Positions 1 through 64,000 of a stretch of 64,000 bases of DNA are shown here, in pieces (the stretch's first letter is position 1; the number at the start of each line of letters is the position of its first letter). Made by a program: the position numbers and the translations under genes. This stretch comes from Candidatus Levyibacteriota bacterium. Its GTDB lineage: Bacteria > Patescibacteriota > Microgenomatia > Levybacterales > UBA12049. The notes beneath the pieces are model-generated. The model saw nothing but the letters and a program-made list of their open reading frames with translations. It was not told the origin of the DNA and ran no database searches. Location of the stretch: positions 2,360 to 66,359 of the forward strand of contig JAGOPV010000002.1 of NCBI GenBank assembly GCA_017991775.1, given 5' to 3'.

Positions 1-358
1 CTACCTCATATGCTCTATGTACAACGCCCCAAATATCTTTAAGTGAGAGACACCCTTCCAACTTAACTGATTTTTCTTTTTTTCCTTTTTTTTCAGTTGG
101 TTTTTTCTCAGTCTCTATAATTGTAAGCTGTGCATTGATAAATACTTGTATCGGTGCTTTTTCATCTTCCTTAATTATGAAAAGGTTGAGCGATTTGCCT
201 ACTTGTGGAGCAGCAAGCCCCACACCCTCAGGGTCACTTGCGTGAAGGAGTGTGTCTGTCATCTCTGCGATTGTAACGAGGAGATTTTTATCAAATTTCT
301 TGATGTCCTTCGCTTTTGCAGAAAGAACAGAATGTGGTGCTTGAATAATTGCTAGCAT
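1..358 (-). CDS. def: peptide deformylase, partial (3' end beyond the window edge)
   Basis: Minus-strand translation from the ATG at 356-358 gives MLAIIQAPHSVL...GVGLAAPQVG...EGCLS, which are the conserved PDF motifs 1 and 2. It is absent from the ORF track because it runs off the edge. The listed + ORF 146..355 is its antisense. Confidence 0.6.
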   Translation of the reverse strand, partial: MLAIIQAPHSVLSAKAKDIKKFDKNLLVTIAEMTDTLLHASDPEGVGLAAPQVGKSLNLFIIKEDEKAPIQVFINAQLTIIETEKKPTEKKGKKEKSVKLEGCLSLKDIWGVVHRAYEV

Positions 359-416
359 ATATTGTCCAAATATTGATTCACATTATATGAGAAAAGCGGA
401 TCCGTGTATAGAGTGG

Positions 417-2690
417 CTAGGGGTTAACGTTCCAATTCTTTAATGCCTTGAGAACATCCTCATCTGTTTTATCAAGATTCTTAAGAATATACCTCATATC
501 CACAATCGCTTTATCTGCAAGTTCTTTATTCGTTACAAATCCTCCACTATTTGTGCCAAGTTGTCTATAAAATAATCCACGCGCAAAATATGCATCACGA
601 TAATCATTTTTAAGTTCGATAGTCTTTGTGAGGCTTTCTATTGCGTTTTCAATCTGGCCAGACTTGCCTTGTATCACGCCAACGTTATAGGAGATCTTGG
701 CATCAGTGGGTGCTAGTTTTTGTGCAGTAAGTATCGCATCAAGTGCAGGCTTAAGGTACATAGGTTCGACTCCACTAAGCATATAAAGAATTCGAGTTCG
801 TGATTTCCAGTAGAGGACGTTATTTGGGTGTTCTGTGACAATCTTGTCACTAAGTGTCATTGCTTGCGTCGCGAGTTGTGCAGCTGTTGAAGCCTGCTCT
901 GCCTTATACAGTGCTGTAGCTATTGTGCCTAAGTTCAGTGCGAGCTCATCTTGAAAGACCGGTTCATTTTGCCTGATAGTTGTAGCTCTTGTTAGCTGAG
1001 GGTATGCATTTTGAAAGTCACCAACTTTATTGAGATTGTTGCCAAGTGCATATGAAACATCAGCTTGCCAAAATCTAAGAAGTAAGAAGAGAAGGAAAAG
1101 GGATATTACGCCAAGTACCGTGACAATTGTCCACTGACTAGCAGAGGCCTTATCATATTTTGATTTTATAAAAGAGTATGTCAGTACTTTTTTTGGATCA
1201 ACCATGCCTGTAAGCATTACATACCAAAGCGCTAGAAAGAGCAGGTAGATGTTGGTAATAACGACAGAGAAGCCAAAGAAGTTAGCGATAAGAATTGAGA
1301 TAAGTGATGCGAGGAATGTGACTGAAAGTACAAAATCATACATCTCAAGCTGTTCAGCTTTTGGAGTTAAGAAGTACTTTCTGAGCGCTAAGAATCCAAG
1401 TAGTGCAAAGATCGCCAAATAACTTCCAAGTCCTAAGATCCCTGTCGTAGTTAGGTAGTTAAGGTATTCATTGTGAGCCTTATTGTAGAGATAGTCCCAT
1501 TCAGATGTGAGATTGTGCGCTGCTGGCCTGAATTGATAATACGCAAAAGCAAATGTCTCAACCCCCGTTCCGATGATTGGATGTGCTTTCCAAGCTTCGA
1601 TTGCGCCATTCCAGACGAGTACGCGAATATTTGCTGAGTCTGTGATGTTAATACCATCTGCGTAAGGAGAAGCTGGAGATGTCTCTGTTGCTGAAGCTTT
1701 TTCTGCGGGTGCGGGTGTTGCAGCTTGTCTGGTTAGTGATGAAAATTCGATTTTATTTAGCTGCGAGATTGGGGTACCAAAGATAAAGTTAGAAAGAATA
1801 AAAATAAGATTTATCGTAATAAAAATTGGGAGTACTTTTTTATAGGATTTAAGGTGGCGAAGAAATAGCATGCCCCAGAAGAAGACGTTGGCAGCCCAAA
1901 ATGCTAAGAAGCCTGCGCGAGTATTGGTGAAAAGAAGATCAACGTAAAATAGGAGTAGAATTATAAAGAGCACAACAACTTTTTTATCAGAAATATAGTC
2001 GGCTAATCTTTTTTTATGCTCAGAGAGAATTACCAGATAGCCCATGATGAATGGAGTGAGAATTGCAAGGTATGAGGAGAGCCAGGCAGGTTGGCCAAGT
2101 GTTGAGAAAATACGAACAGTTGGTTTGAAGGCATCAGTCCAGCACGAAACATCAAAAGTCCCCCTGAACATAAGGCAAGTTGGATCATTGCCAAAGTGCG
2201 ATGGTAGTCCCCAGAGTGCGACGACAATTCCGGCGATGATACTTATCTTAAGAAATGACTTTATATCATCTCGCGTGAAATTACTCGCGAATGCATAGTA
2301 GAGAAGGATGTAGCTAAACAGTGACAGAAAGCCTCCATTAAAGCGAGAGTAATATCCGAAAAAAGATATCCTCTGATCAAGCGAGAAGATGGTCGAGATG
2401 AGTTGTGAGATGAGAAAAATGATTATTGGGATATCGAGTGGGGTTCGCTGAATCCTGTATGTTTTTTCAACTACCATTTTACTGATCCAGCCAAATCCAA
2501 TAAGGATTGTCAAAGCCCATGCTAGCCACATCTTATTTAATTCGAAAAGTTCTGAAGTATTACTTGTGAAGATAAAAGGTACCAGAAGGAAAATGCCGTA
2601 GAAGGAATAGCGAATTAATTTATTGCAAAAATCTATAAATCCCATGTGGTCAATCTTTGTGAAGAGTTTAATTATGGTAGCACATCGCAA
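417..2690 (-). CDS. polytopic membrane protein, O-antigen ligase (Wzy_C)-like with C-terminal TPR repeats
   Basis: 757 aa. About 10 predicted TM helices in the N-terminal two-thirds and TPR-like helical repeats in the C-terminal 250 aa. This architecture is common in CPR O-antigen-ligase-family proteins. Confidence 0.45.
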   Translation of the reverse strand: MRCATIIKLFTKIDHMGFIDFCNKLIRYSFYGIFLLVPFIFTSNTSELFELNKMWLAWALTILIGFGWISKMVVEKTYRIQRTPLDIPIIIFLISQLISTIFSLDQRISFFGYYSRFNGGFLSLFSYILLYYAFASNFTRDDIKSFLKISIIAGIVVALWGLPSHFGNDPTCLMFRGTFDVSCWTDAFKPTVRIFSTLGQPAWLSSYLAILTPFIMGYLVILSEHKKRLADYISDKKVVVLFIILLLFYVDLLFTNTRAGFLAFWAANVFFWGMLFLRHLKSYKKVLPIFITINLIFILSNFIFGTPISQLNKIEFSSLTRQAATPAPAEKASATETSPASPYADGINITDSANIRVLVWNGAIEAWKAHPIIGTGVETFAFAYYQFRPAAHNLTSEWDYLYNKAHNEYLNYLTTTGILGLGSYLAIFALLGFLALRKYFLTPKAEQLEMYDFVLSVTFLASLISILIANFFGFSVVITNIYLLFLALWYVMLTGMVDPKKVLTYSFIKSKYDKASASQWTIVTVLGVISLFLLFLLLRFWQADVSYALGNNLNKVGDFQNAYPQLTRATTIRQNEPVFQDELALNLGTIATALYKAEQASTAAQLATQAMTLSDKIVTEHPNNVLYWKSRTRILYMLSGVEPMYLKPALDAILTAQKLAPTDAKISYNVGVIQGKSGQIENAIESLTKTIELKNDYRDAYFARGLFYRQLGTNSGGFVTNKELADKAIVDMRYILKNLDKTDEDVLKALKNWNVNP

Positions 2691-2755
2691 GAAGACCTAT
2701 CAACAGATATTCGTCTTGCCTCATTCTGGTAGGCATAGTAGAATCAATATACTCA

Positions 2756-3892
2756 ATGCTTAATAAGCTATTTGCACTATTTTCTCATGACGTTGGTATC
2801 GATCTTGGTACCGCAAATATTCTCGTTTTTGTTGAAGGAAAAGGTATCGTTATCCGCGAGCCATCGGTAGTCGCAATGCGAAAGAAAACAAAAGAGATTA
2901 TTGCTGTTGGAAGTGAAGCCAAAAAAATGGTAGGTAAGACACCGCCATCGATTCTGACAATTAGACCACTTAAAGGTGGGATCATTTCCGATTTTGATGC
3001 GACACAAGGAATGATATCCCATTACATGAAGCAAGTTCATGAAATGGGTAGCGTCTATAAGTCGCTCTTTGCTCGTCCAAAAGTAGTTATCGGAATTCCA
3101 TCATCTGTTACTGAGGTTCAACGTCGTGCGGTTTGGGAAGCAGCTCTCAGTGCTGGAGCGCGCGAGGCATATCTGATTGAAGAGCCGATGGCTGCTGCTA
3201 TTGGAGAGGGGATCTCTGTTTCCTCAGCGACAGGGGTTATGGTAGTTGATATCGGCGGTGGGACGACTGAGATTGCGATTATTTCACTCGGTGGCATTGT
3301 CGTGAGTCGATCAGTGAGACTTGCTGGTGATGATCTTGATCAAGCGATCATTCATTATGTGCGACTTCGCCACGGGATGCTGATAGGTGAGAAAACAGCA
3401 GAAGATATAAAGATCTCAATTGGAAGCGCATATCAAAAAACAAAGAGTAAAAAAAGCGCAGAGCAAGTTGAGGAAAGTAAAAAATCTCGCATCGATCATG
3501 ATAGTGAGATCGAGGAGGTAAAGGAAAAAGGGGAGAGAATGGCGATCATCAGGGGTCGTAACATTGAGACTGGATTGCCTCGCAGTATAAAGATAAGTGA
3601 ATCAGAAGTTAGAGAAGCTCTAGCGCCCGTACTTAATAAAATAGTTCAGGCAGTTGCAGATGTGGTCGAGGATGCGCCACCTGAACTAATTAGCGATATT
3701 TTGGAGAGGGGTATCCTAGTGACTGGAGGAGGATCTCAATTAGCTGGGCTTGATCAATTGATCGTTGAGCGTACTCATATGCCTGTAATATTGTCAAATG
3801 ACCCATTAACAAGTGTTGTTCGTGGAACTGGTAAAGTGTTGGGTGATCCTGCACTTCTGGCGCGAGTTCAAGTTATTGGTGGTCTACGATAA
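2756..3892 (+). CDS. mreB: rod shape-determining actin-like ATPase MreB (with a charged insertion)
   Basis: Phosphate-1 motif GIDLGTANI and the DIGGGTT and LTGGGS motifs. An insertion KKSAEQVEESKK...EEVKEKGERM lies in the middle. Followed by mreC and mreD. Confidence 0.85.
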   Translation: MLNKLFALFSHDVGIDLGTANILVFVEGKGIVIREPSVVAMRKKTKEIIAVGSEAKKMVGKTPPSILTIRPLKGGIISDFDATQGMISHYMKQVHEMGSVYKSLFARPKVVIGIPSSVTEVQRRAVWEAALSAGAREAYLIEEPMAAAIGEGISVSSATGVMVVDIGGGTTEIAIISLGGIVVSRSVRLAGDDLDQAIIHYVRLRHGMLIGEKTAEDIKISIGSAYQKTKSKKSAEQVEESKKSRIDHDSEIEEVKEKGERMAIIRGRNIETGLPRSIKISESEVREALAPVLNKIVQAVADVVEDAPPELISDILERGILVTGGGSQLAGLDQLIVERTHMPVILSNDPLTSVVRGTGKVLGDPALLARVQVIGGLR

Positions 3893-3948
3893 AGTACTTG
3901 AGGATAGGGTAGGTTGCTCAAAATGAGTAGCTAGGCTACAATGACTTC

Positions 3949-4740
3949 ATGCAAAAACGTATACGTTTTTTCTCTCAATTCTTCTTCTTTTTAATCATTA
4001 GTCTTCTTATATATTTTGTATCTCAGACTGGTCCTGGAAAGAATATTCTTTCAGTAATTCAGGTAGGGCTTTCTCCATTCTCCCATCTTACTTTTCAAGT
4101 TCATGCGCTTACACATACAGGGCCTCCAACCAGGGTCGAGCAACTTGAGCAGGAAGTAAATGATCTTAGACTTAAGCTCTCGGCCAAAAAAGATCAGGAT
4201 AAAGAAATAGAGGCACTTCGTGATCAATTCAAAGAAACAGCTGTGTCGCCCCGATCGCTACGTCCTGCAAAGATCATCGGGCTGAGGGGATTTATTCCCG
4301 GCTATCCACTGCCAGATGAATTAACCATAGATAAGGGACATAGAGATGGTGTGATGGAGGGTCAAGTTATTGTAGTTAGGAACAATATTATTGGTAGGGT
4401 CGAGAAGACATCTGAACATATTTCACTCGTCGAGCTTTTGACAAAAGAAGATGTGTCTTTGACAGCTGTGACTTCAGAGACGGGCGCGTTGGGTGTCGCA
4501 AAAGGGCAAGGTGAAGGTGGGATTATAATCGACAATGTTCTTCTTTCAGAGTCACTTAAGGTCGGAGATCTAGTATTGAGTAAAGGAAGTGTGGATGGAT
4601 CTGGAAAAGGCGCTCCGCCAAATCTTGTTGTTGGGAAAATCCACTCAATTGAAAAAAAACCAAGCGCACTCTTCCAGACCGCAAAGCTTGATACATTAGT
4701 CAGAATTACAAATATCTCTACAGTCTTTATCCTGCAATAA
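3949..4740 (+). CDS. mreC: rod shape-determining protein MreC
   Basis: N-terminal TM plus coiled coil, then a beta-rich C-terminus. Position immediately after mreB. Confidence 0.55.
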   Translation: MQKRIRFFSQFFFFLIISLLIYFVSQTGPGKNILSVIQVGLSPFSHLTFQVHALTHTGPPTRVEQLEQEVNDLRLKLSAKKDQDKEIEALRDQFKETAVSPRSLRPAKIIGLRGFIPGYPLPDELTIDKGHRDGVMEGQVIVVRNNIIGRVEKTSEHISLVELLTKEDVSLTAVTSETGALGVAKGQGEGGIIIDNVLLSESLKVGDLVLSKGSVDGSGKGAPPNLVVGKIHSIEKKPSALFQTAKLDTLVRITNISTVFILQ

Positions 4741-4742
4741 GT

Positions 4743-5165
4743 ATGACAATCTTACTATTTCTGTTACTTGGTATTGCTCTCATTGTGGAGACTAGTGTGA
4801 GTTCGTTGCCTTTAGTTCTCTTATTTTTAATTATTGTTACAGTCTGGCGAAAAAGTGCGCATATGTTGTTGCTCGCTTTTTTTTCTGGTCTTATTCTTGA
4901 TGTGCTCTTGGTTAGGAATATAGGTACAACGAGCATATTTTTTCTCGTGATGATAGCTGGGATGATTCTCTATCAGAAAAAGTATGAACTTCGTTCGCCA
5001 TTTTTCGTCATTCCATTTTCAATGGTAGCAAGCATGCTTTATGTTGTACTGTTTCCAGTTCCCCAGGCATTTCTTCATGTTGTCTTTAGCACGCTCCTTG
5101 CTGCAATACTTTTTGTTGTCTCATCATTATTAATGCAAAAGTCCAATGAAAGGCAGAGATATTAG
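4743..5165 (+). CDS. mreD: MreD-like small polytopic membrane protein
   Basis: 140 aa with 4-5 TM helices. Positioned between mreC and PBP2. Confidence 0.4.
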   Translation: MTILLFLLLGIALIVETSVSSLPLVLLFLIIVTVWRKSAHMLLLAFFSGLILDVLLVRNIGTTSIFFLVMIAGMILYQKKYELRSPFFVIPFSMVASMLYVVLFPVPQAFLHVVFSTLLAAILFVVSSLLMQKSNERQRY

Positions 5166-6966
5166 GATGAAAATTGGTGTAGCATTTTCCGACTCGATTC
5201 GAACAGAGAAAGTAAGAAGAAAGCATTTTAGCGAAGATGGCCCACCACTTGTTAAGATGCGTTCGCGCTCGTTGCTTTTTGCGCTGAGTATTGTCGGTGT
5301 GATTCTTTTGTATCAATTGACAAAGTTGCAGATCGTAAAGGGTGATTATTATCGAGCACTCTCTGATTCAAATAGGACGAGGACCACGTTAGTTTTTGCA
5401 CCTCGCGGGGTTATTTTTGATCGTAACAATGTCCCACTGACTTATAATATCCCCGGATTTAGACAGATTAAAAAAGAACGTACGCGACTTATTCCTCGCG
5501 ACAAGGCATTGGAGCTAATCGCCAAAGATGATCGGTCCATTTTCGTTGATAGTCTTCGTGAATATCCCTTTAAAGATGCGATGGCACATGTCATCGGATA
5601 TATCGGTCAGATTACGCCTGAGCAGGTAAAGAACGCTGATTTTTCTCAGTATCAGATAACAGATCTGATCGGAAAATCTGGTATTGAGTATGAGTACGAA
5701 TCATTGCTCCGGGGTATAAATGGTAAGGAGTTGATTGAAGTTGATGCAACGGGAAAAAAGATACGAACTCTGGGCCAGACTGATCCAGTCCCAGGCCAGA
5801 ATGTGACGCTTACTCTAGACTCAAAAATACAGAAGATCGCCTATGAGGCGATGAGGGATGTTCCTAAAGGTGCCGTAGTTGTCTCAACCCCAGATGGACA
5901 GATCTTAGCACTTCTCTCAAAGCCTTCATTTGATCCGAATCTATTTACCCTCGATGAATCATATAGAGCCACCGATACTGCGTATCCTTCTGTTGCGGGT
6001 ATTTTAACAGGAGCAAACCAGCCATTACTGGACAGAGCGATTGGTGGAACTTATCCACCCGGATCAACCTATAAAGTAGTTATGGCAGCAGGAGCGCTTG
6101 AGAGTAAAAAAATTGACGAAGACTATACTGTAAATGATAAAGGTTCGATCAAGATTGGCCCATATTCCTACAGCAACTGGTATTTCACGCAGTACGGAAG
6201 GACTGAGGGGGAAGTAGGAGTGGCAAAGGCATTAGCTCGCTCTAACGATATCTTCTTTTATGAGCTAGCTGCAAAAATCGGCCTTAAGACAATTGTTAGC
6301 ACGTCTTCTCAAATGGGGGTTGGCAAAAAGCTCGGGATTGATCTGCCTGGTGAGGAGGCAGGAGTTCTGCCGGATGAGGCATGGAAAAAGAGAAATGTAG
6401 GTGAAGATTGGTATCTTGGGGATACGTATATTTATGGAATTGGGCAGGGGTATCTTCTAACAACTCCTCTACAGGTGAATTTTTGGACTGGCGTAATCGC
6501 AAATGGAGGCAAGCTCTATAAGCCTCGAATGCTCAAGTCCTCTCCCTCTGAAGTGATCAACAAGACATTTCTCTCAAAGAGCTCATTAGATCTAGTGAGA
6601 AAAGGCATGATTCAAGCTTGTGAGACCGGTGGAACTGCATATCCGTTTTTTGATTTTAAAGTGAATAATAAGGATCTTGTGGTTGATGGCAAAAATATCA
6701 CAGAGACAGCGATCTCAACATCATCCGCAGTTAGGGCATCAGGCTCTGCAGATCTCAAGAATATGAGGCACGTTGTTGTAGCATGCAAGACGGGCACAGC
6801 AGAGCATGGGGGTAAAGATGACAAGCCACATGCATGGATGACACTTTTTGCACCAGCTTATGATCCAGAAATAGTCGTGACGGTTCTTGCTGAAGATATT
6901 GGAGAAGGCTCCTCAGTTGCGGGCCCAATTGCTAAGAAAATAGTCGAGGCATATTTCGGGAAATAA
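5146..6966 (+). CDS. mrdA: penicillin-binding protein 2 (class B transpeptidase)
   Basis: SXXK (STYK), SXN (SND) and KTG (KTGTAE) motifs. N-terminal TM plus dimerisation domain. Synteny with mreBCD. Confidence 0.8.
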   Translation: MKGRDIRMKIGVAFSDSIRTEKVRRKHFSEDGPPLVKMRSRSLLFALSIVGVILLYQLTKLQIVKGDYYRALSDSNRTRTTLVFAPRGVIFDRNNVPLTYNIPGFRQIKKERTRLIPRDKALELIAKDDRSIFVDSLREYPFKDAMAHVIGYIGQITPEQVKNADFSQYQITDLIGKSGIEYEYESLLRGINGKELIEVDATGKKIRTLGQTDPVPGQNVTLTLDSKIQKIAYEAMRDVPKGAVVVSTPDGQILALLSKPSFDPNLFTLDESYRATDTAYPSVAGILTGANQPLLDRAIGGTYPPGSTYKVVMAAGALESKKIDEDYTVNDKGSIKIGPYSYSNWYFTQYGRTEGEVGVAKALARSNDIFFYELAAKIGLKTIVSTSSQMGVGKKLGIDLPGEEAGVLPDEAWKKRNVGEDWYLGDTYIYGIGQGYLLTTPLQVNFWTGVIANGGKLYKPRMLKSSPSEVINKTFLSKSSLDLVRKGMIQACETGGTAYPFFDFKVNNKDLVVDGKNITETAISTSSAVRASGSADLKNMRHVVVACKTGTAEHGGKDDKPHAWMTLFAPAYDPEIVVTVLAEDIGEGSSVAGPIAKKIVEAYFGK

Positions 6967-6980
6967 GAATAAGGCTTCGA

Positions 6981-7844
6981 TTGTGTTATTCTAAGATCAT
7001 GGAAGGCTCGATGGATATTGATCTAGGTACACAACTTCAAGGTGTAGAAATTACAGAAGAAGATATTCTTAAAGAACACAAAAATTCTACTGGTCGGTTA
7101 TCTGAATTAGCTAAAAAGTATGAAGCCTATTTTGTTCATGGGCTACACCCATTTGATGAGTTTGGTGGGGTAAATAATAGTAGTATCAAACCAGGGACCA
7201 CATTTCTGGATAGGGCAAGTGTCGTTAGTGATTTGCATCCAACTATCTCTGGTTCCTCAGTTCTACAGCATTCAGCAACTGCAGAGACCTGGTCGCCAAT
7301 AGGTCTAGTTCTAGGCGATGGAGTTATTGAAGATGCCTCACCCAGCGATATGCTTTCTCGCTCCCATTCTCTTTATGATCGTCGTCCTTCGGCTACCTGG
7401 CTTGCTCCTCGAAATCCAGAGCAATATAACACTAAAATAGACACTGCCTTAAAGACAAGGGGGATCCAACCTTATAACGAGCTGATAGTTCAGGGTCCAA
7501 AACCCGCAGGAGTTTATCTAAATCTTGATAGTCTTGCTGCTGATAAAGCAAATGTTTTCGCGCGTCGTAAACCGTCAGAATATGCACTTCAAGAAACATT
7601 TGTCGTTGGTGGGAGACAAATGTCTTATCGAGAACTTGAGGAACTTGGGTCTCAGCTAGGAATGCAGGTATTTGTTTTTGTTGAAGGCAAACTTCGCAGA
7701 ACAACATTTAATGAAGAAAATGGTGGCCTATTAATTGGCGACGTAATTAATGCTGGGGAAGTTGGAGATATAGAGCCTGTACTGACTCCTGAGCAAAGAT
7801 CAGAAATGCATGAAAGGGCAAAATCCTCACTTGCCGCTACTTAG
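6981..7844 (+). CDS. hypothetical protein
   Basis: 287 aa ORF with no motif I recognise. Soluble. Confidence 0.35.
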   Translation: MCYSKIMEGSMDIDLGTQLQGVEITEEDILKEHKNSTGRLSELAKKYEAYFVHGLHPFDEFGGVNNSSIKPGTTFLDRASVVSDLHPTISGSSVLQHSATAETWSPIGLVLGDGVIEDASPSDMLSRSHSLYDRRPSATWLAPRNPEQYNTKIDTALKTRGIQPYNELIVQGPKPAGVYLNLDSLAADKANVFARRKPSEYALQETFVVGGRQMSYRELEELGSQLGMQVFVFVEGKLRRTTFNEENGGLLIGDVINAGEVGDIEPVLTPEQRSEMHERAKSSLAAT

Positions 7845-7866
7845 CAAATATAGATTAATATAAGAT

Positions 7867-8949
7867 ATGAAGGATTCATTGTATGCTTTGGGATTTTCGC
7901 ATTTTGATGGGATAGGTCCGAAGAAATACGCGCTTCTATTACAACGGTTCGGCAATGCAAGAACAGCTTGGAACGCATCAGAGGAAGATCTTTTAAGTGT
8001 TCTTGGAAAGACATTTGGCCCGCGATTTATTGTATTTCGAGATACTTTTGACTTTGGAGTAAAACAAAAAGAATTAGAGAGTACTGGTGCATGGTTTGTG
8101 GATGTTGGAAGTTCTGAGTATCCAAATCTGCTTAAAAAGATTCCAAATCCTCCAATTGTCCTCTTTGGTATTGGTGACAAAACTCTCCTCTCAAGTTTCA
8201 ATGAGCGATATATTGGGATAGTCGGCACAAGAAAGATCACTTCATATGGAATTGATGTGACCACGATGATGGTCGAGGAGCTGGTCCAAAATAATTTTTG
8301 TATTGTTTCAGGCCTTGCCTTGGGTGTCGACGCGTTGGCACATAAAGTTACTTTAGAAAATAGTGGTAGGACTATTGCAGTCCTTGGTTGTGGGGTTGAT
8401 CACTGTTATCCGCAAGAAAATGAAAAGATATATAAAGATATTATAGAGAAGGGAAGTCTGATTATCAGTGAATATCCTCTTGGTGTATCACCAACTCCTG
8501 GATCTTTCCCATCTCGCAATAGGATTATTGCAGGTATCAGTGCTAGTGTACTTGTCACACAAGGTGCTCTGGGGAGCGGGTCACTGATAACCGCGTCAAA
8601 CGCACTGGAATTACACAGACCAGTCTTTGCGGTACCTGGTCCAATTACCTCCTCGCTTTCACAAGGCACAAATGAGCTCTTGAAAGAAGGTGCCATCATG
8701 GTCTCAAATGTTGAAGATATTATGAAGGGTCTTGGAAAGAGTCTGAAAACCTCACAAAAACAGATTGTAAATGGAGATACAGCATCAGAGCAGTCTGTGA
8801 TAGATTTGCTACACGTTCAAGCATATTCTTTCGATGAATTTGTAAAGATCATGCAGCTATCTGTCCAAGAATTAGGTTCGCTCTTATCTGTCATGGAGAT
8901 GAAGGGCTATATAAAGCGAGATGATGAGGGGAATTTTACTCTTATGTAG
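7867..8949 (+). CDS. dprA: DNA-processing protein DprA (Smf)
   Basis: Rossmann-like DprA core GLALGVDALAHK...VLGCGVD...SRNRIIAG...PGPITS. Classic dprA-topA adjacency. Confidence 0.8.
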   Translation: MKDSLYALGFSHFDGIGPKKYALLLQRFGNARTAWNASEEDLLSVLGKTFGPRFIVFRDTFDFGVKQKELESTGAWFVDVGSSEYPNLLKKIPNPPIVLFGIGDKTLLSSFNERYIGIVGTRKITSYGIDVTTMMVEELVQNNFCIVSGLALGVDALAHKVTLENSGRTIAVLGCGVDHCYPQENEKIYKDIIEKGSLIISEYPLGVSPTPGSFPSRNRIIAGISASVLVTQGALGSGSLITASNALELHRPVFAVPGPITSSLSQGTNELLKEGAIMVSNVEDIMKGLGKSLKTSQKQIVNGDTASEQSVIDLLHVQAYSFDEFVKIMQLSVQELGSLLSVMEMKGYIKRDDEGNFTLM

Positions 8950-9092
8950 CTCACAGTAGGCGACTTGATTTGACTCTGAGCCCTTCCAGATTTTGTCGGG
9001 ATTCTATCGGAATTGACAGGAACATGTATAATGGTGAATACACATTGTGAAACTGCCATCATTATCCCGGCTAGATCCGGGATATTTAATGG

Positions 9093-9123
9093 TTCAGATG
9101 CTGAAACTAATTCAGCGTGACAT
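9093..9123 (+). promoter_or_regulatory. single-hairpin copy of the CTGAA-N6-TTCAG / [AG]TGACAT palindromic element, 12 nt upstream of the topA ATG
   Basis: TTCAGATGCTGAAACTAATTCAGCGTGACAT. Same stem and flanking TGACAT as the elements at 15123, 38549 and 47801-48127. Confidence 0.5.
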
Positions 9124-9134
9124 AATACAAGCAT

Positions 9135-11213
9135 ATGAAAACATTAGTAATAGTAGAGTCGCCAACAAAGGCGCGTACAATTGGAAAATATCTTGGCGAT
9201 GACTACATCATCAAATACTCAATGGGGCATATCATGGATCTGCCAAAGAGTACGCTTGGTGTTGACGTGGAAAATAATTTTACTCCTCAGATCGAGGTAC
9301 TCACTGATAAAAAGAAATTAATTGCAGAGTTAAAAGCAGCTGCGAAAGGCGTTGAGAATATCTTGCTTGCAACCGACCCTGACCGTGAAGGTGAGGCTAT
9401 CGCTGCAAATATTCAGACAATATTAAGTGAGATTCCCAAATCAAAAACAAAAAGTGCATCGCAGAAGTTCTCAAGAATAGTCTTCCATGAAATCACTGAA
9501 GGCGCTATCAAAGAGGCGATGACTCATCCGCGTGATGTAGATACCAATTTAGTTGATGCACAGACCGCTCGCCGTGTTCTTGATAGACTTGTTGGATACA
9601 AGTTGTCGCCACTCCTTTGGCAGAAAGTTCGTCGAGGTCTATCTGCTGGACGCGTCCAGAGCGTCGCACTCCGACTCATTGCAGAACGTGAAAAAGAGAT
9701 TGAGAAGTTCCAAAAAGAACCTTATTGGACGATACACGTAGGTTTAAAACAGCAAACAGCAAACAGCAAACAGCAAGAAACAATATTTGACTTGGTGGAG
9801 ATTGATGCAAAAAAGATAGAGCTCTCAGAGTCTTTTGAGCTTTATGATGGAACATATAAGATCTCAAAAACAACGATCGATACTCAAGAGAAAGCAAGGG
9901 AGATTGTCACAGATATAAAGACAAGGGCTTTTGAGATAGCTGAAGTCAATCAGCGCCAAGCAAAGAGAAGTCCTGCAGCGCCATTTACTACCTCAACACT
10001 CCAGCAGGATGCGTCACGAAGGTTTGGGTACTCCGGTAAAAGGACGATGAGTCTTGCTCAGAGACTCTATGAGGAAGGATACATTACTTATCACAGAACT
10101 GACTCAACTACGATGTCTGAAGTCGCGATCACCCAGATTAGAGATTTTGTAAAAAAAGAGTGGGGAGAAAAATATGTGCCAGAAAAGTCGAGGCAGTATG
10201 CTGCCAAGCAAAAATCTGCTCAAGAAGCACATGAAGCGATCCGACCTACAAAATTCTCTGTGAAAGATAGTACAATTGCTCAGGACTTGGAGAAAGATGC
10301 TGCCAAATTATATGATCTTATTTGGCGTAGAGCTGTTGGGTCTCAGATGAGCGATGCCCTTATCGAGTCGACAACTGTTTTTGCAGTCACGATTGAAAAA
10401 GGAATCCATGACTATCGAGTAAAGACGACAGGATCTGTTCTCGTCTTTGAAGGCTTCTTAAAGATTAATCCACAGGCACTGCAAGACACAACACTGCCAC
10501 AATTTAAGGCTAAAGAAAAGATGAAAGTCACACATGTTCTTGATACCCCACACGAGACTCCCGCACCGCCTCGCTATAACGACGCATCTATCATCGCAAC
10601 ACTCGAGGAAAAAGGTATTGGTCGACCGTCTACTTATGCATCTATCATCGCAACACTGGTTGATAGGGCTTATGTCGAGAGAGTTGAAAAGAGGTTTGAG
10701 GCAAGTGCGGTTGGTATGGCTGTTAATGATTTTTTGGTCACTAATTTTGCAGATATCGATGATATTCCGTTCACGGCAGACATGGAAGACAAGTTAGATT
10801 TGATCGCAGATGGAAAGACTGATTGGAAGCTAATGATGAAGGAGTTTTATGATCCATTAGCGCTAAAGCTAGCAACAGTAAAAGATGCAGATCGAGTTAA
10901 GATAAAGACTGAGAGTATTGATCAGAAATGTCCAGAGTGTGGCAATGAACTTGTGATTCGCACGGGAAAATTTGGCAAATTTATTTCGTGTAGTACTTTC
11001 CCGACATGTAAATATACCAAGCCTTTTGTTGAGGAGACAGGCATGATATGCCCTCAGGATGGTGGAAATGTCATTGTGAAGAAGACAAGAAAAGGGAGAA
11101 AATTCTTTGGCTGCGCTAATTATCCAGCCTGCACTTTCGCCGCTTGGAAGCTAGAAGATATAAAGAAAGCTGATGAGGCCACTAATGAAGAAGAGGTCGT
11201 TAAAGAAGTTTGA
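9135..11213 (+). CDS. topA: DNA topoisomerase I
   Basis: TOPRIM N-terminus (MKTLVIVESPTKARTIGKYLG), the active-site Tyr region, and C-terminal C4 zinc ribbons (CPECG...C..C and CPQDG...C..C). Confidence 0.9.
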   Translation: MKTLVIVESPTKARTIGKYLGDDYIIKYSMGHIMDLPKSTLGVDVENNFTPQIEVLTDKKKLIAELKAAAKGVENILLATDPDREGEAIAANIQTILSEIPKSKTKSASQKFSRIVFHEITEGAIKEAMTHPRDVDTNLVDAQTARRVLDRLVGYKLSPLLWQKVRRGLSAGRVQSVALRLIAEREKEIEKFQKEPYWTIHVGLKQQTANSKQQETIFDLVEIDAKKIELSESFELYDGTYKISKTTIDTQEKAREIVTDIKTRAFEIAEVNQRQAKRSPAAPFTTSTLQQDASRRFGYSGKRTMSLAQRLYEEGYITYHRTDSTTMSEVAITQIRDFVKKEWGEKYVPEKSRQYAAKQKSAQEAHEAIRPTKFSVKDSTIAQDLEKDAAKLYDLIWRRAVGSQMSDALIESTTVFAVTIEKGIHDYRVKTTGSVLVFEGFLKINPQALQDTTLPQFKAKEKMKVTHVLDTPHETPAPPRYNDASIIATLEEKGIGRPSTYASIIATLVDRAYVERVEKRFEASAVGMAVNDFLVTNFADIDDIPFTADMEDKLDLIADGKTDWKLMMKEFYDPLALKLATVKDADRVKIKTESIDQKCPECGNELVIRTGKFGKFISCSTFPTCKYTKPFVEETGMICPQDGGNVIVKKTRKGRKFFGCANYPACTFAAWKLEDIKKADEATNEEEVVKEV

Positions 11214-11916
11214 AGCTTGCCAGCATCTGATCAGTTACTGTTTGATATGTAGCCTTATCTCCACCCTCTGCAAAAACTGAGATATAGTAGATAGCCTCAT
11301 TATTTCCAGGAATAGTTAGGAAGATCACCTTAAATGTCGCCATACCAGTTATTGTAGTGGAAATACCACTCATTCCTCCCAGAGTTGTTGGGACGAATGG
11401 TGTCCTAGTTGACCCAACTTCAGGATTGGGCGTAGTCTGCTCGTCTGCAAACTTTTCAAGTGTTGTGAGAGCTGATTTTTTCATAGTTCCAACGATGACA
11501 GATAGTCCATCGTGAAATTCTGTTCCGGTTGTCTGTGTTGGACCGTGCTTGTAGAACATTGCGACTTCTCCAAATCCAGCAGGTCCAATATGTGTCCCAT
11601 CTCTTTTCTCAACTGTCACATCTTTTGGATACATCATCTCCCATTTTGCATCACTACTCGTATATTTGAGGAGGTTGCTCATGCCGCTAGGAGAGGGTGA
11701 TGTCTCTGCGGTCATTGCATTCATAGGTGCCTGTGTCGGTGTGGCACTCATTTTTTTAGTATTCGAGTTCATAAATATGAATCCACCTAGGCCAATGATT
11801 ATGAGTACAAGTACTCCAATGATAATTGGTAGCAGCTTGCCCGACCCACTTTTTACAGTCGGTGGAGTTGGTTGGGCTTGTACAGGTTGAGTAGGTGTTG
11901 TTTGATTCGTATCCAT
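11200..11916 (-). CDS. hypothetical membrane-anchored protein (Pro/Thr/Gln-rich N-terminus, single TM)
   Basis: 238 aa with a low-complexity N-terminus, one TM helix and a beta-rich ectodomain. Confidence 0.4.
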   Translation of the reverse strand: MDTNQTTPTQPVQAQPTPPTVKSGSGKLLPIIIGVLVLIIIGLGGFIFMNSNTKKMSATPTQAPMNAMTAETSPSPSGMSNLLKYTSSDAKWEMMYPKDVTVEKRDGTHIGPAGFGEVAMFYKHGPTQTTGTEFHDGLSVIVGTMKKSALTTLEKFADEQTTPNPEVGSTRTPFVPTTLGGMSGISTTITGMATFKVIFLTIPGNNEAIYYISVFAEGGDKATYQTVTDQMLASFKLL

Positions 11917-11922
11917 AGAATA

Positions 11923-12957
11923 TTAGGGACAAGCTGCAAATTCACACGAAGGTGGTACGCGTCCGACTGATGAACCATCTGGGCAGACCTTAGCTTCCAT
12001 AGTGCATGCAGTCATTGATCCAGAAGGAGTAGTAGATGATTGATCTGAGGAGGACTTAATCATAAGGGATTGGATGATCCCCTTTGCTTCAGCATACCCT
12101 TTTGATACTACAAAGTCTGGGAGAAGTGGGCCGGATGGATCAGAAAGAGTCACCGACGCTAGTGAAATTCCGGTCGGATCAGACTGATTGAGTGTAAGGT
12201 CTGAAATATCTATAAATGCAATATTTGGACATGGGGATGCGCCTGCGACAACATATGCACCAGTAAATTTCTGCGTGGTGCTATCGCCCTGGAAAAAGAG
12301 AGTGAGTTGTTTGCCAAATGCAGTTATGGGTTCGTTGCCAAGTTCAACAAGTGGATCATTAATACATTGTCCACCAACACCTGCAGGACCAAGAAGAATG
12401 CTCACCGTTGGCGCGTCTTGCTTTGTAAGTGTGACTTTTGTTGTTACATCGTCAGATGCTGCTTCTGTTGCGGTCCAGCCATCTGGATAGCTAAATGAAA
12501 GACCAGTTATTGCACTGTTGAATTCTTTTGCCTGTTCGATCGTTGGAGCTGGCTCAATTTTATTTGGAACTGCAGGAACTTTTTTGGACTGCGAATTTAC
12601 AAGTGAGTAGGTAACAATAGATGAAATTCCTGCCGTGATAATAAATAGTACACCAAGAATGAGAGCTTTCTTTGTCATAAAGTGATGTGGCTTGTGAGGA
12701 AGGTCATTAGCGCGAGCCTCGTATGCGGTTGGAGGTGTGCTTGAAGGCGCTGATGGAGTCAGAGGGCTAGTCGCAATCGGTCGCGGCTCAGGCTGTGCAT
12801 ACTCTGGGCGAGGCTGTTCAGGTGTATGCTCGATCTCTTCAGTTGGAATTTCTGTGTCATATGGGTTGGATGTGGGTCCTTGAGCTGCACTAGTAGCTTG
12901 AGATTGCGGAGTAGACTGTGATGAATTGAATGGATTAGGAGTGGGCTTATTGTCCAT
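11923..12957 (-). CDS. hypothetical membrane-anchored protein (disordered N-terminus, single TM, Cys-containing C-terminus)
   Basis: 344 aa with the same architecture as the neighbouring ORF. C-terminus has CPDGS...CEFAACP. Confidence 0.4.
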   Translation of the reverse strand: MDNKPTPNPFNSSQSTPQSQATSAAQGPTSNPYDTEIPTEEIEHTPEQPRPEYAQPEPRPIATSPLTPSAPSSTPPTAYEARANDLPHKPHHFMTKKALILGVLFIITAGISSIVTYSLVNSQSKKVPAVPNKIEPAPTIEQAKEFNSAITGLSFSYPDGWTATEAASDDVTTKVTLTKQDAPTVSILLGPAGVGGQCINDPLVELGNEPITAFGKQLTLFFQGDSTTQKFTGAYVVAGASPCPNIAFIDISDLTLNQSDPTGISLASVTLSDPSGPLLPDFVVSKGYAEAKGIIQSLMIKSSSDQSSTTPSGSMTACTMEAKVCPDGSSVGRVPPSCEFAACP

Positions 12958-12989
12958 AGATTAAGTATCTCAATAAAAGAAGATCTGTG

Positions 12990-13451
12990 TCAAGAAAGGT
13001 GATAAATTGATGCTGAGATCGTGATGACGCATATGAGCGCAATGATTTGGTAAATGACACCACGAGGTTTATCAAGCTTATTATCGAACGTTCTTTGTAA
13101 GTAGATAGCCCAAGAAAAAGGAGGAAACTTCCAATTCAGAAAAAGGTATGGTGCGCTTGCCCAGTCAAATCCTTGTGCAGCGATCACCATGATATAGATA
13201 TAGAGTAGTGAAGTTTGCGGGAAAAGGTAGACATAGAGAATAAACGGGAAAAAGAAGCTCAGACCAAGATCGATAAAAGATCCGATCACAAATTCGGCTT
13301 TACTTTTCTTCTTCATATTTGTGCCTGTGTCCCAGTGTGGGAAGGCATCTGCGAATACATGTGAGAGGATAGCAACTGGAATACCAATAAGTGGGTTTGG
13401 GATGATTGCAGCAAGGGAGGTACCAATAATTGCGTGTCCAGTGGCAGTCAT
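12990..13451 (-). CDS. membrane-bound metal-dependent hydrolase-like protein (DUF457/YdjM-like)
   Basis: 153 aa polytopic. The N-terminus HAIIGTSLAAI...SHVFADAFPHWD resembles the YdjM/LexA-regulated inner-membrane hydrolase family. Confidence 0.35.
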   Translation of the reverse strand: MTATGHAIIGTSLAAIIPNPLIGIPVAILSHVFADAFPHWDTGTNMKKKSKAEFVIGSFIDLGLSFFFPFILYVYLFPQTSLLYIYIMVIAAQGFDWASAPYLFLNWKFPPFSWAIYLQRTFDNKLDKPRGVIYQIIALICVITISASIYHLS

Positions 13452-13596
13452 ACTTTCAGTATAGCATTATAGATATTGCGATATAGGAGATATATTAGGA
13501 GAATGGTAGCTCATTTTGGTATCGCAATATCTTAATATCCTAGTATCTACTCAGCTGCTCTTGACAAGTTCTGTGAAAAGTGAGCAAAATAACTAT

Positions 13597-14445
13597 ATGA
13601 AAAGACTTTCAATCCTAAGCGTGGTATTTGCAGTAACTATCTTTGTATCTGGTGCACTCTATAGTGATAAGGCGTTAGGCGCAGATACTTCCACACCAGT
13701 TAATGATTTTCCGACTATTACATCAGGTCCAGGCAATATCATGCCTGATAGCAAGTTCTTTTTTCTCGACAAGCTTTATCAAGAGTTCAAATTAGCGGTG
13801 GCTTTCTCCCCAGAGCAGAGAGCCAGTGTGCATATGCAAATTGCTGGTGAGCGTATGGCCGAACTTCGAGCGATGCAGGCTCGTAACAATAAAGAAGCAA
13901 TGGTGACAGCCCTCACCGAAGTCCAGCGAGAATCTATCCTAGCTGCTAAAGATGTGCGAGATGCCTCGTCTCAAGGGAAAGATGTCGTGCAGCTCACAAG
14001 GACTATCCATCAGGCATTGGCTGATTACAGGGTTGCTCTATTAACTGTTGCTGCAAAGTATCCTGACTCAGTCTATCAAGGACAATTAATGGCAGCAGCA
14101 GATACTCTAGCAGATGCAAGAGAGGTGGCTCAAAGTGCTCTACCAGATGCAGATCAAGAGCATGAGCTTGAGGCGACTGCACTAAGTGAACTTAATGACG
14201 CAGTACTGGGAGTAGCAACATCAGTGCAAAGAGCTGATGACAGAATGAAAGCATATGCAAAGTACGCGAGTATGTCATCTGAGCTTCGAGCAAAGAACGC
14301 ATCCGCAGTTGCACTCAAATTACGTGAGCAAAAGATTTCAGAGATTAAGAGAAAGATTGCAGAGCTACAAGCGCAATTAAAGGAATTAACTGCTTCCTCT
14401 GCTGGAGTTGTAAAAACTACTCCAACTCCAAAGTCCTCTAGATAG
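13597..14445 (+). CDS. secreted alpha-helical hypothetical protein
   Basis: Signal peptide MKRLSILSVVFAVTIFVSGALYS after the internal Met. Ala/Gln-rich helical body. The ORF-track start at 13516 is probably too early. Confidence 0.4.
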   Translation: MKRLSILSVVFAVTIFVSGALYSDKALGADTSTPVNDFPTITSGPGNIMPDSKFFFLDKLYQEFKLAVAFSPEQRASVHMQIAGERMAELRAMQARNNKEAMVTALTEVQRESILAAKDVRDASSQGKDVVQLTRTIHQALADYRVALLTVAAKYPDSVYQGQLMAAADTLADAREVAQSALPDADQEHELEATALSELNDAVLGVATSVQRADDRMKAYAKYASMSSELRAKNASAVALKLREQKISEIKRKIAELQAQLKELTASSAGVVKTTPTPKSSR

Positions 14446-14460
14446 TGTATAATTTCTCCC

Positions 14461-15012
14461 ATGAATACAGATGATAAAAGTGTCTATAAACTTGGCGCAA
14501 ATGAACTTCGTAATTCACTGCCAGATCCTGAGGAGTTAGCAAAAATTAAGAAGAATCCTGTCTATCTTATTGTTGACAATGTGATGGATACCTACAACAT
14601 TGGGTCAATCTTTCGACTTGCTGACGCTGTAGCTGCTACAAGAGTTATTCTTTGTGAAGGATCTGAAGTCCCTCCGCATACACGTATTAAAAAAGCCTCT
14701 ATCAACACGACTGAGTGGGTCGATTGGCAATACTTTCCCACAGCGATTGAGGCGATCAAGGATTTGCGAGAAAAGGTTGCAGGGGTCCAAATAGTGGCAG
14801 TAGAGCTAGATGATAAAAGTATCCCTTATGACAAAGTCGACTATTCATTTCCGCTAGCTCTTGTCGTTGGACATGAGACACACGGTATATCTCAAGCGAC
14901 GTTAAGCGAATGTGATATTACTGCAGAAATACCAATGTGGGGCGTAAATAAATCCATGAATGTTGTGATGAGTCTTGGCATAGTCCTCTTTGAAGCGATG
15001 AAGAAAAGTTAA
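14461..15012 (+). CDS. SpoU/TrmH-family RNA 2'-O-methyltransferase
   Basis: SPOUT motifs NIGSIFRLADA and LVVGHETHGIS ... EIPMWGVNKSMNV. Confidence 0.7.
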   Translation: MNTDDKSVYKLGANELRNSLPDPEELAKIKKNPVYLIVDNVMDTYNIGSIFRLADAVAATRVILCEGSEVPPHTRIKKASINTTEWVDWQYFPTAIEAIKDLREKVAGVQIVAVELDDKSIPYDKVDYSFPLALVVGHETHGISQATLSECDITAEIPMWGVNKSMNVVMSLGIVLFEAMKKS

Positions 15013-15122
15013 TAAGTGAATGTGGCAAGGATTGATCATTTGTAATGATGTATTGATACATCACTACACAATAGGAGAAGTGTTTTAGAGTATAAGTACG
15101 CTAAAACAAGAGAAAACATCTT

Positions 15123-15185
15123 CATGTCATTCTGAATTTATTTCAGAATCTTAATAAAGATGCTGAAACTAGTTCAGCATGACAT
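15123..15185 (+). promoter_or_regulatory. double-hairpin palindromic element overlapping the UDG start codon
   Basis: CATGTCATTCTGAATTTATTTCAGAATC-12nt-GATGCTGAAACTAGTTCAGCATGACAT. The outer ATGTCAT/ATGACAT arms are inverted repeats. The ATG of ATGACAT is the annotated UDG start. A TATAAT at 15185-15190 follows. Confidence 0.55.
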
Positions 15186-15748
15186 ATAATTTTATGAATA
15201 AGCAAAAAGAACTAGATAGAATTTCCAAAGAAATACAGAATTGTGAAGAGTGTAAGCTCGATAAAATCGGAATTTCTGTGCCGGGAGAGGGTGATCCTGA
15301 TGCAGACATTGTCTTTATTGGCGAGGCACCTGGAAAACTAGAGGCTAAAGAGGGAAGGCCATTTATCGGCAGATCAGGACAACTCCTACGTGGCCTTATC
15401 CGCGATATTGGACTGAAGGAAGAGGAGGTCTATATCACAAGTCCCGTGAAGTACCTGCCAGTGCGTGGTACGCCCACATCTGGAGAAATTACTCATGGGA
15501 GGACTCACTTGATGGGGCAGTTTGACATCATCAAGCCCAAAGTCGTAGTACTCATGGGCCGAGTAGCAGCGGAGGGAGTTTTGGAGAAGAAAGTCGCTGT
15601 CGTGAAAGAACATGGACAAGTTATAGAGGAGAAGGATGGAATAAAATATTTTTTAACATACCATCCTGCAGCTGTACTTCGCTTTCCCTGGAAATTCAAA
15701 GAACTTATGACTGAAGATTTTAAAAAGATCCCCAAACTTGTCATTTAA
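15179..15748 (+). CDS. uracil-DNA glycosylase, family 4
   Basis: CEEC...GEGDPDADIVFIGEAPG...GRPFIGRSGQLL matches the family-4 UDG motifs. An alternative start at the ATG at 15194 (MNKQ...) is possible. Confidence 0.75.
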   Translation: MTYNFMNKQKELDRISKEIQNCEECKLDKIGISVPGEGDPDADIVFIGEAPGKLEAKEGRPFIGRSGQLLRGLIRDIGLKEEEVYITSPVKYLPVRGTPTSGEITHGRTHLMGQFDIIKPKVVVLMGRVAAEGVLEKKVAVVKEHGQVIEEKDGIKYFLTYHPAAVLRFPWKFKELMTEDFKKIPKLVI

Positions 15749-15833
15749 GTTATATTTTGCCATCATTAATGGTAAGAGAATCTGCTGCCCTGCTTCCTTG
15801 TCCGTTTGATATTAGGCTAGTGGGAGGTTAAAT

Positions 15834-16580
15834 ATGAATAATAAACCTCAGCTATACGAAGAGCATCCACATAATATTCAGGCGAAGAATGGTGACGAGT
15901 TCGTCTCCACCCTCTATTTATTGAAAGACTCTTTTGGGAAGTTCCCAAAATCCAATTATCTTGCTTCATTCTTATCGAGCATCTTAGCTCTTGCTAGCAG
16001 ATCATTTCCCCATTGGACTGAGAAAGAATACTTAGATTTTGCAAATGAGACACTTCTTACCACAAAAGCATTTAGTATTATCAGCGATGCTAGCAATAAG
16101 CACGTAGGATTTAATTTTTACACCCTTGGAGATATCCGAGGCGATCAATTCATGTATACCAACTATACTGCAATTGATCCAGACTATAGAAGAATTGGTC
16201 TGATGGAAAAGTCACGCAGTGCTGATATTGTTGTAGTAGATCTAGCTATTTTGGCAGGATGTAGCTCCGTTGGTGCAGTACATCTTGGCATGCATCGGCT
16301 TAGTGATGAGACAGGTCGAGTAATGTATCCACTTGATGTAGAGGTGCCTGATGTAATAGGGAAGTTGGGGAGGGAAATATACGCTGATGTGAATGGGGCA
16401 GATACATGGTCTTCCGTAAATCCACAAACCTTAGTAAGACAAAGTGCTTCTCCATATGCAAAGGGGGAGCCAGAATATCCATTATTTGAGAAACTTAAGC
16501 TAGGTAGAAATGAAGCTGTTATCTACCTTTCGCTTACAAAGAAATTCAATGATGAGCTGCTTGCTCGTAAGATTGATTAG
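15834..16580 (+). CDS. hypothetical protein
   Basis: 248 aa ORF with no recognised motifs. Confidence 0.35.
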   Translation: MNNKPQLYEEHPHNIQAKNGDEFVSTLYLLKDSFGKFPKSNYLASFLSSILALASRSFPHWTEKEYLDFANETLLTTKAFSIISDASNKHVGFNFYTLGDIRGDQFMYTNYTAIDPDYRRIGLMEKSRSADIVVVDLAILAGCSSVGAVHLGMHRLSDETGRVMYPLDVEVPDVIGKLGREIYADVNGADTWSSVNPQTLVRQSASPYAKGEPEYPLFEKLKLGRNEAVIYLSLTKKFNDELLARKID

Positions 16581-16620
16581 TGCTCTAGTAAAATAAAAAT
16601 ATCTTTATTATGATTACTGT

Positions 16621-17256
16621 ATGCACGATCTTCTAGTCAGACGACTTCGACATCTTCACGTCAATCCGGTTGTTAAAGCATATATTATTGGAGATACCCT
16701 TCTTTGGTCTGCCTGGAATTTATCCGGTCCAATCTTTGCTGTATATATGATCACGCAGATAAAAGGTGGCACAATTGAGTCTGCTGCTACTGGGTATAGT
16801 ATCTATTTGCTCGGGAGGATAACTTTCGAATTGATCTGTGCTCGCTACCTGATAAAAAAGAGTGACTCAGTTAAGTTTATAGTTACAGTACTCGGGATGT
16901 TCGCGATGAGCATCGCATACATTGGCTTTGCATACTCAGACACTGTCGCCTCTGTTTTCTTTTTCTATTTTATTTTGGGCTCAGGTGTGGGATTTGCATC
17001 GCCTGCAAAGAACTCACTATTTGCGACACATTTAGACAAGCATAAAGAAGCAACCGAGTGGGGGGTTACAGATGTCGTGGCATTTGTTGCCATGGCCACA
17101 ACCACAATCATTGGGGGTATAATTTCAACTGAATTTGGATTTACAACGCTATTTTTGCTTGCTGCAGCGATGAATTTGACGGGAACAATCCCATATCTTC
17201 AATTTATACCTAAGGCAAGAAGAATTAGTTTCTTTGCTGCAGCAAGTGAACGATAA
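16621..17256 (+). CDS. 6-TM membrane protein resembling the C-terminal half of an MFS transporter (possible remnant or half-transporter)
   Basis: 211 aa with 6 predicted TM helices. No N-terminal half nearby. Confidence 0.3.
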   Translation: MHDLLVRRLRHLHVNPVVKAYIIGDTLLWSAWNLSGPIFAVYMITQIKGGTIESAATGYSIYLLGRITFELICARYLIKKSDSVKFIVTVLGMFAMSIAYIGFAYSDTVASVFFFYFILGSGVGFASPAKNSLFATHLDKHKEATEWGVTDVVAFVAMATTTIIGGIISTEFGFTTLFLLAAAMNLTGTIPYLQFIPKARRISFFAAASER

Positions 17257-17261
17257 TTCAC

Positions 17262-18476
17262 TTATTTTTTGATCGGCTTCAGCTGGACATTAAGATTTTT
17301 TACCAAATCGCTAAATTTTCTGAGTATTTCTCCATGACTTTTTCCCGCAATGTCGACAATACCATAGCGAAATGAGTATGCATCCTGCTGCTTGTCAGAC
17401 AGCTTCATTCCTACTTTAAAATCAATTTTAATACTGAGAATATCAAATTTTATTTTCAACTTTTCAATTTCATCATCACTTGGCACTTTTTGAACTAGAT
17501 GATCGCCGATCACACGGAGAGGAAAGCTTGATGCGTAGCGTGGCTTTTCAAGCATAGTGAGATCGGGGTGATTGCCACGAGCAACATCAATTGCGATTTT
17601 TAAGAGTGGAGTTTTATAGACTTGTGAGTAGAGATTGGCAAAGCCAGGACTGATTCTGGTATTTAGTTCGATCATACTTATGTTACCATCAGGGAGTATG
17701 AAAAATTCCAAATTAAAACATCCCTCACTGTATTTCATCTCACTCAAAACTCCGTTTAATATTTTCTGAAGTTTTTTATAGCTCTTATCAGGAATCTTAG
17801 AGGGAAAATCAAATCGTTTAAAACTTTTTCGATCGGGGGTATAAATTGACTCTGTGATGCCCAAGATAGAGAGTTTATTGTCTTGAGTAAATCCATCCAG
17901 GGTATATTGCTTGAAATTGATATATTCCTGCACAATGTACCAGTCTTTTAGATTTTTAATTTTTTTGTCGAACATTTGGAAAAATCGTTCAAATTGCTTG
18001 ATATCTCTTTTGGTTTTGAGAATTGTCTTCCTGATCTCAGAGAATTCTTTTTCTGAATCAATTTTGTATGAGAATGCGGAGAAGGAGCCTTTTATAGGTC
18101 GAATAAAGACAGGATAGCTAATTGATGGCTTACCTTTTTTAATATTCAGAATCTCAGTTTTGGGAAAGTAAGTATGATGTTTTCCAGCGAGCGGAGTAAA
18201 GAGTGCCTTATTTTGTGCAAGAAAGATGGATCGAGGCGTAGGTCCTGGGAGTCCAAGTTCTTTTGCTACCATGGCTGCAATAATTGAGGGATAATCTAGC
18301 GTTCCTAGTACTGCCTGAACTTCGGGGTATTTTTTCTTTATCTCTTTTACGAGTAATCGGGTCAGCTTTTCTGGACTCAGTGAGATATCTGCTGGTCTAT
18401 AGATAAAGGAGAAGGTGTCCGAGAGTTTTTTCAATTGAGGAATCTCAGTGCCAATTATAAGGACAATAGGCTTCAT
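17262..18476 (-). CDS. ATP-grasp domain protein
   Basis: Pre-ATP-grasp plus ATP-grasp layout (…ELGLPGP…, …IELNTRISPG…). First gene of a four-gene minus-strand cluster. Confidence 0.5.
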   Translation of the reverse strand: MKPIVLIIGTEIPQLKKLSDTFSFIYRPADISLSPEKLTRLLVKEIKKKYPEVQAVLGTLDYPSIIAAMVAKELGLPGPTPRSIFLAQNKALFTPLAGKHHTYFPKTEILNIKKGKPSISYPVFIRPIKGSFSAFSYKIDSEKEFSEIRKTILKTKRDIKQFERFFQMFDKKIKNLKDWYIVQEYINFKQYTLDGFTQDNKLSILGITESIYTPDRKSFKRFDFPSKIPDKSYKKLQKILNGVLSEMKYSEGCFNLEFFILPDGNISMIELNTRISPGFANLYSQVYKTPLLKIAIDVARGNHPDLTMLEKPRYASSFPLRVIGDHLVQKVPSDDEIEKLKIKFDILSIKIDFKVGMKLSDKQQDAYSFRYGIVDIAGKSHGEILRKFSDLVKNLNVQLKPIKK

Positions 18477-18483
18477 TTATTGC

Positions 18484-19212
18484 TTATTTAGTTGCAAAGA
18501 CTTCCTCGGCCAGCGCGTAGTCAGCATGGGTGTCAATTTCTACCCACTTGAGTCCAGTGATATCAACTGCATAAAAAGGTACTCCTTTATTCACAAGCGT
18601 TGTATAGCTGTCATCATAATATTCTTTATAATTAGCCTCGTCCTCCATGAGTCTTGTAAGTTCTTCAAAAAGCACTTTTCCAGCCTCTTTTCCGATTTTT
18701 TCAATACCAATTGATTCTCCTGTAGCTTTATGAGGATCGAGCTTCTTACCAACTTCTAGGACTTTACCATCTGGCGTTGTGATAGCTTTTACTTCTTCTG
18801 CTTCAAGATTGATATTGCGATCGATACAAAGCGCTGTCTCGTGCTCATCATTAACGAGGTTCTCAAGGATTGCTTTTTCAAAGATAACATCAGCATCGAA
18901 TTTGATAAAGGAGTCGCCATTTACAGCGTCCTTTGTCATATTCAGAGAGTAGCCGGTGTTGGTATCTAGATACTTTTTATTTCTAATGTAGACTACATTA
19001 AGGTCAGGAAAATTGGTACGAATATAGTCCTTGATCATCTCCTCAAGATACCCTGTGATAACGATGACCTCAGTGATCCCAACCGCAACGATATTCTCAA
19101 GCATATTTTGCAAGATAGGCTTGCCATTCACTTCAAGAAGTGACTTTGGTTTATTGTCTGTAAGTGGACGGATACGTGATCCGATACCTGCTGTAAGAAT
19201 AATTGCTTTCAT
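18484..19212 (-). CDS. nucleotidyltransferase (sugar-phosphate / phospho-base cytidylyl- or uridylyl-transferase, LicC/GlmU-N-like)
   Basis: N-terminal MKAIILTAGIGSRIRPLTDNKPKSLLEVNGKPIL signature of the NTP_transferase family. Confidence 0.65.
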   Translation of the reverse strand: MKAIILTAGIGSRIRPLTDNKPKSLLEVNGKPILQNMLENIVAVGITEVIVITGYLEEMIKDYIRTNFPDLNVVYIRNKKYLDTNTGYSLNMTKDAVNGDSFIKFDADVIFEKAILENLVNDEHETALCIDRNINLEAEEVKAITTPDGKVLEVGKKLDPHKATGESIGIEKIGKEAGKVLFEELTRLMEDEANYKEYYDDSYTTLVNKGVPFYAVDITGLKWVEIDTHADYALAEEVFATK

Positions 19213-19241
19213 ATAATTAGTTTAACATGATTTGTTCCGAT

Positions 19242-20039
19242 TTACTTCCTCATTGGTTTTATGAGAGTGACGCTATTCGTCTTAATCTGATATCCACGCT
19301 CAAAGAGGCGAAAGATTGCGATCCATAGCTGACTTACTGCGAGAATGATAAGCGCGATATCAAGTCTATTGAAAAGCGCCCCAATACTTGTGATGAGCAC
19401 AAATTCTGCCTCATCGACAAAGAATATAATTCTATTTCGCAGCCAAAAGTGCTTTACAAAGCCGATAGGAGTTTTTTTCATCTCGGCATATTTTTCTCGG
19501 AGAAGTACGTACTGCTCTTTCCTGTAGGCAGAGCATTTCTCAAGGTAGGTCACATCTCTTCCAGTCGCTGTGAGTACTGTTTCAAGCTTAAGGTAGTAAC
19601 GATAATTGAAGAAGAAGCACGCTGTCATACCAAGGACGAACCATAGCGGATTCTGAGTTGATTGAAATAGCGCAAATGCTAATGAAAGTGTGACGATATA
19701 GATCTTTAGAACATCAAGTGTTTTGTCTAAATAATCACCAACCGTTGAAAATTGCTTTTTTGTTCTTGCGAGTTGGCCGTCAAGACAGTCAAGAAGATAA
19801 GCAACTGGAATGAGGAATGCAGCTAGGAGTAGATGATAGGGGAACACAATGAATAACAGGAGACAGCCTAGTACGTAGAGGAAAAATGAGAATATCGTAA
19901 CAATATTTGGCGTAAGCCAACTAATTTTGAGGGCAAGTGGTAAAAAAAGTTTATTTGCCAAAGGTGGCATGAAAAGATCTGCCCAGTTGCTGAAGAAAGA
20001 AGGTTCTACGATATTTGTTTGTTGCATTGGATTCTTCAT
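19242..20039 (-). CDS. CDP-alcohol phosphatidyltransferase family membrane protein
   Basis: D-G-x2-A-R...G...D...D motif (LDCLDGQLARTKKQFSTVGDYLDKTLD). Polytopic. Confidence 0.6.
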   Translation of the reverse strand: MKNPMQQTNIVEPSFFSNWADLFMPPLANKLFLPLALKISWLTPNIVTIFSFFLYVLGCLLLFIVFPYHLLLAAFLIPVAYLLDCLDGQLARTKKQFSTVGDYLDKTLDVLKIYIVTLSLAFALFQSTQNPLWFVLGMTACFFFNYRYYLKLETVLTATGRDVTYLEKCSAYRKEQYVLLREKYAEMKKTPIGFVKHFWLRNRIIFFVDEAEFVLITSIGALFNRLDIALIILAVSQLWIAIFRLFERGYQIKTNSVTLIKPMRK

Positions 20040-20057
20040 AGCTGATAAAAATATAGC

Positions 20058-21305
20058 TTATTTGCTTGGAGTGTTGCGGTTTCTCACCATAGAAAGGGAG
20101 AATATCTGTGGGAAAAATGGTCTATGTGATGGGACTTCAGTAGCACCCTTGAGAGGAGTGACTTTCTTTGCAGCACTTTTCTTTGTGATAGCTGTGATGG
20201 TTGAGAGTGCCATAGCTGTCTTTAACTCTCCTAAGAAGTACTGGACTTGATCTTTTGTGATTTCTCCAATATTTGCTACTTGAAAGACTTTATTCTTAAA
20301 TACGCCCTTTCCCTCGTAGATAATAATATTTCTCTTTCGAAGATTTGCTTTGAGGGCACTTGTTGAGACATTACGTGGAACAAAGACCGTCGTGATAGAT
20401 GAGGACATAACATTTTCATCTAGAAGGAACTTAAGACCCATTTCAGTCATGCCTGTTCGAAGTGCTCTGGCATGAGACTTGATCTGAGCTCTCTTTTTAG
20501 TAACACCAATTGCTAAGATATTCGCGATTGCTTGATCAAGTGCGAAGAAAAGAGGAACACCTGGCGTATTTGGAGTCTGCTTAAGGCGTCTTGCATAGTC
20601 ATAGAAAGAATAAAGATTAAGGTACATTGTCTTTTTAGGTAGATTCTTGATCTTTGCGAACTCTTTCTTGCGTCCAATTACGAGCGAAAGTCCCGAGAGG
20701 GATGAGAGTGCTTTTGATGCAGATGTACTGCAGAAAGCAATGTTCCATTTTTCAAGATCAATTTTCTCGGCACCAGCACTACTCACTGCATCCAGCATGA
20801 ATGTAATGCCGTACTTTTTAGTAAGTGCACCAATCTTTGCAACAGGATTTAACATCCCAGAGCATGTTTCATGATGTACCATGGCAATGATGTCTACCTT
20901 ATGCGTTGATAGATATGCCTTTACAGCGGCGACATCAATTTCTTTACCCCATTCTTGTCGAATTGTGGATGTATTTGCGTTATGTAACTTGGAAATATTG
21001 TAGAGGCGTTCGCCGAATTCGCCGTTTGAAAGAGTGAGGATATGCTTGTTACCAACGATAGAGGAGAGGATAGATTCATTTGCAGCAGACCCTGAACCAG
21101 TGATAACTATAGGTAAAAATTCTTTTTTGTTCTGCACCTCAAAAACATCAAGAATTCTATTTTGAAGACGTTTGAATAGTTTTTCAAATTCAAATTCACG
21201 ATGTCCAATGTCATGGCCAACAGTCGCTTCCTTGACATTCAAGGCTACGTTAATAGGTCCAGGACAAAACAATAAGTAGTTATCAGTTTTAATCATAAAG
21301 TACAA
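20058..21305 (-). CDS. class V aminotransferase (AEP/serine-pyruvate transaminase-like) with a C-terminal extension
   Basis: Fold-type I PLP enzyme: LFCPGPINV N-terminus and a Lys-containing TSASKAL region. 415 aa. Confidence 0.6.
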   Translation of the reverse strand: MYFMIKTDNYLLFCPGPINVALNVKEATVGHDIGHREFEFEKLFKRLQNRILDVFEVQNKKEFLPIVITGSGSAANESILSSIVGNKHILTLSNGEFGERLYNISKLHNANTSTIRQEWGKEIDVAAVKAYLSTHKVDIIAMVHHETCSGMLNPVAKIGALTKKYGITFMLDAVSSAGAEKIDLEKWNIAFCSTSASKALSSLSGLSLVIGRKKEFAKIKNLPKKTMYLNLYSFYDYARRLKQTPNTPGVPLFFALDQAIANILAIGVTKKRAQIKSHARALRTGMTEMGLKFLLDENVMSSSITTVFVPRNVSTSALKANLRKRNIIIYEGKGVFKNKVFQVANIGEITKDQVQYFLGELKTAMALSTITAITKKSAAKKVTPLKGATEVPSHRPFFPQIFSLSMVRNRNTPSK

Positions 21306-21783
21306 AAAGTAAGCAGTTTCAAAACCAGACGAGAAGTATAGCCCACATCCACCAAAAAGTCAATGCTATAGGACAAATATTTATTTTGAAGAGAGCGGAT
21401 GGGCGCCTCCTTGCAACCATTATGTTCGCTCAGTTCTTAGTCGTAGTTCAGTAGGTCTTATATTCCTGAAGAAATGAAGTGTCTAATTAATATTCCGATC
21501 GCTCTTTCTATTCTGGCTCTACTGATCCAATAAAAGCATTATACGCTTTTATTGCAAGATTTACTAGAGATCATTGTTAGAAAAAGGTAAGTAAGGGTCA
21601 TAAATGAGTTCAAATTTAAAGCCTATAACACTTATATTCACAGATAAAATGCTAGTATTAAATCATCTTATCCCTATTAATAGCGTAATGTATTTGGTCC
21701 TGTAGGCAAGTTCTGTTCATATAGTAGGATTGTCATGTGCGGTAGTTGTCTTTGTTTTTGAGACTAAGTAACCTCTCTTGTGC

Positions 21784-21811
21784 TTGACATTTCCCAGATT
21801 GAAGCTATAAT
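21784..21811 (+). promoter_or_regulatory. consensus sigma70-type promoter (TTGACA-16nt-TATAAT)
   Basis: Perfect -35 TTGACA (21784-21789) and -10 TATAAT (21806-21811) with a 16-nt spacer, about 260 bp upstream of the 16S 5' end. Confidence 0.6.
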
Positions 21812-21856
21812 AGCTAATACGTATGGAGTGATAAGCGATAGATAGATCTTTTGCAG

Positions 21857-21879
21857 CTCGCCCTAAGGCGAGTTTTTTT
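21857..21879 (+). terminator. intrinsic terminator-like hairpin plus U7, about 45 nt downstream of the consensus promoter
   Basis: CTCGCC-CTAA-GGCGAG followed by TTTTTTT. Confidence 0.5.
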
Positions 21880-21996
21880 ATCACTAGTTATACCATCTTG
21901 CCTCTTAAATTGTTCCGCTATGGCGGAGTTAATAAGAAGTAATTCGAACATTGACAGTTAGGAAGTGGTAGGGAATTTTAGAATTGAGACTTCCCT

Positions 21997-22022
21997 AGTT
22001 CATGCACACATGAACTTTTTTG
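21997..22022 (+). terminator. intrinsic terminator-like hairpin plus U6, immediately upstream of 16S
   Basis: AGTTCATG-CACA-CATGAACT followed by TTTTTT. Could instead be part of the pre-rRNA leader processing stem. Confidence 0.4.
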
Positions 22023-22067
22023 TCTCATTTCGACAGCAGTTTAATGGAGATAATACTCCGTTAGATT

Positions 22068-23660
<1,593 letters not shown>

Positions 23661-23952
23661 TAATTTTTTCTTCGTTCTCGCAAGAGAAGTGAAAATCTAA
23701 ATTAGATGTGGGGAAGACATAAAACTTGTGTTAAACAGGTACGTCTCGTATCTGGGTTAATCAAGGAGATGTGTAAAATGACACCAAGCGGAGTGAGTAG
23801 CGCTTGAGTAATCTCGTTATCTCGATTTATCGAGAGTCGAGTAATAGACACTTGTGTCGATTACTTGGCCACTGAGAGATTACATAAAATCTACTCTCGC
23901 CTTTCCTACCACTTCGTAACTAGTCAATCCCGCTTAGCGGGACGAGCAAATG

Positions 23953-23977
23953 ACCACCCTAATGGGTGGTTTTTTTG
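23953..23977 (+). terminator. rho-independent terminator downstream of 16S
   Basis: ACCACCC-TAAT-GGGTGGT followed by TTTTTTT. Confidence 0.6.
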
Positions 23978-24104
23978 TGGGAAATTTGTGATTTAGGCAC
24001 GAATCCTTTATACTTCACCTCAGTTATTTTTTCTCTGGTCACAAGCTGAGAGCTTGCGCGACTCACAATTGGGTGAGTAGCGTGGCTCTCGTACGAGAAA
24101 GGGA

Positions 24105-24596
24105 ATGAAAATGTCTGTTGGAAGAGCATTTCTTCCAGTCCCAAGAGGGGACAGCCGATTCTATCTGGGAAGCCAGCAATGCGAGGAGTTGCTCGCGAGC
24201 ATCAATAAGGAGTTCGCTGAAGTAAAGATCCCCTTTGTGGGATTTGGAGTTCGCCAGTGGGCAACGGGGTTCACTGTTGACCTGCCTGGCTTTACCAGGT
24301 CTGGCATTCGTAAGACGCTGGAGATCAAGTGTGAGTTTGATGAGGGGTATTTGCCCTCAATTGGCCCTTCGGCCGTTATTGTTCGGTCAGACATATCGGT
24401 TCGGACTCTTCATTTCAGAAGGGAGGGAGATTTCTTTGACGAAGTCATCTGGAAGGGCCTGGATCTTTGCCTGATTGACAGGGAACAAGAACGGGCTCGG
24501 TATCGTCCAATTACGCATAATGGCATGATCTTGTTCCATTTGGGTCCAGACGTGTCACCTGGGAACTATGTGCCCCAACTCATCCTGCCGATGTAG
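24105..24596 (+). CDS. hypothetical protein, GC-rich (foreign-looking) ORF
   Basis: 163 aa. Local GC is well above the window average. RBS AAAGGGA upstream and a TATACT -10 at 24007-24012. Its own terminator follows. No recognisable motif. Confidence 0.4.
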   Translation: MKMSVGRAFLPVPRGDSRFYLGSQQCEELLASINKEFAEVKIPFVGFGVRQWATGFTVDLPGFTRSGIRKTLEIKCEFDEGYLPSIGPSAVIVRSDISVRTLHFRREGDFFDEVIWKGLDLCLIDREQERARYRPITHNGMILFHLGPDVSPGNYVPQLILPM

Positions 24597-24671
24597 AAGG
24601 GGATCCAGTCTAAGCACCGCAAGGGTTGCAGCACCTTGGTATTCGCTGGTCGCAAGCGCGACCGTTCTCGA

Positions 24672-24714
24672 AGCACCATGGGTCGTTGCACATCAACCCC
24701 CATGGTGCTTTTTC
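24672..24714 (+). terminator. rho-independent terminator (11-bp stem) after the GC-rich ORF
   Basis: AGCACCATGGG-loop-CCCATGGTGCT followed by TTTT. Confidence 0.55.
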
Positions 24715-24785
24715 CATATCTAGCTTCTTGCGTTTGTTCTAGCTTCGAAGCTATGGTAAAATCCAAGCAGGCTAATTCTTTACGT

Positions 24786-24857
24786 GGCGCGGTGGCGAAG
24801 CGGTAACGCAGGGGTCTGCAAAACCTCCATGCACGGGTTCGATTCCCGTCCGCGCCT
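24786..24857 (+). tRNA. tRNA-Cys (anticodon GCA)
   Basis: Cloverleaf by eye: acceptor GGCGCGG/CCGCGCC, D-arm GCGAAGCGGTAACGC, anticodon loop CTGCAAA, T-arm ACGGGTTCGATTCCCGT. No encoded CCA. Confidence 0.75.
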
Positions 24858-24897
24858 CTCAAAATTCTTTCAGAATTTTGGCAGAACTTAAATTTAT

Positions 24898-25296
24898 ATG
24901 GAATTAAATAATAAATTCGATAATTATGAGTCAGATGATGGGTATAGTGAGAAGAAGCTTGATAAGAGTACTGATCTTGTAAGTGGGCAGTGGCTAGATC
25001 TGAGTAAGGGTGCGAGTGCTTTGGTCAAAGCTCCAACAAAGCAGAGTGTCTCGGGTGGAAAAAGTAGGCTGCAAAAGCTTGTTGAGTATTCACAGTCACT
25101 GATGCGAGAGATCGATGGAAAAGTGAATGAATATGGGGATGAAGCACGTGAGAATAAGGATCTTTCGAGGCTGGCAAAGGAGATAGAGAAGCTTCAGTCA
25201 AAGCTGCATACGATTCTTAGATCAATCCAGTTTGAGCAGAAAGGCACGCTAGATATCACGAAGCTTCCCAAAGAGGCACAAGATTTGGTAAAATAG
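24898..25296 (+). CDS. hypothetical coiled-coil protein
   Basis: 132 aa, Lys/Glu-rich and helical. No recognisable motif. Confidence 0.3.
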   Translation: MELNNKFDNYESDDGYSEKKLDKSTDLVSGQWLDLSKGASALVKAPTKQSVSGGKSRLQKLVEYSQSLMREIDGKVNEYGDEARENKDLSRLAKEIEKLQSKLHTILRSIQFEQKGTLDITKLPKEAQDLVK

Positions 25297-25355
25297 CCTT
25301 CTAGTAGTTTTGCAGACGTCTGCGGGACTGCAGCACTGCATATATGCAGTAAAAA

Positions 25356-25427
25356 GGGTCGTTAGTTCATTGGTAGAACGCTTCACTGATAATGAAGAGG
25401 TGGATAGTCCGATTCTATCACGACCCA
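25356..25427 (+). tRNA. tRNA-Ile (anticodon GAT)
   Basis: Acceptor GGGTCGT/ACGACCC, D-arm GTTCATTGGTAGAAC, anticodon stem CTTCA/TGAAG with loop CTGATAA, T-arm GATAGTCCGATTCTATC, discriminator A. Confidence 0.75.
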
Positions 25428-25466
25428 CCCCGCTTAGCGGGGTGATGACCAGCTTAGCTGGTCCAC

Positions 25467-26825
25467 CTACGCTTTTAGTTTCATCCAGAATTCGTCTTGG
25501 CGGCAAAGTTCTTTCGCATCCTCTTTATTCTTAAGAATCATCTTTACAGCTTCTTCTAGAAAGATTGTATTTTGTGAGCCCTTTGCGAGCACGATAGCAT
25601 TTTTGACTAAATTATCTTTGAGATATTCACCTGCGCGAGTTGGTCCATCAAACCAGCGTATTTCTTTAAAGCTACTTTCTTGTGTCTGAACGATAGGCAA
25701 GATAAATTCTCTGGTCAGAGGGCCAACGAGATAAAGGTAATCCACGACTCCAAGTAGCATCTGTGCGACAGCCTCATGTTCAATCTTTGCTTCTTCACCA
25801 AGTTCTCGCATATCACCCATGAGAAATAGTATTGGTCTACCCGTGTCTTTTTTAAGTGTATCAATCAGTAAGAGAAATGCCTCGATAGAGACTTTGGACG
25901 CATTATAGGTGGAGTCGATAATGTCAGAGTTGTTGATCCCTGCAAGAAGACTTGAGCGGCCTTTTGGAGAGACATAGTTAGTCTCAAGAGATGTTTGGAT
26001 TTGAGACAGGGACAGGCCTAATTCAAGTGCTGCCAGAATACTGGCTGCGAATACTTCTCGATATTCTTTTGGAAGAATAAGCTTTGGGAAGCTCAAAGTA
26101 ATTAGAGTTGGTTTGGCGTTATGAGTCTTCACATATAGGCCAAAGTTCGTTCCATCAAGCGTGACAGTGTGGACTCCATATGAAATATCATTGGTGCTCT
26201 TGCTTCCAAAGGAGAGAAGCTTGGTGGAGGTGGGTGTTTTTTGTTTGATGATTTCTTCTAAGTTCTTATCATCTGCGTTATATATCCCGACTTTGCAGCC
26301 TGACTTAGTAATTATTTTTGTGTCCTCTTCAGCAATCTTCCTGACAATCATGTCTAGTTTCTCCTGCTCGCCGATTGCTGATTGCCGATTGCTGAGTGCT
26401 TTCTCAAATTGCATAGTATGAGTCGCTGTAGCGTTGAGTGAAATGGCAATTGTTGGCTTCAAGATCGTGAGCAGGTACTCCATATTTTTAGGTGGATATG
26501 GGTCATCTATTCCCATCTCTGCGATCAGATGCGTTGTGCCTTTTAGAAAATTGCCTTGAAGTGGAGATTTGGCCAACATTTTTGCCCAGTCCAGCGTGGA
26601 GTACGACTCTGGCTTCATGCCTAAAATCCCAAGTGGAATACCGGTCTCTGAGTTGCCAATTGACTGTGTAGGAAAGTGGTCTTTAAGGATCGCCTCAAGT
26701 GCGTTGCGAGTGGATGATTTACCTACTGATCCAGCTATGCCAATGATGGCTGGCTTGTGTGTTTCAAGGGATCGCTTTGCGAGAGTCCTTAGATATGAGA
26801 GAGTAGCATTCTTGGCAAGATTCAT
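25467..26825 (-). CDS. murF: UDP-N-acetylmuramoyl-tripeptide--D-alanyl-D-alanine ligase (MurF-like Mur ligase)
   Basis: Mur ligase P-loop GIAGSVGKSS, GRSS...IDSTYNASKVS (MurF GR...IDDSYNANP) and LMGDMRELG (MurF LGDMLELG). Confidence 0.65.
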   Translation of the reverse strand: MNLAKNATLSYLRTLAKRSLETHKPAIIGIAGSVGKSSTRNALEAILKDHFPTQSIGNSETGIPLGILGMKPESYSTLDWAKMLAKSPLQGNFLKGTTHLIAEMGIDDPYPPKNMEYLLTILKPTIAISLNATATHTMQFEKALSNRQSAIGEQEKLDMIVRKIAEEDTKIITKSGCKVGIYNADDKNLEEIIKQKTPTSTKLLSFGSKSTNDISYGVHTVTLDGTNFGLYVKTHNAKPTLITLSFPKLILPKEYREVFAASILAALELGLSLSQIQTSLETNYVSPKGRSSLLAGINNSDIIDSTYNASKVSIEAFLLLIDTLKKDTGRPILFLMGDMRELGEEAKIEHEAVAQMLLGVVDYLYLVGPLTREFILPIVQTQESSFKEIRWFDGPTRAGEYLKDNLVKNAIVLAKGSQNTIFLEEAVKMILKNKEDAKELCRQDEFWMKLKA

Positions 26826-26828
26826 ACA

Positions 26829-28208
26829 TTGATTATATCAGGTATAATGTCCACAAGTTTTCAAACACATATGACTTATAAAGAAGCAATATCATATCTA
26901 GAATCGCTCATACCAACTGAGAGAAATGTTCATTTAAATGTTAATCCACTTGAACGAATGAAGGCACTTCTGTCTGAACTAGGTAATCCACAGAGTAAAT
27001 TTGTTTCAGTGCAGGTGAGTGGCACGTCTGGGAAAGGATCAACTTCATATCTTCTGTCACATGTGTTAGCGATCGCAGGATATAAGACAGGGTTGAGCAC
27101 CTCACCTCATCTTGAGCGAGCAACTGAGCGAATGAAGATAAATGGTGTAGAAATAACTAAGGATAGATTTGTTGAACTTTTACAGGAGGTAAAGATAGCT
27201 GCCCAAAAGGTAACACAGACATCATTGGGTACGCCGACATATTTTGAGGCACTTGTTGCAGTTTCATTTCTATATTTTGCCAAAGAGATGGTGGATATTG
27301 CCGTGATTGAAGTGGGCCTTGAAGGGAAATATGATGGCACAAACACGCTCATGCCAGTTGTTGGGATTCTTACCAATATTTCGATTGATCATGTTGAGTA
27401 TCTAGGAGATACGACTGAAAAGATTGCACATGAAGCAGTAAGTTTTATAAAGCCTGGAATGAAAGTTATCACTGGCGTTACGCAGGATGAGGTGCTCAGC
27501 ATCGTGCAAGAAGCCTCAGAAAGAGCACAAGTAGATCTGGTGGTGCTAGATGATTGCGTAAGTCTGGATGTTAAGAGTTGCACCTTGAAAGGCTCCTTAT
27601 TCTCATTTAAGAGCAATGAGCGTACCATCTCAGAAATATTATTATCCATCGTTGGAATGTACCAGGTTGAGAATGCGTCCCTTGTACTTTTGGCGCTTGA
27701 GGCACTAGAGAAGAAGGGATTTAAGGTCACGGAGCAGGATATCAGGGAGGCATTCGGATCCGCATCATTTAATGGACGATTTGAGCATTTTATAGTAGAT
27801 GGTACAACTATCATTTTAGATAGCGCACACAACGAGGCCAAGATGAATGCGTTTACAGGAGAGCTTGAGAGGCTCTATCCAGAGCGAAAAAAGATTTTTA
27901 TTTTGGCGTTTAAAAAGGCAAAGAATCTACACCCGATTTTTGAAGCAATACATACTAGCGCAGATGAAGTAGTATTCTCTGAGTTCCATGTTACGATTGA
28001 CACAAGTAAGAATGCGACGATGGTCGCATCTACCGTTGCAGAGGTCTACAAGACAACATACCCTGGATCAGTCACTTATGTTCAGTCCACCCCAGAGGAT
28101 GCATTGTATGAGGCGATCGATTTGGCGAAGAGTGGAAATGGGCTAGTGGTCATTACAGGATCGATGTATCTTGTTGGTCAGGTCAGGTCAATATTGTCCA
28201 AGGGCTAA
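26829..28208 (+). CDS. folC: folylpolyglutamate synthase / dihydrofolate synthase
   Basis: P-loop VSGTSGKGST and TSPHL motifs of the FolC / Mur-ligase family. Confidence 0.7.
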   Translation: MIISGIMSTSFQTHMTYKEAISYLESLIPTERNVHLNVNPLERMKALLSELGNPQSKFVSVQVSGTSGKGSTSYLLSHVLAIAGYKTGLSTSPHLERATERMKINGVEITKDRFVELLQEVKIAAQKVTQTSLGTPTYFEALVAVSFLYFAKEMVDIAVIEVGLEGKYDGTNTLMPVVGILTNISIDHVEYLGDTTEKIAHEAVSFIKPGMKVITGVTQDEVLSIVQEASERAQVDLVVLDDCVSLDVKSCTLKGSLFSFKSNERTISEILLSIVGMYQVENASLVLLALEALEKKGFKVTEQDIREAFGSASFNGRFEHFIVDGTTIILDSAHNEAKMNAFTGELERLYPERKKIFILAFKKAKNLHPIFEAIHTSADEVVFSEFHVTIDTSKNATMVASTVAEVYKTTYPGSVTYVQSTPEDALYEAIDLAKSGNGLVVITGSMYLVGQVRSILSKG

Positions 28209-28215
28209 ATTCCTT

Positions 28216-28623
28216 ATGCTGACACAATCAAATGAAACATTTTTTACCTGTATTGGGTGTATGGACGGTCGTGTTCAGGATGTAGCTGCTCTATTTGGAA
28301 GGAAAGAGTTCGGGGCAATCTATGCTGACGCTATAACAGAGGCAGGAATGGTTGGAATTCTTGCAAAAGAAGATATAGAGCCTGCCTTTGCGGCATCTTT
28401 AAAATATAAGATTGTGGATGTTTCAATAGGAGTTCATAAGTCATCTGGGATTGTTGTTCATGGTCATACAAAATGTGCGGGCAATCCAGTAGAGGACAGT
28501 CAGCAAAAGAGTGATATTAAGAAATCAGTTCACTATATTCAGTCATTTGTGGATATTCCCATTATTGGACTATTTATCTATAGAGGAAAAGATGGCAAAT
28601 GGATTGAAGAAAGAATAGTCTGA
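28216..28623 (+). CDS. hypothetical small protein with a CxDxR ... HxxC motif (possibly beta-carbonic-anhydrase-like zinc site)
   Basis: CIGCMDGRV and HGHTKCAGN. Too short for a canonical beta-CA. Start taken at the internal Met after folC. Confidence 0.3.
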   Translation: MLTQSNETFFTCIGCMDGRVQDVAALFGRKEFGAIYADAITEAGMVGILAKEDIEPAFAASLKYKIVDVSIGVHKSSGIVVHGHTKCAGNPVEDSQQKSDIKKSVHYIQSFVDIPIIGLFIYRGKDGKWIEERIV

Positions 28624-29217
28624 CTAGAAGTTCACGATAGTTCCGCTAAATGATTTCAGGAGGCTAGTTGTAATATTGGTAGAGCCTTTTCTCCCCAAAA
28701 TAAGTGATTTTTCAAGAAGAGTTATTGGAGTTGAGTTGGTTCCCGCTGGGGCAACTGGCGTAAAAGTGAGCGTTGCTACTACTCCCGTGCCACTCTTGAT
28801 AGACCCTAAATTTCCAGAGGTCACTAGATAGGTGATCCGACCGGTCTTAGTATTGATCCCTCCAACAGGTAAGACGATGGGAGACTCAAAGAAAGACCCA
28901 GGCTTGAGAGTCATATTCGTGAGAAGTGCTGGGTTGTACGCTATTTCAAGCTGAACAGTCGTGATGGTGTCTCCATGAGTATCGATCATAACATCCACTG
29001 TGCGTGCTGCAGTGCTGGCTGAAGTTGGGAGTGATGGATTGGGCATCATTGATAAGACTGATGCGCCCTCGACTTTTTGAGTTGGAAGAGCCGTTTTTGC
29101 GCTGGGTTCATTAGTCGCTTGATCCTTTTGTGATTGATTAGCTGAAATTGCTACCCAAACAAGGATGATTGTGAGAATGAGGAGTGTAAGTATAAGTGAT
29201 AATGTTTTTTTAGACAT
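28624..29217 (-). CDS. hypothetical secreted / membrane-anchored protein
   Basis: N-terminal TM or signal peptide MSKKTLSLILTLLILTIILVWVAI. Sits upstream of the giant surface protein. Confidence 0.35.
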   Translation of the reverse strand: MSKKTLSLILTLLILTIILVWVAISANQSQKDQATNEPSAKTALPTQKVEGASVLSMMPNPSLPTSASTAARTVDVMIDTHGDTITTVQLEIAYNPALLTNMTLKPGSFFESPIVLPVGGINTKTGRITYLVTSGNLGSIKSGTGVVATLTFTPVAPAGTNSTPITLLEKSLILGRKGSTNITTSLLKSFSGTIVNF

Positions 29218-29228
29218 AATTTAGTATA

Positions 29229-32183
29229 TCAGTTGGTAGCTGCCGACTGTACGCTGTCACCCTGTGCTTCTTTAAATTCTCTCAATAAAAGATTGTAGTC
29301 AAATTGATTGACCTTGCCATCATCATTAAAGTCAGCTTGTGCAAACTGTTCTTGGTTGCAGGCAACAGCAGGGGCGTAGTCGCTATAGCAGCCAATCATG
29401 ATGTTGTAGTCTGCACCATCTAACACGTTGTCGTTATTTGCATCCCCAGCAACGAGTGGGTCAGGAGTAGCTACTGATTCTTCGCCGTTTGAGATTGCAA
29501 TTGGCCCATTTGAAATTTGCTTTGCTAAGTACTTGTTAGCTTGGACAACAACGAGGTATTCATCAGATTCAAAGTCCTTACCTAGATTAGCGCTACCTCT
29601 GTAGACCTGTTCACCTTCAGCATAGATAAATGTTTCGGTCTTTTTTACTACAAGTGCTTTCGTATCTTTGTTGTAGATCATGATATCTGCGAGAATATTT
29701 TTGTTCTCTGGATTTTTATTACTGAGAGAGTTAGCAGTTGGATTGGTACTGTCACCTGCAGATCCAATGCCATCAAGTTTAAGAATTACTTTAAATGTCG
29801 TTGTATTCGGATCAGTCGCAGTTGGAGTAGGAGTCAATGTAGGTGTTGGAGTCAGTGTTGGACTTGGAGTCATAGTCGCAGTTGGAGTGATGGTGATAGT
29901 AACTCCAGGCTTAGGAGTAGCTGTGGGTGTAGGTGTTAGTGTTGGAGTAGGAGTCAATGTAGGTGTTGGAGTCAGCGTTGGTGTAGCAACCGGCTTCTTA
30001 GTTGGAACTGGGGTCTTTGTTGGTGCAATGGTTGGCTTTTTTGTTGGTACAGCAGTAGGTGCTTTTGTAGGAACCTTGGTGGGAGCTGAAGTCACGATCT
30101 TAGTAGGTACAGCTGTAGGCTTCTTCGTTGGAGTTACACAAAGCAAAGGGTTGGCAATACAAGGTCCTGCGAGAGTAGGAGTTGGTTTCTTGGTAGGTGT
30201 CACGCAGAGAAGTGGATTAGCAATACATGGCCCAGATAGCGTTGGTGTAGGCTTCTTTGTTGGAGTAGCTGTAGGCTTCTTCGTAGGCGTTACACAGAGC
30301 AGTGGATTGGCAGTGCATGGTCCAGAGAGAGTCGGAGTGGGAACTTTATAAATTGCAAAATCACGTGTAATATTTTTTGTTGTACCGCCGACGTATGCAC
30401 CAACAATGGTGGTTCCCTGCCAGCCACTTGGAGCTGTGACTTTAACATCGTAGTCACCAGGAGCTAGACTACTGAATTGATATGCCCCTGAGATACCCGT
30501 GGCCACTGTGCGAGATGCAGTTTTGGATAGGCCGATACTTACACCAGAGACCGTTGTTTCAGAAGCATCTTTCACTTTATTCTTATTAGCATCATTGAAG
30601 ACAACGCCTTTGATGATATTGTCACTAGGACCTGCAGTTGAGCGTAGTTTTATTTCTACGTTGACTATCTCCGCAGAATTAATGTTGGCAGGTGGCTTGA
30701 TACCAGTTACAGGGTTATTTGAGACAACCTCATATGTTGAAGGTGGTTCTACTTTTAGCGTATATGAAGTAGAGGTATTCAGGCTTGAGAAGCTGTAAGC
30801 TCCACCGCTTTTTGAGAGCGTACTAGAGGATCCCGTACCCAACTGTGGTGTTAGTACAAGTCTTACATTTTCACCTTCGTAGGCTCGCTTAGCCGTGCCG
30901 CTTACAACGAAGATTGTTCCTTTAACTACTCCAATTCCAGCAGGTTTAGTCGGAGTAGGAGTGGAGGTGCTCGGCTTGATGAGCGTGAAGTTGTATGACT
31001 TTATGCTTGCAGCAGTAGTAAGTGCGATCGCTGCAGAGTTAGATGGAGTAAATCCAGTCTTTGACGCTACGAGGTTGTAAGTACCAGATTTCGGAAGTGT
31101 CAATGTATATGCACCACTTGAATTAGTAGATGAAACAGATTGATCACCAAGCTCTTTTGTCTTGATAGTTACTCCAGATATGATTGCTCCCATCTTATCC
31201 TTCACGGTACCAGTGATCTTGTATGCGACAGGCGTTGGTGTTGTGCAAAGCAAAGGGTTAGCAATACAAGGTCCTGAAAGAGTTGGTGAAGGTGTAACTG
31301 AGCTAGCGAGAGTAAAATTAACAGTTTTTGATGTAGCTGCTGGTGTAAGCGAGATTGTCGAGGTGAGTGCATTGCTGTAGCCTGATTTTTGTGCGAGAAG
31401 GATGAAGGAATATGTGCTTGCTGAGGATGAGAGTGTTAGGGTATATAGACCGTTTGCGTTAGTCTGGGCAAATACATTTGAGTTAGATGTCGCATAGACT
31501 TTTGCACTTCCAACTGGTGAGCCTGCTTTGTCTTTTACAGTCCCAGTTATTCGATATGTTGTAACAACAGGTTTCTTCGTTGGTACTTTTGTAGCTGGAG
31601 GTACAGACGTTGGTAGAGGTTTCTTCGTTGGTACTTTTGTAGCTGGAGGTACAGACGTTGGTAGAGGTTTCTTCGTTGGTACTTTTGTAGCTGGAGGTAC
31701 AGACGTTGGTAGAGGTTTCTTCGTTGGTACTTTTGTAGCTGGAGGTACAGACGTTGGTAGAGGTTTCTTCGTTGGTATAGGCGTAGCAGGTACAGCTGCT
31801 GCGGCTAGGTAGAAGTACTGATTTGCTGTATTTGAAGTTGTTGAGAGGTAAATAGATCGTGATTGGCTGACGCCTCGGGTCGAGCCTGCAGTGATGAAGA
31901 TGTATTTGCCTGTAGTAAACGAGTAGCTGTAGCAGTTGCTTGTTGGATAGACAGTGCTGTAGCCTGAGATTGAAATCCATGGACTACTTCCACCAGATGG
32001 GGGATAGACGCAGACTGAGAATTTAGCGATTGAGATCTTCTGTTGTTGAGTCTGGGCACTTGTTATTGGAGCAAAGCTAGACGATGTGAGGATGATGCTC
32101 AGTATCAATGAGATGGCAAGGACACCTTTTAATGGAACGGAGAATATATTTTTGATCAAAGGAAGGACAGCTGATTTTCTCAT
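29229..32183 (-). CDS. giant repeat-rich cell-surface protein (Cna-B/SdrD-B-like domains, PT-rich linkers, dockerin-like C-terminus)
   Basis: 984 aa. Signal peptide. Repeated YKITGTVKDK...G.Y.L prealbumin-like domains. PT-rich linkers KKPLPTSVPPATKVPT x4 and TLSGPCIANPLLCVTPTKKPTP x4-5. C-terminal DANNDNVLDGADYN ... DFNDDGKVNQFDYN dockerin-type Ca-binding repeats. Confidence 0.6.
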   Translation of the reverse strand: MRKSAVLPLIKNIFSVPLKGVLAISLILSIILTSSSFAPITSAQTQQQKISIAKFSVCVYPPSGGSSPWISISGYSTVYPTSNCYSYSFTTGKYIFITAGSTRGVSQSRSIYLSTTSNTANQYFYLAAAAVPATPIPTKKPLPTSVPPATKVPTKKPLPTSVPPATKVPTKKPLPTSVPPATKVPTKKPLPTSVPPATKVPTKKPVVTTYRITGTVKDKAGSPVGSAKVYATSNSNVFAQTNANGLYTLTLSSSASTYSFILLAQKSGYSNALTSTISLTPAATSKTVNFTLASSVTPSPTLSGPCIANPLLCTTPTPVAYKITGTVKDKMGAIISGVTIKTKELGDQSVSSTNSSGAYTLTLPKSGTYNLVASKTGFTPSNSAAIALTTAASIKSYNFTLIKPSTSTPTPTKPAGIGVVKGTIFVVSGTAKRAYEGENVRLVLTPQLGTGSSSTLSKSGGAYSFSSLNTSTSYTLKVEPPSTYEVVSNNPVTGIKPPANINSAEIVNVEIKLRSTAGPSDNIIKGVVFNDANKNKVKDASETTVSGVSIGLSKTASRTVATGISGAYQFSSLAPGDYDVKVTAPSGWQGTTIVGAYVGGTTKNITRDFAIYKVPTPTLSGPCTANPLLCVTPTKKPTATPTKKPTPTLSGPCIANPLLCVTPTKKPTPTLAGPCIANPLLCVTPTKKPTAVPTKIVTSAPTKVPTKAPTAVPTKKPTIAPTKTPVPTKKPVATPTLTPTPTLTPTPTLTPTPTATPKPGVTITITPTATMTPSPTLTPTPTLTPTPTATDPNTTTFKVILKLDGIGSAGDSTNPTANSLSNKNPENKNILADIMIYNKDTKALVVKKTETFIYAEGEQVYRGSANLGKDFESDEYLVVVQANKYLAKQISNGPIAISNGEESVATPDPLVAGDANNDNVLDGADYNIMIGCYSDYAPAVACNQEQFAQADFNDDGKVNQFDYNLLLREFKEAQGDSVQSAATN
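31570..31770. repeat. perfect 48-bp tandem repeat x4 (encodes KKPLPTSVPPATKVPT) inside the surface-protein gene
   Basis: GGTTTCTTCGTTGGTACTTTTGTAGCTGGAGGTACAGACGTTGGTAGA repeated head-to-tail without mismatches. Confidence 0.85.
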
Positions 32184-32244
32184 AAATACTTTACGACATT
32201 TTTAGCGTATCAAGTGTGCAGAGTAGTGTCAATGAGCTCCGGGT

Positions 32245-32338
32245 ATCAGTTCTCGGTTTTCGGTTTTCAGTCCATTTTGAATACCACCTTGTGGACCGAT
32301 AACTGACAACGGAAAACGGAAAACCGGTGTGCTATACT
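32245..32338 (+). promoter_or_regulatory. leaderless-type promoter module: ATCAGTTCTC-(CGGTTTT)x2 ... inverted AAAACNG repeats ... TATACTGCAA, 6 nt before the ATG
   Basis: ATCAGTTCTCGGTTTTCGGTTTTCAG at 32245-32270, CTGACAACGGAAAACGGAAAACCG at 32303-32326 and TATACT at 32333-32338, with the ATG at 32345. Shares 17-nt exact blocks with the module at 58811-58943. Confidence 0.5.
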
Positions 32339-32344
32339 GCAAAA

Positions 32345-32917
32345 ATGGTGCTATCAGACAGAGATATTAAGGTTCGGCTCAAAAGCAATAGTGTCGTAAT
32401 TAAGCCTGCACCCGATCTTGCTGAGCAGCTCGGAAGTAATTCCATAGATTTGCGTCTCGGGAATATCTTCAGAGTTTTCGATCACAGTAAGTTTGCGTAC
32501 ATTGACCCAACTGACAAGCAAACCTCTCAAGATGTAACTCGAGAAGTAGTTGTTAAGAAGGGTGAGCGCTTTATAATTCAGCCAGGTGATTTTGTCTTAG
32601 GTACTACAATGGAGCATATCGAAGTCCCGGATGATCTTGTCGGGAGTCTCGAAGGTAGATCAAGCATAGGGAGACTTGGAGTTATCATTCATTCAACCGC
32701 AGCCAGTATTGAATGTGGGTTTAGGGGGCATATCACACTAGAGCTTGCGAACATGGGCAAAATGCCAGTTGCGCTTTATCCTGGTATGCGTATCTGTTCA
32801 CTCGCATTCTCTGAGCTATCTTCACCTGCTGAGGTCCCATACTATAAGAAAAAGAATGCTAAGTATGCTGGACAGGAAGGTCCAGGGGAGTCCAAAATCC
32901 ATAAAGAGCTAAAGTAG
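32345..32917 (+). CDS. dcd: dCTP deaminase
   Basis: DLRLGN...GERFIIQPGDFVLGTTMEHIEVPDDLVGSLEGRSSIGRLG...HSTAA.IE.GF.G.ITLEL matches the dcd signature. The ORF-track start at 32327 is a GTG; the ATG at 32345 sits 6 nt after a TATACT box. Confidence 0.75.
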   Translation: MVLSDRDIKVRLKSNSVVIKPAPDLAEQLGSNSIDLRLGNIFRVFDHSKFAYIDPTDKQTSQDVTREVVVKKGERFIIQPGDFVLGTTMEHIEVPDDLVGSLEGRSSIGRLGVIIHSTAASIECGFRGHITLELANMGKMPVALYPGMRICSLAFSELSSPAEVPYYKKKNAKYAGQEGPGESKIHKELK

Positions 32918-32971
32918 TTTGATCTAGAAAATCCTCTTGTTACTCCTCCCATCCTTCACTATACTGACCAA

Positions 32972-33511
32972 ATGATTCTTGGCCCCGAAATACTTCTGAA
33001 GCTAGTTAAGACAAAAAAACTTGTAGAGAATTTGTCAGAGCGTGAACTGACCAACCCAGAAGGTGCGGGCTTCGATTTTAGACTTGGTGAGGTCTATAAA
33101 ATCTCTGGTAAATCTTTCTTAGGTGTGACTGAGCGTCAGACTGCTGATATAGAGTTGGTTGAGAAGTATGTGGAGGGGGAGACTCGCAGTATTACGATCA
33201 AGCCGGGGGATTTTTACCTTGTCAAGACGATTGAGACTGTGAATATGCCAGTTAATTTAACTGCTAACATAAAGCCCCGCTCTACGACATTCAGGAGTGG
33301 TATTTTTCTTCGAACTGGCAATATTGCTCCTGGTTATTCTGGGGGTCTTACGTTTGCATTAAAGAATGAAGGATCCATAAATGTAGTAATTGAGATGGGT
33401 GCCCGTATTATCCATGTGCAGTTTGAAGAAGTTTTAGGGAAAGGCAATAAGTATAGAGGCCAATGGCAGGGTGGAAGAGTCAGCGCTACTAAAAAAGAAA
33501 CACAAGTCTAA
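32972..33511 (+). CDS. dCTP deaminase / dUTPase-family paralog (archaeal-type dUTPase-like)
   Basis: Same jelly-roll family: DFRLGEVY...IKPGDFYLVKTIETVNMP...KPRSTTFRSGIF. Confidence 0.55.
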   Translation: MILGPEILLKLVKTKKLVENLSERELTNPEGAGFDFRLGEVYKISGKSFLGVTERQTADIELVEKYVEGETRSITIKPGDFYLVKTIETVNMPVNLTANIKPRSTTFRSGIFLRTGNIAPGYSGGLTFALKNEGSINVVIEMGARIIHVQFEEVLGKGNKYRGQWQGGRVSATKKETQV

Positions 33512-33512
33512 A

Positions 33513-34388
33513 ATGTCTGCAGAAGTACCTCAACATTCTGCCATAACTACCCCTGTCGATCGGCAACGTCTCCATGATGCATACGCACAGTCCCCAGCAG
33601 GCGAGTACTTATCTCAGCGTGCAAGATATGATGCGTATCGACCAGCAAGCACTTCCGTAGAGGAATGGCAAGATCTCCTCGGAGCAGACGTGAACAATCT
33701 AGACCACATGTTAGTTACTGTTCAAGTTGCTTCAACTTTTTTAAGACTTTCTCGAATGCAGGAGACTCCAAACACATCTTCTCCATTTAGTACAGATGAT
33801 GAAAATGATCTCCTGCTCGCGGCCGCTATCCATGATTGGGGTGAGGGCGTTGAGGGTTGTGAGGATATAACATGGCGAAAAAAGACAAGTGGTGACAATC
33901 TCCGCGAGAGGGATGCAATGCATATCGTTATTCAGGATGTGGCTGCTCGATATTCTGATGATGAAGATGAAAAGGCAGAAGTTCACTCTCAGCTCAAAAG
34001 AGTAGCTGATGAGATCGTATTTAATAAGGAGTCAAGACTAGGTAGAGCGTTCGACGCTATTGAGCGAGTGGGATATTTACGTACTGCAGTTCGCTCCTGG
34101 AGAGAACAAGCCGATGTCAAGAATCCAGACATGATGGATACTCTGCAGTGGATATCGGCAGATGTTCTTGCCCTCCATACAATTCCACTTCTTAGTCATT
34201 CTCAGGATCATTTTCCCGTTCTGGCGATGCTTGCTCAAAATGAGTCATACATATCTGACGCATTTGCATTAATGCCTGACAGTGTTTTTGAGATGTATGA
34301 TGACGATGAGAAAGAGCAGATGCGCGACAAATTTATGGCTGCAAAGTCTGCCTGGGGAAGTCCTGATACAGTAATACATCTTAATTAG
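33513..34388 (+). CDS. HD-domain protein, YfbR-like 5'-deoxynucleotidase candidate
   Basis: NLDHMLVTV ... LAAAIHDWGEGVEGCEDIT resembles the YfbR metal-binding H...HD...D motifs. Start taken at the Met after the preceding stop. Confidence 0.4.
   Translation: MSAEVPQHSAITTPVDRQRLHDAYAQSPAGEYLSQRARYDAYRPASTSVEEWQDLLGADVNNLDHMLVTVQVASTFLRLSRMQETPNTSSPFSTDDENDLLLAAAIHDWGEGVEGCEDITWRKKTSGDNLRERDAMHIVIQDVAARYSDDEDEKAEVHSQLKRVADEIVFNKESRLGRAFDAIERVGYLRTAVRSWREQADVKNPDMMDTLQWISADVLALHTIPLLSHSQDHFPVLAMLAQNESYISDAFALMPDSVFEMYDDDEKEQMRDKFMAAKSAWGSPDTVIHLN
34363..34382. repeat. 20-bp direct repeat, copy 1 (CTGATACAGTAATACATCTT)
   Basis: Exact 20-mer repeated at 36348-36367. The two copies bracket the ASCH + GNAT-ASCH cassette. 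Confidence 0.9.
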
Positions 34389-34409
34389 TTGCTCTGCTAT
34401 AATCTAAAT

Positions 34410-34751
34410 ATGAAAATCCATGAACTAAAACTTGCTACGACACCATTTGAATCAATTAAATCAGGGGGTAAAATAATTGAGTCACGCCTTTTTGATGAGA
34501 GGAGAAAAGAAATTGAGATAGGGGATGAATTGAGGTTTATAAATCGCGATCATCCACAGAGTATTATTCGAGCAAAGGTTATTGATCTTATGAGGTACAG
34601 ATCATTTGAAGAAATGTTTAAAGATAATAACCCGTCAGATTTCGGTGGAGAATCAGTAGATTGGCTTATGAAACAAATTAGAGAATTTTATTCTCCTGAA
34701 GATGAAATGAAAGATGGAGTCCTAGGAATTTTGTTTAAGCTACTTAATTAG
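34410..34751 (+). CDS. ASCH-domain protein (YqfB-like, PUA-like fold)
   Basis: MKIHELKLATTPFESIKSGGKIIESRLFDERR...IGDELRF is the typical ASCH beta-barrel start. Confidence 0.5.
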   Translation: MKIHELKLATTPFESIKSGGKIIESRLFDERRKEIEIGDELRFINRDHPQSIIRAKVIDLMRYRSFEEMFKDNNPSDFGGESVDWLMKQIREFYSPEDEMKDGVLGILFKLLN

Positions 34752-34868
34752 CTACTACTATATACCCCAAAATTTTTACTTAGAATTGTAATCTATCCCA
34801 TAATATGATATATTTCAGATCTTACTTTTAGTGGCAATCACTGCCACACTCGAGAAAAGGAGAGCACC

Positions 34869-36215
34869 TTGTCTGTACTATCGGTCGAAAATGGAATCTC
34901 TGTTCGCAAAGCATGCGATGAGGATTTCGAATGGGTTGCAAATCTCATGGAGGTGGCATTAGCCCCCTACTACGGAGGCGACCACCGGGCACATGCTCGG
35001 AGGATTTTCGATACTCACATTCATGGAGGGATTGACTACGTCGGTCATTTCTCGGCAGGACAACATATGTTTGTTGCCGAGGCTGAAGGTAAGAAAGTCG
35101 GTCTGATTCATCTGGTTGAAAAAAAGCAGGCAACTGTTAAAATCAGCCCGTTGATCGTGGACCCGGAGTTCCAGGGGGTACTTGGAGTTGGTAGCGTTCT
35201 TCTAGCGTATGCGGAAGTATTCGCAGATGAGTTAGGCGCTCGTCAACTCTACTGTACTGTCGCAAGTCCGAATAAATTAGCACTGAAGTTCTTTCTCAAA
35301 AAAGGCTTCAGAATCACAGGAACTGCGAAGGATCATTACAAGTTGGGAGTCGATGAGCACATGCTTTACAAGCAGCTTGTTGATGATCAGGGGATGACTG
35401 CTCCAAACGTTTCTGTTGTACCATTCGATGCTGAAAAGCACTCCGATGGTGTTCGCCGCCTTGTGCTAGAAGGCCTTACGGGCAATTTCCTTGGCGTCGA
35501 TGACGACTGGGTTGATGCTCTATACGAGGGATATAAGCGAAGGGGCAGCGACGACATCAATACAAAGTACAAGATCATCTTTGTCGCCGAGAGTGGCGGT
35601 GAGGTCATGGGGGTCGCTGGCGCGACGCCTAAGAAAGGAGATCCAATTAAACTGATGCCTCTTGTTGCAGCGAATGAAGCTGCATTTGAGGCGTTGATCA
35701 TTGATCTTCAAGGTCTCTTGATGGACTACGGTCATAAGCTGTACGTTCATCTTGTTCCGGAAGCATGGCAAATTGCCTGTCTTCAACGTCACGGATGGAT
35801 TCTTGAGGGTGTGTTCCCAGGTGGGTATGCACCAACAAGCGTCGTACAACAATGGGGTCATACCCTAAAACAGGAGGGATCTGCAGTGAGAACTATGCGA
35901 ATCAAACGACCCTACTACGACCTCATCATGAGTCGCAAGAAGACTCTCGAGGTACGTGTTGGGTACGACAGCATCAGGAGGATCGAGGTCGGAGACAAAA
36001 TCCGTCTCGAAACCTCTCAAGTTTCTGGCATGATTCAGGTCGAAGCCATTCGGACATACAAGAGCTTTCGCAGCATGTTGGATGTTGAGCCATGGCAGCA
36101 GATCGTGCCGGATGTCCAGGATCGTGTAGAGGCTCTCAGGAAGCTCGAGGAGATCTATCCCGCGCCAAAAGAAGCGCTGGGAGTATATGTCTTTGAGATT
36201 GCTGTTAGTAAGTAA
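34869..36215 (+). CDS. GNAT-GNAT-ASCH fusion protein (tandem acetyltransferase domains plus C-terminal ASCH domain), GC-rich
   Basis: The GNAT core is VGLIHLVEKKQATVKISPLIVDPEFQGVLGVGSVLL...GFRITG. A second acetyltransferase-fold domain follows. The C-terminal MRIKRPYYDLIMSRKKTLEVRVGYDSIRRIEVGDKIRLET... is ASCH-like. GC is well above the window average. Confidence 0.55.
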   Translation: MSVLSVENGISVRKACDEDFEWVANLMEVALAPYYGGDHRAHARRIFDTHIHGGIDYVGHFSAGQHMFVAEAEGKKVGLIHLVEKKQATVKISPLIVDPEFQGVLGVGSVLLAYAEVFADELGARQLYCTVASPNKLALKFFLKKGFRITGTAKDHYKLGVDEHMLYKQLVDDQGMTAPNVSVVPFDAEKHSDGVRRLVLEGLTGNFLGVDDDWVDALYEGYKRRGSDDINTKYKIIFVAESGGEVMGVAGATPKKGDPIKLMPLVAANEAAFEALIIDLQGLLMDYGHKLYVHLVPEAWQIACLQRHGWILEGVFPGGYAPTSVVQQWGHTLKQEGSAVRTMRIKRPYYDLIMSRKKTLEVRVGYDSIRRIEVGDKIRLETSQVSGMIQVEAIRTYKSFRSMLDVEPWQQIVPDVQDRVEALRKLEEIYPAPKEALGVYVFEIAVSK

Positions 36216-36347
36216 TCAAACCTAGCGAGAATCGCATTCTCGATTGGCAATAGCCAGTAAATATGCGAGTGTCCTGGATCATGACACTGAAGCCACTGAG
36301 CTTCAAAAAACTGATCCGCTTTTTTTTAAAAATTCGGCTATTCATCA

Positions 36348-36367
36348 CTGATACAGTAATACATCTT
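36348..36367. repeat. 20-bp direct repeat, copy 2 (CTGATACAGTAATACATCTT)
   Basis: Exact match to 34363-34382. Confidence 0.9.
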
Positions 36368-36378
36368 GAAAAAGAGGT

Positions 36379-37368
36379 GTGAAAGAGTTACAAACTAACT
36401 GCATGAGTTCATCTCAAAAACATCCAGAATACGCATATCTAGACCTCATCGAAGAAGTTCTTAAGACTGGTATTAAGAATGTCGATCGTGGCACAGGAGC
36501 TGTTTCATATAGTCATTTTGGACGACAAATTCGCTTTGATCTTTCCAAAGGCTTCCCACTTCTCACCACAAAGAAAGTTTACTGGAAAGGAGTACTTCAT
36601 GAGCTCGCGTGGTTTATGAAAGGGGACTCAAATATTAAATATCTTGTCGATAATAACGTTCATATTTGGGATGACTATCCATACAAGATTTTTAAGGAAA
36701 AAAATAAAACCTCAAAAGTCACAAAAGAAGAATTCATTGAAAAGATCGCAAGCAATAATGCATTCGCAAAGAAATGGGGTAATCTTGCGCATATTTATGG
36801 TGAGAGCTGGAGACGTTGGCCTACAGGGACTGCTCGGGTAATAGATCAGCTCCGATGGGTCGTAAATGAGTTGACGGATGATCCTGATGCGAGAAATGCA
36901 ATAGTGACATCGTGGGATCCAAAATATCTTTACTCAATGGCGCTTAAGAAAGACGCAAATCGATTCCCCATTTGTCATAACATGTATCACGTCAGTATTA
37001 AGGATGGCAAGCTTTATCTGCAGCTTTATCAAAGAAGTGCTGATCTTTTTCTTGGAGTGCCTTTCAATATCGCGAGTTATGCATTGCTGACAATTATTCT
37101 TGCGAGAGTGCTGAAATTGGAGCCGGGAGAATTTATTCATACATTCGGCGATGCGCATATTTATGAGAACCACATTGAGCAAGTAAAAGAGCAGCTAACT
37201 CGCAAGCCAAAGCCTCTCCCAACTCTCATTTTAGATAAAAAAATAACTGATATTGATAATTTTAAGCCAGAGCTAGTCACGCTTGAAGGATATGATCCGC
37301 ATCCAGGTCTCAAGGGCGAATTAACAGTCGCCGGGGGCTTCTTCGAGAAGAAGAGAAAGAAGTCCTGA
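36379..37368 (+). CDS. thyA: thymidylate synthase (ThyA, with a roughly 50-aa insertion and a basic C-terminal tail)
   Basis: Catalytic Cys in PICHNMYH, YQRSADLFLGVPFNIASYALL, GDAHIYENH and the EGYDPHPG.K C-terminus. Confidence 0.85.
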   Translation: MKELQTNCMSSSQKHPEYAYLDLIEEVLKTGIKNVDRGTGAVSYSHFGRQIRFDLSKGFPLLTTKKVYWKGVLHELAWFMKGDSNIKYLVDNNVHIWDDYPYKIFKEKNKTSKVTKEEFIEKIASNNAFAKKWGNLAHIYGESWRRWPTGTARVIDQLRWVVNELTDDPDARNAIVTSWDPKYLYSMALKKDANRFPICHNMYHVSIKDGKLYLQLYQRSADLFLGVPFNIASYALLTIILARVLKLEPGEFIHTFGDAHIYENHIEQVKEQLTRKPKPLPTLILDKKITDIDNFKPELVTLEGYDPHPGLKGELTVAGGFFEKKRKKS

Positions 37369-37385
37369 GGATACATTAGTTATTT

Positions 37386-37856
37386 ATGCACGAGAATCAT
37401 CCAAATGAAGGCGAGCAGGTAATACCTACTGTGGCGGCAGTAATATTTTGTGATGGAAAAGTTCTCTTAGTAACACATGGAGAAGGATCTGGACATGTAA
37501 ATGGAGTTATGGGCTTGCCTTCTGGCCATGTAGAGGATGGAGAGGGAGAATTAGTTGCGGCAATTCGAGAGATTCAGGAAGAGACGGGACTTCTCGTAGA
37601 CAAAAGCTCAATCCATGAGTTTGAAGGAAATTATTTTATTGCAAAAATATTGAGAAAAGACGGTGTGACACGGACGTACGGATGGCGGGTTTATAAGGTG
37701 GAGGATTTTGAAGGGAAAATAAATGAAGGGAGTGAGGAAGTAATTCCTCAATGGGTATCTATTCAAGAAATAACTGCTTTGGATGCGGAAGGTAAACTGT
37801 TGCCAAATGTATCAACGGCTATAAATAATGCATTGAAGTCAAAGGTGACGAATTAA
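37386..37856 (+). CDS. NUDIX hydrolase
   Basis: Nudix box GHVEDGEGELVAAIREIQEETGL. Confidence 0.7.
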   Translation: MHENHPNEGEQVIPTVAAVIFCDGKVLLVTHGEGSGHVNGVMGLPSGHVEDGEGELVAAIREIQEETGLLVDKSSIHEFEGNYFIAKILRKDGVTRTYGWRVYKVEDFEGKINEGSEEVIPQWVSIQEITALDAEGKLLPNVSTAINNALKSKVTN

Positions 37857-37857
37857 C

Positions 37858-38427
37858 ATGAATACTCCTCGAATAAGTATCATAGTGGCGATGTCTGACA
37901 ATCGTGTTATCGGGAGCAAGGGTGAGATACCTTGGAATATACCTGGGGAGCAGAAAAGAGTTCGAGATATCACCACCCCTCATCCTCTGATCATGGGTCG
38001 AAAAACGCATGTGTCGATTGGACGGATTCTCCCAAATAGGCTTAATATCGTAGTGACTTCTGACAAGAATTATAAAGTTGAAGGCGGAGAGGTTGCGCAC
38101 TCTTTAAATGAGGCTATAGAGATTGCTGCAAGTTCAGAATCTCACCGTTATTCTTCGAGCGAAGAGATAGAACGAGAAGTTACATCTGATGATAGTTCTC
38201 GTTTCACTCGAACAATAAATCCTGAGTCAGAGATATTTATTTTTGGTGGGGGTAAATTATATGAGCAAGCAATGGATATTGTAGATCGCCTATACCTGAC
38301 TATCGTTCATAAGGAAGTAGAAGGGGATGCATTTTTCCCAGAATATTCAGAATTTACAAAAGAGATAGAACGAGAAGAGAAAGAATTTGAAGGATTGAAA
38401 TATACCTATCTCACTTTGGAACGTTAA
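37858..38427 (+). CDS. folA: dihydrofolate reductase (with an acidic insertion)
   Basis: ISIIVAMSDNRVIGSKGEIPW ... LIMGRKTHVSIGRILPNRLNIVVTSD ... IFIFGGGKLYE. Confidence 0.75.
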   Translation: MNTPRISIIVAMSDNRVIGSKGEIPWNIPGEQKRVRDITTPHPLIMGRKTHVSIGRILPNRLNIVVTSDKNYKVEGGEVAHSLNEAIEIAASSESHRYSSSEEIEREVTSDDSSRFTRTINPESEIFIFGGGKLYEQAMDIVDRLYLTIVHKEVEGDAFFPEYSEFTKEIEREEKEFEGLKYTYLTLER

Positions 38428-38548
38428 TTTAGACCTCATCTCAATCTTCTCCTAGGAGGAGAAGAAGATCATTGTTGAGTCATTTCAATTGATCTATTTT
38501 GCTCTCTTGTCAAGCTAAACGGCTATAGGTATACTTTTGTCATATTGT

Positions 38549-38613
38549 TGTCATGCTGAATTTAGTTCAGCATCTCCCAATTATTAGATCCTGAATCAAG
38601 TTCAGGATGACAT
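38549..38613 (+). promoter_or_regulatory. double-hairpin palindromic element overlapping the glyA start codon
   Basis: TGTCATGCTGAATTTAGTTCAGCATC-13nt-ATCCTGAATCAAGTTCAGGATGACAT. The ATG of ATGACAT is the annotated glyA start. A TATACT box lies at 38531-38536. Confidence 0.55.
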
Positions 38614-39947
38614 TTTTATTTATGCTATCAAACCTCAAAAAAACAGATCCACAGATTTTCGAATTAGTAAAAAGCGAAGAGAAAAGACAACGTGATGTCC
38701 TCGAGATGATCGCCTCAGAGAACTACACTTCCTCGTCAGTTTTAGAAGCTCTTGGTACAGTCCTTAATAATAAGTACTCTGAAGGATATCCCAAGAAGCG
38801 CTATTATCAGGGAAATGAATTTGCTGATAGCGTTGAGATAATCGCGCAAGAGCGAGCAAAGGAATTGTTCGGCGTCCCACATGTGAATGTCCAGCCATAC
38901 TCTGGATCTCCTGCGAATTTAGCGATCTATCTCGCCCTTGTTGACCCGCAAAAAGATAAGGTCATGGGCTTTTCCTTAGCGTTTGGTGGACATCTGACAT
39001 ACGGATCACCTGTATCTATCACAGGAAAGTATTTTAATGTTGTTCATTATGAGCTTGGTGCAGATGGTAAGCTCGATTATGATGCGATTGAGAAGCAGGC
39101 TATAAAAGAGAAGCCAAAGCTGATTATCTGCGGAACTACTGCATATTCACAGATCATCGACTTCAAGCGCTTTGCAAAGATTGCTGATAAAGTTGGAGCG
39201 TATCTCCATGCAGATATCTCGCATATCTCAGGACTCGTTGTTGGTGGTGTCCACCCGAGCCCGGCTCCATATGCTCACACGATCATGACGACCACTCATA
39301 AGACGCTTCGAGGACCTCGAGGTGCGATGGTCATGGTAACTGAGCGAGGTCTTAAGAAAGATCCAGAACTTGCTGAAAAGATCGACAAGGCAGTCTTTCC
39401 TGGTCTACAGGGCGGTCCTCATGACAATCAAACAGCCGGTATCGCAGTTGCATTGAAAGAGGCGAGTACAGCTTCATTTAAGAAGTATGCTGCAAATATC
39501 GTAAAGAATGCTGATAGGCTGGCAAAAGAATTGCAAAAAAGAGGATTTGAGATCGTAAGTGGTGGTACAGAAAATCATCTGATGTGTGTCGATCTTCAGA
39601 ATAAAAGTGTCAACGGTGCAGTAGCTGCACTTGCGCTAGAAGTCGCTGGCATTGTGCTCAATAAGAACTCAGTTCCAAATGATCCCATGCCGCCTTTCTA
39701 TCCATCGGGAATTAGACTTGGTACTCCGGCTCTTACAACAAGAGGGATGAATGAAAAGGATATGGTCAAGGTAGCATCCTGGATGGATGAAGTTATCACA
39801 GAATCTGCTCGATATGAAATGCCGAGTGTGAAAGAGGATCGGGCTGTATTCTGGAAGCAATTTAAGAAAGACGTCACCAAAAATAAGGAATTATTACGAA
39901 TTAATAAAGAGATTAAGGCATTTGCCTCGAAATTCCCCCTTCCATAA
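38607..39947 (+). CDS. glyA: serine hydroxymethyltransferase
   Basis: SHMT signature throughout, including the PLP-Lys region HTTTHKTLRGPRG. 446 aa. The true start may be the second Met (MLSNLKK...). Confidence 0.9.
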   Translation: MTFLFMLSNLKKTDPQIFELVKSEEKRQRDVLEMIASENYTSSSVLEALGTVLNNKYSEGYPKKRYYQGNEFADSVEIIAQERAKELFGVPHVNVQPYSGSPANLAIYLALVDPQKDKVMGFSLAFGGHLTYGSPVSITGKYFNVVHYELGADGKLDYDAIEKQAIKEKPKLIICGTTAYSQIIDFKRFAKIADKVGAYLHADISHISGLVVGGVHPSPAPYAHTIMTTTHKTLRGPRGAMVMVTERGLKKDPELAEKIDKAVFPGLQGGPHDNQTAGIAVALKEASTASFKKYAANIVKNADRLAKELQKRGFEIVSGGTENHLMCVDLQNKSVNGAVAALALEVAGIVLNKNSVPNDPMPPFYPSGIRLGTPALTTRGMNEKDMVKVASWMDEVITESARYEMPSVKEDRAVFWKQFKKDVTKNKELLRINKEIKAFASKFPLP

Positions 39948-40040
39948 TCTATTAGATATTAAGATACAAAGATATTCAGATATTATGTGAAAGGTACGTT
40001 GCTCTTTGTATCGAGTATCCTAATATCTTAGTAGCTGGAC

Positions 40041-40574
40041 TTAGAAAAGTATTCCTGCTAGCGCAAGTGCGGCGATGACCCCCGAGGCATGAATTTCCCC
40101 TGATTTTATTTTCTGTTTGATTTCATCTGGGGTAAAAAGCTTTGTGGATGAGATTGACTCTGTTGCTTCATGCTCAGTTGGTCCTGGAGTGATGTTACGT
40201 GCTCGTATTATATGTGCACTGTGGCAGTCTTTGGATGGATAGTCGTTAAGAATCCCTAGCTCCTCAAAGTTTTCCGCGATATATCCTGTCTCCTCACGAA
40301 GCTCTTTCGTTGCATTCTCAAGAATGGTTTCATTGCTTTCGATGTGGCCAGCAGGGAGTGTCCAGATTTTCTGATTGATTGCATATTTATATTCTTTGAT
40401 CATCACGACTTTTCCGTCTGGATCTGTAGCTACAATCATAGAGAAGTCAGGTTTTTTAACGACCGTATAGTCAGGGATCTTTGTGCCATTTGGCAACTCG
40501 ACCTCGTCCTCAAAGACAGTAACAAATTTTGACTCATACCCAACTTTTCGATTAATACGTTTCCAGTTGTTCAT
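40041..40574 (-). CDS. NUDIX hydrolase (ADP-ribose pyrophosphatase-like)
   Basis: Nudix box GHIESNETILENATKELREETGY. Confidence 0.65.
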   Translation of the reverse strand: MNNWKRINRKVGYESKFVTVFEDEVELPNGTKIPDYTVVKKPDFSMIVATDPDGKVVMIKEYKYAINQKIWTLPAGHIESNETILENATKELREETGYIAENFEELGILNDYPSKDCHSAHIIRARNITPGPTEHEATESISSTKLFTPDEIKQKIKSGEIHASGVIAALALAGILF

Positions 40575-40577
40575 AGT

Positions 40578-43499
40578 TTAGTTCGGAGCGACTTCTTGCC
40601 AGATGTAGGTTGGAATTCTCAAGAATTCTGGCGCATTGAGGATCATATCTGGTCTGTCATTTATAGTAAAGGATGGATACTGGAGATTGCCACTATCGCA
40701 CAGCGTCCTGTTGTTCTGGAATGACCCACCAGTTCTTGCTGCATTAACTGCGATTGACCCCTGCATATTGAGCTGAAGATCAGGCGTTCCTAGAGTACAA
40801 TCTGCTGCTGTCTCAATAATAAAGTTCTTGTCAGTACTGATAAATCCATCTATGTTCGCATTTGCTGGTGCAGGGCAGCTGGCTGCTCGACCGACCGTGC
40901 TTGCAACAGAGATATCATCTGCGACAGAGAAGGTAGCTGTTGAAGTATTAGGGACATCGACATCGCCAGCTATTCTGAGCTCTCCATTAATAAGAATCAC
41001 AAAGTCTCTATTGGCTGGAAGCGATGATGTTCCAGTGAGTGTCACATCTCCATTGGCTTGGTAGACGCCATTGGCTAGAGTATTTGGGAGTGTGCAGCTA
41101 CTTAGGTTTGGGCACACAGTCGTTAGATTGATTGGTGTGATATTGGACTGTCTGATGACTGATTGGAAGTATGCATATGATGTCTCACTTCCAGAGCTGT
41201 TATGAGCGGTGAATATTTCTTTGTAGTTATTGCTGCCGATGACCCAGTTGGTGCTACTCGCGCTTCCAGAGTGGAAACTCGCAGTCGTAGCGCCAGAGAA
41301 TGCGATACCTGGTGCTGAGCCTGTGCCAGGAACGAGGGTATAGGCTCCGCCACAAGCTGCATTTGGCGATGCGGGGACAGGATTATTGATACCGCCATCC
41401 ATTCGGATATCAAGTCCTCCAGTCTGGATCCACGACTGTCCTGCATCCACTGCGAAATCGAGATCTTCAAGGCTCAGGCCATTGCATTGACCGCCTGGTG
41501 TGGGAGTGCCTGGAGCACAACCAGATCCTACTGTGGCACTAAATGAAGGGGGTGTCGTATTTTGGGGGTGGACCATATAAAAGCCGTTGGGGAGTCCGCC
41601 ATATCGAACAGTGTACGTGCCGTTGATCAAATTTTCCATAGAGTAGGTGCCATCGTTGTTATTGACCTTGTATGCTTTGGGCCTGCCCGCGATGTCTTGG
41701 ATGCTGACATTTGGATTTGCGGCGATATTAAGCTCAGCACCATTTGAAGCTTTGAGCTTGTCTCCGTTGGTATCAAGAAAAGCATTGCCTTTGATCGTGT
41801 ATGCGCCGAATAACTTGAAGTTCTGGCCAGGAACGCTCGCACAATTGGTGATAGTGAGTTGACGTGGGGCAGTGTCTAAGTTGACATACCCATTAGGCTT
41901 ACTCACATCGACGAAGTAGTTACCAGGCGAAAGGTTTTGGATAGAGTATCGTCCGTCGCTAGCTGTAGTGGCCTCTTTCTCGTCCTGACCCGTCGTGAAG
42001 ACACGTCTTCCGGCGATAGGGAAGTCTTTCGTGCTGTCATAAGAGCCATTTTTGTCTGAGTCGACATAGACACGACCAGTGAGAGTACAGACTTCATTTA
42101 TGCCGATATTCTCAGTAAATGTAGTAGGCCCATCCAGACCCACACTTGCAGCAGGGCTGACTGTGATGGTGCTACTTGGGAATGCTACATAGCCAGTTGG
42201 TACTGCGATGCTGATCGTGTAAGCTCCTGCTCTCATGTTATTAAAGTTATATACTCCCTGAGAGTTTGTTGTCGTTGTTTTATCAGTCGGACCACTCGCA
42301 GTAACGGTGATGTCATTCATGCCATCTGTCTCATCTGCTTCTTTGATGCCATTGCGATTGTTATCAACGAAGATAGTTCCAGTGAGCTTGTGAAGTGGTA
42401 CGACAGCGAACTCACAAGTCCAGTCTGGAGAGAGATTGGTAACACAAGTTGTGCCTGTAGTCCATGCTGCACTACCATTTTTGACTCCGATTGTTTTCCA
42501 GCCATCATTAGCCTCAGCATCAGAGAGCATCATGCGATAGTGCCCATCCATTCTGTAATCGAAGTCTGCATATCCATCAGCTGCTGTTGCTACGGACTTG
42601 ATGTGAGTTTCAAAACCTGATTCTGAAGTCACGTTTTCATCGAGTGTGATGGTGATATCTTTCTTGGATCTATCACCAGTATTTTTACACTGTCCATTCT
42701 CTCCCTTGTCATTGCAAACATATGATTCTACATGCGCACGGACATTGTATCCAACACCCATTTCGTTATTTGAGTAGTTTGATTCTGAGCCTGCATTGGC
42801 ATAATTTGCTCGTGCAAGCATGGTATATCTTCCTGCACCTGTTAGGAGAAATGACTTTGGAGATGTGAGCTGAGCTTGATTGGTCCCTCCATTCCACGCT
42901 TCATATGTTCTCGATGAGCCAGCGCTAAATGGGCTGCCCATTGTAGCTGTAGTATAGTTGTTGTTGCGATCATCCTGATCTTGGTAGATTCGAGTATAGT
43001 AGGTCAGCCAAGAGCTCACAGCTGCATTATTCCTAACGACTATATGTGGATACACTCTATCGCCCACCTTAAAATAGCTAGGCTTGACCCCTGTATTATC
43101 TCTAGGACTGATATCAGTCACATCAAAATCTGGCGGGATAGGGGTGGGGGTGGGTGGGATAGGAGTTGCTGTCGGAACAAAACAGTTGACACCGCAGTAA
43201 CTACCACAACCTACGTTGCAAGTTTCAGCTACTGAGTAAGAGTCGCTACAATATTGAGCACAAGGATTCGGAGCAGGTGGTCTGCAAATGGCATTTGAAT
43301 CAGCATTACTTAGGCATTGGTTTGGTGCACGACCACCTGGTGGGCCACTATCAAAACACATGCATCCCCATACCCTTGGATCTGCATTACTATATGTGCA
43401 ATATAGGTAAGAAATGCAGTTTACTTGAGCATGTGCTCTTGAAATAAATTGTACGAAGAAAAATGCTAAGAAAAAGATTATAAATTTAAATACTTTCAT
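40578..43499 (-). CDS. large secreted Cys-rich surface protein with SdrD-B/Cna-B-like Ca-binding domains
   Basis: 973 aa. Signal peptide MKVFKFIIFFLAFFFVQFISRAHA. Cys-rich N-terminal module. GTIFVDNNRNGIKEADETDG...GVYNF domains. C-terminal beta-rich region. Confidence 0.55.
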   Translation of the reverse strand: MKVFKFIIFFLAFFFVQFISRAHAQVNCISYLYCTYSNADPRVWGCMCFDSGPPGGRAPNQCLSNADSNAICRPPAPNPCAQYCSDSYSVAETCNVGCGSYCGVNCFVPTATPIPPTPTPIPPDFDVTDISPRDNTGVKPSYFKVGDRVYPHIVVRNNAAVSSWLTYYTRIYQDQDDRNNNYTTATMGSPFSAGSSRTYEAWNGGTNQAQLTSPKSFLLTGAGRYTMLARANYANAGSESNYSNNEMGVGYNVRAHVESYVCNDKGENGQCKNTGDRSKKDITITLDENVTSESGFETHIKSVATAADGYADFDYRMDGHYRMMLSDAEANDGWKTIGVKNGSAAWTTGTTCVTNLSPDWTCEFAVVPLHKLTGTIFVDNNRNGIKEADETDGMNDITVTASGPTDKTTTTNSQGVYNFNNMRAGAYTISIAVPTGYVAFPSSTITVSPAASVGLDGPTTFTENIGINEVCTLTGRVYVDSDKNGSYDSTKDFPIAGRRVFTTGQDEKEATTASDGRYSIQNLSPGNYFVDVSKPNGYVNLDTAPRQLTITNCASVPGQNFKLFGAYTIKGNAFLDTNGDKLKASNGAELNIAANPNVSIQDIAGRPKAYKVNNNDGTYSMENLINGTYTVRYGGLPNGFYMVHPQNTTPPSFSATVGSGCAPGTPTPGGQCNGLSLEDLDFAVDAGQSWIQTGGLDIRMDGGINNPVPASPNAACGGAYTLVPGTGSAPGIAFSGATTASFHSGSASSTNWVIGSNNYKEIFTAHNSSGSETSYAYFQSVIRQSNITPINLTTVCPNLSSCTLPNTLANGVYQANGDVTLTGTSSLPANRDFVILINGELRIAGDVDVPNTSTATFSVADDISVASTVGRAASCPAPANANIDGFISTDKNFIIETAADCTLGTPDLQLNMQGSIAVNAARTGGSFQNNRTLCDSGNLQYPSFTINDRPDMILNAPEFLRIPTYIWQEVAPN

Positions 43500-43500
43500 A

Positions 43501-44064
43501 TCATTTCTTAATCAGGACAAATGGGTTTGAATTACTGGCATGAAGTTGCTTAGTGAATCGATTTGTCTCGTCTATCCTCTCCTCAATTGTTTTTGATGGG
43601 TGAGTAATTGCGTAAATTTGTCCAACAATCGATGTGAAAAGCGAGCTTGTTAGATCTGTGTCACTAAATGTTTGGAGGTTAGCAGGGTCAGCCTGGATTT
43701 TTGCCTCTAGCTGCTTGAGGTCGTAGGTTTCCTTGCTGATTAACACTGTGATTGGAATTATCGGAGCTATGATCTGCTTTTCAGGTGTAGATATATCGCT
43801 TACAACGATATTTATTTTTTCAATTCTAGATTTTGTAGATTTCCTTGCTGGATATTCTGAAGCCATTTGTTTTAGGAAGGCAGTAAATCCAGGTGTTTCA
43901 TTATAACTTAGTTGATACACAGCACTTGAGTTCACAATATCGATTTCTGTTGGTTTTGATTGCAACGATCTAAAAAGGAAATATCCTGCCAAGAGAATAA
44001 TGGCAAGAAACAATGCTATAGCTATAATTTTTTTCAAAAAAGACTTTGAAGATGGAGGGTTCAT
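43501..44064 (-). CDS. hypothetical membrane-anchored protein
   Basis: N-terminal TM. Adjacent to and upstream of the large surface protein. Confidence 0.35.
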   Translation of the reverse strand: MNPPSSKSFLKKIIAIALFLAIILLAGYFLFRSLQSKPTEIDIVNSSAVYQLSYNETPGFTAFLKQMASEYPARKSTKSRIEKINIVVSDISTPEKQIIAPIIPITVLISKETYDLKQLEAKIQADPANLQTFSDTDLTSSLFTSIVGQIYAITHPSKTIEERIDETNRFTKQLHASNSNPFVLIKK

Positions 44065-44151
44065 AAATATAATTCTACATCCATTGTAGTTCTATATCTA
44101 AATAACAGTCAATATTTGTGAGTTTTTTATAGAATAAGGGATTTTTGTCAG

Positions 44152-44194
44152 GAAAAAGGGCTCCGACATAACATATAAATGTATGGCGGAGCCC
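44152..44194 (-). terminator. rho-independent terminator of the GC-rich secreted-protein gene
   Basis: On the minus strand: GGGCTCCGCC...GGCGGAGCCC hairpin followed by TTTTT. Confidence 0.5.
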
Positions 44195-44251
44195 GTAGAT
44201 GCGTCTTGCTCCGGCTAGGCCGGGGCGAGTTAGTGTCGGACAACCTCTCGG

Positions 44252-44668
44252 TTATCCATCGTTTCGTGGTAGTCGGTTCTCCCAACCTGTGACCACGAAG
44301 GTGCCATTGGCAACCTTCAGTCGCATGTAGTCGTAGAACAGTCCACCCGGGTCACGAAGACCAGTGTAGACGACGAACACATTGACATCGCCGTTTCGGT
44401 CGACAGAAAGCGATGCGATAGCGATCACTGTGACATCCGAGAACGTCGTAGTGGGCACATACCGGATTGCATCCTCGGCGAACATTGGCGTCCAGAGGGA
44501 CGCATCATTGGTCGCGAGGGTGTCGAGGACTTCGGTGACGAACACAGTCACGCCTGGTGCGTAGTCTGTGTTCGAACTTGGTCCCGTTGTTGATGCCATT
44601 GCCGGCGTCGCGAACGAGACAACTGCGATTGCGATTGCCACAAGTGTGGCCGAAATTCGATTCTTCAT
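44252..44668 (-). CDS. GC-rich secreted hypothetical protein (possible NTF2/SnoaL-like fold), likely horizontally acquired
   Basis: Signal peptide MKNRISATLVAIAIAVVSFATPAMA. GC is well above the window average. Confidence 0.45.
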   Translation of the reverse strand: MKNRISATLVAIAIAVVSFATPAMASTTGPSSNTDYAPGVTVFVTEVLDTLATNDASLWTPMFAEDAIRYVPTTTFSDVTVIAIASLSVDRNGDVNVFVVYTGLRDPGGLFYDYMRLKVANGTFVVTGWENRLPRNDG

Positions 44669-45244
44669 CGACTTCTCCTACTCTTTGTGCCAAATCTGCA
44701 GTCGGAACATCCGCTGCGTTATGATCGGCAACTTTATGATTAGAAGTATTTCCAAGCATGAAGTCGCCGATTTTTATAAGCGAATATTCCTATAACTAAC
44801 TCATAGGAAGACGATCCGATCAGGAGAGTTCTATACAAAAGTGAATTGGCCATCTCGCATTTGAGAGGCTTTTTGCACTTAGCAAAGAAGCTGCTGATCG
44901 AAGAACTTCCTATGAAAAATAACTTGTAAACGAGCTAACTGGTTGTAAATATATCATATTATAGGACACTTGTCAAGTCTATAGGACGTTAGATTTGAGG
45001 CTGAATAAGACGAGTTTGAGGCTAAATTTAATGCGTGCCTGGAGTGCGTGCTGGAGAGGAGAGGGGGAGAGAAAGAGAGTGGGCAGTCAATGGTGTGTAG
45101 CCTTCTCTTTTTCATGGTAGATTAGCCCCTTAATTGGGGGTCAAAACGACAATTGGGATCAAAGACATGAATTCGAAGAAGTTGTTTCATAGGTAACAGT
45201 ATTGCACCATTATACTATATCTTAATTAGGTTTAAGTAAAGAGG

Positions 45245-45733
45245 CTAGTTAGCCTTGGAAGCAGAAAGTATTCCGGCAAATGAATTGAGGTCATCGCATG
45301 AGTAGGGAATAATGATGGGATCAGACTCTACAAAACTAAGGGAAATTTCAGCTGATGATCCCTTTTTGATTTCAAAAATGTGTCCATCTATCACTAAAGT
45401 GTGGGCATCATTACTTGAATTTGTTATTTTTATAGGTTTATCGATGTTCACTTTTGCAATTCGTGGATAAGGAGTGCAGTTGGAGATGTCGATAGATGGA
45501 GTTGACTGGGCGATTTTAGCAACTTTCTCATCCATTGCTTTATAAATTTCAGGAGTCTGAGTGATGTTGTAGTTAGAAAGAAGCCTTGTGATATCAGGTG
45601 AGGGTGACTTATTGAATCCAAATCTATTTATGAGTGTGGGGAGATAGAAATACAAAGTAAGGATGCTAAGGACAGTAGCTATACCTATAAGTAGTATAAA
45701 GATCAGCTTGAGGATCTTTTCAGAAATATACAT
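45245..45733 (-). CDS. hypothetical membrane-anchored protein
   Basis: N-terminal TM helix followed by a 130-aa ectodomain. Confidence 0.35.
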   Translation of the reverse strand: MYISEKILKLIFILLIGIATVLSILTLYFYLPTLINRFGFNKSPSPDITRLLSNYNITQTPEIYKAMDEKVAKIAQSTPSIDISNCTPYPRIAKVNIDKPIKITNSSNDAHTLVIDGHIFEIKKGSSAEISLSFVESDPIIIPYSCDDLNSFAGILSASKAN

Positions 45734-45781
45734 GTACTTAATTTAGCAGGTGGGCAGGTGAGCAGGCAAGCACAATGGCAA

Positions 45782-46135
45782 TTACGTGCGTAACGTGTAT
45801 TGGAATTTCTTTATTTGTCTCATTAGTTGTTCTGCGCTGTCATAAATTCTTTGTCGCTGGTCTTCATTAATGTAATTTTGATCTTTTGCAATATATAGAT
45901 GTGAAACAGTTTCATAGAGTGATTTTTGTGCAATATCCAAAAAGTGGCTAAAGTCTTTTTTAGATGGACTACCTGAGCCTTCTGCAATATTTGCAGGGAT
46001 TGATCCAGCTGACCTTCTTAGCTGATCAGAAATTCCATAAATTTCAGTTTTAGGAAAACCTTTTGTTAGATTGTAGATTTTACCTGCATAATCTCTTGAT
46101 GAATGCCAAATTTCCAATGATTCAAATCTGAACAT
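45782..46135 (-). CDS. four-helix-bundle protein (23S rRNA intervening-sequence protein family, TIGR02436-like)
   Basis: LEIW...IYGISDQLRRSAGSIPANIAEGSG matches the family signature. A paralog lies at 54866. Confidence 0.6.
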   Translation of the reverse strand: MFRFESLEIWHSSRDYAGKIYNLTKGFPKTEIYGISDQLRRSAGSIPANIAEGSGSPSKKDFSHFLDIAQKSLYETVSHLYIAKDQNYINEDQRQRIYDSAEQLMRQIKKFQYTLRT

Positions 46136-46324
46136 ATAAAAATAGTATCAAAAGCTCATCTATATGCATAGTGATCTGCATGTTTGCTTTTTGCACTCCT
46201 GCCGTCCTGCTATGTTGCATCTGGCTTCAGCTTCGGTTATAATACTCTCTATCACACACATCCGATTGTGTCCTTGCCAATAAATTTAGCTACATTTGAT
46301 CGGATGGCGGATTAAAGGACAATT

Positions 46325-47251
46325 ATGAAAAACGTTACATTAGAACAATTATTAGAAGCAGGTAGTCATTTTGGCCACCAAGTTACACGACAGAATCCTA
46401 AAGCTCGTGATTATATCTTCGAATCCCGCGACAATATCCACATTATCGACCTTGCTAAGACTAAAGAAGGTCTCGATGAAGCAGCAGATTTCGTAAAAGC
46501 ACTCGCAACACGAGGTGGAAGCATGATTATTCTTGGCGCAAAGCGCCAGGCTGAGCCTGTGGTAAGAGAGGCTGCACGTCTTGCAAAAGAAAGTGGAGTA
46601 AATGGCCTTTATTTTGTGTCCAATAGATGGATCGGTGGAATTCTCACTAACTATCCAGAAGTTTCTAAGAACTTTAAGAGACTTAAAGAGCTTGAAAAAT
46701 TCATGGATACTCCGTCAGAGAAGGCTCGATTTACAAAGAAGGAAGTCTCAGATATGGAGAAAAAGAGACAGAAACTTGAGAGTTTCTATTGGGGCGTAAA
46801 GGATATGCCTAAAGTTCCAGATGCAGTATTCGTTATTGATACTCACATGGAAGATCTTGCAGTCAAAGAAGCAATTTCTACAAAAGTTACAACTGTTGGT
46901 ATCACAGATACGAATGCAGATCCAACGATCATCGACTATCCAATTCCAGCAAATGATGATGCAGCAGGCTCACTTACTCTTATCGTTAACCACATCGTTG
47001 AGGCGTGGGTAGAAGGTAGAAAGAACATGAAAGATATCGCAGAAAAAGAAGCAGCTGTGGCAGAAAAAGAAGCTAAAAAGGCAGAAGCTGATAAGGAAGT
47101 TGCAGACAAGAAAGCAGTAGCTGATAAAAAGACTGCTGAAGATAAAGCTGTCGCAGATAAAAAATCAGCAGCGGAAAAGACAAAAAAAGACGCAGATAAA
47201 GCTGCAGCAAAGAAACCGAAAACAGAAGACCGAAAACAGAAAACCGAATAA
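46325..47251 (+). CDS. rpsB: 30S ribosomal protein S2 with a Lys/Ala-rich C-terminal extension
   Basis: MKNVTLEQLLEAGSHFGHQVTRQNPKA... conserved S2 N-terminus. Followed by tsf. Confidence 0.9.
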   Translation: MKNVTLEQLLEAGSHFGHQVTRQNPKARDYIFESRDNIHIIDLAKTKEGLDEAADFVKALATRGGSMIILGAKRQAEPVVREAARLAKESGVNGLYFVSNRWIGGILTNYPEVSKNFKRLKELEKFMDTPSEKARFTKKEVSDMEKKRQKLESFYWGVKDMPKVPDAVFVIDTHMEDLAVKEAISTKVTTVGITDTNADPTIIDYPIPANDDAAGSLTLIVNHIVEAWVEGRKNMKDIAEKEAAVAEKEAKKAEADKEVADKKAVADKKTAEDKAVADKKSAAEKTKKDADKAAAKKPKTEDRKQKTE

Positions 47252-47253
47252 TT

Positions 47254-47709
47254 ATGGCATCCGCAAACATTGACCTACTTAAAAAACTCCGAACTGAGAC
47301 TTCAGCATCTATCTCTGATTGTCGATCTGCTCTAGAGCAGACTGAGAATGATTATGATAAGGCTATCGCTTGGCTTAAGAAGCGTGGTCTTGAGAAAGCA
47401 GAGAAGAAATCAGATCGAGAGACAAGCCAAGGGCTAGTAGAGGCATATATCCACAATGGTGGCAAGGTCGGAGCTCTCATCGTTCTTCAGTGCGAGACTG
47501 ATTTCGTTGCAAGAACTGAAGAATTCAAGAATTTAGCAAAAGAAATCGGCATGCAGGTCTCAGCTATGGATCCTGAGACTGTTGAAGAGCTTCTTAAGCA
47601 AGAATATATCAGAGATAGTTCACAAACTATCGATGCACTCATCAAGAGTGTCATTGGTAAGTTGGGTGAAAATATCACACTTCGTGACTTCAAGCGCTTC
47701 GCTATCTAA
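47254..47709 (+). CDS. tsf: elongation factor Ts (short form, 151 aa)
   Basis: N-terminal UBA-like LLKKLRTETSASISDCRSALEQTENDYDKAIAWLKKRG. Synteny rpsB-tsf. Confidence 0.75.
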   Translation: MASANIDLLKKLRTETSASISDCRSALEQTENDYDKAIAWLKKRGLEKAEKKSDRETSQGLVEAYIHNGGKVGALIVLQCETDFVARTEEFKNLAKEIGMQVSAMDPETVEELLKQEYIRDSSQTIDALIKSVIGKLGENITLRDFKRFAI

Positions 47710-47800
47710 ATTAGTTTCATCTTGAATCCCGATTTGATCGGAAGAATCTTGCCAGTATCTAAACTTCCTCAAATCTTTAATACAATCATCGCACCATTCT

Positions 47801-48127
47801 TGTCATGCTGAACTTGTTTCAGCATCTAAATCTAAAAGTCCTGGATTCAAATTTTTTATTAGGTTAAGTTTCCATTCCCTTCGCCAGTTCTTCAGCTGTT
47901 TTTCTCTAGCTATTGCGCTGGTAATATCACTCGTCTCCTCAAAGTACACTAATTTTTTAAGATTATATTTTTTGGTGAAACCATCAATGAGTTCATTCTT
48001 GTGCTCATATACTCTTCGTTCAAGATTATTTGTAACACCAATATAGAGAACTGTATTTGTTGCGTTTGATAATATATAAACAAAGTAGTTATTCATTCGA
48101 GATCCTGAAACAAGTTCAGGATGACAT
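47801..48127. mobile_element. GIY-YIG gene cassette bounded by the double-hairpin palindromic element (candidate mini mobile element or homing cassette)
   Basis: Left end TGTCATGCTGAACTTGTTTCAGCAT (47801-47825). Right end CCTGAAACAAGTTCAGGATGACAT (48104-48127). These have the same architecture as the gene-less copies at 15123 and 38549. The last 9 codons of the GIY-YIG ORF are encoded by the left hairpin. Confidence 0.5.
47803..48096 (-). CDS. GIY-YIG nuclease family protein
   Basis: YFVYIL...LYIGVTNNLERRVYEH...Y..KK is a classic short GIY-YIG domain. Confidence 0.75.
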   Translation of the reverse strand: MNNYFVYILSNATNTVLYIGVTNNLERRVYEHKNELIDGFTKKYNLKKLVYFEETSDITSAIAREKQLKNWRREWKLNLIKNLNPGLLDLDAETSSA

Positions 48128-48164
48128 AAAAGGATAATGGGTTCAACATATAATAAAATTAAGC

Positions 48165-48722
48165 ATGAATAAAATCAAAGTTATTTTTATCCACGGGAAT
48201 GGGGGATCAACGGGGGACGATAATTGGATGCCATCAGTTGCAGAGGAACTAGAAAAGTTGGGCTTGCAAGTCAGTAGAAAAACATTTCCTGATAATGAGA
48301 TGGCACGAAGCGAATATTGGCTACCATACATCAAAGAGCTTGGGGCTGATGAAAATACAATACTTATTGGCCACTCATCTGGTGCTGTTGCTGCCATGAG
48401 GTTTGCTGAGCAACACAAGATTCTTGGCACGGTATTAGTTAGTGCATCATATACCGATCTTGGAGAAGAAAGTGAAAAAATAAGTGGATACTTCGAAATG
48501 CCTTGGGACTGGAAAAAGATTAAGCAAAATCAAAAATTTATAATACAGTTCGCTTCAACGGATGATCCGTATATTCCCATATCAGAAGCACGATATATTC
48601 ATGAGCAGTTGCAGACTGAATATCGCGAATTCAGTGATAAAGGACATTTTGGCTGGGATAAGGAGATCAAAGAATTACCAGAGTTAATCACTGCACTAAA
48701 AATACATATTTCAACTTCCTAG
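48165..48722 (+). CDS. alpha/beta-hydrolase fold serine esterase (YdeN/RBBP9-like)
   Basis: IFIHGNGGS... nucleophile elbow GHSSG and a C-terminal D/H. Confidence 0.55.
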   Translation: MNKIKVIFIHGNGGSTGDDNWMPSVAEELEKLGLQVSRKTFPDNEMARSEYWLPYIKELGADENTILIGHSSGAVAAMRFAEQHKILGTVLVSASYTDLGEESEKISGYFEMPWDWKKIKQNQKFIIQFASTDDPYIPISEARYIHEQLQTEYREFSDKGHFGWDKEIKELPELITALKIHISTS

Positions 48723-48765
48723 TTTCTTTTTTCTGATAAAAAATCTGTGTTATACTTTTTTCCAT

Positions 48766-49482
48766 ATGAGTGAATTTGGTAGCTTGCGCGAGATTCAGGG
48801 TGAAGATCAGGAGATAATTGTCTCAGAGACCGCCTCAGCCGAGATGGCTGACAAGTTGCGCGGATTAGTGGAGAATGCAAAAGGTGTTTTTGAGAAAAAA
48901 CGAGTACTACCAACAATGCGAACTATGTCCAAAATTCTTAAGCATGTTAACCCGTATGTTGAAGTAGGAATTACAAAAGGTAATGGAGAAAGTAAGCCTT
49001 ATGCAGTCTGGCGAGTTGATACTCGCGAAATTCCGCTTAAGGGAGCTACATCAATAGATGGGCCACTCTGGACATCGCGTGGAGTTATGACTCAGCTGGA
49101 TAAAGATGGTGAAGGGATGAGGATATTTTATTCAGCACCAAAAAATAGTGCTGATAGCGATCTTTTGCCTGGATCTTCACAGCAAGATCAGCTTCGAGTT
49201 GCGCACGAATCGGGCTATCTACTGACTCATACTGGCATGGAGGCGATCAATCCAAGCGGAGTAAATTATCGCTGGAAAGAGTTGCGACCTGGTCAGACAT
49301 TTCAGGAGTATTCACAAGCCCAGGAAGGCGAGGGTAAAGACGTGACCATCGCGACTGAGCTACTTGCTGCATATAGAGAAAGTTCACAGCTTCATGATGG
49401 TCGAGTGGGTGAAGACCTAGAAAATTTATCAGGGTCTCAGTTTGGGAGTAGCGCTGTTGCGTACCAATCAATCCTTAAATAG
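48766..49482 (+). CDS. hypothetical protein
   Basis: 238 aa with no recognised motif. Confidence 0.35.
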   Translation: MSEFGSLREIQGEDQEIIVSETASAEMADKLRGLVENAKGVFEKKRVLPTMRTMSKILKHVNPYVEVGITKGNGESKPYAVWRVDTREIPLKGATSIDGPLWTSRGVMTQLDKDGEGMRIFYSAPKNSADSDLLPGSSQQDQLRVAHESGYLLTHTGMEAINPSGVNYRWKELRPGQTFQEYSQAQEGEGKDVTIATELLAAYRESSQLHDGRVGEDLENLSGSQFGSSAVAYQSILK

Positions 49483-50044
49483 CGAGGAGTTCTTCAGACT
49501 TTTGTTTACCAAGATTTTCAATCATTGCGATTGAGTCATCCACGATTTTTTGTACATCTTTTTCCATTCTCTCCTTATCATCATCTGACATACCATCAGA
49601 ATCCTTTTTAAGATTGTTCATAGCATCATGTCGTGCTTGTCTGATCATGACTTTTCCGTTCTCCAATTTGTGCTGCATCATTTTGATAAGTTCTTCGCGT
49701 CGCTCAGTTGAGAGTGGAGGGATATTGATGCGAAGTACATTGCCGTCATCAACCGGATTGAGTCCGGACCCTGCCTCCATGATACCTTTTCGAATATCGT
49801 CTCGAGTCGAGGGATCAAATGGTGTAATAACAAGTGTCTGAGAATCAGACGTCATGATAGTTGCGAGTTCAAGAACGCGAAGTTTTGTGGATCCGCCATA
49901 GGTGACAATCTGGATATTTTCAACAAGCGTAGGTGATGCACGACCAGTTCGAATGGTCGCCACATCTGTCTTAATGAGATCGAGGATTTTTTGAATTTGG
50001 GTTGTTAGCTCAGTTGTTGCGTCCATACACTGATTATAGCACAC
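49475..50044 (-). CDS. frr: ribosome recycling factor
   Basis: Conserved RRF helices (…TGRASPTLVENIQIVTYG…LTEERRKEL-like). Confidence 0.85.
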   Translation of the reverse strand: MCYNQCMDATTELTTQIQKILDLIKTDVATIRTGRASPTLVENIQIVTYGGSTKLRVLELATIMTSDSQTLVITPFDPSTRDDIRKGIMEAGSGLNPVDDGNVLRINIPPLSTERREELIKMMQHKLENGKVMIRQARHDAMNNLKKDSDGMSDDDKERMEKDVQKIVDDSIAMIENLGKQKSEELLAI

Positions 50045-50064
50045 CTATGCTATAATCTATTTTC

Positions 50065-51288
50065 ATGCTAGTAACACTTCTTATCTTCTTTCTCGTCCTC
50101 AGCATTCTTGTTCTTATCCACGAACTCGGTCATTTTCTAGTCGCCAAAAAACTTAATATAAAAGTAGAAGAGTTTGGATTTGGTTTTCCACCCAGAGTCT
50201 GGGGGATCAGAAGAGGTGAGACTCTTTACTCCATCAATCTATTGCCAATTGGAGGCTTCGTAAAGCTCTTTGGTGAAGATGATGCAGGGGGAGGCAAGGT
50301 GAGTTTGCCAGTAGACAGTAATAAGAAGAAAGTATTAAGCAAAAATGTAAAACATACTACATCCTACAAACTACCTTCTACTGATATAAAGCGAGCTTTT
50401 TTTGCACGATCAGTCGGTCAGAGAGCTGCAGTAGTATTGGCTGGTGTCATTATGAACGTTCTCCTGGCTGTCATAATTTTTTATGCTTACCTTCTCGTCT
50501 CTGGATTTAAAGCAGAGTTGCCATTGATCGGCTCGCATACTTTCTTTGGTGTTACGCAGACGACAAAAAGTGATGTCTTTATCAATGGGGTTGCGAAGAA
50601 TTCTCCAGCAGAGAAGGCTGGTATCCCTTCATTAGTTCTCTTAAAGACTGTGAATGGTAAAGAAATAAAGACAGTTTCTGAGTTCACCTCAGTCATCAAA
50701 AAAGATGCAGGAACTGAGGTCACTCTGACAATGCTTGATAGTCAGACGAAAAAAATCATAACTCGCAAAGTGACGCCTCGAAAAGATCCGCCGAAGGGTC
50801 AAGGGGCTCTCGGCGTAACGCTCTTTGCAGCTGATACTGCTGTACTGACATATGCAACTCCAGCTCAGAAGGTCTTTTCAGGTTTTATTCATCCCGCCAA
50901 TTTAATGGCGTATAACTTAGATATCTTTGCCAAACTTGCAAGAGTAGCTATCGAGAAAAAAGATGCAGCTCCATTATCAGAAGGCGTAGCAGGTCCTGTA
51001 GGAATTTATTCAGTCGTTGGTACCATCGTCCAGATTCCAGACTTAAAAGAGCGATCTCTGCAGCTGCTTAACTTAGCAGGATTGCTTTCGATCTCCCTAG
51101 CTTTCTTTAACGTTTTGCCTATCCCTGCACTTGATGGTGGAAGATTATTTTTCATTGTTGTTGAGGCAATTACTCGTAGAAAGGTCAACGCAAAGTTTGA
51201 GACAGTGGTGCATACAATTGGTATGGCTGTACTTTTGCTCCTCATAGTTCTTGTGACCTTTAAAGACGTCTTCCAATTTATCCTCTAA
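50065..51288 (+). CDS. rseP: RIP zinc metalloprotease RseP (site-2 protease) with PDZ domain
   Basis: HELGHFLVAKK HExxH motif, a PDZ region, and the C-terminal LDGG motif (PIPALDGGRLFF). Confidence 0.75.
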   Translation: MLVTLLIFFLVLSILVLIHELGHFLVAKKLNIKVEEFGFGFPPRVWGIRRGETLYSINLLPIGGFVKLFGEDDAGGGKVSLPVDSNKKKVLSKNVKHTTSYKLPSTDIKRAFFARSVGQRAAVVLAGVIMNVLLAVIIFYAYLLVSGFKAELPLIGSHTFFGVTQTTKSDVFINGVAKNSPAEKAGIPSLVLLKTVNGKEIKTVSEFTSVIKKDAGTEVTLTMLDSQTKKIITRKVTPRKDPPKGQGALGVTLFAADTAVLTYATPAQKVFSGFIHPANLMAYNLDIFAKLARVAIEKKDAAPLSEGVAGPVGIYSVVGTIVQIPDLKERSLQLLNLAGLLSISLAFFNVLPIPALDGGRLFFIVVEAITRRKVNAKFETVVHTIGMAVLLLLIVLVTFKDVFQFIL

Positions 51289-51333
51289 CAATTAGATATT
51301 AAGATACTCCGATACTAGGATATTCTGGGCAAT

Positions 51334-51385
51334 TTATCAGTTCTCAATATCTCAATATCGCAATATCTGGGTCTTATGATATACT
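51334..51385 (+). promoter_or_regulatory. leaderless-type promoter module: ATCAGTTCTC + (CAATATC)x3 tandem repeats + TATACT, 6 nt before the ATG
   Basis: TTATCAGTTCTCAATATCTCAATATCGCAATATC then TATACT at 51380-51385 and the ATG at 51392. Confidence 0.45.
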
Positions 51386-51391
51386 CTCCAT

Positions 51392-52534
51392 ATGGCTGAG
51401 AAGAAAAATACATTACTAGGACCAATTGAGCTTGCCAAGAGTGCATACGAGATGTTCAAGCTTCGTTTTTGGACGATGGCTGGAATTTCACTGATCTCTT
51501 TTGGTATAGCACTTCTTGGTGCTATTGTTTTTGCTATTCTTGGGGTTGCAGGATTTTTTCTCACAGGTGCAAAATTTGAAGGCCCAACAATTGGAACACT
51601 AGGGCTTCTTGGAATATTGGCGATCGTGCTTATTATCGCTTTTTCCAATCTGGTTCAGGGTGCATACCTCATCGCACTTCGTGACTGGAAAGATACAGGT
51701 GCCAAAAAAGCACTCAATGAAGCGAAGAAGTTTGTTGTACCTCTTTTCCTCACAGGACTTATCCAAGGGCTTCTTATTTTTGGCGGATATTTTCTACTCT
51801 TTGTACCAGCTTTTATTTTTGCAATTTGGTTCTCATTTGTCTCATACATTGTGATTGTTGAGGGTAAATCAGGCCTAGCAGCACTCCATACGAGTCGAGA
51901 GTATGTGAGAGGAAGATTCTGGGGAATTCTAGGTCGAATGATTGTGGTCTATTTGCCTGAGTGGATCATCATGATCACCCTCGCATCTTTTACAAAGAAT
52001 TCTCAGGGCGAAGGTCTTTATGGATTATTTCAGTTTGCAAAGATCATCCTCGCGCCTTTCTATATGATGTATATGTTTAGGCTTTATGAGAATGTTCGAG
52101 ATACAGCTGGAAAAGTCACACTCCCAGTGCCAAGTAAAAATAAAATTGTTTATTTTGCATCTCCAATCTTGGGTTATATTGTTCTCGCAGCAGCGATCGT
52201 CGGGCTTATTTCTATCGCGCCAAAACTCATGGAGATCGGCTCGCAGTATGCAATGCAGAGCGGGATGCTGCCTAACAAAACAGGGCAGATCAAGCCATCT
52301 ACAACTATTATGTATGGGATTGTTCAGTACTATGGTGCAAAGGGAAGTTTTCCAATTGAGCTTGAGGATCTAGTGACAGCAGATATATTACCCTCTATTC
52401 CAAATGAAGAGAGTTCAGGGCTTCCATATCAGTACACGATGCTTGAAGAAGGAAAAGATTTTAAGCTCTGTACTCCAGCTGGCGTGACCCCAGTTAAATG
52501 CGTTACTCCAAAATCAGAGAGCTTTGATCTCTAG
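51392..52534 (+). CDS. hypothetical polytopic membrane protein with a C-terminal extracytoplasmic domain
   Basis: 380 aa. About 6 TM helices, then a soluble C-terminal domain. Confidence 0.4.
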   Translation: MAEKKNTLLGPIELAKSAYEMFKLRFWTMAGISLISFGIALLGAIVFAILGVAGFFLTGAKFEGPTIGTLGLLGILAIVLIIAFSNLVQGAYLIALRDWKDTGAKKALNEAKKFVVPLFLTGLIQGLLIFGGYFLLFVPAFIFAIWFSFVSYIVIVEGKSGLAALHTSREYVRGRFWGILGRMIVVYLPEWIIMITLASFTKNSQGEGLYGLFQFAKIILAPFYMMYMFRLYENVRDTAGKVTLPVPSKNKIVYFASPILGYIVLAAAIVGLISIAPKLMEIGSQYAMQSGMLPNKTGQIKPSTTIMYGIVQYYGAKGSFPIELEDLVTADILPSIPNEESSGLPYQYTMLEEGKDFKLCTPAGVTPVKCVTPKSESFDL

Positions 52535-52570
52535 TGTGTCTTGCCCAAATATGGTATACATATTTGATCT

Positions 52571-53353
52571 ATGATGGACGAACTCCACGGAATTTTGACC
52601 TCTCAGAACTACCCATTTCATCTCGTTGATGGTATTACTGTATCAAGAGCTATAACAAAGTATGAGGGACTTAGGTTGGCTCGCGATGTACTATATAACA
52701 TAGTTGATAGGAAAACAGTTCTCTATTTATCTGGTGGAAGTCTACGCAGTCTTTATGAAAATTTTGCAAAAGATAAACAGATCTCACCGGGCGCATTAGC
52801 TCTTGTTGATGAGAGATATGGTCAGCGTTGGCACAACATTAGCAATGAAAAATTGATTCAAGATTCAGGGCTTCTAGATTATACTAACTCACTTGAGGTC
52901 CCATTTTATCCAATTCTTCAGGATCCTCAGCAAGATTTAGATCAAACAGCTAAAAATTATGACATGACCATCAGTTATCTCTTTGCTGGATTTCCCAAAA
53001 GTATTGGACTGCTTGGAGTCGGAAAAGATGGTCACACTGCAGGGATCGCACCACACCGTCAAAGCTTCGCGGGGCAAGCTGAGTTTAATAACCCTCTTTT
53101 TGATGTCGAGCAAAAGTTACGACTTGCTTCGTCCTTTAGTGATCTTTCAGGGCCTTTTAAAGAGCGAGTTACGATGACATTTACTGGACTCGCCTTGATA
53201 AATATTTATATCGTTCTAGTTTTTGGTGAGGACAAAGAAGAGGCATTAAAGAAAATGTTTGAAGATGGATCCGAAGAGGAAGTGCCAGCAAGATTTTTTA
53301 GAAGACCGGAAGTGGCACGAAGAACGCTTCTCATCACCGATCAGAAAGTATAA
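52571..53353 (+). CDS. pgl: 6-phosphogluconolactonase
   Basis: LSGGS...LALVDERYG and GVGKDGHTAGI match the Pgl/DevB motifs. Followed by zwf. Confidence 0.6.
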   Translation: MMDELHGILTSQNYPFHLVDGITVSRAITKYEGLRLARDVLYNIVDRKTVLYLSGGSLRSLYENFAKDKQISPGALALVDERYGQRWHNISNEKLIQDSGLLDYTNSLEVPFYPILQDPQQDLDQTAKNYDMTISYLFAGFPKSIGLLGVGKDGHTAGIAPHRQSFAGQAEFNNPLFDVEQKLRLASSFSDLSGPFKERVTMTFTGLALINIYIVLVFGEDKEEALKKMFEDGSEEEVPARFFRRPEVARRTLLITDQKV

Positions 53354-53425
53354 GATGGAATATAGCGTATAGCGTATAGCGTATAGATAATAGTTTTGCC
53401 ATTTGCCATACGCGGTGCTAAATTC

Positions 53426-54835
53426 ATGAACAACCCTTTCATCATTGTCATCTTTGGAGCTACAGGCGATCTGACTCGCGCCAAACTTTTGCCATCGCTT
53501 TTTAATCTATTTAAGAAGGGGATGCTGCCAAAGGATTTTTATATCTATGGATTCGCTCGGCGAGATCTTAAGAATGAGGACTTTCACGCTCTCTTTCCAA
53601 AATTATCAAGTGAGGTTCATTGGGAGGATTTTATTAAGCATCTCTACTATCAACAGGGGAATTTCTCAGAACTTCAAGGGTATCAGGAGCTGATCACCAA
53701 ATTGTCGCGGATTGAGAAAAAAGATGGGGTCGAAATTCCAAAGATTTTTTATCTCGCGACACCCCCAGTTCACTACGAAGAAATTCTCTCAAAACTAGAG
53801 GAAACGAAATTGTCAGATCGGACATCTTCGAGAATTGCAATTGAAAAGCCATTTGGCAAGGACCTTGCAACAGCCAAGCATTTAGATAGTAGACTCTCAG
53901 ACATTTTTGAAGAGCACCAGATATTTCGGGTTGATCACTATCTTGGCAAGGAGAACGTGCAGAATATGTTGGCGTTTAGATTTGCAAATGGCATTTTTGA
54001 GCCGGTCTGGAATAATAAATTTATAGATCATATTCAGGTGACAATGAGTGAGAAAAATGGTATCGGAACTAGGGGAAAATTTTTTGATGGTGTCGGTAAT
54101 CTTCGTGACGTTGCCCAGAATCATCTCCTGCAGTTGGTAGCAGCGGTGGCGATGGAGCAGCCAAAATCATTTACAAAAGAGGATGTGAGAGATGCTCGAG
54201 CAAAGGCTATATCATCGATCATGCCGATAGCCTCTGAGTCGATTGGTACACGCGTGGTCAGGGGGCAGTACAATACATATCGAAATGAGAAAGATGTAGC
54301 TAGTGACTCTGATACTGAGACATATGTTGCTTTAAAATTTGAGATGGATACGCCAAGAATGAAAGGTGTTCCTATTTATTTAAGAGCAGGCAAAAAAATG
54401 AATAGAGATATTGTTGAGATTTCCATTGTCTTTATTCAGACTTGTCATGTGCTATTTAAGGAATACGGATGTCCAGAAATTGGTAATGTTATCACTATTC
54501 GTATCCAGCCAGATGAAGGTATAAAGATGAGATTTATTGCCAAGACTCCTGGTAGCAAGTTGTCGCTCCAACCGGTTGAAATGAGTTTTGATTATGAGCA
54601 TGGATTTGGCAACAAGGGGCTGGATGCATATGAGAAAGTTCTTGAGGATATTCTCAATGGTGACCAGATGCTTTTTAATAGGTCAGATGAACTTCAAAGT
54701 TCTTGGGAATTTATTACCAACATCTTGCATGAATGGAATCCATCAAATGCACCGATATATTCATATGAAGATAGCTCAGATGGGCCAAGCGAAGCAGATG
54801 ATTTGATTGAGAGAGATGGGAGAAAATGGCTGTAG
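53426..54835 (+). CDS. zwf: glucose-6-phosphate 1-dehydrogenase
   Basis: NADP motif IFGATGDLTRAKL. Active-site RVDHYLGKE. The ORF-track start at 53396 is probably too early; MNNPF at 53426 is preferred. Confidence 0.85.
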   Translation: MNNPFIIVIFGATGDLTRAKLLPSLFNLFKKGMLPKDFYIYGFARRDLKNEDFHALFPKLSSEVHWEDFIKHLYYQQGNFSELQGYQELITKLSRIEKKDGVEIPKIFYLATPPVHYEEILSKLEETKLSDRTSSRIAIEKPFGKDLATAKHLDSRLSDIFEEHQIFRVDHYLGKENVQNMLAFRFANGIFEPVWNNKFIDHIQVTMSEKNGIGTRGKFFDGVGNLRDVAQNHLLQLVAAVAMEQPKSFTKEDVRDARAKAISSIMPIASESIGTRVVRGQYNTYRNEKDVASDSDTETYVALKFEMDTPRMKGVPIYLRAGKKMNRDIVEISIVFIQTCHVLFKEYGCPEIGNVITIRIQPDEGIKMRFIAKTPGSKLSLQPVEMSFDYEHGFGNKGLDAYEKVLEDILNGDQMLFNRSDELQSSWEFITNILHEWNPSNAPIYSYEDSSDGPSEADDLIERDGRKWL

Positions 54836-54865
54836 TTCTGTAGTAGGTAGTATGTAGAAAGTAGT

Positions 54866-55243
54866 ATGCTAATTGCTAAAATTAAATCTTTTACTGATCT
54901 TCATGCTTGGCAAGAAGGACACCTATTAGTGTTGGATATTTATAAGATTACAAAAACTTTCCCAGTAGATGAGCGATTTGGATTGATTGACCAAATGAGA
55001 CGGTGCTCGGTATCAATAACTAGCAATATAGCGGAAGGATTTTCAAGAAAGGGGAAAAAAGAAAAGATTCAATTTCTTTTTTTGGCATTAGGATCATTGA
55101 CAGAACTACAGAACCAACTATTAGTTGCAAGGGATGTCGGATATATTTCTCATGAGTTGTTCAAACGATTGGCAGACAAGACAGTTGTTATTAGTAAGTT
55201 GACTAACGGTCTTATAAAAAGTTCTCATATACATACTACATGA
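54866..55243 (+). CDS. four-helix-bundle protein (23S rRNA IVS protein family), second copy
   Basis: AWQEGHLLVLDIY...FGLIDQMRRCSVSITSNIAEGFSR. Inserted between zwf and gnd. Confidence 0.6.
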   Translation: MLIAKIKSFTDLHAWQEGHLLVLDIYKITKTFPVDERFGLIDQMRRCSVSITSNIAEGFSRKGKKEKIQFLFLALGSLTELQNQLLVARDVGYISHELFKRLADKTVVISKLTNGLIKSSHIHTT

Positions 55244-55266
55244 AACATTCTACTTACTACTAAAAT

Positions 55267-56244
55267 ATGACACTTGGATTTATCGGTTTAGGAAAGATGG
55301 GGACACGGATGGTTGAGAAGTTGCTTCTTGACGGACATGACGTGATTGCGTGGAATCGCTCGCCTGAACCTGTAGAAAGTATCAAGAATTATGTTGCAAG
55401 TAGAAAGCAAGTTAAAGAACATAATACAAGCTACAAGCTACCTACTACAATGGTGGGAGAATTCACAGGTGTTCAGTCAATCGAAAACCTCGTTAAAACA
55501 CTTAAATCTCCACGGGTAGTCTGGGTGATGTTGCCAGCAGGTGATCCAACGGACGATGCATTGACTGAAGTTATTAAGCACACAGAGAAAGGTGATATTG
55601 TCATTGATGGCGCAAACTCTTTCTATAAAGATACGCAGCGTCGCTCTGAAGAACTTTCAAAAATGGATATTAGATTTCTAGGAATTGGTGTGAGTGGTGG
55701 AATAAAGGCGGGAGAAAAAGGGTATCCACTGATGGTGGGTGGAGATAGGTCTGCGTATGACGAGATACTACCATTGCTCGAGACTTTGATTAAGCCAGGT
55801 GGCTCTCATGAATATTTTGGCGAAGGGGGAGCGGGGCATTTTGTAAAAATGGTACATAACGGGATTGAGTATGGGATGATGCAGGCGATTGGTGAAGGCT
55901 TTGGAGTTCTCGAAAAAGCACCATATGTTCTTGATCTAATAAAAGTGAGTGAACTTTGGCAGAAGAATACAATCGTGACGAGTTTTTTGATGGAGTGCGC
56001 GAAAGACGCCTTGGCAAAAGATGCCCATCTCTCAAAAATTGATGGAGTCATCGATGCAACTGGAGAGGCAGAATGGACAGTAGCTCAGGCAAAAGAAGAA
56101 GGGGTGTTTGCAGAGAACATCAATCAATCTCTGGACTTTAGAAGGAGATCACAAACAGATGAAAAAGTTAGATCATCTTTTGCAGCTCGAATGGTAGCAG
56201 CCCTTCGCCACGAATTTGGCGGCCACAAAGTAAAGGAGAGATAA
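55267..56244 (+). CDS. gnd: 6-phosphogluconate dehydrogenase, decarboxylating (short about 300-aa form)
   Basis: N-terminal Rossmann GFIGLGKMGTRMVEKLLLDGHDV. ...HNGIEYGMMQAIGEGF. Confidence 0.7.
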   Translation: MTLGFIGLGKMGTRMVEKLLLDGHDVIAWNRSPEPVESIKNYVASRKQVKEHNTSYKLPTTMVGEFTGVQSIENLVKTLKSPRVVWVMLPAGDPTDDALTEVIKHTEKGDIVIDGANSFYKDTQRRSEELSKMDIRFLGIGVSGGIKAGEKGYPLMVGGDRSAYDEILPLLETLIKPGGSHEYFGEGGAGHFVKMVHNGIEYGMMQAIGEGFGVLEKAPYVLDLIKVSELWQKNTIVTSFLMECAKDALAKDAHLSKIDGVIDATGEAEWTVAQAKEEGVFAENINQSLDFRRRSQTDEKVRSSFAARMVAALRHEFGGHKVKER

Positions 56245-56267
56245 ATCGTCTCTGGAAAAGTCTTTTT

Positions 56268-56853
56268 GTCATTGCGAGCGATCTAATTTATTCTTCGAAC
56301 GAAGTGAGAAGTATATTCAGTGTAAATATTGGTTCTCGCTTGGCTCGAACAATAATGTATGCTTCGAACTTGTCCCGCTAAGCGGGACTGAGTGAGAAGT
56401 ATGATATATGAAACAATGGAAATGGTTTGTTTACATTCTTGAATGCAAGGATGGACTATATTACACAGGAATAACTTGGAATGTTGCAATTAGAATGGAG
56501 CAACATGCGTCCGGAAAAGGTAGCGCATTCACCTCAAGACATGGTTTTAAAAAACTGCGGCATGTTGAAGAATTTAGCAATCTGGCTCAAGCCCGAGAAA
56601 GAGAAACTCAATTAAAAGATTTTAGTAGGAAGAAAAAAGAGGCTTTATTTAATATTGATTAGTTCTCACTATGTTCGAACAATAATTTACTTTTGAACGG
56701 AAGATTTATTCTTCGAACGAAAAGAGAAGTAAGATTTGGATCAGCAATAGGTAGTTCTCACTTCACTCGAACAATAATTTATTCACAAGTGGAATTATTC
56801 TTCGAACTTGCCACGCTTAGCGGGGCGAAGTGAGAAGTTTCGCTCGCAATGAC
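56268..56853. mobile_element. 586-bp GIY-YIG element with 14-bp perfect terminal inverted repeats and modular internal subrepeats
   Basis: TIR-L GTCATTGCGAGCGA (56268-56281). TIR-R TCGCTCGCAATGAC (56840-56853). Three copies of a 27-nt repeat (rGTTCTCrCT...TCGAACAATAAT). Three copies of TTATTCTTCGAAC. Three or four copies of GTGAGAAG. Inverted CCCGCTAAGCGGG/CACGCTTAGCGGGG hairpins flanking the ORF. Inserted between gnd and proS. Confidence 0.6.
56408..56662 (+). CDS. GIY-YIG nuclease family protein
   Basis: WFVYILECKDGLYYTGITWNVAIRMEQH...R..E GIY-YIG core. 84 aa. Confidence 0.75.
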   Translation: MKQWKWFVYILECKDGLYYTGITWNVAIRMEQHASGKGSAFTSRHGFKKLRHVEEFSNLAQARERETQLKDFSRKKKEALFNID

Positions 56854-56879
56854 AGTGCATACTAGAAAGAACTATTTCT

Positions 56880-58124
56880 TTGAGGTATACTCAGCATATG
56901 CGATATTCACAACTTTTTTCAAAAACTCTTCGAAATGCGCCAAAGGATGCTGATACCATTAATCATCAGTTACTGACACAGGCTGGATATGTCGATCAAT
57001 TGATGGCGGGTGTCTATAGCTATCTTCCCCTTGGCCTACGAGTTCTGCGCAAGATTGAGCAAATAGTTCGCGAGGAGATGGATGCAATAGGTGGGCAAGA
57101 AGTACTTATGGGGACTCTCCATCCAAAAGAGATTTGGGAAAAAACAGGTGGATGGGAAAGTATCGATGTCCTCTTTAAGATAAAGAGTAGAACAGAAAAG
57201 GATTATGCATTAGGCCAGAGCGCTGAGGAAGTTGTGACACCGCTTGTGATGCAGTACGTCAGCTCATATAAAGATCTGCCAAAAGCAGTCTATCAAATTC
57301 ATTGGAAATATCGCGATGAATTGCGTGCAAAGTCAGGGATACTACGAGGTCGAGAATTTCTGATGAAAGATATGTATAGTTTTCATGAGACGCAAGAAGA
57401 CTTTGATAGATTTTATGCGATTGTGAAGAAAGCATACCTCAAAGCATTTGAGAGAATGGGCTTGGTCGCAAAGGTGACTGAAGCATCTGGAGGTAATTTC
57501 ACTGAAAAAATATCATATGAATTTATGGTACTTACCGACGCAGGTGAGGATGATATTCTTTACTGCTCATCATGTGACTTTTGCGTCAACGTTGAGATTG
57601 CAAAAGTTGCAGAAGGTGATTCTTGTCCGGCATGCCAACAAGGTGCTCTGCAAAAAGCTCGAGCATCTGAAGCAGGCAATGTCTTTGATCTTGGGCAAAA
57701 ATATGGAAAGAGTTTTGATCTTGGATTTACTGCTCAAGATGGCAGCAAGCAGTATCCGATCATGGGATGCTTTGGCATAGGAGTCTCTCGCAATATGGGT
57801 ATTCTCGTTGAAACACATCACGACGATAAGGGTATTATTTGGCCAGCATCAGTCGCTCCATTTGCTGTGCACCTCGTTGGACTACATGAAGATGCCGTCC
57901 AGGTATATGAAAAGCTAACAAATGCAGGTATAGAAGTACTGTATGATGACAGATCTGATGTGGGGGCTGGCCAAAAATTTGCAGATGCTGATCTTATCGG
58001 AATTCCAGTAAGACTTGTTGTATCTGCAAAGACCATTGAAGCTGGATTGATTGAGTGGAAAAGAAGAAATGAGACAGAATCAGAATTAATTACCTTTGAA
58101 GAAGTGACAAAGAGACTTTCCTAG
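56880..58124 (+). CDS. proS: prolyl-tRNA synthetase (compact form lacking an editing domain, with a Zn-binding Cys cluster)
   Basis: Class II aaRS motifs 2 and 3 (FRGREFLMKDMYSF, GCFGIGVSR). CSSCDFC...CPAC. C-terminal anticodon-binding domain. Confidence 0.8.
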   Translation: MRYTQHMRYSQLFSKTLRNAPKDADTINHQLLTQAGYVDQLMAGVYSYLPLGLRVLRKIEQIVREEMDAIGGQEVLMGTLHPKEIWEKTGGWESIDVLFKIKSRTEKDYALGQSAEEVVTPLVMQYVSSYKDLPKAVYQIHWKYRDELRAKSGILRGREFLMKDMYSFHETQEDFDRFYAIVKKAYLKAFERMGLVAKVTEASGGNFTEKISYEFMVLTDAGEDDILYCSSCDFCVNVEIAKVAEGDSCPACQQGALQKARASEAGNVFDLGQKYGKSFDLGFTAQDGSKQYPIMGCFGIGVSRNMGILVETHHDDKGIIWPASVAPFAVHLVGLHEDAVQVYEKLTNAGIEVLYDDRSDVGAGQKFADADLIGIPVRLVVSAKTIEAGLIEWKRRNETESELITFEEVTKRLS

Positions 58125-58735
58125 GCGCCAGGGAGAAGCTTCATAATATCCACCTTAAATACCACCATCCATACCACTGTATAAGCTATAAGAAAAATTG
58201 GTACACCTGCTATCAGGGCGATCTTGAGAAGCGCAGAGCTATTTTTGGCAGCTGGAACACTTGAATTTGTAGGCACTTGGACTGTTGCGCTAAATGTAGC
58301 GACTGTTGGATCTGGTTTTGTAGATGGAGCATGAACAGCTGCATTTGTAGCCTGTTGAGCAGAGTCTGAGTGCGTTGGAAGTGGTGGGAGTCCGCCATTC
58401 GCAACTGGCACACGAGTGGTAGTCGTTGCTTCTGGAATGGCTGGAGCTGGAGTCGCATACTTTGCAGCAAGTGCAGCATAATCGACCGCTGACTTCGGTG
58501 CGCTAGATGCATCCAAAGATGACTTAGGGGGAGGAAATGCAGATGGATGATCCTGAGCGGGAGAAGCTGCAGGAACAACTGTTGAAGCAGGTGTGGCTGG
58601 AGGTGCTGGTACAACGATAGGTGAAGTGCTAGGGGTTGGTACTGGCTGGGGCGATGTGGCGCCAGCTGACGTTCCCATGACTCTGTCATAGACTTCTTTT
58701 AATTTGGGATCAAGAGTGGTTGATTTTGGGTCCAT
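58121..58735 (-). CDS. hypothetical Pro/Ala/Thr-rich membrane-anchored protein (C-terminal TM)
   Basis: 204 aa, low complexity, with a single C-terminal TM. Confidence 0.4.
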   Translation of the reverse strand: MDPKSTTLDPKLKEVYDRVMGTSAGATSPQPVPTPSTSPIVVPAPPATPASTVVPAASPAQDHPSAFPPPKSSLDASSAPKSAVDYAALAAKYATPAPAIPEATTTTRVPVANGGLPPLPTHSDSAQQATNAAVHAPSTKPDPTVATFSATVQVPTNSSVPAAKNSSALLKIALIAGVPIFLIAYTVVWMVVFKVDIMKLLPGA

Positions 58736-58810
58736 ATTTTTAACGTCTAAGATCTAGCGTCTAGAGAGATAGTTTTATGATCTAAGATTTCACAATCTTT
58801 GTCAAGCACG

Positions 58811-58943
58811 ATCAGTTATCCGTCTTCGGTTATCGGTTATCGGTTATCGGTTATCGCTCTAATTAGATTTGTATGTAAAGTATTTGTACTTATTGTTTAT
58901 CTGAAAACCGAGAACTGACAACTGAAAACCGAAATGGTATACT
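58811..58943 (+). promoter_or_regulatory. leaderless-type promoter module: ATCAGTTATC...(CGGTTAT)x4 ... CTGAAAACCGAGAACTGACAACTGAAAACCG ... TATACTGCAA, 6 nt before the ATG
   Basis: Tandem heptamers at 58829-58856. The right arm 58901-58934 contains the exact reverse complement (CTGAAAACCGAGAACTG) of 32249-32265. TATACT at 58938-58943 with the ATG at 58950. Confidence 0.5.
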
Positions 58944-58949
58944 GCAAGG

Positions 58950-59855
58950 ATGAAAATTATTGTTGCACATTCATCTCCCGATTGGGATGCGATAGGCTCG
59001 ATTTGGCTACTTAAAAAGTATCTCTCAGGTTGGGGAGATGCGACTGTTGCCTTCGTTCCCGCGGGTACTCTACTTAAGGGCGCGAAGGGCCACGGAAAAG
59101 ATGAGTTAGATCCAATTGAGGTTGTTGGTGAGGACGAGATCATTCATGTTGATACTGGCCTTGGACCACTTGACCATCATCAGACTTCGGATAAGTCTGT
59201 TTGTGCGGCAACAAGATCTTGGGACTTTGTTCGAGAAGTTTTAAAAAAATCAGGAAATGAACTAACTTCAGCACATGATGCAGCAGTTACAAAAGTCGTC
59301 GAATATATTCTATCAGGCGATCATTTTAGAGAAGTCTTTTGGGCAGACCCTGCTGCTGATTATCAGGAGTTCTCGCTGATTGGCTTACTGGATGGCATGA
59401 AGCTTTATAAGCCCGATGATGATCGACACTATGTTAGCTTTGGTATGGAGTGTCTCAATGCCATGGTACATACTTTCGAGAGCAGACTCTGGGCGATGGA
59501 GGAAATCGAGAAAAACGGCAAGGAATTCAAAATTAAAATGGGCAAAGCTATCGCCTTTGAAACTGTAAATGACAATGTGGTAAAGTTGTCTCAAAAAATG
59601 GGATATCTTTTAGCTGTTCGTAAAGATCCGCGAAAGGGGTATGTCCGTATAAAGGTCAGGCCAGCATCTTCAAAAGATGATGATCTTGATCTCACAGCTG
59701 CATATGAGAAATTGTCAAAGATTGATACTGAGGCGACATGGTTCTTGCATGTTTCAAAGAAAATGCTCTTGAATGGAACTCCAAAAAATCCTAAGATGAT
59801 ACCAACTGCACTAACTCTCGAGCAGATTATCGATATATTAAAGAGCATATATTAG
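58950..59855 (+). CDS. nrnA: DHH-family phosphoesterase (NrnA-like oligoribonuclease / pAp phosphatase)
   Basis: DHH motifs HSSPDWDAIGS, VDTG and LDHHQT. A DHHA1-like C-terminus. Confidence 0.6.
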   Translation: MKIIVAHSSPDWDAIGSIWLLKKYLSGWGDATVAFVPAGTLLKGAKGHGKDELDPIEVVGEDEIIHVDTGLGPLDHHQTSDKSVCAATRSWDFVREVLKKSGNELTSAHDAAVTKVVEYILSGDHFREVFWADPAADYQEFSLIGLLDGMKLYKPDDDRHYVSFGMECLNAMVHTFESRLWAMEEIEKNGKEFKIKMGKAIAFETVNDNVVKLSQKMGYLLAVRKDPRKGYVRIKVRPASSKDDDLDLTAAYEKLSKIDTEATWFLHVSKKMLLNGTPKNPKMIPTALTLEQIIDILKSIY

Positions 59856-59897
59856 CAAGACTGCAGGTTTGCAGGCCTGCATTACTGCAGAATTATT

Positions 59898-60224
59898 ATG
59901 AGTGATTGTATCTTTTGTAAAATTGCGAGTGGTGAGATCGAAAAAGAATTTGTGTATGAGACAGATGGGGTGATGGTTTTTCCAGATATTCATCCAAGTG
60001 CCCCGATTCATCTTTTGATTATCCCAAAAGTGCATGTGAAAGAATTTGTAGCAGTAGAGGATGAAGCGCTGCTCTCCTCACTGATGAAGGTTGTAAGAGA
60101 GATGGTATTCAAGTTCGGACTTGAAGATAAGGGGTACAGAATAGCTATTAATGGTGGTGGTGCTCAGGAAGTACATCATCTTCACATCCATCTCAAAGGA
60201 CCTATAGCTCAACCTTCTAACTAG
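59898..60224 (+). CDS. HIT-family (histidine triad) protein
   Basis: HhHhH motif VHHLHIHL. CIFCKI N-terminus. Confidence 0.75.
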   Translation: MSDCIFCKIASGEIEKEFVYETDGVMVFPDIHPSAPIHLLIIPKVHVKEFVAVEDEALLSSLMKVVREMVFKFGLEDKGYRIAINGGGAQEVHHLHIHLKGPIAQPSN

Positions 60225-60287
60225 CGCTAGGTTTACTTGCCCTCAATTTTGGTGTAAAATAAAGCCCTAGAACGCATTTTATGCGTT

Positions 60288-60369
60288 AATTTCAAATAAG
60301 TACCAATATCAAATCTCAAATTACCCATCTATTTGAAATTGGATATTTGACATTATGAATTTGAAATTC
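60288..60369 (+). repeat. about 80-nt AT-rich palindromic element in the rpsU 5' region, homologous to the 16S rRNA expansion segment (22896-22973)
   Basis: AATTTCAAATAAgTACCAATATCaAAT...TTTGAAATTGGATATTTGACATTATGAATTTGAAATT, against the 16S AATTTCAAATAAaTACCAATATCcAAT...TTTGGAAATTTGATATTTGATATTGGACATTTGAATTT. Confidence 0.6.
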
Positions 60370-60391
60370 TACTAAAGGGGGTGTTCTTAAT

Positions 60392-60574
60392 ATGGTATAC
60401 GTTAAAAAACAACCAGGTGATAGTGATGATGCGTTAATTCGCAAGTTTTCTCGTAAAGTAATCGATGCTGGCATCGTAAATGAAGCAAAGCGAAGACAAT
60501 TTTATCTTAAGCCTTCTCTTGCAAAGAAATTGAAGCAAGAAGAGTCACGTCGTGAGAGAAAAAGAATCATCTAA
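60392..60574 (+). CDS. rpsU: 30S ribosomal protein S21
   Basis: MVYVKKQPGDSDDALIRKFSRKV...KRRQFYLKPS...RRERKR is typical S21. RBS AAAGGGGG upstream. Confidence 0.8.
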   Translation: MVYVKKQPGDSDDALIRKFSRKVIDAGIVNEAKRRQFYLKPSLAKKLKQEESRRERKRII

Positions 60575-60604
60575 ATATATCCCACAGAATTTTCATTCTA
60601 GCCT

Positions 60605-60988
60605 ATGTCTGATGTTAAGATCCTGATTTTCGTTGAAAGCCGCTATAAAGTTAACCGAAAAAAAGTTAAAGAAACGATCGAGCTTGTTTTGGCGCGAAAA
60701 AATATCACAAGTCCAACTGAGGTATCGCTGGCATTTGTGGGTGATAGAAAGATGCACAGTCTCAATAAGAAATTTCGTAATCTAGACAAGACAACCAATA
60801 TCCTTTCATTTCCATTAAGCGAAGGAGAGCAAACCCATCTTCCATCAGATAGGCTAAGGCTTGGCGATATTGTGATATCGTATCCTGAAATGATCAAGGA
60901 ATCAGTAAGAGACGAGATGATGGTAGACGATAAGATCAATTTTTTTGTTGAGCATGGACTTTTGCATCTGCTTGGAGAACACCACTAG
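60605..60988 (+). CDS. ybeY: rRNA maturation RNase YbeY
   Basis: HGLLHLLGEHH zinc-binding motif. Confidence 0.8.
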   Translation: MSDVKILIFVESRYKVNRKKVKETIELVLARKNITSPTEVSLAFVGDRKMHSLNKKFRNLDKTTNILSFPLSEGEQTHLPSDRLRLGDIVISYPEMIKESVRDEMMVDDKINFFVEHGLLHLLGEHH

Positions 60989-60991
60989 TCT

Positions 60992-62515
60992 ATGGTTTAT
61001 TATCGAAAATACCGTCCCCAGACAATTAACGAGCTTGATAGTGAAGAGGTGAGAAGAAAGCTCACCTCAGTTCTTCTTGGATCCGCTCCTACTTTCCTGA
61101 CAGTTCCACACGCATTTCTTTTTACTGGTCCAAAAGGCCTTGGTAAGACATCAACAGCAAGGATCGTTGCTAAAGTTATTAACTGTACAGGACGTAAGGA
61201 TAAATCAGGTAAAGATGTCGAGCCGTGTAATGAATGCGATCAATGTACATCGATCACCAATGGCTCAAATATGGACATTATGGAGATAGATGCGGCCTCA
61301 AATCGAGGCATTGACGAGATACGAGATCTTCGTGACAAGATTCGACTTGCGCCAGTCTCCTCACTTAAAAAAGTCTACATCATAGATGAGGTGCACATGC
61401 TCACAACAGAAGCATTCAATGCGCTTCTCAAGACTCTGGAAGAGCCACCATCACATGCCGTTTTTATTCTTTGTACGACTGAGTCACACAAGGTTCCATC
61501 CACAGTTCTTTCACGCTGTCTTCATATTGGTTTTAAAAAAGCGACTGATGCAGAGATAGTACGTGCATTTGAGAGAATTGCTAAGGGCGAGAGTCTTTCA
61601 ATAGATGCAGAAGTACTGCAAGAAATTGCAGCCATGTCTGATGGTGGGTTTCGAGATGGGACCAAGATCCTTGAGGAAGTAGTGGCACTTGCGCGAGGCG
61701 AAAATATTACAAAGACATTATTCCAAAGTATTTATACTAATTCAGGTGTCGCAAGTGGGCTAGGCACTTTTTTCCAGGCACTTGTTGAAAAAGACATTCA
61801 AAAGTCGACACAAATGATCTCCACGTTTTCAGATCAAGGTGTCTCAATGGAGTATGTCGCTGATCAAGTTCTTAGCCAGCTGCAAGAAAAGTTGATGGTG
61901 CAGGTTGGGAAAGATGCATCAGAGTCAGAGTTATCTCTTGCAAGCATTGTCAGACTTATCAATCTGTTCTCTGTTGCAGCTAAGGAACTTAAATTCGCGG
62001 TTGTTCCATCTCTCCCCTTGATGGTAGCGATTGTGACATGGTGTGAGGGGGTGGCTCAAGAGGTTCAAAAAGAAAAAACTAAAGTTGAAGTAATAAAGGA
62101 GGTTGGTGGGGAGACAGTTACCGTTGCGACGCTGCGACGACACGTGGGTAATATGGCTAAAGAGCGTGCAGTAAGTGGAGAAGCTGAGCCGAAGGCAGAA
62201 AATCGACCGCCCAAGACTGATCCATCTGACGTCGCTGTGGTTAATTTTAATGCTGAAGGGGAGCATACGCGAGAGTGGATGGATGTTTTATGGAGAAATA
62301 TTATTTCGGAGATGAAAAATCACAATCATATGATTGCCGGTGTTCTTCGTTCATGTAGGATCGGTCAGTTTGATAGAAAGAACATGTTGATCGAGGCTTC
62401 GTCTGCATTTCATAGAGATAAACTAAATGATACTAAGACTCTCTCAATCCTTCATGATGTCGCAGCAAAGTTGGTTGGAAATCCTGTTGAAATTACGATA
62501 GAATTGAAAACGTAG
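60992..62515 (+). CDS. dnaX: DNA polymerase III subunit gamma/tau
   Basis: AAA+ Walker A GPKGLGKTS, CNECDQC zinc module, IIDEVHML Walker B, SRC motif (LSRC). Confidence 0.85.
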   Translation: MVYYRKYRPQTINELDSEEVRRKLTSVLLGSAPTFLTVPHAFLFTGPKGLGKTSTARIVAKVINCTGRKDKSGKDVEPCNECDQCTSITNGSNMDIMEIDAASNRGIDEIRDLRDKIRLAPVSSLKKVYIIDEVHMLTTEAFNALLKTLEEPPSHAVFILCTTESHKVPSTVLSRCLHIGFKKATDAEIVRAFERIAKGESLSIDAEVLQEIAAMSDGGFRDGTKILEEVVALARGENITKTLFQSIYTNSGVASGLGTFFQALVEKDIQKSTQMISTFSDQGVSMEYVADQVLSQLQEKLMVQVGKDASESELSLASIVRLINLFSVAAKELKFAVVPSLPLMVAIVTWCEGVAQEVQKEKTKVEVIKEVGGETVTVATLRRHVGNMAKERAVSGEAEPKAENRPPKTDPSDVAVVNFNAEGEHTREWMDVLWRNIISEMKNHNHMIAGVLRSCRIGQFDRKNMLIEASSAFHRDKLNDTKTLSILHDVAAKLVGNPVEITIELKT

Positions 62516-62622
62516 TAGGCTTGCCACTCCGTAGCCCGACCTCATAGGGCTGATAGAAATAAACTGAGGAACGAAACCCGCCTTCGTTAAAACTTCGTCG
62601 GGCGAAGGGTGGTGATTTATAT

Positions 62623-62907
62623 ATGGCAAATCCATTTGGACAATTAGGTGAATTAAAAAAGATGCGAGATCAGGCGATGCAGATGCAGCGTCAGCTTGCA
62701 GCTGAGGAAATAACTATTGAAAAGAAGGGAATTCTTGTGGTGATCACTGGCGATCAAAAACTTCAAGAAATCCGTACTAACGGTAAGTCTGATAAAGACA
62801 TCGTAGAAGCAGTTAATGAGGCGATTAAGAAATCACAAGAAGTCGCAGCAAAGAAGCTTCAGTCAATGTCAGGAGGCCTCAGCGGACTCTTAGGTGGAAT
62901 GAAATAG
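62623..62907 (+). CDS. ybaB: nucleoid-associated protein YbaB/EbfC
   Basis: 94 aa. MANPFGQLGELKKMRDQAMQMQRQL... is the typical YbaB start. Synteny dnaX-ybaB. Confidence 0.8.
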   Translation: MANPFGQLGELKKMRDQAMQMQRQLAAEEITIEKKGILVVITGDQKLQEIRTNGKSDKDIVEAVNEAIKKSQEVAAKKLQSMSGGLSGLLGGMK

Positions 62908-63033
62908 AACATTTCTTCCATACTTTTTCTAATAGGATTCAACCCCTAGATACCTCTGTAAATTAGGGGTTGAATCCTTGAAAGACTTTAATATATTTGC
63001 TTCTCTTCCTAGATCTTTGTAATATGGATTCAT

Positions 63034-63942
63034 ATGAAGGTAATTAGTGGAAGTGCGAATAAAGACTTGGCTGAGAAAGTAGCGAAGGAATTAGGCATTT
63101 CGTTGTCTCCAGTTGAAATATTTATTTTCCCCGATGGTGAACGACGAATTCAAATCAAGGAGTCGGTGCTTGATCAGGATGTGCTTATCGTTCAGCCTGC
63201 AAGCCCACCAGTCGATACCAATTATTTTGAGCTTTTTTTTCTTGCAGATGCCGCACAAAGAAGTGGTGCCCGAACGATAAGTGCAGTCATTCCATATCTT
63301 GGGTATCAGCGACAAGACCATATTTTTCGAGATGGTGAAGCAGTGTCGCTTGATGTCGTTGTAAAGACACTCCAGTCTGTGGGTATCAATAAGGTCATAG
63401 CATTTGATCTTCATACGATCAAAATAGTTGAAGAATTTTCAATCCCGATGTCTCATCTTTCAGCACTCCCAATATTTGCTGACTACATAGAGTCACATAA
63501 TTGGGCAGGATTAGACACTGTTCTTGTCTCACCAGACAAGGGAGGCATTAGGCGCATTAAATTGATCTCACAAATGTTATCAGATATGCCGTATGCAGTT
63601 ATTGAAAAAAATAGAGATGTAAATACGGGTCATATTGAGATGGCTGGGATCACAGGTGAAGTTACTCATAGAGCCCTCATCGTTGATGATATGATTTCCA
63701 GTGGCAAAACGATTGTAAAAGCAGCAGAACTTTTGTCACAAAATGGAGCAGAGGAGATCTATGTATTTGCAACACATGCTATATTCTCAGATGAAGCACC
63801 ACAAATTTTGGAAGATTCAAGCGTCACAAAAGTCTATGTCTCAGATACGGTCCTTGTTCCAGAATCAAAAAAATTTCCTAAACTAGAGATACTCTCAATA
63901 GCCCCACATATAGCAAAAGAAGTTTCAATTGGTGTTGTTTAG
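63034..63942 (+). CDS. prs: ribose-phosphate pyrophosphokinase
   Basis: N-terminal MKVISGSANKDLAEKVAKELG. PRPP-binding loop ALIVDDMISSGKT. Confidence 0.85.
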   Translation: MKVISGSANKDLAEKVAKELGISLSPVEIFIFPDGERRIQIKESVLDQDVLIVQPASPPVDTNYFELFFLADAAQRSGARTISAVIPYLGYQRQDHIFRDGEAVSLDVVVKTLQSVGINKVIAFDLHTIKIVEEFSIPMSHLSALPIFADYIESHNWAGLDTVLVSPDKGGIRRIKLISQMLSDMPYAVIEKNRDVNTGHIEMAGITGEVTHRALIVDDMISSGKTIVKAAELLSQNGAEEIYVFATHAIFSDEAPQILEDSSVTKVYVSDTVLVPESKKFPKLEILSIAPHIAKEVSIGVV

Positions 63943-64000
63943 ATCAATAAGATCAATTAGACTAGGTAGATAAATTAGTATGAAGATCCCCAAATCCATT

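Follow-up and report, generated by a model that had tools for sequence, protein, structure and literature searches.

Loci that join a constant N-terminus to a swappable C-terminus are exemplified by the polymorphic toxins (CdiA-CT/Rhs-CT) and the type IV pilins. DGRs are common in CPR bacteria, and REP/BIME sequences are extragenic palindromes of proteobacteria. Unlinked rRNA genes have been described as widespread in both Bacteria and Archaea (Brewer et al., bioRxiv 10.1101/705046). The locus that we compare with these systems lies in a stretch of 64,000 nucleotides, referred to here as the window, from the chromosome of a Candidatus Levybacteria (CPR) MAG. A 16S rRNA gene is followed in this window by an orphan ORF, tRNA-Cys, ORF132 and tRNA-Ile, and the two spacer ORFs match NCBI KBC15_00600 and KBC15_00610. 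The original prediction had placed these genes and the hairpins among them correctly, including the ORF at 24105-24596, and its estimate of about 1.7 kb between 16S and tRNA-Ile agrees with the 1,696 nt computed between the 16S end at 23659 and the tRNA-Ile start at 25356. It had read the interval from 23929 to 25450 as a single insertion. We find that the 1.7 kb is a series of separate transcription units rather than a single insertion and that the locus is not a new mobile element. The explanation that we hold to be probable combines these separate units with an old gene block, a clade-restricted orphan cassette with recombining alleles, and independent mini-hairpins (Table 1).

Table 1. Coordinates of the features in and around the 16S–tRNA-Ile interval.
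Feature	Position	Strand	Remarks
16S promoter-like site TTGACA-16-TATAAT	21784..21811	+	12/12 match
16S rRNA gene	22067..23659	+	Rfam, 1359 bits
16S 3' trailer	23660..23927	+	L002 100% identical; still recognisably conserved in distant relative L004
Hairpin A, TCCCGC-TTA-GCGGGA	23928..23942	+	within an insertion of ~18 nt; absent from L002 and L004
16S intrinsic terminator GACCACCC-TAAT-GGGTGGT + T7	23952..23976	+	ancestral; also in L002 and L004
One-gene cassette (promoter, 5'UTR, ORF, 3'UTR/terminator)	~23983..24728	+	absent from L004
Cassette promoter-like site TTGTGA-17-TATACT	23986..24014	+	identical in L001, nearly so in L002
5' leader, conserved and structured	24021..24110	+	MFE -34.3 kcal/mol, z -3.35
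Orphan protein gene, 161 aa	24111..24596	+	NCBI MBP6882037.1, hypothetical protein KBC15_00600
Variable core (codons ~26 to stop plus ~12 nt)	24186..24610	+	at least 3 allele classes
Constant 3'UTR with three conserved hairpins	24597..24722	+	last hairpin is the terminator
tRNA-Cys promoter region (TTGCGT ... TGGTAAAAT)	24728..24762	+	conserved in L004 and L006
tRNA-Cys(GCA)	24786..24858	+	ancestral neighbour
ORF132 (KBC15_00610, 132 aa)	24898..25296	+	conserved Levybacteria protein; the tRNA-Ile promoter overlaps its final codons
tRNA-Ile promoter-like site TTCCCA-18-TAAAAT with TG	25265..25294	+	
tRNA-Ile(GAT)	25356..25429	+	
Two tandem hairpins	25426-25444 and 25447-25463	+	39-nt insertion between tRNA-Ile and the murF stop codon
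Convergent Mur-ligase (MurF-like) gene	25467..26825	-	syntenic anchor in all relatives
Hairpin copy with central base A, in TTCGAAC...GTGAGAAG unit left of the GIY-YIG gene	56372..56388	+	
Hairpin copy to the right of the GIY-YIG gene, one mismatch in the stem	56811..56825	+	absent from near-identical strain L013

A lone 16S rRNA gene and the tRNA block beside murF

The 16S gene stands alone, unlinked from 23S and with its own promoter and terminator. Rfam identified SSU and two tRNAs only, and no 23S rRNA is present in the 64-kb window, which extends 22 kb upstream and 40 kb downstream of 16S; nor does a tRNA-Ala follow tRNA-Ile in the window. Near 22850-22990, the gene itself carries about 140 nt of inserted AT-rich sequence. 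Its terminator has a GC-rich stem of 8 bp, which was listed by the terminator scan at 23952-23971, and the tRNAs after 16S carry promoter-like sites of their own. The locus was predicted to be an interrupted canonical rrn operon, yet no 23S lies downstream in the window and a terminator separates 16S from the tRNAs. With 16S unlinked, an invading element would have had no operon spacer to enter. The arrangement resembles the unlinked rRNA genes known from CPR/Patescibacteria and from other bacteria with small genomes in its lone 16S with its own promoter and terminator and in the separate promoter of tRNA-Ile. It differs from them in that a remnant of the operon order, 16S and then tRNA-Ile, survives here, and in that tRNA-Cys and two protein genes intervene between the two.

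The tRNA-Cys, ORF132 and tRNA-Ile genes adjoin murF in all relatives examined, even where ORF132 is only 37% identical. A tRNA-Cys and/or an ORF132 homologue with tRNA-Ile was found beside murF in L004, L005, L006, L009 and L010, with L009 being a single contig from a JGI DNA-pattern scan that gave no information on the upstream side. A similar pattern scan of GTDB returned one chance match (L007) and the L004 contig again. The 21-mer AAGCTTCCCAAAGAGGCACAA at the tRNA-Ile promoter-like site is invariant in distant relatives, and the composition of ORF132 is native; Pfam gave no significant match for its product. Since distant relatives carry the block without any hairpin, tRNA-Cys–ORF132–tRNA-Ile–murF, the last in reverse orientation, is an ancestral arrangement. 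Variable small ORFs and partial tRNA duplications were also seen to gather around tRNA-Cys and tRNA-Ile within the clade. With 16S unlinked and the adjoining genes old, a long distance between 16S and tRNA-Ile in CPR genomes does not necessarily represent an insertion into an rrn operon.

A one-gene cassette upstream of tRNA-Cys

What had been predicted as a 1.5-kb insertion holds for one part of the interval. In L004, a more distant relative, the 16S terminator abuts the tRNA-Cys promoter in an exact, clean junction with no remnant of the cassette, so that the segment from ~23983 to ~24728 is missing at that very spot while the remainder of the 1.5 kb is ancestral. This segment appears to be the sole lineage-specific part of the spacer and, judged by its composition and signals, a foreign-looking, self-contained unit of one gene. 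The empty site was seen in one outgroup, L004. The borders defined against L004 carry no repeats above chance-level 10-11-mers, and no tRNA-derived direct repeats flank the cassette, the repeated sequence being the hairpin and not a tRNA.

The composition of the orphan ORF bears out its description as GC-rich and foreign-looking. Its GC content is 0.506 against 0.419 +/- 0.037 for the 59 window ORFs, its GC3 is 0.555 against 0.366 +/- 0.061 (z 3.1), and its codon usage has a z of -3.4 among the same 59. The signals expected of a self-contained gene are likewise in place: an RBS-like sequence, the promoter-like TATACT and a terminator. Two details were revised. The terminator consists of a perfect stem of 12 bp (24671-24682/24699-24710) followed by T5, and not of 11 bp as first described; and the true start codon is probably 24111 (MSVGR...), preceded by a Shine-Dalgarno-like AAGGGA and in agreement with the NCBI call of 161 aa and with the homologues, the ORF being 163 aa if begun at 24105. 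A covariation check of the 3'UTR found zero variable pairs and was for that reason uninformative. We also considered a known RNA family in the GC-rich region, and Rfam returned only the 16S end and the two tRNAs, both at gathering thresholds and at E<=10. A non-coding reading was rejected because the ORF is open in all alleles.

The cassette gene could alternatively be ancestral and have been deleted in the L004 lineage, its high GC then reflecting constraint and not foreign origin. The empty site is known from one outgroup only, and the slot seems often to be occupied, since in L006 the tRNA-Cys promoter is preceded by another ORF that is unrelated to this one. High GC is moreover common to all alleles, which argues for a maintained property over recent import, and both the leader and the 3'UTR are strongly structured. 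However, a profile search of 1.84 billion representative proteins found no homologue outside a narrow clade, and the L004 junction is clean and remnant-free. We consider such an ancestral origin unlikely. The spacer of close relatives (L001-L003) contains the same genes, which was one half of what the original prediction had named as refuting it; the other half, a native GC content, is not seen, all alleles being GC-rich. Compared with tRNA-gene islets, the locus is similar in the variable small ORFs and partial tRNA duplications near tRNA-Cys and tRNA-Ile in the clade; the differences are that the cassette lies upstream of the tRNA-Cys promoter and not in a tRNA 3' end, and that it is devoid of an integrase and of tRNA-derived direct repeats.

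GCTTAGC-core hairpins as probable separate insertions

The sequence CCCGCTTAGCGGG occurs exactly at 23929 and 25429, with an altered central base at 56374 and with one mismatch at 56812, against a chance expectation of 0.01. The second of the tandem hairpins, 25447-25463, reads GACCAGC-TTA-GCTGGTC, and its core CCAGCTTAGCTGG at 25449-25461 is a fifth member of the family. All five copies are non-coding and 85-100% identical to one another. The 64 kb contains six GCTWAGC cores, five of which lie within extended palindromes, in keeping with the expectation that these are not ordinary terminators found after many genes. Their role as intrinsic terminators was rejected, as none is followed by a T-run and the terminator scan lists none of them. 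Avoidance of GCTNAGC as a restriction site was rejected as well (observed 14, expected 12.9). The hairpins at the two spacer sites fold stably, with z values from -4.8 to -5.9.

Several of the relationships initially proposed for these hairpins took a different form. ATGACCA does follow the hairpin, at 23950 and 25445; at either place it forms the 5' arm of a further hairpin, and the first of them, taken as a boundary, belongs to the ancestral 16S terminator. The copy reported as inverted in the GIY-YIG element does exist, at 56374, where only the central loop base is changed because the 13-mer is otherwise palindromic. The supposed parallel to hairpin-plus-ATGACAT elements (15179, 38607) does not hold, since the ATG of those elements serves as a gene's start codon.

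Among relatives, the presence or absence of the hairpin differs at three of the four sites. L004, L006 and L009 carry none of the GCTTAGC hairpins, the tandem insertion after tRNA-Ile is missing from L005 as well, L002 has the ORF without hairpin A, and L013 is without the copy at 56812, all of which is at odds with the view that the hairpins bound an insertion. No window copies were found of the hairpin inserts that are seen in relatives. From these comparisons we infer that the hairpins are independent insertions of 18-39 nt that vary between strains and are not the ends of the cassette.

These data bear directly on the original reading, in which the whole of 23929-25450 is one mobile or recombination module inserted in the rrn operon between direct repeats of hairpin plus ATGACCA. 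Identical 13-mers followed by ATGACCA do stand at both ends, the ORF is compositionally foreign, and the identity between L002 and the window drops from 100% to 86% exactly at hairpin A. Against this, L004, L006 and L009 possess tRNA-Cys-ORF132-tRNA-Ile-murF without either hairpin, hairpin A is lacking beside the L002 ORF, as are the hairpins after tRNA-Ile in the L005 block, and the cassette ends, when defined against L004, are at ~23983 and ~24728 and not at the hairpins. The first ATGACCA is accounted for by the terminator, ORF132 is native in composition, and a Pfam scan of 42 window ORFs, both spacer ORFs among them, revealed no integrase, transposase or reverse transcriptase. A single module is thus largely refuted already, and we regard it as very improbable.

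The separate insertions would constitute a REP-like family of tiny palindromic elements that spread recently in this species, with landing sites inside the GIY-YIG element and where the 16S unit and the tRNA-Ile unit have their 3' ends. Once transcribed, they would fold into stable stem-loops at the RNA 3' end. Like REP/BIME, they are short, GC-rich, imperfect palindromes that are intergenic, placed at gene 3' ends, near-identical in their copies, in part tandem (25426-25463), and variable in presence among close strains. Unlike REP/BIME, they number five copies in 64 kb and are smaller, with stem-loops of 13-19 nt in insertions of 18-39 nt, and two copies are nested in the repeat units that flank the gene of the 84-aa GIY-YIG protein (56408-56662). 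No RAYT-type (Y1 HUH) transposase is encoded in the window, and neither an enzyme nor a target-site rule was found for the hairpins. A 6PGD-like gene adjoins the GIY-YIG element, and an exact-protein look-up returned no record for it.

The hairpins could instead have arisen or been selected locally, either as RNA 3'-end or termination structures or as binding sites of a palindrome-recognizing protein, and not as spreading copies. In two cases the hairpin stands at the 3' end of a stable-RNA unit, each time beside a second hairpin, the 13-mer is a near-perfect palindrome as the site of a dimeric protein would be, and the copy number is low. On the other hand, identical sequences of 13-15 nt occur at unrelated sites, two of them within the GIY-YIG repeat units, which indicates template copying over independent origin. 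Close relatives lack the hairpins as clean indels of 18-39 nt, T-runs are missing, and GCTNAGC is overall neither avoided nor enriched. A local origin is possible, if somewhat unlikely. The strain-variable mini-hairpins, together with the tRNA fragments, mark the edges of stable-RNA genes as hot spots of small-scale rearrangement in these genomes. As rRNA-adjacent regions tend to drop out of binned genomes, such edges are poorly sampled.

Allelic mosaic of the orphan gene

The orphan gene proved to be mosaic. Across alleles, the constant parts are the 5'UTR, the first ~25 codons and the 3'UTR, with ATGTCTGTYGGAAGAGCATTTCTTCC and GCACCATGGGTCGTTGNACANCAACCCCCATGGTGC as the constant arms of the cassette, whereas at least three deeply diverged yet homologous alleles are known for the core of ~430 bp. 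In a sliding comparison of the window with L001, identity is 98-100% outside 24180-24610 and 35-60% inside. The L001 flanks are 97-100% identical over 660 nt to the left of the core and over 5 kb to its right; for the same pair, the core has a pS of 0.81, compared with a dS of 0.078 in murF and a pS of 0.06 in ORF132. Although alleles A and C share a species background, A is nearer to B (51% aa) than it is to C (36%). The variable parts have in common the motifs VDLP, W.GL.LCL.D, HNG.I and PG.Y.PQ.ILP, and the window contains no paralogous silent copies of the gene. A saturated core between flanks that are 98-100% identical suggests allele replacement through recombination.

Three or four independent assemblies contain allele A, and two contain B-type alleles; B and C are each known from one or two short metagenomic contigs, C from one. 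The samples were SRR15221276 (L001), SRR11088367 (L011), and JGI 3300014059 and 3300045333 (L002, L005 and L010). One may ask whether the alleles are assembly artefacts in which conserved rRNA/tRNA flanks became joined to the ORF of another organism. Chimeras readily form when regions next to rRNA are assembled, a single contig is the source of allele C, and L002 matches the window at 100% over 900 nt (the 16S 3' half and trailer) and then at 86% exactly from hairpin A. The 100% stretch of L002 is suspicious in itself, as its genome is ~82% identical to the window elsewhere. However, the L001 flanks are near-identical on both sides and still have private indels, located in the tRNA-Cys and tRNA-Ile leaders, so that L001 represents a strain in its own right, as opposed to the window strain into which a foreign piece was joined. 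The junctions fall within the coding frame, which is still open, and B-type alleles occur in two samples with matching flank variants. Artefactual alleles are, in our judgement, improbable.

A second alternative is that the core is the target of a DGR or of some other hypermutation system, given that it is a hypervariable C-terminal stretch of a small protein with sharp borders. DGR variable proteins are alike in having a localised hypervariable C-terminal stretch, and this too is a small CPR protein. In the window, however, there is neither a template-like repeat of the ORF (24100-24780) nor, in the 42 Pfam-scanned ORFs, a reverse transcriptase. Moreover, the alleles differ by indels and by saturation at all codon positions over ~430 bp, and not at adenine-templated sites in ~100-150 bp. 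A hypermutation target of either kind is hardly credible here.

The reading frame is open over 161-166 codons in three alleles with an amino acid identity of only 32-51% in the variable core. The indels between alleles are in multiples of three, and the dN/dS of the N-terminal part is 0.02-0.27, while synonymous sites in the core are saturated. This pattern argues strongly that the gene encodes a real protein. Its predicted novelty was confirmed by database and profile searches, in which relatives were confined to a narrow clade. The family forms 3 clusters among 5.8 billion proteins, and an HMM search of the 1.84 billion representatives found no genuine relatives beyond that clade. No match was obtained in Pfam, PHROGs, PADLOC or PDB sequences, nor in phages and plasmids (tblastn), IMG/VR, GTDB representative genomes or JGI contigs. 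Two additional HMM matches were discarded: P0004 was an artefact, its score having accumulated from many 0-3-bit matches along a low-complexity repeat, and P0005 matched at the level of motifs only. Alignment to the P0005 repeats with hhalign was weak, at 58% probability over only 38 columns (residues 116-153); we take these repeats, by eye from their sequence, to be a prealbumin-like (Cna-B/SpaA-type) beta-sandwich. Two AlphaFold models were poor (pLDDT 52.7 and 41.3), and a Foldseek search of the PDB with these low-pLDDT models gave no match at E<=0.001. With both models poor, the beta-rich recognition module is putative, drawn from secondary-structure prediction and from this single weak profile match.

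The sharp switch from conserved to diverged sequence within one reading frame recalls CdiA-CT/Rhs-CT and pilins, as do the deep alleles in near-identical backgrounds and the conflict between the allele tree and the flank tree. The orphan protein differs from these systems in that its variable parts are still homologous to each other. It is only 161 aa long, has neither a signal peptide nor the hydrophobic N-terminus of pilins, and shows no toxin or immunity domain in Pfam or PADLOC. Furthermore, unlike in polymorphic toxins, no co-varying immunity gene lies downstream, the next gene being tRNA-Cys.

We propose that alleles may be exchanged through homologous recombination that resolves in the constant flanks, and that their diversity may be maintained by diversifying or frequency-dependent selection. 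The product would be cytoplasmic and would combine a constant 'handle' at its N-terminus with a variable recognition module rich in beta structure, and it may act in a conflict or recognition process involving phage, host or kin. A bolder and rather improbable extension is that the 161-aa protein is the specificity part of an undescribed CPR recognition or conflict system, in which the handle would dock to a conserved partner and the beta-rich module would be swapped via the leader and 3'UTR arms, while the hairpins would be a mobile palindrome of ~19 nt, possibly mobilised by the GIY-YIG nuclease.

The genomes of CPR bacteria are tiny, and for most of their lineage-specific genes no function is known. 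Since the orphan gene is restricted to a species group, putatively transcribed as a unit of its own and represented by several ancient alleles in near-identical strains, it likely lies at a conflict interface with phage, a host cell or kin, and it would be a reasonable early target for experiments.

Layout of the 16S to tRNA-Ile interval

The original prediction took the DNA between the 16S gene and tRNA-Ile for a single foreign insertion, bounded by hairpins and lying in an rrn operon. Its placement of the 16S gene, tRNAs, ORFs, 13-mer hairpins and ATGACCA was accurate, and its interpretation proved mostly wrong. The 16S gene has a promoter match (12/12, 21784-21811) and its own terminator, and contains an AT-rich insertion of ~140 nt (~22850-22990) with no ORF within; 16S genes of CPR bacteria often have insertions of this kind. 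The 23S gene is absent from the 64-kb window. An isolated 16S gene of this kind is consistent with reports of unlinked rRNA genes in CPR and other lineages (bioRxiv 10.1101/705046).

Features of the 16S to Mur-ligase region in window coordinates
Feature	Position	Strand	Remarks
16S rRNA gene, bacterial	22067-23659		
Second hairpin, 16S site	23952-23976		GACCACCC-TAAT-GGGTGGT + T7; textbook intrinsic terminator of the 16S unit
Cassette promoter-like site	23986-24014		
Cassette leader			structured, ~90 nt; folding z -3.35
Cassette Shine-Dalgarno-like site			AAGGGA
ORF, 163 aa	24105-24596		between 16S and tRNA-Ile
Cassette reading frame			161 codons
Cassette 3'UTR			126 nt; three invariant hairpins, the last the terminator
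tRNA-Cys(GCA)	24786-24858		
ORF132, 132 aa	24898-25296		
tRNA-Ile(GAT)	25356-25429		
Second hairpin, tRNA-Ile site	25447-25463		GACCAGC-TTA-GCTGGTC; GCTTAGC core present
Mur-ligase gene	25467-26825	minus	convergent

Pfam housekeeping families matched about two thirds of the 42 window ORFs searched (among them MreB/C, PBP2, DprA, TopA, ThyA, DHFR, SHMT, S2, RRF, G6PD, ProRS and DnaX) and the remainder had no match. No reverse transcriptase, integrase or transposase was found among these 42 ORFs, and the sole gene of a mobile type in the window encodes an 84-aa GIY-YIG protein. ORF132 matches 'hypothetical protein KBC15_00610 [Candidatus Levybacteria bacterium]' with 100% identity; the GC-rich ORF, in a 161-aa form starting at 24111, is MBP6882037.1 (KBC15_00600), encoded on the same 91-kb contig. 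Over its last ~10 codons, ORF132 runs into the tRNA-Ile promoter (TTCCCA-18-TAAAAT, 25265-25296), where the 21-mer AAGCTTCCCAAAGAGGCACAA is nucleotide-invariant across homologues at only 37% protein identity.

Only three homologue clusters of the 163-aa protein were found among 5.8 billion proteins, and a profile run against 1.84 billion representatives added no real homologue. The contigs of these homologues and of ORF132 homologues were compared with the window. L001, from the same species (murF dS 0.078), has the order 16S-ORF166-tRNA-Cys-ORF132-tRNA-Ile-murF(-)-folC-... and both hairpin sites, and L003 and L011 carry the ORF163 region. L002 and L005 (one sample) and L010, from a different species (murF dS 1.28), have the ORF, ORF132 and both tRNAs, and lack a GCTTAGC hairpin wherever their contigs span a site. 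The distant L004, L006 and L009 (ORF132 homologues at 37% identity) share murF, tRNA-Ile, the ORF132 homologue and, if covered by the contig, tRNA-Cys, and have no hairpins. The tRNA-Cys promoter of L004 comes directly after the 16S trailer and terminator, the counterpart of 23983-24728 being missing with clean junctions; in L006 an unrelated ORF precedes this promoter. These layouts show that tRNA-Cys, tRNA-Ile and ORF132, retained in distant relatives contrary to the predicted insertion, are old residents of the locus. The one-gene cassette, whose absence from L004 agrees with the prediction, is hence the only lineage-specific part, and its ends differ from the hairpins. With one outgroup, the data are compatible both with a gain of the cassette by this clade and with its loss from L004.

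Other small lineage-specific ORFs occur in this neighbourhood: a 66-aa membrane-like ORF after tRNA-Cys and a 137-aa ORF after tRNA-Ile in L004 (395-595 and 1307-1720), and the unrelated ORF of L006 (1-237). Since these share the neighbourhood and none has a homologue within the window, small accessory genes may have a hot spot in the 16S/tRNA region. CAYRJZ010000009.1 (L004/L008), titled 'uncultured Gammaproteobacteria bacterium', is syntenic with the window (16S trailer, tRNA-Cys, ORF132 homologue, tRNA-Ile, murF, folC and a cohesin-domain gene) and is probably mis-binned.

A cassette gene with a probably exchanged core

The cassette gene is protein-coding, because its frame stays open at 161-166 codons across three allele classes with a variable-core identity of only 32-51%, indels between alleles are multiples of three, and dN/dS of the first 28 codons is 0.02-0.27. 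The prediction of a foreign-looking, self-contained ORF was borne out: it is lineage-specific, has its own promoter-like site and terminator, and is a compositional outlier (GC3 0.555 vs 0.366 +/- 0.061; codon-usage z -3.4), as are its other alleles. A second outlier ORF (44252-44668, minus strand) encodes 138 aa, with an N-terminus resembling a signal peptide and no Pfam match; it exceeds these extremes (GC 0.547, GC3 0.60, z -3.9) and has ~570 nt of non-coding DNA upstream.

Identity between the window and L001 is 98-100% from the 16S gene to the first ~25 codons, promoter and leader included, and reaches this level again ~12 nt downstream of the stop codon, holding across the tRNAs and ORF132 and further on. 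Between these arms (24180-24610) identity is 35-60%, with pS 0.81 (saturated) and pN 0.42 for the core, compared with dS 0.078 for murF and pS 0.06 for ORF132. Fast protein evolution is incompatible with this divergence. Since it cannot saturate synonymous sites, the sequences indicate that a distantly diverged allele must have displaced an earlier core. Three alleles were distinguished: A (window, L003, L011), B (L002, L010) and C (L001), the latter two known from short metagenomic contigs. Allele A is nearer to B (51% aa) than to C (36%), though A and C share the same species background, and the allele and flank trees are discordant. Even within allele A, the cassette gene diverges faster than its neighbor (window vs L003: pS 0.12 and pN 0.043; ORF132, pS 0.027 and pN 0). 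A DGR target was ruled out, because the window holds no template repeat or silent copy of the gene and the changes include indels. We propose that alleles may be exchanged through homologous recombination within the constant arms and would be maintained by diversifying or frequency-dependent selection.

GCTTAGC-core hairpins and other repeats

The 13-mer CCCGCTTAGCGGG is exact at 23929 and 25429, has its central base changed at 56374 and recurs with one mismatch at 56812 (chance expectation 0.01). The copy predicted as inverted at the GIY-YIG element is present; as to its inversion, it differs only in the middle loop base. ATGACCA follows the 13-mer at 23929 and 25429 and is at both sites the 5' arm of a second hairpin, being ancestral terminator sequence at the 16S site and part of a 39-nt insertion at the tRNA-Ile site. 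Extended palindromes hold five of the six GCTWAGC heptamers of the window, and GCTNAGC shows no overall avoidance. No T-run lies 3' of the GCTTAGC hairpins, so they are ruled out as terminators themselves. Each of three sites shows a clean indel against a relative: ~18 nt at 23929 (vs L002 and L004), 39 nt comprising a tandem hairpin pair in the gap from tRNA-Ile to the murF stop codon (vs L005, L004, L006 and L009), and the 56812 copy, missing from the near-identical strain L013, where a plain TTCGAA..GAAGTGAGAAG unit is left. In their behavior the hairpins resemble a small REP-like palindrome family of recent spread.

L002 1-930 is 100% identical to window 22999-23925 over 900 nt (16S 3' half and whole trailer), and identity falls abruptly to ~86% exactly at the 23929 indel. 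Elsewhere its genome is ~82% identical to the window (murF/folC), and the murF contig of its sample (L005) has dS 1.28 against the window. The break reflects either a chimeric contig or a recent interspecies rRNA gene conversion with its endpoint at the hairpin.

The GIY-YIG element (56268-56853; gene at 56408-56662) has GTCATTGCGAGCGA/TCGCTCGCAATGAC at its borders and is composed of repeated TTCGAAC...GTGAGAAG units, and the units flanking the gene hold two hairpin copies. Two other assemblies (L012 and L013) have it at the same locus, between the 6PGD-like gene and the ProRS gene; in L013 ~35 nt are missing, the right-hand hairpin among them. Immediately 5' of tRNA-Ile is an inverted 25-nt copy (80% match) of the tRNA-Cys D/anticodon-arm region (25307-25331 vs 24800-24824), overlapped by the perfect 12-nt palindrome GCAGACGTCTGC. 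In relatives, parts of tRNA-Ile are duplicated, with hairpins inserted (L001 1906-1959; L005 632-686 and 760-880; L010 972-1015; L004 1221-1236): 12 nt of the tRNA 5' end are repeated, and TCGTCCAGAGGACGA and TCAGCCTTTGGCTGA come after them. In L010 the DNA beyond the second hairpin is unrelated, a degenerate tRNA-Ile copy lies 3' of the gene in L005, and in L004 16 nt of the tRNA 3' end recur 130 nt downstream. A ~50-nt insert duplicates the tRNA-Cys 5' end in L001, L002 and L010. The suggested parallel with hairpins followed by ATGACAT did not hold: in this (GAT)CCTGAAnCAAGTTCAGG family (15150-15185, 38575-38613, 48090-48127) two copies supply the ATG with which the UDG (15179) and SHMT (38607) genes start, and these start-codon hairpins are unrelated to the GCTTAGC hairpins.

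The cassette protein and its significance

Searches of Pfam and other resources gave no family, fold or defense-system match to the cassette protein, and phages, plasmids and IMG/VR gave none either. Two AlphaFold models were both poor and had in common just an N-terminal helix with beta strands after it. Residues 116-153 matched, with 58% probability and over 38 columns only, the repeats of P0005, an extra protein from the profile search; we take these repeats, from sequence alone, to be Cna-B/SpaA-like surface-protein repeats, a lead and not an assignment. The constant 25-residue N-terminus plus the variable beta-rich body suggests a docking handle joined to a recognition module.

The most interesting result lay outside the original prediction: an orphan gene, a new family with known kinds of behavior, whose core is deeply polymorphic, and probably recombining, in near-identical strains. 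This mosaic gene sits in a neighborhood rich in strain-variable mini-hairpins and tRNA fragments.

Follow-up and report, generated by a model that had tools for sequence, protein, structure and literature searches.

The window, a stretch of 64,000 nucleotides from a Candidatus Levyibacteriota contig, carries a compact two-gene cassette between a host gene for an HD/YfbR-like hydrolase and the host gene thyA (Table 1). The first gene of the cassette encodes a small stand-alone ASCH protein and the second a fusion of two GNAT-type domains with a C-terminal ASCH domain. The two genes are accompanied by promoter elements and by RNA structures at both ends of the large gene, and the unit is bracketed by two copies of a 20-bp direct repeat.

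Table 1. The cassette in the window, its regulatory elements and the flanking host genes.
Feature	Position	Strand	Evidence or remark
HD/YfbR-like hydrolase gene (divergent), host	33513..34388	+	homologues 82-98% identical in empty-site contigs
Direct repeat, copy 1	34363..34382	+	exact 20-mer; native 3' end of the HD gene, the insertion target
Inserted foreign DNA	34383..36347	+	1965 bp; blastn breakpoints against L059-L062 and junction sequences
Extended -10 promoter	34395..34403	+	TGCTATAAT; ends 6 nt upstream of the start codon of the small gene
Stand-alone ASCH protein, 113 aa, PH0355/PF0455 type	34410..34751	+	Pfam ASCH (PF04266), E 3.9e-8
Promoter-like site of the large gene	34786..34814	+	promoter scan; TTGTAA-17-TATATT with upstream TG
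5'UTR regulatory structure	34825..34864	+	covariation across 18 loci
GNAT1-GNAT2-ASCH fusion, 448 aa	34869..36215	+	Pfam, AlphaFold model, Foldseek, 33-sequence family alignment
Structured 3' RNA element, ~117 nt, five helices	36216..36332	+	covariation; ends in U-run
Direct repeat, copy 2	36348..36367	+	duplicated target; thyA ribosome-binding site and start follow unaltered
thyA, host	36379..37368	+	Pfam Thymidylat_synt, E 8e-95; GTG start

Pattern matching finds the 20-mer CTGATACAGTAATACATCTT in the window only at the two repeat positions, as the first-pass annotation had reported, with no further match at up to three mismatches, and none of 100 shuffles gave two matches. The same annotation regarded the repeats as a target-site duplication or insertion scar and suggested a search of orthologous loci upstream of thyA for empty sites. 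Such sites exist in four related contigs (L059, L060, L061 and L062), in which a single 20-mer is present and the HD gene runs directly into thyA. The blastn breakpoints against all four contigs are clean, and positions 2624-2643 of L059 align to both copies in the window. Because the empty sites carry only one copy of the 20-mer, the window holds a 1985-bp insertion (counting one repeat copy), and its repeats are indeed a 20-bp duplication of the target that this event produced. An independent assembly that is 99.7% identical over 5.7 kb (L002) contains both junctions, making an assembly chimera unlikely.

Copy 1 had been correctly placed at the 3' end of the HD gene, whose protein has been altered by the insertion from the ancestral C-terminus ...HLEKEV-stop, as read in the four empty-site contigs, to ...HLN-stop. 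Copy 2 indeed lies just before thyA, although the distance to the GTG at 36379 is 11 nt and not 12 bp; in the empty-site relatives this GTG overlaps the stop codon of the HD gene (GTGTGA). The name given to the HD gene derives from distant homologues annotated as HD or YfbR-like, while searches with the protein of the window against Pfam and NCBIfam gave no match. The left edge of the insert is located 12 nt upstream of the TG of the extended -10 element and 15 nt upstream of its TATAAT hexamer, and the right edge ~15 nt beyond the 3' RNA/terminator element.

The small ASCH protein scores 34.3 bits against a Pfam cut-off of 21.2 and retains the catalytic Lys, Glu and Arg of the GxKxxExR motif in its octapeptide GGKIIESR; by sequence match, its best solved relatives are 2z0t, 1s04 and 1xne. 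A small ASCH gene between the repeats had thus been recognized correctly, but its product was given as 120 aa, whereas the family alignment and the promoter position favour the ATG at 34410, and thereby 113 aa, over a TTG at 34389. In the window and six other loci (L003, L005, L010, L011, L017 and L021), the ATG is preceded at a distance of 6-9 nt by TGnTATAAT. Since the -10 element adjoins the ATG and a Shine-Dalgarno sequence is absent upstream of the gene, the mRNA of the small ASCH gene is probably leaderless.

The large gene starts with a TTG that is backed by conserved N-terminal residues. GNAT1 (residues ~10-169) is matched by the Pfam GNAT family over residues 61-147 (Acetyltransf_1, E 1.9e-13, 51.1 bits vs a cut-off of 20.7), and the alignment extends to the last profile position. 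Its acetyl-CoA loop is QGVLGVG in the window (family consensus RGxLGIG), with a spacing one residue above that of the canonical R/Q-x-x-G-x-G/A. GNAT1 resembles generic GNAT models only (SpeG and RimI-like, all below the NCBIfam cut-offs), so that either a small molecule or a protein may be its acceptor, and the large protein matches none of the curated NCBIfam equivalogs. GNAT2 (residues ~182-330) has no Pfam match and adopts the canonical GNAT topology in the AlphaFold model of the fusion protein (pLDDT 79.6), while in the family alignment the position of the glycine-rich CoA loop is occupied by the glycine-free sequence VAANEAAFEAL. In Foldseek the top matches are the tandem-GNAT proteins 2wpw (clavulanate pathway), 5kgh (Clostridium acetobutylicum glucosamine N-acetyltransferase), 9en3 (histidine N-acetyltransferase) and 2ozg (Eis-like), as well as SpeG. 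As in the cassette protein, two consecutive GNAT folds are present in these tandem enzymes and only one has a canonical acetyl-CoA loop; however, sequence identity is 11-15% and the known tandem-GNATs have no ASCH domain.

The C-terminal ASCH domain (residues ~341-446; Pfam match 344-445, E 1e-8, 36.3 bits vs a cut-off of 21.2) superimposes in Foldseek on PH0355 (2z0t) with a TM score of 0.88, an rmsd of 1.7 and 30% identity. K358, E361 and R363 are invariant in the 33 family sequences, and the octapeptide is G-x-K-T-L-E-V-R in at least 90% of the family and RKKTLEVR in the window, where Arg replaces the Gly. The GNAT-GNAT-ASCH architecture proposed earlier therefore stands, GNAT1 and ASCH by Pfam and GNAT2 by predicted fold only, and the catalytic Lys, Glu and Arg are kept in both ASCH domains. 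Like YqfB (GKTR type) and the GKER-type proteins TthASCH, Pyrococcus Pku1/3/5/6 and EOLA1, both cassette domains pass the Pfam ASCH threshold; they are closest to PH0355, PF0455 and PF0469, and an aromatic residue lies nine positions before the octapeptide Lys in both, as do Tyr14 and Lys23 of TthASCH. By contrast, none of the characterized proteins is fused to a tandem GNAT, and the fused copy in the window has Arg at the octapeptide Gly; the activity of the cassette copies is putative. GKER-type ASCH proteins, those of Pyrococcus among them, deacetylate ac4C both in tRNA and as the free nucleoside, and the Lys and Glu are essential for this (bioRxiv 10.64898/2026.02.27.708502).

RNA structures are conserved at two sites of the cassette. 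Upstream of the large gene, where other loci have a TGnTATAAT box at the position equivalent to the promoter-like site, the 5'UTR forms an inner hairpin (34831-34836 with 34842-34847) and an outer helix (CTTTT 34825-34829 with AAAAG 34855-34859), which is predicted to occlude the Shine-Dalgarno region of the large gene. Across 18 loci 91% of the cells are paired, with compensatory changes in nine of the 12 pairs, a level reached by none of 500 shuffles, and the pairing is kept by six different stem sequences; the pairs of the window and of L003 were read by eye because their alignment rows are shifted by one column. Downstream of the large gene, the 3' element is paired in 95.6% of the cells over 25 sequences, with compensatory changes in 18 of 30 pairs (0/500 shuffles reach this). 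One of its loops is of the GNRA type, and the anticodon-like loop of the first hairpin contains a nearly invariant CGCA. Its covariance model gives one match per locus, always directly after the large gene (47 in 569 kb), and none in the empty-site loci; in the window it scores 83.7 bits with a fold z-score of -3.8. From its G-U pairs, the element is a plus-strand RNA and not an attC-like DNA site. It probably serves as a complex intrinsic terminator and may form a pseudoknot. Plus-strand Rfam searches of 36216-36340 and 34819-34868 gave no match even at E up to 10.

The cassette family is found almost only in Saccharibacteria, in about 50 species genomes with 65-73% identity, and among the labels of 50 related loci the few exceptions are generic or apparently mis-binned records. 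The TopA of the window is 100% identical to a protein named Candidatus Levybacteria. Since the host belongs to the Levybacteria and the cassette family to the Saccharibacteria, the cassette is foreign to the host genome, which bears out the horizontal acquisition that had been suggested. The pairing of the two genes is conserved: wherever a locus extends far enough upstream, the 447-aa gene is immediately preceded by the small ASCH gene. Base composition, which had also been read as a sign of acquisition, does not speak for recent transfer: the GC content of the large ORF is above the window average as stated (0.49 vs 0.42; small gene 0.34), but the large gene exceeds its neighbours by ~10 GC points and by 0.2-0.4 in GC3 in every lineage.

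Mobility of the module as a unit is also seen within Saccharibacteria, where it is flanked by an exact 27-bp duplicate of a tRNA-Tyr 3' end (L023) and by a 21-bp duplicate, with one mismatch, of a tRNA-Trp 3' end (L011); flanking repeats are present in only 3-4 of about 35 distinct loci. No tyrosine or serine recombinase was found in the window cassette or among the neighbours in L011 and L023, and no att-like core explains the 20-bp duplication. A transposon or IS element was rejected, as the only two ORFs encode enzymes, neither a transposase, and no inverted repeat joins the two ends. The duplication of 20-27 bp is longer than the usual target duplications of transposons. An integrase-mediated genomic islet would call for such a recombinase in the unit or beside it. 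The cassette resembles islets at tRNA 3' ends and integron cassettes in being a promoter-to-terminator unit of ~2 kb between direct repeats with a structured 3' element, and the L011 and L023 repeats are duplicated tRNA 3' ends as in tRNA islets. It differs from both in that neither the unit nor its surroundings contain an integrase, a transposase or terminal inverted repeats, from tRNA islets in that the target in the window is a protein-coding 3' end, and from integron cassettes in the nature of its 3' element. Insertion would have involved a trans-acting or recombinase-independent process that duplicates 20-27 bp.

We consider it fairly probable that the cassette is an autonomous Saccharibacteria module inserted in Levybacteria and encoding a putative acetylation/deacetylation pair of N4-acyl-cytosine type. 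The module would have entered the Levybacteria chromosome as a single unit in the last codons of the HD-hydrolase gene, just upstream of thyA, thereby duplicating 20 bp of the target. The extended -10 promoter would drive the small ASCH gene and the second promoter the large gene, with the 5'UTR sequestering the Shine-Dalgarno site of the latter and the structured 3' RNA ending in the terminator. GNAT1 would N-acetylate an amine using acetyl-CoA, with GNAT2 as a degenerate substrate-binding partner, as in other tandem-GNAT enzymes, while the fused and the stand-alone ASCH domains would bind or hydrolyse amides of N4-acyl-cytosine type. Most likely, the two proteins are a regulated pair whose target is cytidine in RNA (tRNA) or cytosine nucleosides obtained by scavenging. 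We infer these substrates and the writer/eraser relationship, which is plausible. The ac4C writers TmcA and NAT10/Kre33 offer an analogy: these likewise combine a GNAT catalytic domain with an RNA-binding module, and their product would be the substrate of ASCH erasers. The analogy goes no further, since the Pfam scan of the cassette lacks the DUF1726 helicase/ATPase, GNAT_acetyltr_2 and tRNA-binding domains. An acetyltransferase fused to an active deacetylase would constitute a futile cycle unless the two have different substrates or one of them is regulatory.

The closest published arrangement is that of the uncharacterized (PIN)-GNAT-EVE operons, which nearly always include a stand-alone ASCH gene and are predicted to be toxin-antitoxin or defence systems acting on modified bases in RNA or DNA (Iyer et al., 2013; Bell et al., 2020; PMC7641849). 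Both systems have a GNAT with a C-terminal PUA-like modified-base-binding domain and an adjoining small ASCH protein. In the cassette, however, the fused domain is ASCH (PF04266), with no EVE in the Pfam scan, the GNAT is tandem, and a PIN domain and an AAA_17 ATPase are missing, as is an association with restriction-modification systems or prophages (except for one prophage-adjacent copy). Furthermore, the family is mainly restricted to Saccharibacteria, is highly conserved and has dedicated RNA elements. Newly described here are the promoters, the Shine-Dalgarno-sequestering 5'UTR, the 3' RNA absent from Rfam and the tRNA-3'-end duplications beside two Saccharibacteria modules. By this precedent, the GNAT fusion might be an effector that the small ASCH protein neutralizes or regulates, a toxin-antitoxin or conflict module that we regard as unlikely. 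The mobile promoter-to-terminator format with two genes, the small one first, would suit such a module, as would the GmrSD fragments, IS1595/Replic_Relax genes and prophage near some copies. Yet PADLOC gives no match, a consistent defence-island context is absent among the loci, and a search of 2.9 million viral contigs gave only one match, at a contig edge. It would also be atypical for such genes to occur once per locus and to be as conserved across a phylum-level clade as TopA (65-73% vs about 66% identity). The target of the fusion would in this case be aminoacyl-tRNA or a modified nucleic acid.

It is rather improbable that the cassette is functionally integrated with the dcd/dut/HD/thyA/nudix/folA/glyA genes, making or salvaging N4-acyl-deoxycytidine nucleotides or modifying DNA. 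The insertion inside a deoxypyrimidine operon, which the first-pass annotation took as a sign of an N4-acyl-cytosine modification or salvage module, points in this direction, as does a NUDIX gene that the cassette-bearing strain also gained adjoining thyA, but this NUDIX shares only 33% identity with its counterpart near the closest donor-like locus. A distant relative has a weak MazG-like domain, below the gathering score, in place of the ASCH domain. On the other hand, close Levybacteria relatives manage with the same operon lacking the cassette, and the cassette has promoters of its own and a terminator that would tend to break up the operon, if it had any effect on it. Across about 40 Saccharibacteria loci the neighbourhoods are otherwise unrelated, variable and mostly housekeeping, the native neighbours comprising 112 distinct ones in 128 Pfam families, none with more than three members. 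As neighbours other than the small ASCH gene vary, the link to dCTP metabolism is unsupported, and the position in the deoxypyrimidine operon looks incidental to the insertion. The mild recurrence of nucleotide house-cleaning genes in some native contexts (HD, thymidylate kinase (Tmk), NT5C, NUDIX, Ham1 and HIT) leaves some room for a role at the nucleotide level.

Small-molecule detoxification or metabolism, in which the tandem GNAT, in the manner of Eis, MshD or the glucosamine and histidine N-acetyltransferases, would acetylate an amine metabolite or a nucleoside antibiotic, appears equally improbable. YqfB-type ASCH enzymes hydrolyse diverse N4-acylcytosines, and Saccharibacteria are nucleotide scavengers living on Actinobacteria; the ASCH proteins would then cleave antibiotics of N4-acyl-cytosine type or ac4C that has been scavenged. 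Small-molecule acetyltransferases of the tandem-GNAT kind and SpeG are the top fold matches, and weak NCBIfam similarities to streptothricin and aminosugar acetyltransferases exist, but all of these reflect the GNAT fold in general. For a resistance gene, tight post-transcriptional control and two conserved RNA structures would be unusual, and ASCH domains of the GKER type act on tRNA in vitro.

More doubtful still is an extension of the favoured Saccharibacteria-module reading, in which RNA assists the acetylation and deacetylation of cytidine and the module represents a new type of mobile cassette that lacks a recombinase. Beyond its role as a terminator, the 3' RNA would here serve the GNAT-ASCH enzyme as a cofactor, as a decoy substrate or as an autoregulatory target, and the cassette would spread between Patescibacteria lineages by duplicating a 20-27 bp target, for example through Campbell-type integration of a circularized cassette taken up by natural competence. 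Finally, an assembly artefact, in which a loop in the de Bruijn graph attached foreign sequence through a 20-mer present in both, is very improbable: the source is a metagenome assembly and 20 equals k-1 for k = 21, a commonly used smallest k-mer, but identical junctions occur in the second assembly despite differences at about 0.3% of positions, the chance of a 20-mer common to two unrelated genomes is negligible, the HD reading frame ends cleanly (AAT TAG), the unit spans precisely the stretch from promoter to terminator, and analogous flanking duplications of 21-27 bp are found in other assemblies.

The 20-mer CTGATACAGTAATACATCTT (repeat family D7) occurs exactly twice in the window, as the first-pass annotation had stated; a third copy was not found in the window even with three mismatches allowed, and no shuffle contained two matches. 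Between the copies lie the two ORFs of the cassette, a small ASCH ORF and then one of 448 aa, and Pfam identifies the neighbours as previously listed (DCD, DCD/dUTPase-like, a 291-aa protein, thyA, NUDIX, DHFR and SHMT), the 291-aa protein directly upstream (“HD”) having no family match of its own. Tracing homologues of this “HD” protein to their contigs led to four relatives (L059–L062; 98, 89, 82, and 82% protein identity) in which thyA directly follows the HD gene. All four contigs carry a single 20-mer, reading ...CCTGATACAGTAATACATCTTgaaaaagag..., which in L059–L061 goes on ...gtgtgaaagag, such that the thyA GTG is overlapped by the HD stop; L062 has gaaaaagagagctgaaagag at this place. 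Both breakpoints are clean: blastn aligns positions 1–2643 of L059 to window positions 31740–34382 and positions 2624–3634 to 36348–37358, so that the 20 bases 2624–2643 align to both repeat copies. The window thus contains an insertion of 1985 bp that duplicated 20 bp of its target. The first-pass annotation had read the repeats as a likely target-site duplication or recombination scar and proposed to search related genomes for empty sites with one 20-mer; such sites exist, and together with the breakpoints they bear out the target duplication.

Positions of features in the window and in compared loci
Feature	Locus	Position	Remarks
984-aa protein gene	window	29229–32183 (−)	Pro/Thr-rich, surface-type
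48-bp tandem repeats	window	31582–31729 (example)	encode PTKKPLPTSVPPATKV
16S rRNA gene	window	22067–23659	1593 nt
tRNA-Cys	window	24786–24858	
tRNA-Ile	window	25356–25429	
HD gene	window	33513–34388 (+)	
D7 repeat pair	window	34363–34382, 36348–36367	from repeat scan
TG of extended −10	window	34395	small-gene promoter
Small ASCH gene	window	34410–34751	
Large gene	window	34869–36215	
3′ RNA element	window	36216–36332	83.7 bits
thyA	window	36379–37368 (+)	
thyA–folA NUDIX gene	window	37386–37856	156 aa; interval 37359–37857
DHFR inner segment	window	38131–38229	~33 codons, Ser/Glu-rich
18-bp direct repeat	window	38162–38179, 38360–38377	AAGAGATAGAACGAGAAG, exact
Second NUDIX gene	window	40041–40574 (−)	
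Racemase gene junction	window	40574–40578	extra gene in L059
HD gene	L002	1779–2664	matches in two frames
Two NUDIX genes	L027	7684–8711	and equivalents in oral Nanosynbacter
Prophage-like block	L063	2735–8591	oral Saccharibacteria contig, IMG/VR
Different 3′ region	L064	6351–6560	in place of modelled element
Different 3′ region	L066	6354–6560	in place of modelled element
Different 3′ region	L067	2492–2700	in place of modelled element

The insertion replaced the last four residues of the HD protein (EKEV) by a single one (N) and left the ribosome-binding site and the start of thyA unchanged. Both junctions are also present in L002, an independent assembly that is 99.7% identical, which argues against an artefact of the assembly graph. 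The filled site is confined to the window strain and L002, and the site is empty in relatives whose identity goes down to 82%; the parsimonious direction of change is therefore a gain of the cassette in this lineage. The HD gene of L002 matches in two frames (residues 1–62 and 66–294) and is thus frameshifted or mis-assembled there; after the insertion, it may have begun to decay.

The topoisomerase I (TopA) of the window is identical to a protein on a 91-kb contig named Candidatus Levybacteria by NCBI, and the next TopA relatives likewise belong to Levybacteria or Patescibacteria; the TopA match settles the host as Levybacteria. TM7-specific 16S probe sites have no match in the window 16S, which is consistent with a non-Saccharibacteria host and is only a lead. 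Genes for tRNA-Cys and tRNA-Ile lie ~1.1–1.7 kb downstream of the 16S rRNA gene, and no 23S rRNA gene was found in the 64-kb window. In the database, 890 proteins of ~447 aa are related to the 448-aa protein with 65–74% identity, and its architecture is common to all 120 among the matches listed. With one genome per species, GTDB yielded 50 loci, nearly all labelled as Saccharibacteria, Nanosynbacter or Microsaccharimonas, the few exceptions carrying generic labels or lying on short, apparently mis-binned contigs. Thus, the cassette is a Saccharibacteria module gained by a Levybacterium, in line with the horizontal acquisition proposed earlier, and the insertion and its horizontal transfer can be taken as established with hardly any doubt. 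The closest sampled relative (locus L003) is just 73% identical, so that the actual donor lies outside the sampled set. Sites with and without the insertion, breakpoints known to the base and an assignable donor clade make this a recent and cleanly documented gene transfer between two Patescibacteria lineages.

Base composition had been offered as a further sign of acquisition. The large gene indeed has a GC content of 0.49, above the 0.42 of the window (small gene, 0.34), but the same offsets recur in every Saccharibacteria locus. Across loci L003–L057 the GC3 of the large gene is 0.68–0.87, compared with 0.3–0.6 for its neighbours, and that of the small gene does not exceed that of its neighbours; the elevation persists across loci as a compositional anomaly of the large gene alone. 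High GC was therefore rejected as evidence of recent transfer, since the GC and GC3 offset belongs to the whole family.

The insertion is notable for an unusually long target duplication without a recombinase: the window cassette contains no transposase, integrase or terminal inverted repeats, and no recombinase was found among the neighbours of the module in L011 and L023. Flanking duplications are seen elsewhere. In L023 the module has an intact tRNA-Tyr on one side and, on the other, a perfect 27-bp repeat of the 3′ end of this tRNA; in L011 it is enclosed likewise by tRNA-Trp and by a 21-bp repeat that differs at one base (a nearer degenerate copy is also present), and in L067 the flanking repeat is 31 bp long and 87% identical; in L015 and L026 the module directly follows tRNA-Leu and tRNA-Glu, respectively. 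The duplications in several loci indicate that the unit inserted more than once, with duplications of 20–27 bp. They could have arisen by filling in of staggered breaks, by integration of a circular copy through a single crossover or by replicative template switching. Carriage by phage was rejected, as the module was found on one viral contig only, at the contig edge beside RecE/RecT/SSB genes. The prophage-like block of L063 starts ~1.7 kb downstream of the module and encodes a RecE-like exonuclease, RecT, SSB and a Holliday-junction resolvase.

The gene pair itself is constant: wherever a locus extends far enough upstream, the large gene is preceded, at a distance of ~90–120 bp, by a 112-aa ASCH gene, while the genes outside the pair change from lineage to lineage. 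A census of three genes on either side in ~40 loci gave 112 distinct proteins in 128 Pfam families, none of which occurred more than three times, and nucleotide house-cleaning genes (HD, Tmk, NT5C, NUDIX, Ham1, HIT) recur near the module mildly and inconsistently. The first-pass annotation had connected the cassette to dCTP metabolism from its embedding among dCTP enzymes; this link is not supported, because the neighbours vary across loci and the same operon is present without the cassette in related Levybacteria. The module is autonomous, and its position looks incidental. In oral Nanosynbacter loci, two NUDIX genes lie downstream of the module.

The small gene is preceded by an extended −10 promoter (TGnTATAAT), in the window as in many other loci. 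Since this box ends 6–9 nt before the ATG and no Shine-Dalgarno is present before the small gene, the sequence suggests that its mRNA may be leaderless. The large gene has a second promoter, followed by a 5′UTR in which an inner hairpin, kept with six different stem sequences, sits inside an outer helix that pairs an upstream CCUAUCC with the Shine-Dalgarno GGAAGG (CUUUU with AAAAG in the window and L003). Among 18 loci, 91% of cells are paired and compensatory changes affect 9 of 12 pairs, a result that the shuffles did not reach; MAFFT placed the window and L003 rows one column off, and their pairs were read by eye. Directly after the large-gene stop codon follows a conserved element of ~117 nt with five helices (95.6% of cells paired over 25 sequences; 18 of 30 pairs compensatory; no shuffle as high; slid controls at most 42% paired). 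The five helices include two that may form a pseudoknot, the outer one is followed by a U-run, and the frequent G-U pairs indicate a predicted RNA of the + strand. A simple terminator scan found nothing, because the terminator stem encloses another hairpin. The covariance model has one match per locus, in each case immediately behind the large gene (47 matches in 569 kb), and none on the empty-site contigs. The inserted DNA begins 12 nt before the extended −10, ends ~15 nt beyond the 3′ element and is exactly one functional unit. Two RNA structures thus travel with the cassette, neither of them in Rfam (no match to its non-coding parts at gathering and E-value thresholds), and provide handles for studies of regulation. 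A sub-clade (L064, L066, L067) has a different conserved, apparently structured 3′ region, which includes CCUGGAnAUCCAGG and a long-range pairing CAUGGGGUG...ACCCCAUG and may be a second RNA motif. In oral Nanosynbacter genomes other sequence takes the place of the final helix and the terminator of the 3′ RNA, and in L046 and L052 a deletion joins the truncated element to a NUDIX 3′ part.

The GNAT-GNAT-ASCH reading of the 448-aa ORF holds by Pfam (GNAT, residues 61–147; ASCH, 344–445), by an AlphaFold model (pLDDT 79.6) with GNAT1 at 10–169, a full GNAT topology again at 182–330 and an ASCH barrel at 341–446, and by Foldseek, which ranked tandem-GNAT proteins (2wpw, 5kgh, 3tt2, 9en3) before SpeG/Ard1-type single GNATs and matched the last domain to PH0355 with a TM of 0.88. 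In the family alignment GNAT1 has a glycine-rich CoA loop, at the position of which GNAT2 reads VAANEAAFEAL; GNAT2 has invariant motifs of its own (GATPKKGxPIKLMPL and EGVFPGGYAP). The ASCH domains of the small and large proteins share just 25% identity, and PF0469, PF0455 and PH0355 are nearest to both by sequence. GKER-type ASCH proteins, including those of Pyrococcus, remove ac4C from tRNA and the free nucleoside, with Lys and Glu being essential (2026 preprint, bioRxiv 10.64898/2026.02.27.708502). The small protein carries the octapeptide GGKIIESR, and K358, E361 and R363 of the large protein are invariant in the family. For both proteins all NCBIfam matches are below cut-off, so that no curated model claims either, and PADLOC gave no match. 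An exhaustive profile search returned 75 clusters (E<1e-30), among them forms extended at the N-terminus by an unassigned segment, forms with the tandem GNAT alone and one whose C-terminus is weakly MazG-like. The N-terminal extensions (110–180 aa) were rejected as a fused small ASCH, as the small-ASCH HMM matches only the C-terminal ASCH. Two proteins from this search are P0415, with three tandem ASCH domains in 370 aa, and P0334, a tandem-GNAT relative in which a weak match to a MazG-like nucleotide pyrophosphohydrolase takes the C-terminal place of the ASCH.

The nearest described systems are the predicted (PIN)-GNAT-EVE operons, which are almost always adjoined by a stand-alone ASCH (PMC7641849). 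Like these, the module combines a GNAT fused to a PUA-like domain with a separate ASCH; however, its fused domain is an ASCH, its GNAT is in tandem, and it has no PIN domain or defence context, is strongly conserved and comes with RNA elements of its own. It is not a homologue of TmcA/NAT10. The cargo is an uncharacterised, highly conserved Saccharibacteria enzyme pair, in which an acetyltransferase is joined to a domain of the family for which erasure of ac4C from tRNA has recently been shown. This makes it a candidate pair of bacterial writer and eraser or, alternatively, a candidate means by which obligate nucleotide scavengers would salvage ac4C; acetylation and deacetylation of cytidine-type substrates would be plausible, if somewhat doubtful. 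Saccharibacteria are now genetically tractable, so that such functional ideas are directly testable there.

The same operon region differs from its relatives in other respects. The closest empty-site relatives, L059 and L060, lack the thyA–folA NUDIX gene, and folA follows thyA there after ~17 nt; the gene is a second strain-specific insertion in the operon, without a flanking repeat. It weakly matches the PADLOC candidate model PDC-S07 (E 1.6e-9); an origin from the donor of the cassette was rejected, as it is just 33% identical to the NUDIX in L003. The minus-strand NUDIX has 77% DNA identity to L059, compared with 93–97% in its flanks, and L059 has an extra Asp/Glu racemase gene at this point. 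The locus seems to be a hotspot where genes come and go and alleles are replaced. The DHFR gene has an inner segment that is missing in L060, its Pfam match is split into two stretches, and it contains an exact direct repeat. The copy number of the tandem repeats in the gene for the 984-aa protein may differ from that in related contigs.

Follow-up and report, generated by a model that had tools for sequence, protein, structure and literature searches.

In the chromosome of a Candidatus Levybacteria bacterium, a small GIY-YIG nuclease gene lies between two inverted hairpins, and the same type of hairpin recurs nearby without a gene, which raises the question of what ties the nuclease to these repeats. 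An earlier note on the locus had proposed two converse answers, namely that the hairpin pair forms the ends of a small mobile cassette, the gene-less copies being empty, MITE-like derivatives, or that the hairpin pairs are preferred insertion sites or targets for homing. We examined both proposals over the complete 64-kb stretch of DNA that contains the locus (referred to as the window) and in related genomes. The 327-bp segment that carries the gene is very probably an SRM-ssn-SRM unit of the Ssn system, in which a nuclease gene (ssn) is bracketed by copies of the Ssn-related motif (SRM), and the gene-less hairpins of the window would be further substrates of the same nuclease. The pattern is genuine, but its kind is already known, the Ssn/SRM system having been described in 2025.

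Hairpin repeats and the enclosed gene

The segment at 47801-48127 has the sequence features previously described for it: its ends, which read TGTCAT-GCTGAA-CTTGT-TTCAGC-ATC at the left and GAT-CCTGAA-ACAAG-TTCAGG-ATGACAT at the right on the plus strand, are mutual inverted repeats, each of them is itself a hairpin, and the TGTCAT tags lie outermost around the GIY-YIG open reading frame. The left SRM (47801-47828, in forward orientation on the plus strand, TGTCAT-GCTGAA-CTTGT-TTCAGC-ATCTA) overlaps the 3' end of ssn together with its stop codon and folds as DNA with -6.7 kcal/mol (z = -3.9). The stem of the right SRM (48100-48127 on the minus strand, on which it reads TGTCAT-CCTGAA-CTTGT-TTCAGG-ATCTC) is located 5 nt from the ssn start codon. 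Beyond this locus, the window contains five SRM copies at three other intergenic sites. Two of the sites are gene-less dimers with the tags facing outward, one at 15125-15184 with a 10-nt spacer, 5' of the gene for a family-4 uracil-DNA glycosylase (UDG), the other at 38549-38612 with a 14-nt spacer, between folA and glyA. Both pairs had been recognized before, with extents that we correct slightly (from 15123-15185 and 38549-38613) and with a reported distance of 12-13 nt between the hairpins, for which the spacer lengths given here, counted between 8-bp stems, are to be substituted. The third site, 12 nt upstream of topA, carries a solo SRM on the minus strand at 9095-9122 (TGTCAC-GCTGAA-TTAGT-TTCAGC-ATC). 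It had been listed as a single hairpin at 9093-9123; there is indeed only one tagged copy, but a second hairpin on the plus strand, ATCCCGG-CTAGAT-CCGGGAT with an N6 loop and without an intact TGTCAT tag, lies to its left at 9064-9083 and may be its decayed partner.

Taken together, the repeats of the window follow the consensus TGTCAT-[AT-SCTGAA]-N5-[TTCAGS-AT]-C, with seven copies arranged as three tags-outward pairs and one solo. The stem comprises 8 bp including the AT of the tag (ATGCTGAA/TTCAGCAT), and the stem ATSCTGAA as well as the 5-nt loop are found in 7/7 copies. The loops had previously been taken as 6 nt long; a search with the N6 form of the consensus finds 0 sites, while the N5 form finds 7. 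The core CTGAA-N5-TTCAG occurs at exactly 7 sites in the 64 kb against 0.20 expected, a count reached in 0 of 100 shuffles, and when up to 3 mismatches to the 26-nt pattern are allowed, the window contains 8 matches against 0.00 expected. Every hairpin and dimer of the window folds, as ssDNA, far better than shuffled controls. A role of TGACAT as a sigma-70 -35 element was considered and rejected, because its distance to TATAAT-like boxes is inconsistent across the sites.

All four SRM sites are intergenic and located 8-40 nt 5' of plus-strand genes (topA, UDG, glyA and the Ser-hydrolase gene); lying upstream of start codons in a co-directional gene array, they are therefore probably transcribed. 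This placement, together with the reported ability of REP-type repeats to affect mRNA stability (PMC3733652), could be taken to indicate that the hairpins are ordinary regulatory or RNA elements of the host, such as operators, attenuators, mRNA stabilisers or terminators, with the GIY-YIG gene adjacent by coincidence. Yet no T-run follows any hairpin of the window on its 3' side, no terminator-like sites were called, and Rfam at gathering thresholds detects only the 16S rRNA and two tRNAs in the window, with no family matching the hairpins and no intron. Relatives do not share the hairpins upstream of glyA or UDG, and tag plus hairpin also occur around homologous nuclease genes from dozens of unrelated phyla, beside unrelated genes. 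Furthermore, the characterised neisserial homologue SsnA does not bind the RNA form of its motif (PMC11893778). We regard a purely host-regulatory origin of the hairpins as highly improbable; as all four sites are immediately upstream of genes, the SRMs may nevertheless have an RNA-level or regulatory side-role.

The enclosed gene ssn (47803-48096, minus strand) is placed between tsf and the hydrolase gene and is the only Ssn-type gene within the 64 kb. It encodes 97 residues, one fewer than the 98 counted in the earlier note, and was assigned to the Ssn family by Pfam PF01541 and by alignment with SsnA. Its C-terminal sequence D-A-E-T-S-S-A is encoded by the left hairpin, and its TGA stop codon lies inside the ATGACA tag of the left SRM. 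A hairpin-encoded end of the protein had thus been correctly perceived, though it accounts for the last 7-8 codons rather than for 9. The PF01541 (GIY-YIG) match spans residues 3-78 (E 3e-17) and leaves no extra domain, in agreement with an AF2 model that shows one compact GIY-YIG domain (pLDDT 90), the structural matches of which are exclusively GIY-YIG folds (UPF0213, Slx1 and UvrC-N). The likeness to UPF0213 exists at fold level only: a PDB sequence search with the 97-aa protein at E <= 0.01 returned no match, including the UPF0213 structures BH0048 and EF2693, whereas a second GIY-YIG protein in the window does match solved UPF0213 structures by sequence. No TGTCAT-tagged inverted repeats were found at the sole other example of a UPF0213-type gene (locus L009), plasmid matches being too distant. 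The NCBIfam search yielded sub-threshold noise only, and an identical protein is annotated in a Candidatus Levybacteria MAG.

The Ssn/SRM system and its distribution

[quoted passage not shown] The 3 nt before the NTS palindrome control cutting and the C after it controls binding, cleavage is abolished in the variants Y6A, Y17A and E64A, and transformation with NTS-containing DNA is lowered by SsnA (PMC11893778). Homologues of other species cut their own motifs, with cut sites that differ by at least 1 nt among enzymes (PMC11893778).

In order to position the window protein with respect to this nuclease, we compared it with the N. gonorrhoeae orthologue. In the N. gonorrhoeae chromosome, tblastn finds a single locus, that of SsnA (E 5e-20), a 94-aa open reading frame with Y6, Y17 and E64 amid NTS repeats. 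Pairwise BLASTP gives 51% identity over 85 residues without gaps (E 4e-30) to this orthologue of the N. meningitidis enzyme on which the biochemistry was published, a value that passes the homology threshold of E < 1e-10 applied by Chenal et al., 2025 (PMC11893778). Residues Y7, Y18 and E65 of the window protein align with the catalytic Y6, Y17 and E64 of SsnA and are invariant across the 31 homologues aligned.

The correspondence extends to the architecture of the locus. In both cases a single-domain GIY-YIG protein of about 95 residues with matching catalytic residues is encoded by a gene bracketed by inverted hairpins with a 5' (C/T)GTCAT tag and a 3' C, more copies of the hairpin are found in intergenic DNA, and the positions that are invariant in the window family are those that experimentally control binding and cutting (PMC11893778). 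The two differ in their stem-loops, ATSCTGAA-N5-TTCAGSAT in the window versus ATTCCCGCG-N3-CGCGGGAAT in the published motif, in the reading frame, which in the window extends through the 3' repeat and stops in its tag, and in the host, as Patescibacteria (CPR) are a lineage without discussion in Chenal et al., 2025. Judged by homology, the window protein is a single-domain GIY-YIG nuclease that is orthologous in kind to Neisseria SsnA. The repeats of the window are its cognate SRMs, consisting of a 5' GTCA tag, an 8-bp stem starting with AT, a 5-nt loop and a 3' C.

By their anatomy, the repeats also fall into the class of the 'CGTC-tagged REPs', which have a CGTC or TGTC tag, 8-9-bp stems starting with AT and 4-5-nt loops and occur mostly as head-to-head dimers (Di Nocera 2013, PMC3733652). 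This class includes dRS3 of Neisseria and the RPEs of Rickettsia (RPE-4/6) (BMC Genomics 2013, PMC3733652) and was stated to 'lack a dedicated transposase' (PMC3733652). The window repeats share with it the terminal tag, the 8-bp AT-starting stem, the 5-nt loop, the intergenic location and the head-to-head arrangement, with tags-outward dimers at 3/4 of the SRM sites. Their short 3' tail reads C-T-N where the class has the consensus CCA, the C being invariant and the other positions variable. They are distinguished by their host, Patescibacteria being absent from the phyla given for the class (PMC3733652). A further difference is that a GIY-YIG gene sits between the repeats, both here and in Chenal et al., 2025.

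To assess the association between gene and hairpins more broadly, we analyzed homologous loci. Metagenomes contain thousands of proteins 60-77% identical to the window protein, and a scan of one genome per species yielded 80 loci from Patescibacteria, Nitrospirota, Bacteroidota, Spirochaetota, Clostridia, Proteobacteria, Elusimicrobia and others. The flanks of the 83 nearest homologue genes, which span Patescibacteria to Treponema, Clostridia and Proteobacteria, were searched for inverted repeats first and then for [ACT]GTCA[TC] followed by a hairpin. Hairpins that never flank other GIY-YIG copies would, according to the earlier note, have spoken against its proposal; the search finds the motif on both sides of 32/83 genes, always with the tags outward, and at least one flanking motif at 49/83. 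These fractions are near the published ones, 42% of ssn homologue genes with an SRM on both sides and 71% with at least one (PMC11893778). Among adjacent motifs in all fetched loci, the tags-outward arrangement is the most frequent, with 70 pairs as compared to 39 tags-inward and 36 same-strand pairs. A tally of filled and empty copies, which the earlier note had suggested on the basis of its N6 consensus, could be drawn up from these loci: 34 of the 70 tags-outward pairs are 'empty' (spacer <60 nt) and 28 are 'ssn-sized' (200-450 nt).

The stems vary by lineage with pairing kept (CCTGAA/TTCAGG, TCCCGCG/CGCGGGA, GCCGGGC/GCCCGGC, TCCTGC/GCAGGA and others). Among 33 distinct flanking hairpins of the 8/5/8 class, 6/8 stem pairs change on both sides, in 55 cells versus 15 in shuffles; as these motifs were selected for at least 7 pairs, the percentage paired is biased, while the compensatory changes are unbiased. 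Invariant in all 33 are G2, T3, C4, A5 and C26, the C after the stem. The C-terminus D-[AP]-E-T-S-S-[AG] is present in 17/31 aligned homologues and is nothing but hairpin sequence read as protein, the stop codon falling within the tag. Matches to the NTS consensus flank five homologues with 61-67% identity to the window protein, and the CTGAA-type motif is almost the same from Wolfebacteria to Elusimicrobia. The published SRM pattern HGTCWYN(0-2)YYVSBRHN(0-5)WNVSBRGN(0-2)RNCYNB, a search heuristic built from 29 genomes rather than a definition of the family, has 0 matches in the window and matches near only 17/83 homologue genes; because it misses the CTGAA-type motif, the published association figures are underestimated. 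The GIY-YIG gene and the hairpin pair are genuinely associated, and this is true of the family as a whole.

Gain and loss of units and dimers

The presence/absence polymorphism that the earlier note had recommended looking for does occur in relatives, both for an empty dimer and for the ssn unit. In a relative whose UDG is 79% identical (L171), the spacer between SpoU and UDG is kept, including two other palindromes, and the 74-bp block 15113-15186 with the empty dimer is missing. Three closer relatives (88, 88 and 85%) are also without a dimer upstream of UDG, and an insertion in the window's lineage is therefore the parsimonious explanation. In the tsf-hydrolase interval, an 85% relative (L083/L084) carries an APH-type kinase gene, with no ssn unit and no hairpins, while the unit is present in a 93% strain. 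Elsewhere, two copies located 95 kb apart on one Patescibacteria contig (L004/L007) share 83% identity over a stretch that begins and ends precisely at the tags, and their surroundings show no similarity. Because of this tag-to-tag homology, the block absence of the empty pair at UDG and the absence of the whole unit in L083, the proposal of cassette ends with MITE-like empties is favoured over that of preferred insertion sites or homing. The favoured proposal is borne out in part, as the link between gene and hairpins is real and mobility in blocks is plausible; nothing shows the nuclease to act as a transposase or a homing enzyme. At glyA, the upstream dimer (38549-38612) is not conserved in 80 related loci, all of them at most 74% identical and too distant for a clean empty-site test, and the relative with P0124 (L086) showed no synteny. 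Within these limits, the comparisons of orthologous sites are direct evidence of block gain and loss, bearing on the mobility of the repeats.

The converse proposal takes the hairpin pairs as pre-existing targets, with a free-standing GIY-YIG homing gene inserted between two hairpins. GIY-YIG is a classic homing-endonuclease fold, and the gene takes up nearly the whole spacer of its pair, leaving 5 nt between the right stem and the ATG. Homing endonucleases such as I-TevI and I-BmoI share with the window protein the catalytic fold and the tie to selfish DNA; they possess, however, a DNA-binding domain attached through a long linker, act on dsDNA and reside in introns or phage, whereas the window protein is a bare 97-aa catalytic domain encoded in intergenic DNA, and its characterised homologue leaves dsDNA intact (PMC11893778). 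A search for an orthologous site that is empty in one genome and filled in another found none; where the gene is missing (L083) the hairpins are missing too, and the empty pair at UDG is itself an insertion relative to L171. Insertion of a homing gene into standing hairpin pairs is highly improbable given these observations.

A stronger version of the cassette proposal sees SRM-ssn-SRM as an active, autonomous insertion sequence with the GIY-YIG protein as its transposase and the empty dimers as MITEs that are being copied now. The IS-like layout with the tags outermost is in line with it, as are the homology of L004/L007, the dimer missing from four relatives including L171 and the unit missing from L083. 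Many homologues are found on contigs of about 1 kb, as repeats are, and in L009 SRM-like hairpins are nested within an SRM loop. The authors of the Ssn paper raised the same idea, likening NTS-ssnA-NTS to an insertion sequence and offering domestication as a hypothesis (PMC11893778). Several observations speak against an active transposon. SsnA only cleaves, and for GIY-YIG proteins in general we know of no strand-transfer or ligation activity. The copies L004/L007, although on the same contig, have no more than 83% identity, which leaves no room for a recent burst, and one Ssn-type gene is all that the window contains. In a 73% relative (L087), ssn (74% identical) and a hairpin occupy the same junction with the hydrolase gene; this shared junction suggests long residence rather than frequent movement, and the similar divergence points to vertical descent. 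The 15113-15186 insertion shows no target-site duplication. Nothing convincing was found in the dimer spacers when they were searched for ssn remnants, which would be expected of MITEs arising by internal deletion; a tblastn match at 15132-15179 (E 0.36) was rejected as a remnant, being translated hairpin only. On this balance of points, an autonomous transposon that is copying itself at present is possible but doubtful.

IS200/IS605 elements, which move by 'peel and paste', also have hairpin ends that are recognised in ssDNA and cleaved a short distance away. Their hairpins are direct and both ends are cut on one strand, whereas the motifs of the window are inverted and each strand presents just one unit end in cleavable orientation; a cycle of the IS200/IS605 type therefore does not follow simply, and the window unit is also without TnpA. 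The anatomy is closer to that of REPIN-RAYT systems (Nunvar 2010; Bertels & Rainey 2011, PMC3116915), with a usually single-copy nuclease gene between inverted hairpin repeats, many scattered gene-less inverted dimers, recognition of ssDNA hairpins and a gene apparently inherited vertically over long periods. The differences lie in the enzyme, GIY-YIG here and an HUH/Y1 tyrosine transposase there, in the tag, GTCA as opposed to GTAG, and in the reaction, as for Ssn no covalent intermediate or strand transfer is known. No study of mobility emerged from a search of the literature on GIY-YIG proteins with REPIN/RAYT or COG2827 and for work following up the Ssn paper. From the sequence comparisons it appears plausible that both units and dimers appear and disappear as whole blocks, with ssn able to persist at one site for long periods, a behaviour resembling REPIN-RAYT dynamics.

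Predicted action of the nuclease and its consequences

By homology to SsnA, the window nuclease would bind its motif only on ssDNA with a folded hairpin, reading both shape and sequence, and would cut the strand bearing the tag at a distance of a few nucleotides on its 5' side, placing the cuts immediately beyond the two ends of a unit or dimer. At the ssn unit the predicted cuts fall at about 47798 on the plus strand and about 48130 on the minus strand, with strand specificity and position extrapolated from enzymes that are about 50% identical. The gene-less dimers and the solo SRM would offer further substrates scattered through the intergenic DNA. Dimers and units would be gained or lost as blocks, in the manner of REPINs or MITEs with Ssn as the nuclease, and the ssn copy itself would be a long-term resident. 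In the cell, the likely consequence would be cleavage of ssDNA bearing the motif, such as transforming DNA or intermediates of replication and repair, which would shape recombination. An effect of this kind has been demonstrated for Neisseria (PMC11893778). Such a role is plausible in the present lineage as well, because competence genes are carried, with dprA adjoining one of the copies.

A more far-reaching reading, to which we give a minority share of the probability, is that SRM-ssn-SRM units and dimers constitute a still-active class of transposable elements mobilised by a bare GIY-YIG ssDNA nuclease. If it were true, the 'dedicated transposase' that had long been missing for the CGTC-tagged REPs would be Ssn, and host replication or repair would complete the insertion, which would fall preferentially in ssDNA hairpin loops or in AT-rich spacers shortly 5' of genes. 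An active element is compatible with, though not proved by, the insertion of a block relative to L171, the homology of L004/L007 and the nested hairpins of L009.

Relative to the literature, the Patescibacteria host, the CTGAA-type motif, the read-through of the open reading frame into the 3' repeat and the polymorphisms at orthologous sites are apparently new. For annotation, the protein listed in this Levybacteria genome as 'GIY-YIG nuclease family protein' can by homology be named an Ssn-type site-specific ssDNA endonuclease, and the palindromes 5' of topA, UDG, glyA and the hydrolase gene can be labelled as Ssn cognate repeats rather than as promoters or terminators. Together with its enzyme, the CTGAA-type motif could supply ssDNA tools with a new specificity. 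Patescibacteria, among which the Ssn system is common, depend on DNA uptake for their way of life, and this would make a function in the 'restriction' of ssDNA biologically relevant for these bacteria.

A second GIY-YIG gene in a tagged repeat mosaic

In addition to ssn, the window contains a second small GIY-YIG gene (56408-56662, plus strand), which encodes a protein of 84 residues that is 37% identical to the first GIY-YIG protein and 33% identical to SsnA, the single-stranded DNA nuclease of Neisseria. A match to PDB entry 1zg2 (E 8e-15) places it in the UPF0213/YhbQ type. The gene is enclosed by an element of 588 bp (56267-56854), the ends of which form a perfect 15-bp inverted repeat (TGTCATTGCGAGCGA ... 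TCGCTCGCAATGACA); like the Ssn-related motifs (SRMs), this repeat starts with the tag TGTCAT. A unit of 28-30 nt, ATTTATTCTTCGAACGAAGTGAGAAGTA, fills the interior of the element in both direct and inverted orientation, and no copy of this unit is present elsewhere in the window. As SRMs were found to be linked almost exclusively to cd10448, the family of SsnA (Chenal et al., 2025; PMC11893778), the presence of a UPF0213-type gene within a tagged repeat mosaic is possibly of interest. The element also harbors two copies (56375-56385 and 56813-56823) of the mini-palindrome CCGCTWAGCGG, which occurs four times in the window compared to an expectation of 0.26; the other two copies directly follow RNA genes, one being located downstream of the 16S rRNA and one downstream of a tRNA (23930-23940 and 25430-25440).

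Repeats at gene starts and in intergenic spacers

At the UDG and glyA genes, the tag ATGACAT of the adjacent SRM supplies an in-frame ATG that precedes the real start codon by exactly 15 nt (15179-15193 and 38607-38621, respectively), and ORF callers therefore place both starts five codons too early, inside the repeat. UDG was deposited as a protein of 189 residues, compared to 184 in relatives without the repeat. The spacer between SpoU and UDG contains two more palindromes (15047-15110), TGATGTAT-TGA-TACATCA and GTTTTAG-N11-CTAAAAC, which are unrelated to SRMs. Both are kept in a relative with 79% UDG identity, where the latter is a perfect palindrome of 26 nt.

The interval between tsf and the hydrolase gene (47710-48164, compared with 926-1904 of the locus of an 85%-identity relative) is occupied in the window by the ssn unit only, while in the relative it holds a gene for a 314-residue APH/fructosamine-kinase-like protein that overlaps the hydrolase start. 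This difference is a replacement and not a simple insertion.

Nested hairpins and broken assemblies

The closest Ssn outside the species (77% identity) is carried by a Patescibacteria MAG, in which the 3' SRM is interrupted (10276-10352, ATGCCGAA...TTCGGCAT-GACA). Its loop is split by a second SRM-like hairpin, TCCTGAA...TTCAGGA, the loop of which in turn contains a third, ATCCCGAA-ATAAA-TTCGGGAT. The resulting hairpin, nested three deep (-19.7 kcal/mol, z = -6.2), suggests that the single-stranded loops of some repeats served as insertion sites for others.

In the strain with 93% identity, the contig terminates at position 10295, exactly within the 3' SRM, and many Ssn homologs are found on contigs of about 1 kb. 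Because the inverted repeats of the SRMs apparently break short-read assemblies, counts of SRM-flanked ssn units in MAGs are probably underestimates.

Proximity of dprA to a repeat site

The dprA gene (7867-8949) ends about 150 nt before the repeat site at 9064-9122. DprA loads RecA onto incoming single-stranded DNA in transformation, and the position of its gene near the repeat is relevant purely as background to the idea that Ssn may act in transformation in this lineage.
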